In this document: positions 1-1,035 of the stretch, piece by piece | Layout: each line of letters begins with the position of its first letter | Position numbering within the stretch: position 1 is the first letter of the stretch | Assembly: GCF_003334335.1 (NCBI RefSeq) | Contig: NZ_QOWQ01000127.1 | Direction: 5' to 3' (one strand) | Origin: Escherichia coli | GTDB taxonomy: Bacteria > Pseudomonadota > Gammaproteobacteria > Enterobacterales > Enterobacteriaceae | Length of the DNA: 1,035 nucleotides | The notes under the pieces: model-generated | Told to the model about the DNA's origin: nothing | Seen by the model: the letters and a program-made list of their open reading frames with translations, nothing else | Databases searched by the model: none | Position numbers and translations under genes: made by a program

Positions 1-119
1 TTACAGAAAAAATACCGCTCACCGCCCTGTACCGTCAGGTCGATTTCCCAGAGCACCACCCGCGGTGACTGCTCTGATTTAACCGACTCGTTCAGACTTT
101 CTTCGTGAATATCCTGCAT
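1..119 (-). CDS. L: Minor tail protein L (lambda gpL family), N-terminal 39 codons only. Partial: continues past the window start. ATG at 119..117.
   Basis: Seen in sequence: reverse complement of 1..119 translates from ATG as MQDIHEESLNESVKSEQSPRVVLWEIDLTVQGGERYFFC with no stop. This matches the N-terminus of lambda gpL as I recall it (MQDI...VVLWEIDLT...GGERYFFCNEQNEKG...). The start shares one nucleotide with the M stop (TGATG), and an AGGTGG SD-like motif lies 7 nt upstream. Confidence 0.88.
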   Translation of the reverse strand, partial: MQDIHEESLNESVKSEQSPRVVLWEIDLTVQGGERYFFC

Positions 120-448
120 CAGTTCACCACCTGCTTAAACTCCGCGCTGAACTCAACGCGCAACATCCCGACCCGCGCAGACCACCCGGCACAGGTCACC
201 TTTATCTGCCGGTATGCATAGGGTGGCTTCCACAAAAATGCCTTCCAGCCACCGTGCTCTGCCAGGAACGCTTCCAGATGCCGGGCCTCCTCCCGGGTCA
301 CGGAAAGCGTCACCCTGTATGTTTTCAGGTCAGCATTCAGCCCTGCCGCCATACGCTGTGAGTACCCGTCACCAAAACGCACTTCACGCACCGATGGCTG
401 CGAGTTCACCTCCATATCCGGTTTCACTTTCCAGCGAAAGGTTTTCAT
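119..448 (-). CDS. M: Minor tail protein M (lambda gpM family; tail tip assembly), complete, 109 aa. ATG at 448..446, stop TGA at 121..119.
   Basis: Seen in sequence: ORF of 109 aa, MKTFRWKVKPDMEVNSQPSVREVRFGDGYSQR...KVTCAGWSARVGMLRVEFSAEFKQVVN. From memory, lambda gpM is also 109 aa with near-identical N-terminal (MKTFRWKVKP), central (VRFGDGYSQR, EEHGGWK) and C-terminal (RQIKVTCA...MLRVEFSAEF.QVVN) blocks. A GGGGAG Shine-Dalgarno-like motif sits 6 nt upstream of the ATG. Confidence 0.93.
   Translation of the reverse strand: MKTFRWKVKPDMEVNSQPSVREVRFGDGYSQRMAAGLNADLKTYRVTLSVTREEARHLEAFLAEHGGWKAFLWKPPYAYRQIKVTCAGWSARVGMLRVEFSAEFKQVVN
127..132 (-). promoter_or_regulatory. Shine-Dalgarno-like ribosome binding site for L (AGGTGG on the minus strand), 7 nt upstream of the L start codon and embedded in the 3' end of the M coding sequence.
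   Basis: Seen in sequence: minus-strand reading ...cAGGTGGtgaactgATG. Function is inferred. Confidence 0.5.
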
Positions 449-1035
449 CGCCCGCTCCCCGATAACAGACCGCCATCACGCAACTGCAGCCGGAGCTCAT
501 CCTGCGCACCTTTACGGGCCATCTCATACACCGCTTTCATCAGCTGCGGCCCGGCCTGTCCGTTGATGCCGTCGTTCTGAATCACCACGTGATTGTTCTG
601 ATTAAAATTAATGCCTTCGGCCCGCCGCATCTGCGCCGGACTTCCGGCAGCACCCACATACCCCCCTTCCGCATAGCCCCGCATCAGGCGGTACAGGTTC
701 CCGACACCAATCCGGCTGGTTGCCTCCTTCGTGAAGACAAACTCCCCGCGGTGGACAATCCCCGCTGGCTCATATTTGCCACCGGTTCCCGTAAATCCCC
801 CGGTCGCGAAATGGAAGTTCGCCGCCGCAGCCTGAATGGCCGTCCCCGTGGAAGCGGATGCGCCACCACCGAAAGCACCACCAATGGCGCTGCCGATACG
901 CCCGACAATCCCCACCATCGCCTGCTTCAGAAAAATCTCTGTCAGCATGGAGAGCACGGAACGGGTGAAACCACGCCAGTTCTGTTCGCTGCCGGTCAGC
1001 ATCGCTGCCATATTCTGTGCAATACCGTCAAAGGT
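445..1035 (-). CDS. H: Tail tape measure protein, C-terminal portion (lambda gpH-like). Partial: the reading frame stays open upstream of the first in-window Met to the window edge at 1035 (TFDGIAQN precedes MAAMLTG...), so the true start lies beyond the window. Stop codon TGA at 447..445.
   Basis: Seen in sequence: long minus-strand ORF (track 445..1011, 188 aa from first Met) that my own translation extends without a stop to 1035. It ends ...LRLQLRDGGLLSGSGR* and its stop overlaps the start of a recognisable gpM homolog by 4 nt (ATGA). Position immediately upstream of M and L, plus the Gly/Ala-rich hydrophobic C-terminal region, fit lambdoid tape measure proteins. Identity is by synteny and recalled similarity, not by a search. 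Confidence 0.85.
   Translation of the reverse strand, partial: TFDGIAQNMAAMLTGSEQNWRGFTRSVLSMLTEIFLKQAMVGIVGRIGSAIGGAFGGGASASTGTAIQAAAANFHFATGGFTGTGGKYEPAGIVHRGEFVFTKEATSRIGVGNLYRLMRGYAEGGYVGAAGSPAQMRRAEGINFNQNNHVVIQNDGINGQAGPQLMKAVYEMARKGAQDELRLQLRDGGLLSGSGR
455..460 (-). promoter_or_regulatory. Shine-Dalgarno-like ribosome binding site for M (GGGGAG on the minus strand), 6 nt upstream of the M start codon and embedded in the 3' end of the H coding sequence.
   Basis: Seen in sequence: minus-strand reading ...tcGGGGAGcgggcgATGA. Purine-rich, SD-like motif at appropriate spacing; function is inferred. Confidence 0.5.
778..957 (-). other. Gly/Ala-rich hydrophobic segment within the tape measure C-terminal region (about 60 aa: VLSMLTEIFLKQAMVGIVGRIGSAIGGAFGGGASASTGTAIQAAAANFHFATGGFTGTGG), with small-residue spacing resembling glycine-zipper / GxxxG motifs.
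   Basis: Seen in the translated sequence: a run dominated by G, A, I, V, L, F, S and T with very few charged residues, including G-x-x-G-x-x-G-x-x-x-GG-x-x-GGG. A membrane-interacting or channel-forming role is inference; no prediction tool was run. Confidence 0.45.

Follow-up and report, generated by a model that had tools for sequence, protein, structure and literature searches.

The window analyzed here, a stretch of 1035 bases taken at its full length, almost certainly comes from within the late (tail) operon of a lambda-like Escherichia coli siphophage or prophage. It carries, on the minus strand, the 3′ end of the tape measure gene H, all of gene M and the 5′ start of gene L. The ORF table and its translation give three consecutive minus-strand reading frames, each in a different frame. 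We found nothing against their identification as a lambda-type H-M-L segment. A preliminary description, made before any database search, had named the same three genes in canonical order on the minus strand. That assignment holds, with gap-free protein identities of 72–83% to lambda, matches to the family models and the same gene overlaps as in lambda. Its counts of 109 aa for M and 196 codons for the tape measure fragment are both exact on translation.

The H fragment occupies 448–1035 (minus strand) and runs off the window at 1035. Its 196 sense codons correspond to lambda gpH 658–853, and its stop codon TGA lies at 445–447. Gene M is complete at 122–448 (minus strand), with 109 codons, an ATG start and a TGA stop at 119–121. 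Gene L starts with an ATG at 119–117 and runs off the window at position 1, so that 1–119 (minus strand) holds its first 39 codons (119–3) and two further bases. Both junctions are overlaps. The H stop (447–445) and the M start (448–446) share ATGA at 445–448 on the minus strand, as read from the sequence, the ORF table and the lambda coordinates. The M stop (121–119) and the L start (119–117) form TGATG at 117–121 on the same strand, with A119 common to both, as read from the sequence and from the lambda alignment and coordinates. By analogy, these stop/start overlaps suggest that translation may be coupled across H/M and M/L. Purine-rich stretches lie 5′ of the two starts, GGGGAG at 460–455 for M and AGGTGG at 132–127 for L (minus strand), and are putative ribosome-binding sites.

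Phage lambda (J02459, 10542–14127) has the same order of H, M and L, an M of equally 109 aa, and three products that align to those of the window without gaps. Its junctions show the same 4-base and 1-base overlaps: H ends at 13103 and M starts at 13100, and M ends and L starts at 13429. Substitutions relative to lambda were counted by codon position in the alignment and number 25/17/79 at positions 1/2/3 in H, 18/11/43 in M and 7/7/20 in L. The excess at third positions in all three frames indicates protein-coding sequence under purifying selection on the minus strand.

Each product was compared with lambda proteins, family models and solved structures. All three, the H fragment, M and the L fragment, fall in tail families of PHROGs. 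The H fragment is identical to lambda H 658–853 at 162 of 196 residues (83%), without gaps (BLASTP E = 2e-91). Against the NCBIfam model TIGR01541 (tape_meas_lam_C) it scores 191 bits, where the curated cut-off is 104.75, and covers model positions 177–332 of 332. A search with this fragment had been proposed in the preliminary description as a check on its reading, and both the above-cut-off TIGR01541 match and the alignment to lambda H agree with that reading. The fragment also matches PF09718 (E = 5.3e-8) and the PDB chain 8iyk_H, ‘Tape measure protein’ (E = 5.4e-98). The structural matches of H comprise nine chains in three PDB entries, three per entry. In relatives of the window, the full H has 853–859 aa and carries PF06791 and PF09718. 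PF06791 belongs to the long, largely helical N-terminal body of H, which lies beyond the window and determines tail length.

Lambda gpH is cut near its glycine-rich region into gpH* and a C-terminal piece, gpHC, and both the function of gpHC and the exact site of the cut are described as unknown (PMC12617516). Residues of about 690–817 are unresolved in the tail structures (PMC12617516), and residues 818–849 form a three-helix coiled coil on the gpI tripod in the tip lumen (PMC10721106). The glycine-rich region and the C-terminal helix of the window product align to lambda 691–730 and 818–849, both free of gaps. The Gly/Ala-rich hydrophobic stretch equivalent to lambda 691–712 lies at 871–936 (minus strand) by alignment to lambda, and its placement in the cleavage region follows PMC12617516. 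The C-terminal helix lies at 460–555 (minus strand). It is matched by PDB 9e7m_Ha, a 32-residue C-terminal chain that aligns with fragment residues 162–192 (E = 3e-8), and its probable role is taken from the lambda work (PMC10721106, PMC12617516). On this analogy, the window would span the end of gpH*, the cleavage region (about 871–936), the whole C-terminal fragment with its docking helix (460–555) and all of M.

One residue of the glycine-rich hydrophobic stretch sets the window apart. Its H has arginine (CGT, 898–900, minus strand), where lambda (Ser703) and seven other aligned relatives have serine. The arginine allele is not a singleton: the surrounding stretch of 61 bases occurs exactly in at least 12 complete E. 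coli records.

The whole M protein lies in the window. It is identical to lambda M (residues 1–109) at 87 of 109 positions (80%), without gaps (BLASTP E = 2e-66). Residues 2–108 match Pfam PF05939 (Phage_min_tail) over model positions 1–108 of 108 (E = 4.1e-38, 130.5 bits), which confirms the membership of the 109-aa product in the phage minor tail protein M family that had been put forward for checking. PHROGs places M in phrog_14, minor tail protein (E = 5e-40). The best PDB match is ‘Tail tip protein M’ 8iyk_M (E = 2.4e-55), with further matches in 8iyl, 8k35, 8xcg and 9e7m, amounting to 30 chains in five entries, six per entry. A more distant solved relative is PDB chain 25vf_6, a 113-residue ‘MF2 protein’ with six chains in its entry (E = 7.7e-12).

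In lambda, six copies of gpM form the distal tail protein ring, with one face on the hexameric gpV tube and the other on the threefold gpL/gpJ ring (PMC10721106). By homology, window M is predicted to be a tube-protein-like beta-sandwich that forms a ring of six. Lambda M residues K2, W6 and R80 touch the side-fiber collar in Ur-lambda (PMC12617516), and all three are retained in window M in the alignment to lambda. M lies between the tape measure gene and L in the window, in lambda and in all eight E. coli loci read with their flanks. The exact window M protein occurs in 31,706 blocks of the public assembly collection.

The L fragment is identical to lambda L 1–39 at 28 of 39 residues (72%), without gaps (BLASTP E = 4e-19). 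It matches phrog_4199 and phrog_18, both minor tail protein, and by homology L would be the tail tip hub protein (family models TIGR01600 and PF05100). Against TIGR01600 it scores 31.5 bits (E = 1e-7); the cut-off of 70.75 applies to the full length, and a score below it is expected when the window supplies 39 residues, a sixth of the protein. Relatives have an L of 232 aa annotated in full at this position. Lambda gpL has a tube-like N-terminal domain in the last ring of the tip and an iron-sulfur cluster domain at residues 154–232 (PMC10721106).

To place the window in context, flanks were read in eight E. coli loci with 94.8–99.5% DNA identity to it: the prophage of strain SW070917 (L001), phage PhiR12_2_star (L002) and six loci with the exact M protein (L004–L009). 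All eight have the remainder of H beyond window position 1035, with T, G and V after it. On the position 1 side, L continues in all eight, and K, I and J follow it in seven (the exception is L006). These are the neighbors on both sides that the preliminary description had predicted. In L001 and L002, T, G, V and U come beyond H, and the remainder of L leads on to K, I and J. The six exact-M loci read portal, protease, D, E, FI, FII, Z, U, V, G, T, H, M and L, and five of them go on to K, I, J (where called), lom and tail fiber genes. The sequences of the window and its relatives themselves show which genes these are, their order and overlaps, the purifying selection on them and their surroundings in relatives.

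Some of these loci have features of their own. In L006 (CP035330.1, 10330–19136), L ends early, at 211 aa, and directly after it come genes of another phage type: holin, lysozyme, Rz-like, HNH, terminase and capsid. The H of this locus is also split, into ORFs of 571 aa and 324 aa. L006 is a rearranged or composite prophage. The head module next to the tail genes also varies. In L001 (26404–32207) a nearly identical H-M-L is joined to a head module with a ClpP-like protease/major capsid fusion. L002 (13581–17031) and L004–L009 have H-M-L next to a head module of the lambda type (Nu3/C, D, E, FI and FII). The SW070917 prophage adjoins a tRNA-Ser gene beside the hya operon. The annotation gives its J as incomplete, with the C-terminus missing and an IS4 transposase gene adjacent, and its T is flagged ‘internal stop’ (L001 9937–17838 and 23041–23445). 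The flag on T could reflect either the G-T frameshift arrangement or a real defect.

Close copies of the window are common. It matches 3668 of 5426 complete E. coli genomes, about two thirds, with a median of two and a maximum of 13 matches per genome. Nearly all matches are chromosomal (10,953 places on chromosomes). A further 224 phage records match, most of them from Escherichia and Stx-converting phages. The system is well known and not novel, as had been stated at the outset. A 100% match to the window was absent from the phage records, from the complete E. coli genomes and from the six exact-M loci; the best identities there are 99.5–99.6%.

The nearest relatives are the SW070917 prophage (99.5%, five mismatches) and PhiR12_2_star (99.5%). 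They differ from the window at four to five bases, including those that give the window arginine for their serine in H and the window threonine for their methionine at M residue 47. More broadly, lambdoid E. coli prophages and Stx-converting phages (the SW070917 prophage, PhiR12_2_star, VT1-Sakai and 1720a-02) are 93–99.5% identical to the window in DNA along its entire length. Tape measure, M and L are annotated alike in these relatives, and the window’s allele of the H C-terminus is theirs, not lambda’s.

Two phage genomes have H annotated as two ORFs. PhiR12_2_star has G5 in place of the G6 run at window 661–666 (L002, about 8660), a 1-base deletion. PhiR5_1 lacks one base near window 784 (L010, about 3784). 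Both deletions lie downstream of the natural cleavage region of lambda gpH, and either may be real or a sequencing error. A literature search on PhiR12 and PhiR5 returned unrelated papers only.

DNA identity between the window and lambda is 78% overall and unevenly spread. A maximum chi-square analysis places a change point at window position 671, inside H, with 88% identity in the upstream part of H vs 73% from there onward through M and L. In 300 permutations, a value this high never arose. Within H, divergence from lambda peaks in a patch at 586–675 (minus strand), equivalent to about lambda H 778–810, with 53–55% DNA identity in 60-base windows. Its window allele is common to all seven aligned E. 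coli prophage relatives, and lambda is the one that differs. The upstream edge of this patch, near 671, is a mosaic junction within H. Along the alignment, identity to lambda drops from about 0.9 to 0.53–0.55 within about 60 bases near 671 and then settles at about 0.73 through M and L. The patch sits in a part of gpHC that the lambda cryo-EM structures do not resolve.

The E. coli loci show a contrast at another point. L004–L009 have 99.4–99.7% identity to the window in M DNA (119–448) but only 91–95% in the H fragment (445–1035), which points to a probable recombination at or near the H/M boundary. The preliminary description had called the proteins not identical to those of lambda and had ascribed this to mosaic diversity. 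The first part is borne out by the DNA identity of 78%, and the second by the change point in H together with the contrast between M and H in L004–L009.

A further reading of the junction near 671 would make it a boundary between co-adapted units: the H body on one side and, on the other, a tip-interaction cassette (the last ~70 H residues, M and L) swapped as a block among lambdoid phages. The patch at 586–675 would then alter the processing or release of the C-terminal H fragment at infection. If the 1-base deletions in H of the two phage genomes are real, they would mean that this fragment can be separately supplied or is dispensable. We regard this reading as speculative and improbable.

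The main alternative accepts the genes as genuine and places this copy in a cryptic, defective prophage that has lost the ability to build tails, so that the frames are relics that happen to be intact in the window. We consider this possible, though clearly the less likely state of the element. Many chromosomal prophages of E. coli are defective, and most matches to the window are indeed chromosomal, at 10,953 places with a median of two and up to 13 per genome. Two of the loci read with flanks are in line with such decay: the SW070917 prophage, with a J annotated as incomplete beside the IS4 transposase gene and a flagged T, and L006, where a foreign module comes after an L that stops at 211 aa. 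In the window, by contrast, all three frames are open, and the substitutions relative to lambda show purifying selection. A 99.5% copy is present in the deposited phage genome of PhiR12_2_star, though H there is split by the 1-base deletion, and other deposited phage genomes with 96.7% identity have H annotated intact. This alternative bears on the state of the whole element, not on the coding content of the window.

It is very unlikely that the segment stems from a tailocin or gene transfer agent, a domesticated tail-like particle, and not from a phage. Tail modules by themselves can be domesticated, and the window shows tail genes only. Against this, head genes (portal, capsid or terminase) adjoin the tail module in all eight loci with flanks, the SW070917 prophage has a lysis cassette on the head-gene side, and the closest phage records are complete phage genomes. 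A gene on the plus strand has even less probability, close to none. The candidate is an 83-codon ORF at 214–465, antisense to M, which is the longest on the plus strand and lies in a frame with just four stops across the window. We rejected it and judged it a by-product of codon usage. Its lambda equivalent has neither an ATG at the start nor a stop at the end, and its translation is poorly conserved relative to lambda while M opposite is 80% identical. Substitutions track the codon phase of M and not that of the ORF, and the ORF has no promoter-like site. The G+C content at third positions of M is 0.70, and opposite genes rich in G+C at third positions an open antisense frame is to be expected.

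Other kinds of element were also sought in the window. An Rfam search of both strands with E up to 1 gave no match to a structured RNA, and no promoter-like sites were found. One terminator-like hairpin is present (plus strand, 749–767), compared with 0.9 expected by chance. The lack of promoter-like sites and the chance-level count of terminators fit an internal stretch of a long operon. Given no Rfam match, no promoter-like sites and an antisense ORF that is not conserved, we found nothing encoded in the window beyond H, M and L.

With the window taken as part of a lambda-like tail operon, its working can be proposed by homology. The oligomeric states, the cleavage and the assembly roles that follow are carried over from lambda. 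H, M and L would be translated from a single long late transcript. The C-terminal end of H would anchor the tape measure in the tip, with a trimer of its last helix resting on the gpI plug. Cleavage of H in the glycine-rich region would yield two parts: a long one, which would later be ejected and may form a channel across the cell envelope, and a C-terminal one, which would remain with the tip. A ring of six M copies would link the threefold tip (L, J and I) to the sixfold V tube, and L and J together would form the final ring of the tip cone.

The window is one more allele of an already known tail tip segment that has been studied for decades and solved by cryo-EM. In practice, it serves as a marker of a lambdoid phage or prophage in the source sequence. 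Of some mild use is the location of the patch divergent from lambda and of the frameshifts in relatives: both lie in the C-terminal cleavage product of the tape measure.

Follow-up and report, generated by a model that had tools for sequence, protein, structure and literature searches.

The genes H, M and L of the phage lambda tail are separate complementation groups defined with amber mutants, and Katsura and Kühl are said to have reported in 1975 that M- and H- lysates provide the remaining activities in vitro. Both points argue against a strict dependence of M on the translation of H, or of L on the translation of M. In the lambda late operon from Nu1 to J, 10 of the 19 junctions overlap, with 4-nt overlaps at four of them (A/W, W/B, Z/U and H/M) and a 1-nt overlap at one (M/L), which marks the arrangement as generic. 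The lambda virion contains 6 gpM, 3 gpL and 3 gpH according to one recent structure (PMC10721106) and 6 copies of gpH according to another (PMC12617516), leaving the copy number of gpH disputed between them. With 6 gpM, 3 gpL and either 3 or 6 gpH, the proportions of H:M:L needed are therefore 1:2:1 or 2:2:1, and not 1:1:1.

Gene overlap itself is common, being found in about 15% of co-directional prokaryotic gene pairs (PMC6728339). Huber et al. (2019) found 13 of 14 overlapping pairs to be strictly coupled, including four of the five from E. coli (PMC6728339); these five are native ATGA pairs, and the exception, bioBF, initiates de novo (PMC6728339). A limited literature search found no direct evidence for coupling of H, M and L in lambda.

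Gene content and junctions of the window

The window, a 1,035-nt stretch of E. coli DNA, carries H, M and L on its minus strand, so that the two overlaps between them read TCAT (445-448) and CATCA (117-121) on the plus strand (Table 1). By homology, the window is assigned to the H-M-L part of the tail operon of a lambda-type siphophage. The H frame is open from 1035 to its TGA in both the ORF listing and the translation; its product scores 191 bits against TIGR01541 (tape_meas_lam_C; cutoff 104.75), in an alignment that runs to the profile end, and is 82.7% identical to the corresponding part of lambda gpH, aligned through the last residue. M residues 2-108 cover model positions 1-108 of the 108 in PF05939 (phage minor tail protein; E=4e-38), and the protein is 80% identical to lambda gpM and matches the lambda gpM chain of PDB 8iyk (chain M, E=2e-55); in all, 30 gpM chains from five lambda tail cryo-EM entries are matched. 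The L part is 72% identical to lambda gpL residues 1-39 and reaches 31.5 bits against TIGR01600 (profile positions 1-29), below the cutoff of 70.75 because the window holds just 39 aa of the protein. The gene calls of the first-pass annotation (tape measure, M and L) are borne out by these matches, for L over its N-terminal part.

Table 1. Coordinates of the genes, overlaps and candidate signals in the window
Feature	Position	Strand	Description
Tape measure gene H, 3' part	1035..445	minus	196 codons and stop TGA 447..445; equivalent to lambda gpH 658-853
Gene M, complete	448..119	minus	109 aa; distal tail protein (Dit) of a lambda-type tail tip; PF05939
Gene L, 5' part	119..1	minus	First 39 codons; tail tip hub protein by homology; open to base 1
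H/M overlap, ATGA	445..448	minus	M start ATG 448..446 over H stop TGA 447..445; 4-nt overlap
M/L overlap, TGATG	117..121	minus	M stop TGA 121..119 has one base in common with L start ATG 119..117; 1-nt overlap
SD-like GGGGAG	460..455	minus	Last codons of H; 6 nt before M ATG; anti-SD duplex -7.7 kcal/mol
SD-like AGGTGGTGA	132..124	minus	Last codons of M (Q-V-V-N); 4-8 nt before L ATG; anti-SD duplex -7.2 kcal/mol
Possible local mRNA hairpin, M/L junction	116..159	minus	Pairs UGA and AUG (3' arm) with M codons about 30 nt upstream; weak evidence

Over its full length the window shares 99.5% identity with its best phage match, Escherichia phage PhiR12_2_star, in which H, M and the full L gene are annotated, and it is most closely related to Stx-converting and other lambdoid prophages rather than to lambda itself. 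Related copies of the module were found in 3668 of the 5426 complete E. coli genomes, with a median of two per positive genome. The window is a very common lambdoid prophage tail module, and this H-M-L segment probably originates from an E. coli prophage. The H part (445-1035) is roughly equivalent to gpHC, the C-terminal fragment of about residues 690-853 that is cleaved off gpH to give gpH*.

Both gene starts are unambiguous: an in-frame stop lies 10 codons upstream of the M start and six codons upstream of the L start, with no start codon between in either case. The first-pass annotation had described the two overlaps without a strand, and both are present when the minus strand is read. They are co-directional stop/start overlaps and share this geometry with coupled pairs of the Huber type. 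As bare motifs, ATGA occurs five times and TGATG four times on the minus strand of the window; what is not random is that they fall at the ends of three ORFs supported by homology and that they are identical to the lambda junctions. Among 80 viral contigs or loci with 100% identical M, a set informative for junction variation on the H side only, nine H/M junction variants were found, all of which keep ATGA. At M/L, 79 of 80 independent contigs have the same junction string.

The embedding of SD-like motifs within the upstream ORFs, also proposed at first pass, was confirmed at both junctions. On the L side, the pairing may alternatively involve AGGTG or GGTGA, at 8- or 4-nt spacing respectively. 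Both anti-SD energies are moderate: when an equally good match was sought within the 20 nt preceding each position of this G-rich strand, they were equalled by 11% (M) and 16% (L) of all minus-strand positions. Before M, a GGAG core lies 6-7 nt upstream of the ATG in all nine variants (80 loci) while the neighbouring bases vary, and it occurs in two codon phases (…GGG AGC GGG CGA TGA and …GGA GGC AGG CGA TGA). This conservation fits selection on an SD, although a glycine-rich tail would likewise favour G-rich codons. Before L, lambda, phage 21 and BP-4795 have the same AGGTGGTGA as the window. This motif overlaps the conserved F-E-Q-V at the C-terminus of M (GAA CAG GTG), and its likeness to an SD is thus in part a by-product of protein conservation, and not independent evidence.

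The first-pass annotation had also concluded that the junctions leave no room for a promoter, terminator or moron gene. Within the window this holds, as no intergenic space is left between the genes; a scan of both strands gave no promoter-like site, and the coding strand is free of terminator-like sites. The sole terminator-like site in the window (749-767, plus strand) is antisense to the genes and occurs at chance frequency, and a permissive search of the whole window gave no match to any Rfam family. Alternative-frame and antisense ORFs at 214-465 (plus), 105-221 (plus) and 384-527 (minus) had no PHROG match and were rejected as spurious. This confirms the window as a standard lambdoid tail module in which the frames are intact and neither junction hides a further element. 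As a rule for the family the conclusion failed, given relatives with extra ORFs at these junctions and one with an annotated terminator and promoter.

Two near-identical phage records have split tape measure genes. PhiR12_2_star lacks one G from a G6 run of H (window 661-666, CCCCCC on the plus strand), as a result of which H is annotated there as two CDS, one of 811 aa and a 61-aa C-terminal ORF (6405-6590, locus numbering) that ends at the same ATGA. The loss may be a real frameshift mutation or an error in sequencing the homopolymer; should it be real, in a viable phage, it offers a natural test of whether M needs full translation of H. In phage PhiR5_1, H lacks a different single nucleotide, at window base 785, and the resulting frame stops at a TGA overlapping an in-frame ATG (window 682-686, minus-strand TGATG; the Met corresponds approximately to lambda gpH 775). 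This produces a separate 79-aa ORF (651-890, locus numbering) corresponding to the PHROG family phrog_10930, which matches residues 118-196 of the window's H part with E=1e-46. Split tape measure genes with an internal TGATG junction appear to recur in databases.

The two junctions across gpM-family relatives

The junctions were re-read from sequence in 20 annotated phages whose M proteins range from 99% to 26% identity. From the tape measure gene to M, the distance is -4 in lambda, 21 and PhiR12_2_star, -8 in BP-4795 and Evi, -1 in 606R10, Bcep176 and BR141a, and 0 to +5 in OQ658365, mEp237, HK544, Vibrio H8 and Rhizobium Y2_17_1. At least one extra ORF stands between the two genes in six phages (Rovert, Ulliraptor, Midgardsormr38, Mcat4, S135, where it is on the opposite strand, and vB_AbaSI_1), and in Pseudomonas phage phiPMW they are separated by +102, with an annotated terminator and promoter. 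From M to the next gene, the distance is -1 in six phages (lambda, 21, PhiR12_2_star, BP-4795, Evi and Rovert) and -4 in a further six (Ulliraptor, Midgardsormr38, OQ658365, mEp237, HK544 and BR141a); it is +8 to +13 in 606R10, Bcep176, phiPMW and Vibrio H8, and +35 to +60 in S135, vB_AbaSI_1 and Rhizobium Y2_17_1, while in Mcat4 the M domain is fused into a larger protein.

M and L therefore overlap, by -1 or -4, in 12 of the 20 phages, and the overlap persists down to about 30% M identity. A tight tape-measure/M junction is accordingly a property of the lambda lineage, and M/L the more widely conserved tight junction. In distant phages of Serratia, Erwinia, Moraxella, Salmonella and Acinetobacter, one to five small hypothetical ORFs lie between the tape measure gene and M, a position that outside the lambda lineage seems to have taken up insertions repeatedly. 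In the seven loci concerned, that of phiPMW included, the stretches lie (locus numbering) at 704-1129, 41-1139, 914-1135, 890-1144, 870-1109 (opposite strand), 896-1054 and 1121-1223. The general point is one of a tight M/L junction across the gpM family, with small extra ORFs recurring at the tape-measure/M junction of distant relatives.

Burkholderia phage Bcep176 carries gp66, an additional gene of 335 aa, between M and L (1542-2549, locus numbering), and hence the M/L junction is also not inviolable. In Moraxella phage Mcat4, the gpM (PF05939) domain forms the N-terminus of a 728-aa protein with several PTR (PF12789) repeats (1228-2721, locus numbering); this is an extended Dit and not one of the 109-aa, ring-only kind. 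An M-L fusion, hinted at by the long PHROG profiles phrog_14 and phrog_18, was rejected in Mcat4, the one case examined, as the protein consists of the M domain and PTR repeats with no L.

The type of M/L junction differs between groups of phages. Five of the six ATGA-type M/L junctions are essentially without an SD (-2.5 to -3.8 kcal/mol). HK97-like and Pseudomonas phages have ATGA without an SD (M/L junctions at 1530 in three loci and 1539 in a fourth, locus numbering), and the lambda lineage has TGATG with an SD-like AGGTG, so that junction type and SD presence seem, in the phages surveyed, to covary by lineage.

Proposed reinitiation at the overlaps and its alternatives

Partial, and not strict, termination-reinitiation coupling of H, M and L is the reading we favour, and we hold it to be probable without regarding it as secure. 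H, M and L would be read off a single long late transcript, on which ribosomes ending H at its UGA would sit within 1 nt of the M AUG, and those ending M within 2 nt of the L AUG. A fraction of the terminating ribosomes most likely reinitiates at the overlapping AUG, aided by the embedded SD-like motifs, and de novo initiation by free 30S subunits probably also occurs at the M and L starts. The expected outcome is expression of M and L that is broadly tied to that of H, with no fixed 1:1:1 ratio. We infer reinitiation, and its share of M and L synthesis, from junction geometry only.

What speaks for partial coupling in particular is the predicted accessibility of the M ribosome-binding site, combined with the SD-like motifs at both starts. 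Folds around the M start show no excess stability relative to shuffled sequences (z=+0.5 for 100 nt and z=-0.7 for 51 nt), and in the centroid of the 100-nt fold both the SD and the AUG are open; with this site predicted to be unstructured, de novo initiation there is possible. Strict coupling is also argued against by virion copy numbers that depart from 1:1:1 and by distant relatives in which a gap, extra ORFs or a terminator and promoter separate the tape measure gene from M. For L, the best comparative hint comes from the relatives, since the SD-less ATGA junctions between M and L are hard to explain without reinitiation. They hint that reinitiation after M can be what L depends on for its translation in the gpM family.

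The first-pass annotation went further, in proposing that the overlaps serve stoichiometric translation of the tail proteins. This is not supported, given the gpH, gpM and gpL copy numbers of the lambda virion; with a need for gpM and gpL of 2:1, start/stop overlaps alone are no proof of stoichiometric coupling. Another reading would have the two overlap geometries set the virion ratio through graded reinitiation, such that overlap type encodes tail-tip stoichiometry: at AUGA with a GGAG SD, nearly all ribosomes would go on to the next gene (gpH 6 : gpM 6, following the six-copy model of 2025), and at UGAUG about half of them (gpM 6 : gpL 3). We give this idea very little credence.

The alternative to partial coupling that survives best, which we consider possible but unlikely, is that the overlaps result from genome compaction and from the easy origin of ATGA and TGATG, with M and L translated essentially de novo from their own SDs and coupling contributing little. 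ATGA arises easily because an A after ATG creates TGA in the next frame, and overlaps are abundant both in the lambda Nu1-J operon and among prokaryotic gene pairs at large (PMC6728339). The SD-like motifs at both starts and the predicted lack of structure at the M ribosome-binding site fit this explanation as well, the bioBF pair offers an E. coli precedent (PMC6728339), and at these junctions relatives function despite gaps of +2 to +60 nt or inserted ORFs. The amber complementation of H, M and L points in the same direction. Against it stand the SD-less ATGA M/L junctions of HK97-like relatives, which imply that L can depend on reinitiation, as well as the coupling of four of the five E. 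coli overlaps tested (PMC6728339) and the retention of the M/L overlap at low M identity.

Coupling of M and L could in principle operate through unfolding instead, if the hairpin at 116..159 were to hide the L AUG and be opened only by ribosomes translating the end of M; the folding results make this very improbable. The predicted hairpin has an energy of -16.8 kcal/mol and is retained in the centroid of the 100-nt fold around the L start, and the same fold is predicted in lambda at -14.5 kcal/mol. Its z-scores are only -1.8 and -1.6 respectively, with 13 of 200 shuffles folding equally well in the window and 13-16 of 200 over the window and lambda together. The hairpin arms are constrained by conserved codons (RVEF and VVN), and persistence of the fold in lambda is thus not independent evidence. 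An alignment fold of six relatives with the same -1 junction gave a consensus of just -2.9 kcal/mol and a covariation term of -0.05, that is, no covariation; as a family feature the hairpin was rejected, and locally it is borderline.

Finally, although the 1-nt deletions in PhiR12_2_star and PhiR5_1 show that indels do occur in the H 3' region in databases, the suggestion that the junction frames are a sequencing or assembly artefact, with the real genes separated or fused, is effectively refuted by the end-to-end alignment of all three ORFs with lambda proteins free of any frame break, by profile matches that extend to the profile ends, and by the retention of ATGA in all nine H/M variants and of the M/L string in nearly all contigs.

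Comparison with known systems

The pairs studied by Huber et al. and those of the window are alike in being co-directional, in overlapping as AUGA or UGAUG, and in having the SD inside the upstream ORF. They differ in the nature of the evidence, as coupling was measured by Huber et al. (2019) with premature-stop reporters, whereas in the window it is read from sequence geometry. The authors propose a local structure that blocks de novo initiation; in the window, the M start has no convincing predicted structure and the L start a borderline one only.

The HK97-type modules (HK544, mEp237 and Pseudomonas phages) share with the window the order of tape measure, M-like Dit and L-like hub, and they too have overlapping M and L. 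Their tape-measure/M distance is +2 to +5 or -1, and their M/L junction is ATGA (-4) with no SD (-2.5 kcal/mol), in contrast to the -1 overlap and SD-like motif of the window.

The closest described system is lambda itself, to which the first-pass annotation had looked for a comparison of the junctions. In the lambda record (J02459), H occupies 10542..13103, M 13100..13429 and L 13429..14127, giving overlaps of -4 (H/M) and -1 (M/L), the same as those of the window; the annotated lambda sequence has thus always contained this feature. Lambda and the window also have in common the gene order H-M-L, an M of 109 aa and a GGAG-type SD before M. The M/L junction sequence, CAGGTGGTGAACTGATGCAGGAT, is nearly identical in the two, and the H/M junctions are nearly the same, ...CCGGAGGTGGACGATGAAG in lambda and ...CGGGGAGCGGGCGATGAAA in the window. 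The SD before M is weaker in the window (GGGGAG, -7.7 kcal/mol) than in lambda (GGAGGTGG, -10.8 kcal/mol), and the proteins are 80% (M), 83% (H C-terminus) and 72% (L N-terminus) identical. Beyond correct annotation, the H/M/L overlaps thus have little significance: they are already known, being the lambda arrangement in a common prophage variant and an ordinary feature of a compact operon.

Follow-up and report, generated by a model that had tools for sequence, protein, structure and literature searches.

Does the extreme C-terminus of a lambda-type tape measure protein (TMP) hold the site at which the protein is processed, does it act in injection, and do its differences from lambda reflect the host? 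These questions were raised by a 1,035-nucleotide stretch of Escherichia coli DNA (the window, i.e. the whole stretch that was analyzed), in which the initial annotation had placed the end of a TMP at positions 445-780. The window was resolved into three reading frames, all on the minus strand:

448..1035, minus strand: 3' end of the tape measure gene (ortholog of lambda H), its last 196 codons, corresponding to gpH 658-853 (open frame, BLASTP, TIGR01541, PF09718 and PDB 8iyk chain H)
119..448, minus strand: gene M (distal tail protein), 109 codons plus stop (ORF, identity to lambda M, PHROG)
1..119, minus strand: gene L (tail tip protein), first 39 codons (translation MQDIHEESLNE..., tblastn)

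The minus-strand frame 1035..448 was open throughout its 196 codons, its translation ended in ...RDGGLLSGSGR, and the stop codon followed at 447-445. BLASTP paired this fragment with lambda gpH 658-853 at 83% identity and with zero gaps (E = 2e-91), and a search of PDB chains returned 8iyk chain H (E = 5e-98), so that the resemblance to lambda, as judged from these alignments, is far above chance. Moreover the TIGR01541 profile (tape_meas_lam_C) scored 191 bits (E = 3e-56, profile positions 177-332 of 332), above its curated cutoff of 104.75 bits, and Pfam placed PF09718 (Tape_meas_lam_C) on fragment residues 1-44 (E = 5e-8). On profile evidence, the fragment is classified as the C-terminal domain of a lambda-family TMP (TIGR01541 / PF09718), as the initial annotation had proposed. 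The peptide that it quoted (KYEPAGIVHRGEFVFTKEA...RDGGLLSGSGR) is fragment residues 87-196, a stretch of 110 residues (KYEPAG...GSGR; window 777..448, minus strand) hereafter called the flagged stretch. The interval 445-780 was essentially right, being longer by the stop codon and a further Gly codon, but the minus strand had been omitted. In the pairwise alignment with lambda gpH that had been proposed as a check, the flagged stretch paired gap-free with gpH 744-853.

The neighbouring genes were equally lambda-like in arrangement. The M product was 80% identical to lambda M over 109/109 residues (PHROG assignment: minor tail protein), and the start of L was 71.8% identical to lambda L residues 1-39 (tblastn), an L annotation also being present in the closest records. 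The gene order H-M-L is that of lambda, as are the overlaps of the M start ATG with the H stop codon (ATGA) and of the L start ATG with the M stop codon (TGATG). All three reading frames were intact, a G6 run included, with the coupled stop/start overlaps kept. A 99.6% identical copy was located in the complete lambdoid late operon of a complete prophage, where the TMP (868 aa; lambda gpH, 853 aa) is preceded by G and T. The flagged region was 98.9% identical in PhiR12-series phage records, whose listed host is E. coli K-12 or C. Matches to the window occurred in 3668 of 5426 complete E. coli genomes, at a median of 2 and a maximum of 13 places per genome. No Rfam family was found on either strand of the window, and promoter and terminator scans of both strands gave nothing above chance. 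The lambdoid tail gene junction in the window is a very common one, and the copy seen here is intact and routine. A literature search by name for the PhiR12 phage records found nothing; from their naming, they are probably part of the PhiR temperate-phage panel that PMC13190303 attributes to Brenes & Laub 2025.

Within the tape measure fragment, the following segments and junction were delimited:

880..1035, minus strand: helical segment, fragment 1-52, gpH 658-709 (AF2 helices, Kyte-Doolittle hydropathy, Pfam Tape_meas_lam_C)
802..882, minus strand: Gly/Ala/Ser/Thr-rich flexible stretch, fragment 52-78, gpH 709-735 (composition, pLDDT, indels, mass estimate)
655..801, minus strand: core mini-domain, fragment G79-V127, gpH 736-784, GGFTGTGGKYEPAGIVHRGEFVFTKEATSRIGVGNLYRLMRGYAEGGYV (conservation, pN/pS, AF2)
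661..671, minus strand: mosaic junction relative to lambda, breakpoint near window 671, gpH residue 779 (maximum chi-square)
556..672, minus strand: variable disordered linker, fragment 122-160, gpH 779-817 (variable columns, pN/pS, pLDDT)
448..555, minus strand: C-terminal helix plus tail, fragment 161-196, gpH 818-853 (alignment to chain 9e7m_Ha, AF2)

In the most upstream segment, AF2 predicted helices at fragment 2-15 and 17-52 (block-mean pLDDT 55-83). The hydrophobic segment that the initial annotation had recognized there exists, but its hydrophobicity is marginal, with a highest Kyte-Doolittle mean over 19 residues of 1.48 (fragment 27-45), whereas a transmembrane segment is called above about 1.6 and without internal charges. 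E and K occur within the stretch, as does, in this window, an R at the position of lambda Ser703 within the weakly hydrophobic helix. By this measure, no transmembrane segment adjoins the flagged stretch. For lambda, a transmembrane prediction at gpH 691-712 was rated 'much less confident' (PMC12617516).

In lambda, gpH becomes H* by losing a C-terminal piece, H and H* sharing their N-termini; the removed piece (gpHC, about gpH residues 690-853) is of ~14 kDa and begins in a glycine-rich region (PMC12617516). The statement of the initial annotation that the cleavage takes off a C-terminal portion was therefore borne out. By mass calculation, a C-terminal fragment of 14 kDa calls for a cut near gpH 715-720 (window ~847-864), and one spanning 744-853 would have a mass of 11.7 kDa. 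The ~14 kDa, on which this placement of the cut ahead of the flagged stretch depends, is a mass derived from SDS-PAGE. The most probable location of the H to H* cut is the flexible, Gly/Ala-rich stretch (about window 802-882). Several properties distinguish this stretch: i) 74% of its residues (fragment 52-78) are G, A, S or T; ii) its AF2 pLDDT is below 50 and it is predicted to be disordered; iii) nowhere else do lambdoid homologs differ in length (+1 and -5 residues); iv) it is heavily gapped in the alignment of distant homologs. Since the flagged residues are colinear with gpH 744-853, they would lie inside the released fragment gpHC, and with the cut estimated at gpH 715-720 they probably form most of that fragment, the scissile bond probably being elsewhere. 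The idea that the flagged stretch is the processed part thus probably holds for its location within gpHC, and probably not for the cut itself. We infer both the cleavage of H in this phage and the position of the cut. As a possible marker of the fragment N-terminus, stand-alone genes with the core module only were sought, and no reliable case emerged: the contig with P0031 at its centre is a perfect palindrome and an artefact, and P0098 and P0150 lie on 2.5-kb and 0.75-kb contigs whose upstream sequence is uninformative.

Downstream of the flexible stretch lies the core mini-domain, 49 residues that include the pattern GG[FY]TGxGGK[YF]EPAG[IV]VHxGE[FY]V. Thirteen of its columns (G80, T82, G83, G92, V94, H95, E98, V100, G110, L114, G120, G124 and G125) were invariant in 38 sequences, all of which except lambda are 23-51% identical to the window; the invariant His and Glu are H751 and E754 in lambda numbering. 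Its portion gpH 744-778 was 100% identical between window and lambda, only 1 of the 35 columns was variable in lambdoids, and pN/pS was 0.001 at a pS of 0.36 (60 unique DNA sequences). The mini-domain is under extreme purifying selection. AF2 modelled it as a beta+alpha unit (pLDDT 83-87). The core was matched in 4809 tape measure cluster representatives at E <= 1e-3, at a median of 110 residues from the C-terminus; among the best 150 matches, it lay ~110 residues from the C-terminus in 88/88 long proteins (>= 550 aa) and was present 2-4 times per protein in 14.

Structural searches around the core were negative. Foldseek matched the AF2 model to nothing in the PDB (best E = 7), a comparison for which the mini-domain is too small and the whole-chain model of low confidence (pTM 0.27). 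Of the TMPs in the PDB, a profile search for the core returned lambda only, and there the core is not modelled; the lambda cryo-EM map contains no resolvable gpH ~690-817 (PMC12617516). Neither Pfam nor NCBIfam recorded a peptidase or lysozyme domain in the fragment. The core (gpH 736-784) may be an autonomous functional TMP module, either directing or catalysing the H to H* cleavage or active on the envelope in the periplasm after the tip opens, although we regard this as unlikely.

The two remaining segments were less constrained. In the linker, 18 of 39 columns were variable, 24 of 39 residues equalled lambda, pN/pS was 0.23 within the lambdoid set and 0.50 relative to lambda, and AF2 pLDDT fell below 50 at fragment 139-159. 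The C-terminal segment aligned to the 32-residue modelled chain 9e7m_Ha (E = 3e-8) and was predicted by AF2 to be helical at fragment 163-186 (pLDDT 75-82); 24 of the 36 residues of helix plus tail equalled lambda, and the hydrophobic positions of the helix differed by conservative changes (L>M, I>L, M>L, F>L). In lambda, gpH 818-849 was resolved bound to gpI 134-222, forming a trimeric coiled coil that gpI grips in the tail tip (PMC12617516). The C-terminal helix would be the counterpart of this gpI-bound segment, and its binding to gpI is predicted from the alignment.

The differences of the fragment from lambda were examined for selection and ancestry. No diversifying selection was detected: in the three sub-segments pN/pS was 0.001, 0.23 and 0.26 in the family of 60 unique DNA sequences and 0.00, 0.50 and 0.35 relative to lambda, i.e. 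below 1 in every segment. The last 75 residues of the fragment were only ~64% identical to lambda (48/75), and divergence started abruptly at residue 779 and ran on through M and L. The maximum chi-square of 33.9 at this breakpoint was reached in 0 of 500 permutations; identity to lambda was 88.2% to its left and 72.5% to its right, and pS rose across it from 0.38 to 0.54-0.70. The G6 homopolymer adjoins the breakpoint (C6 on the plus strand, 661-666), and in PhiR12_2_star a one-base deletion in this run splits H. Because the block of H tail, M and L is of other ancestry than lambda's, the differences are best read as phage mosaicism under purifying selection, without sign of host adaptation. 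H tail type tracked the adjacent M (Spearman rho = 0.64) more closely than L (0.21) or I (0.12). The idea that H and I share a tightly co-evolving interface was rejected, as H tail type was associated neither with whole gpI nor with gpI 134-223. Since H tail and gpI did not co-vary across recombinants, the putative anchor interface would use conserved residues or tolerate mixing.

Taken as a whole, the best explanation is that the flagged stretch is a gpHC-type anchor and plug end, cut upstream and differing from lambda by mosaicism, and we hold it to be highly probable. It builds on the homology, colinearity, segment structure, selection pattern and breakpoint observed here, while the anchor and plug role is carried over from lambda, where a plug and opening model of the tail tip has been proposed (PMC11101478). 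The stretch would be the last 110 residues of a lambda-family TMP, orthologous to gpH 744-853. At the start of tail assembly, three copies of its amphipathic C-terminal helix would wind into a coiled coil that the gpI plug clasps within the cone of the tail tip, which would tie the tape measure to the tip complex (J-I-L-M). gpHC would be separated from gpH* late in tail assembly, and the gpI-clasped helix would keep the tube shut until the tip opens on receptor binding. After opening, the fragment would move away or enter the periplasm, so that gpH* and the DNA could exit.

The initial annotation had pointed elsewhere, towards a stretch that might hold the H to H* site, act in host interaction or injection and owe its divergence to host adaptation. 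Such a reading draws on the membership of the region in the processed C-terminal part of gpH (PMC12617516), on the TMP being the sole phage protein robustly labelled by TurboID-ManZ during injection, the labelled part not being mapped (PMC13190303), and on the last 75 residues being the part of the fragment most divergent from lambda. However, it is highly unlikely in light of the following: i) by the mass estimate, the cut falls before the stretch, near residues 715-720; ii) the trans-envelope channel role in injection is attributed to gpH*, the N-terminal ~80% (PMC12617516), while gpHC and gpI plug the tube and have to be displaced before ejection (PMC12617516, PMC11101478), which speaks against the flagged stretch as the injection part; iii) ManYZ independence is determined by gpH A304V and by the residues 300-400 variant region of PhiR68.2 (PMC13190303), so that none of the published ManYZ bypass or dependence determinants (~300-400) falls in the region, the window beginning at residue 658; iv) no segment has a pN/pS of 1 or more, the stretch does not vary at all where it is best conserved, and the divergence coincides with a recombination breakpoint that reaches through M and L. 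The proposal that variation here reflects host adaptation found no support. That the gene is a relic of a defective, non-expressed prophage, the region having no current function in this genome, is quite unlikely as well. E. coli genomes very commonly carry lambdoid tail remnants, frameshifts hit the same region in the relatives L002/PhiR12_2_star and L058, and a 1-kb window leaves the rest of the prophage out of view; yet the intact frames and overlaps, the strong purifying selection in the family, the near-identical copy within a complete late operon and the close matches in the PhiR12-series records with a listed E. coli host all argue against decay.

A sharper version of the processing claim would put the cut exactly at Gly-Gly/Lys (gpH 743/744, window 777/778), making the flagged stretch precisely gpHC, perhaps through gpK (JAB + NlpC/P60). 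JAB enzymes cleave after Gly-Gly. A GG-K stands immediately before the invariant motif, with G85 at least 90% conserved in the 38-sequence alignment, and lambda-type clusters encode gpK homologs (Prok-JAB, NLPC_P60) shortly after M and L. gpK is moreover a predicted processing peptidase, though for gpI (PMC1779556), the gpI homolog of the F-pyocin loses an N-terminal part (bioRxiv 10.64898/2026.02.24.707460), and no protease has been assigned to gpH cleavage (PMC12617516). Against this, the 744-853 fragment has 11.7 kDa and not ~14 kDa, the 2-4 motif copies found in some of the best matches are a poor fit to a unique processing site, and a literature search found no gpK-gpH link. Distant TMPs with the module adjoin an NlpC/P60-only gene or have no recorded peptidase downstream. 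We give this exact cut only a small chance. gpK as an obligatory partner of the module was also rejected, on three distant TMP contexts (one with an NlpC/P60-only gene, two without a recorded downstream peptidase) that weigh little given the incompleteness of Pfam records. The anchor and plug end cut upstream of the flagged stretch thus stays our preferred reading.

The case is an ordinary one and already known, as the biology named in the initial annotation is largely described in recent lambda structure papers. Its by-product is a sharper four-segment map of the tape measure C-terminus: an indel-tolerant flexible stretch (the probable site of the cut), a constrained mini-domain, a linker free to vary and a putative tip-anchoring helix. 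H751 and E754, together with the segment boundaries, are concrete targets for asking where and by what gpH is cut and which role gpHC plays.

Cell-wall hydrolases embedded in the TMP are known from mycobacteriophage TM4, as from T5 pb2C. Such a hydrolase was considered for the fragment and rejected, as no corresponding domain was found in Pfam or NCBIfam and the Foldseek search of the PDB was null. In the account of phage T5 given in PMC12617516, pb2 is likewise cleaved near its C-terminus inside the assembled tail (to pb2* and pb2C), and the pb2C trimer is kept in the tip on the hub/plug protein, with a proposed periplasmic release on opening; pb2C, of 92 residues, is credited there with cell-wall degradation, whereas the fragment has no Pfam hydrolase domain. 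The T5 pb2 chain was absent from our sequence and profile search matches among PDB chains. Lambda virions carry no such cell-wall hydrolase, and no enzymatic activity has been tied to gpH (PMC12617516).

The F-type pyocin, with PA0636 and the plug PA0640 (PDB 25VF), has a lambda-type tail tip, in which the gpI homolog surrounds a coiled coil made of the last 33 TMP residues, recruits the TMP and keeps the tip locked (bioRxiv 10.64898/2026.02.24.707460). In profile alignment, PA0636 shares with the fragment the upstream Tape_meas_lam_C helical repeats and the ...PGGL... tail. On the other hand, this alignment skips the invariant GG-x-TG...VH-x-GE core, and no TMP cleavage has been reported for the pyocin. 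Distant members of the TIGR01541 / PF09718 family include some with 2-4 core copies and some for which the records show neither a gpK nor a gpI homolog after the TMP; the family otherwise resembles the fragment, which scores above the curated cutoff, in placing the core ~110 residues from the C-terminus.

The closest known system is the lambda gpH C-terminus itself (PDB 8IYK/8IYL/8K35, 9E7M). Unlike lambda, the window carries the last 75 residues, M and L of another mosaic lineage and an Arg in place of Ser703, and its near-identical homolog is longer than lambda gpH (868 vs 853 aa). Like lambda, it shows a gap-free colinear alignment at 83% identity, the H-M-L order with its stop/start overlaps, and a predicted C-terminal helix that matches the gpI-bound segment 818-849.

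All genes of the window lie on the minus strand.

Genes of the window
1035..448 (stop codon 447-445), minus: 3' end of the tape measure gene, an open frame of 196 codons ending ...RDGGLLSGSGR
448..122 (stop codon 121-119), minus: middle ORF (M), 109 codons, starting inside the tape measure stop (ATGA)
119 to beyond the window, minus: third ORF (L), an open frame starting in a TGATG overlap

A megablast search matched the window to 224 phage records, from lambdoid and Stx-converting phages, with the annotations tape measure protein H, tail tip protein M and tail tip protein L. At the protein level, the 196-residue fragment aligned without gaps to residues 658-853 of gpH, the lambda tape measure protein (83% identity, E = 2e-91), and the middle ORF to lambda gpM (80% identity); moreover the fragment scored 191 bits against TIGR01541 (tape_meas_lam_C; cutoff 104.75) and matched Pfam PF09718. 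Given the gap-free alignment and the frame coordinates, the stretch at 445-780 (minus strand) singled out by the initial annotation is real and matches gpH 744-853, with the stop codon and a further Gly codon added. It encodes the C-terminal module of a tape measure protein of the lambda type, a feature of an already known kind in a very common gene: among 5426 complete E. coli genomes, 3668 matched the locus. No record was fully identical, and 13 reached at least 99% identity. One 99.6% copy sits inside a complete lambdoid late operon adjoining potB that extends from terminase as far as J and the tail fiber; its tape measure protein, of 868 aa, is intact.

To describe its anatomy, we compared 80 related IMG/VR loci plus lambda (48 unique protein and 60 unique DNA sequences) and predicted the structure of the fragment with AF2 (fragment residue 1 is gpH 658).

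Segments of the flagged stretch, with pN/pS within the family
777..673, minus: gpH 744-778; 1 of 35 columns variable; pN/pS 0.001 (pS 0.36); part of a predicted beta+alpha unit (fragment 80-120, pLDDT 83-87)
672..556, minus: gpH 779-817; 18 of 39 columns variable; pN/pS 0.23; predicted mostly disordered (fragment 126-159)
555..448, minus: gpH 818-853; 16 of 36 columns variable; pN/pS 0.26; predicted helix (fragment 163-186, pLDDT 75-82)

The segment gpH 744-778 is thus under extreme purifying selection. When 1.84 billion cluster representatives were searched exhaustively with HMMER, 4809 matched the module at E <= 1e-3. Among the best 150 of these, all 88 long proteins (at least 550 aa) carried a G-x-[VIL]-H-x-x-E-x-[VIL] core, at a median of 110 residues from the C-terminus (5th-95th percentile 99-128). 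In an alignment of 38 sequences, all except lambda only 23-51% identical to the window, columns G80, T82, G83, G92, V94, H95, E98, V100, G110, L114, G120, G124 and G125 were invariant, which delimits the core to gpH 736-784 (window 655-801). Moreover the core behaves as a repeatable module: 14 of the best 150 matches (P0035, P0056, P0028, P0038 and 10 others) held two to four copies of [FYW]TGxG...PAG[IV]VHxGE[FY]V in one tape measure protein, with four copies spaced 54-58 residues apart in P0035. An apparent stand-alone module gene of 138 aa (P0031) proved false, as it came from an assembly artefact: its contig (ENA ERZ27336805 NODE_310, L089) is perfectly palindromic, matching its reverse complement with an identity of 1.000, and the tail genes form mirror images on the two sides of the centre. 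In the PDB the core occurs only in lambda gpH, within the stretch of about residues 690-817 that could not be resolved in lambda (PMC12617516), and a fold search returned no match.

The initial annotation stated that cleavage of gpH to its processed form gpH* takes off a C-terminal portion. This was correct: gpH and gpH* share identical N-termini in the 2025 Ur-lambda structure paper, so the removed piece, named gpHC (about residues 690-853), is C-terminal (PMC12617516). According to computed fragment masses, a C-terminal piece of 14 kDa would place the cut at about gpH 715-720 (fragment 58-63, window 847-864). Around gpH 709-735, Gly, Ala, Ser and Thr make up 74% of residues, disorder is predicted (pLDDT <50, AF2) and the alignment of distant homologs has many gaps. 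Among the 80 lambdoid homologs, length differed only in the GGA-x-GGGASAS stretch (window ~865-885, gpH ~709-716), by +1 residue in three loci and -5 residues in one (L013, L021, L052, L036), a pattern that fits a flexible spacer. Based on the gel-derived mass, the Gly/Ala-rich composition, the predicted disorder and the indels, the cut most probably lies at window ~802-882, within the window and upstream of the flagged stretch. A cut at the conserved GG-K junction (743/744) before the core by the JAB enzyme gpK has a low probability: such a junction would suit a JAB enzyme and gpK homologs (JAB + NlpC/P60) are encoded just downstream of M and L, but the resulting 744-853 piece is only 11.7 kDa instead of 14 kDa, distant tape measure proteins with the module either lie beside a gene with NlpC/P60 alone or lack any recorded downstream peptidase, and the core motif can be repeated within one protein. 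The processing target that Iyer et al. predicted for gpK is gpI (PMC1779556), and our literature search found no paper linking gpK to gpH. With the cut most probably upstream, the proposal that the flagged stretch is the processed part holds in that it very probably makes up most of the released fragment; it is probably not the cleavage site itself.

One distant locus (L087, GCA_900113925.1 FORD01000097.1) has a far simpler tail-tip module than lambda's, in which a module-bearing tape measure protein (P0073, 831 aa) is followed only by two unannotated genes of ~300 aa and then a holin-lysozyme cassette; no homolog of gpM, L, K or I is on record there.

Host adaptation had been offered for the variation relative to lambda, and the data gave it no support. 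pN/pS was below 1 in all segments, both within the family and against lambda (linker 0.50, tail 0.35 against lambda). At gpH residue 779 (window ~671, minus), DNA identity to lambda dropped from 88.2% upstream to 72.5% downstream (maximum chi-square 33.9, reached in 0 of 500 permutations), and synonymous divergence, 0.38 before this breakpoint, was higher after it (H tail 0.61, M 0.54, L 0.70); therefore the last 75 H codons have the same separate origin as M and L, in a block running from window ~671 through M (448..122) and L (119..1). This is classic lambdoid mosaicism. The invariant motif ends exactly where the junction lies and could act as an anchor for recombination. Across loci, lambda-likeness of the H tail correlated with that of the adjacent M (rho 0.64) and of L (0.21) and showed no correlation with K or I, and one H tail type was combined with gpI proteins whose C-terminal domain had 77-96% identity to that of lambda; the pattern is one of physical linkage, not of a specific co-adapting pair. 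Moreover, the known determinants for use of the inner-membrane ManYZ lie elsewhere (A304V in the generalist lambda mutant and, in PhiR68.2, a variant region spanning residues 300-400; PMC13190303). Thus the flagged stretch is not a host-adaptive determinant.

Among phage records, the flagged region was 98.9% identical in the PhiR12 series (listed host E. coli K-12 or E. coli C), which by its naming we infer to belong to the PhiR temperate-phage panel that PMC13190303 credits to Brenes & Laub 2025. The closest record, PhiR12_2_star (PV340551, L002; 99.5%), has lost one base in a G6 run (window 661-666; C6 on the plus strand, G6 in the gene). H is thereby broken after ...GYAEGG into two CDS annotations, with a separate ORF of 61 aa taking the last ~70 residues. 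The deletion could be a homopolymer sequencing error, or a real variant in which the tip-anchoring helix would be parted from the remainder of H. The sibling PhiR12_2 has only 96.8% identity in this region, which means that the star phage differs by recombination as well. In another locus (L058, IMGVR_UViG_2718218305_000005), a frameshift in the last 8 codons of H yields a 216-residue tail reading through into M, which points to a prophage in decay or to an error in sequencing.

On both strands, the window had no Rfam match at E <= 1 and no promoter-like site in our scan, its one terminator-like hairpin (749-767, plus strand, antisense to H; shuffle expectation 0.9) is most likely due to chance, and plus-strand ORFs within the flagged stretch (21-34 codons) were without support.

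The suggestion of an injection-related role was not supported, as the trans-envelope channel is formed by gpH* and not by gpHC (PMC12617516). The segment upstream of the flagged stretch is only marginally hydrophobic (hydropathy maximum 1.48), agreeing with the "much less confident" transmembrane prediction for lambda (PMC12617516). At window 898-900 (fragment residue 46), in the middle of this helix, Arg replaces lambda Ser703 (GIVGRIGSA versus GIVGSIGSA); both residues are common among homologs. This argues against a membrane-spanning segment. By analogy with lambda, the flagged stretch very probably serves as tip anchor and plug. The lambda tail-tip structure resolves gpH 818-849, in three copies and bound to gpI 134-222 (PMC12617516). 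In the LamB complex the gpH C-terminal coiled coil rests on the plug formed by gpI, and this plug has to collapse to let gpH and the DNA out (PMC11101478). The same clasp is found in an F-pyocin with a lambda-type tip, where the last 33 residues of the tape measure protein are held by the gpI homolog (bioRxiv 10.64898/2026.02.24.707460).

Follow-up and report, generated by a model that had tools for sequence, protein, structure and literature searches.

The window analysed here, i.e. the whole stretch of 1,035 nucleotides, corresponds to the tail region H–M–L in a lambdoid prophage of E. coli, with all the real genes located on the minus strand. The tape measure gene H is present by its 3' part (positions 445-1035, minus strand), which codes for the last 196 residues of the protein, followed by the stop codon at 447-445; its open reading frame extends past the high end of the window, the N-terminal part of the gene lying outside. 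The gene M, coding for the distal tail protein of 109 amino acids, is found at 119-448 (minus strand) and was assigned from the PHROG minor tail protein families and the annotation of lambda and relatives. The tail tip gene L, identified from the translation and the annotation, begins in the window, its first 39 codons (MQDIHEESLNES...) being located at 1-119 (minus strand). The start ATG of M is overlapped by the stop codon of H (ATGA), and the start ATG of L and the stop codon of M share one base (TGATG); this H-M-L order, with overlapping stop and start codons, is the arrangement present in lambda. Escherichia phage PhiR12_2_star shares 99.5% identity with the window DNA, as do prophages of several E. 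coli chromosomes, and a related sequence was found in 3668 of the 5426 complete E. coli genomes (about two thirds). As tail regions of lambdoid prophages go, the window is ordinary. In the other frames and on the plus strand, the ORFs were short (34-74 amino acids) and without support, and these were rejected, the frame of H being fixed by the homology with gpH and by the 17:6 ratio of synonymous to non-synonymous differences from lambda.

The 196-residue product is collinear with residues 658-853 of lambda gpH, without any gap and with 162 identical residues out of 196 (phmmer, PDB 8iyk_H, E=5e-98). The NCBIfam model TIGR01541 scored 191 bits, compared to a curated cut-off of 104.75, and covered the query residues 1-156. 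The Pfam domain PF09718 (Tape_meas_lam_C) matched the query residues 1-44 (E=5.3e-8, model positions 32-75 of 76), its N-terminal part falling beyond the window. PHROG tape measure families also match the product, and records of phages and of E. coli annotate it as H; for several distant PHROG tape measure families, the match is confined to the area of the motif equivalent to gpH 733-785. By homology, the product is assigned to the lambda-type tape measure proteins, of which it is the C-terminal part, and the alignment with gpH bears out the preliminary description on this point. In lambda, the length of the tape measure protein sets the tail length, and the protein is cut to H* in maturation (PMC12617516). 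As in lambda gpH, the product exhibits in the same order a helix, a Gly-rich stretch, an invariant motif and a terminal helix. Past residue 785, the identity to lambda drops (18/32, then 24/36), the tip-binding end being a different allele.

Within this product, the feature under study is located at window positions 778-957 of the minus strand, which are 60 in-frame codons (VLSMLTEIFLKQAMVGIVGRIGSAIGGAFGGGASASTGTAIQAAAANFHFATGGFTGTGG) equivalent to gpH 684-743, so that the position and the frame first given for it were right; 110 residues separate its end from the C-terminus of the protein. Compared to lambda gpH 684-743, 54 of the 60 residues are identical, the substitutions being M688L, L692F, S703R, V712F, G720T and K730N (lambda residue first). 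The segment contains 14 glycine residues (23%), and small or hydrophobic residues account for 88% of it, compared to 59% in the rest of the 196 amino acids. Its only charged or ionisable residues are E, K, R and H, and a GGG triplet and an AAAA run are both present, in agreement with its earlier portrayal as almost entirely small or hydrophobic. In the full-length lambda gpH, the 60-residue window with the highest small/hydrophobic content is 683-742 (0.90 vs 0.60 overall) and the most Gly-rich one is 695-754 (0.28 vs 0.087 overall); the equivalent region of gpH being the most extreme of the protein, the segment does deserve to be called the most distinctive sequence feature of the window. At the DNA level, the GC content is slightly raised across the segment, as Gly and Ala codons would predict. 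No tandem DNA repeat was found in the region and the Rfam search gave no match at E<=1. The 60 codons differ from those of lambda by 17 synonymous and 6 non-synonymous differences, and this comparison of codons shows the whole segment to be under purifying selection within the lambdoid phages.

The glycine residues had also been described as regularly spaced, and for this we obtained no support above the level set by the composition. The segment contains four GxxxG and five GxxG motifs, numbers that are not above those of same-composition shuffles (P=0.31 and 0.13, respectively), and the Fourier periodicity of glycine at helical angles over the 60-mer was not significant (p=0.13). A weak glycine periodicity was obtained for the sub-stretch 696-722, with p values of about 0.01-0.04 uncorrected for 15 tests. 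We found also one motif of the GxxxGxxxG type, GSAIGGAFG (gpH 705-713), and ten matches to [GAS]xxx[GAS]xxx[GAS] in the segment.

A search over 1.84 billion cluster representatives gave 5072 proteins with the C-terminal module, and the conservation was analysed on an alignment of 78 long and diverse homologs with 35-50% identity. This alignment showed that the segment, which had been taken as a single 60-residue element, is made of three parts with different conservation. Part (a), the amphipathic helix VLSMLTEIFLKQAMVGIVG (gpH 684-702, window 901-957, minus strand), is the end of the Tape_meas_lam_C domain. In the homologs, its hydrophobic positions alternate with charged or polar residues at positions 686, 690, 694, 699 and 702, and it was on this alternation, present in most homologs, that the helix was classified as amphipathic. 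Part (b), delimited from the homolog alignment and the pLDDT values, is the uncharged linker rich in Gly, Ala and Ser RIGSAIGGAFGGGASASTGTAIQAAAANFH (gpH 703-732, window 811-900, minus strand). In the 78 homologs, it contains 25% Gly, 16% Ala, 15% Ser and 4% charged residues (DEKR), with a length of 13 to 44 residues; the alignment occupancy falls in this part, and the composition rather than the sequence is conserved. Four relatives with 50-54% identity (P0011, P0013, P0017 and P0018) are devoid of 710-732, and in these proteins the helix runs almost straight into the downstream motif. The glycine residues G709 and G713, conserved in 81% and 62% of the homologs, respectively, both belong to the motif [SA]A[ML]GW[IV]xG of a large subgroup. 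Family-wide, 167 GxxxG motifs were observed vs 123 expected (z=5.3, a value inflated by the shared ancestry of related sequences), and this excess comes from the conserved [SA]A[ML]GW[IV]xG motif. Where lambda has Ser703 (AGT), this DNA carries an Arg codon (CGT, window 898-900, minus strand), a charge that is rarely met at this place of the hydrophobic stretch. When the close cluster representatives that cover the site are compared, Arg is found only in the query and in P0001, nearly all the others having Ser.

Part (c) is the motif F-A-x-GG[YF]TGxGGKYEPAG[IV]VHxGE[FY]V[F]TKEATxRIGVxNLxxLMRGYAxGGxVG (gpH 733-785, window 652-810, minus strand), which is near-invariant in the homologs. The segment takes in no more than the first 11 residues of the motif (window 778-810), and its own last eight residues, GGFTGTGG, belong to it. 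The residues G736, G737, T739, G740, G742, G749, V751, H752, E755, V757, G767 and L771 are invariant in the 78 homologs, and a second alignment (A1) gave nearly the same list for part (c). As to whether the segment might be low-complexity sequence lacking conservation across tape measure homologs, the answer differs between its parts: the Gly-rich half is low-complexity and its composition is conserved and not its sequence, while the helix half and the last eight residues are well conserved.

The structure of the product was then predicted as a monomer by AlphaFold2 from an alignment of 39 sequences, and the model was poor overall (mean pLDDT 54.9, pTM 0.22). A helix was predicted for the query residues 17-53 (gpH 674-710, window 877-987), with a pLDDT of about 70 for residues 21-40, and the pLDDT was below 50 over gpH 709-737. 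Rather than disorder, low pLDDT may be a sign that the oligomeric or membrane context is lacking. The prediction also recovered the terminal helix (query residues 164-185, gpH 821-842), an internal control against cryo-EM. In the preliminary description, structure prediction of the C-terminal part had been proposed as a check on the segment: a helix was indeed obtained over 674-710, but the Gly-rich part that follows exhibited no confident structure. The C-terminal helix itself (gpH 818-849, window 460-555, minus strand) is visible in PDB 9e7m, whose chain Ha matches the query residues 162-192. In the lambda virion, this terminal gpH helix forms a coiled coil of three chains that rests on the gpI plug (PMC10721106, PMC12617516), and the N-terminal part of gpHC, approximately residues 690-817, is unresolved in all the lambda cryo-EM maps (PMC12617516). 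Phage T1 behaves likewise, the region equivalent to the segment being invisible and only the extreme C-terminal helix being resolved.

The segment had been put forward as a candidate for membrane insertion or oligomerisation, and its membrane propensity was evaluated with the Kyte-Doolittle scale over 19 residues (KD19, cut-off about 1.6), the sum of the Hessa biological scale (insertion at or below 0) and the Wimley-White octanol scale. The best 19-mers of the window gave a KD19 of 1.48 and a Hessa sum of +6.1 kcal/mol. The corresponding values were 1.53 and +4.4 kcal/mol for lambda gpH 696-714, 1.59 and +3.7 kcal/mol for the N-terminal stretch 113-132 of lambda gpH, and 2.67 and -2.9 kcal/mol for the transmembrane helix of glycophorin A, used as a control. 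The scores of the window are below those of lambda mainly because Arg replaces Ser703. The best Wimley-White octanol sum of the window was -0.4. In lambda gpH, 696-714 is the second most hydrophobic stretch, only 113-131 being higher (1.59). Among the homologs, the KD19 was at least 1.6 in 21/78 and the Wimley-White octanol sum was negative in 61/78, and none had a Hessa sum below +3.4. On the simple scales (KD19 and Hessa), the segment is too weakly hydrophobic for a membrane span and scores far lower than a canonical transmembrane helix. The hydrophobic moment across 684-743 was modest, at most 0.36.

The hydropathy of the segment resembles that of the glycine-zipper peptides of VacA, PrP and A-beta, and since these peptides score alike, simple hydropathy is insufficient as an argument against an oligomeric membrane-active role. 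Some genuine zipper peptides also score poorly on simple scales. The membrane propensity first ascribed to the segment was found to be weak and sub-threshold, and yet its glycine-zipper-like hydropathy stood. In the published lambda work, the transmembrane prediction for gpH 691-712 was considered 'much less confident' and the N-terminal stretch 116-140 was favoured, and gpH* gained protease resistance in LamB liposomes (PMC12617516). During injection, contact is made between the tape measure protein and ManYZ of the inner membrane. In the lambda strain that bypasses ManYZ, the mutation of gene H at nt 11,451 corresponds approximately to codon 304, outside the segment; a second H mutation, at nt 11,828 (approximately codon 429), lies likewise outside.

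We compared the segment with other systems. Kim et al. reportedly described in 2005 transmembrane glycine zippers, i.e. (G/A/S)xxxGxxxG motifs, in VacA, PrP, A-beta and channel proteins. The segment is similar to these zippers by its GSAIGGAFG motif (705-713), its small-xxx-small runs and its comparable hydropathy. It differs from them in that its spacing is at chance level, natural relatives can do without the stretch and disorder is predicted for it. The profile of alignment A1, compared to PDB chains, had its matches in lambda, in T1 and in a further tape measure protein. T1 gp38 (PDB 9l9p_B) and PDB 25vf_5 (profile 1-84, E=1e-12 and 2e-26, respectively) both carry Tape_meas_lam_C units and share with the segment a helix followed by a Gly/Ser-rich stretch, and both matches end at profile positions 81-84, before the GG[YF]TGxGGKYEPAG motif. 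Unlike in the segment, the unit of helix and Gly-rich stretch is repeated three times in 25vf_5.

For the T5 tape measure protein pb2, the same profile, compared to all PDB chains, gave no T5 chain at E<=1, and the comparison is a functional one ('works like') only. In T5, pb2 is cut after R1127, directly past a 46-residue hydrophobic stretch proposed to insert in the outer membrane; the fragment pb2C stays on the hub plug in the tip, and its last ~35 residues form a trimeric coil (PMC10038345). The two proteins resemble each other in the order of a hydrophobic Gly-containing stretch, a cut, which from the fragment masses would fall within or just past this stretch in lambda, and a C-terminal fragment. 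They differ in that the T5 stretch is 46 residues long and predicted as two transmembrane helices (PMC10038345), unlike the segment, and in that a metallopeptidase motif is present in pb2C, no muralytic activity being known for lambda virions (PMC10038345, PMC12617516).

In lambda, gpH is processed into gpH* and a fragment of ~14 kDa, gpHC, by a cut in the glycine-rich region (PMC12617516). The masses computed for a cut at 710-724 are 77.7-78.8 kDa and 13.5-14.6 kDa, which fits the published 78-79 and ~14 kDa. The cut might lie just outside 703-732, because masses from SDS-PAGE are imprecise. Of the proteins considered here, such a cleavage has been demonstrated for those of lambda and T5 only. 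The segment is probably a flexible processing hinge, or junction, between two functional pieces of the tape measure protein, and we give this reading a probability of roughly 60%. It builds on the identity with gpH, the three-part anatomy and its conservation, the nearby cut and the position of the terminal helix. The computed fragment masses, the deletions of 710-732 in relatives, the low pLDDT over 709-737, the part of gpHC that is invisible in the maps, the purifying selection and the layout of T5 pb2 speak for it as well. The amphipathic helix closes the long, mostly helical ruler part of the protein; the uncharged, probably flexible Gly-rich linker comes next, and then the conserved motif that opens the C-terminal piece, gpHC. 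In lambda, once the tail is assembled, gpH is cut in its glycine-rich region; gpH* fills the tube and is later ejected, forming a conduit across the envelope, and gpHC (~14 kDa) keeps its terminal helix in the tail tip, on the gpI plug. Most likely the linker acts as a hinge accessible to the protease, uncoupling the ruler from the tip anchor. After the cut, the hydrophobic stretch ~691-712 would be at or near the new C-terminus of gpH*, proximal to the tip, and would be the first to exit the tail. We infer a cut within 703-732, a disordered linker, and selection for its flexibility or accessibility. The low content of charged residues (4%), the conserved bulky hydrophobic residues W, I and F, and the conservation of G709 and G713 are left unexplained by a pure flexible-linker role.

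A more elaborate proposal would give separate roles to the small-residue stretch and to the downstream motif. The stretch ~691-715 would be the leading end of six gpH* chains, the first to enter the membrane and nucleating the DNA channel as a counterpart of T5 pb2*, and the GG[YF]TGxGGKYEPAG[IV]VHxGE[FY]V motif would be the recognition or catalytic element of the cleavage. Both ideas agree with the present data, and we consider this combination unlikely.

The main competitor of the processing hinge is a reading in which the segment is a membrane-active glycine zipper: the gpH* copies would pack their small-residue faces, insert in the outer or inner membrane and form or anchor the DNA conduit. 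This is suggested by the rank of 696-714 as the second most hydrophobic stretch of gpH, by the near absence of charges in the homologs and by the homologs that pass the KD19 cut-off (21/78) or have a negative octanol sum (61/78), but the KD19 of 1.48 and the Hessa sum of +6.1 of this window are sub-threshold, no homolog goes below +3.4, and Arg703 lies within the hydrophobic core here. The family-wide GxxxG excess (z=5.3) and the conservation of G709 (81%) and G713 (62%) are also consistent with a zipper; against it, the periodicity of glycine in the single sequence is at chance level and the enrichment in the family is inflated by shared ancestry. The helix half is not uniformly apolar, with a charged or polar position conserved at intervals of 3-4 residues, and the Gly-rich half carries indels, is deleted in natural relatives and is predicted to be disordered, with a pLDDT below 50 over gpH 709-737. 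The hydropathy shared with the VacA, PrP and A-beta peptides points towards a zipper. So do the protease resistance of gpH* in LamB liposomes and the published low-confidence transmembrane prediction at 691-712 (PMC12617516), together with the T5 pb2 stretch, which has the same relative position and is proposed to insert in the outer membrane (PMC10038345). However, the same recent lambda study favours the N-terminal stretch 116-140 (PMC12617516), the ManYZ-bypass mutation is at approximately codon 304, and in phage TP901-1, whose tape measure protein has two hydrophobic regions, the deletion of one of them affected infectivity little (PMC5099701). Taken with this evidence on both sides, a membrane zipper in the hydrophobic half is possible and rather doubtful.

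The TP901-1 work also bears on the idea that the segment is an element of assembly inside the phage, i.e. a self-association element or a patch for the gpG/gpGT chaperones that would keep the tape measure oligomer together in the tube, and a unit that tape measure proteins can repeat, without any role in the membrane or in processing, the hydrophobic regions of TP901-1 having been judged likelier to serve in chaperone recruitment and assembly than in membrane insertion (PMC5099701). The unit made of TTGK-x-SF-x-DF-x-S, a hydrophobic helix and GxxGW, found as three tandem copies in PDB 25vf_5 and also in phage T1 gp38, which is without the downstream motif, argues for this idea, and the heptad-like hydrophobic pattern of the homologs suits a coiled coil. 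The variable length of the Gly-rich part and the location of the cleavage are nevertheless left unexplained by it, and as an account of the whole segment we regard it as quite improbable. An assembly role would mainly concern part (a) and is compatible with the hinge role. Finally, the segment might be nothing specific, i.e. a chance low-complexity run, a product of compositional drift, or a feature of another frame or strand, as the chance-level spacing of its motifs and the short ORFs of the other frames and of the plus strand might suggest. Against this stand the frame fixed by end-to-end homology with gpH, the 17 synonymous vs 6 non-synonymous codon differences from lambda, the composition, which is maintained across thousands of relatives (the module is matched by 5072 cluster representatives), and the absence of a tandem DNA repeat and of an Rfam match. 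Such an origin is hardly conceivable, and we rejected chance and a wrong frame on the gpH homology, the conservation in homologs, the linker statistics and the 17:6 ratio.

The segment is a real and distinctive feature, and one that is already known as the glycine-rich processing region of gpH (PMC12617516). The window brings nothing new in kind; lambda itself and thousands of relatives carry the same region. The dissection into three parts, the relatives without the Gly-rich part and the near-invariant downstream motif are potentially useful for the design of experiments. The passage of siphophage DNA across the cell envelope is as yet only partly understood, and the segment is an obvious candidate for the site of cleavage of gpH and for the contact of gpH* with the membrane.

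The strongest conservation of the entire C-terminal module of gpH, the tape measure protein, was found in a near-invariant motif, GG[YF]TGxGGKYEPAG[IV]VHxGE[FY]V[F]TKEATxRIGVxNLxxLMRGYAxGGxVG, which follows the Gly-rich stretch immediately and covers gpH residues 733-785 (window 652-810, minus strand). Within this motif, His752 and Glu755 are invariant. The motif corresponds to no separate Pfam domain and is not resolved in any structure. P0088, a homologous protein retrieved in the search of cluster representatives, gave four matching stretches, and motif-like sites were present in its sequence near residues 558 and 716.

The comparison with lambda showed an identity of 93-98% up to residue 785, versus 56-67% (18/32 and 24/36) for the following region, gpH 786-853 (window 445-651, minus strand). 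Because identity falls after residue 785, the terminal helix that binds the tail tip plug gpI is an allele different from that of lambda. The sequence comparison thus suggests a mosaic joint in the tape measure protein near this residue, and the terminal-helix allele might possibly co-vary with the gpI type. Midway along the hydrophobic stretch, the window carries an Arg codon (CGT, 898-900, minus strand) versus AGT for Ser703 in lambda; among the close cluster representatives covering this position, Arg was otherwise found only in the homolog P0001.

The closest phage record, PhiR12_2_star (PV340551.1), is 99.5% identical to the window; two overlapping CDS are annotated there for gene H (locus 1518-4090). 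The H frame is intact in the window. Query positions 1-1032 are matched by 1031 bases of PhiR12_2_star, one base fewer than in the window, and this implies a frameshift near window positions ~583-631. In the close relative PhiR12_1 (PV340549.1, locus 4672-6684), an insert of about 2 kb was observed between the tail genes L and K. It carries four small genes, of which two are encoded on the opposite strand and one is annotated as an antirepressor; this insert is a moron-like insertion within the tail tip operon.

The unit composed of TTGK-x-SF-x-DF-x-S, a hydrophobic helix and a GxxGW/Gly-Ser stretch is present in three tandem copies in another tape measure protein of 612 aa (PDB 25vf_5) and in a single copy in gp38 of phage T1 (PDB 9l9p_B), and therefore acts as a repeatable module rather than as a unique C-terminal element. 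The Gly/Ala-rich stretch of about 23 residues (gpH 710-732) is missing from four homologs of 50-54% identity (P0011, P0013, P0017 and P0018), in which the helix is followed by about 10 residues (e.g. DSATTAMGFAG) and then by the invariant motif. These four proteins are natural deletion variants and could inform mutagenesis.
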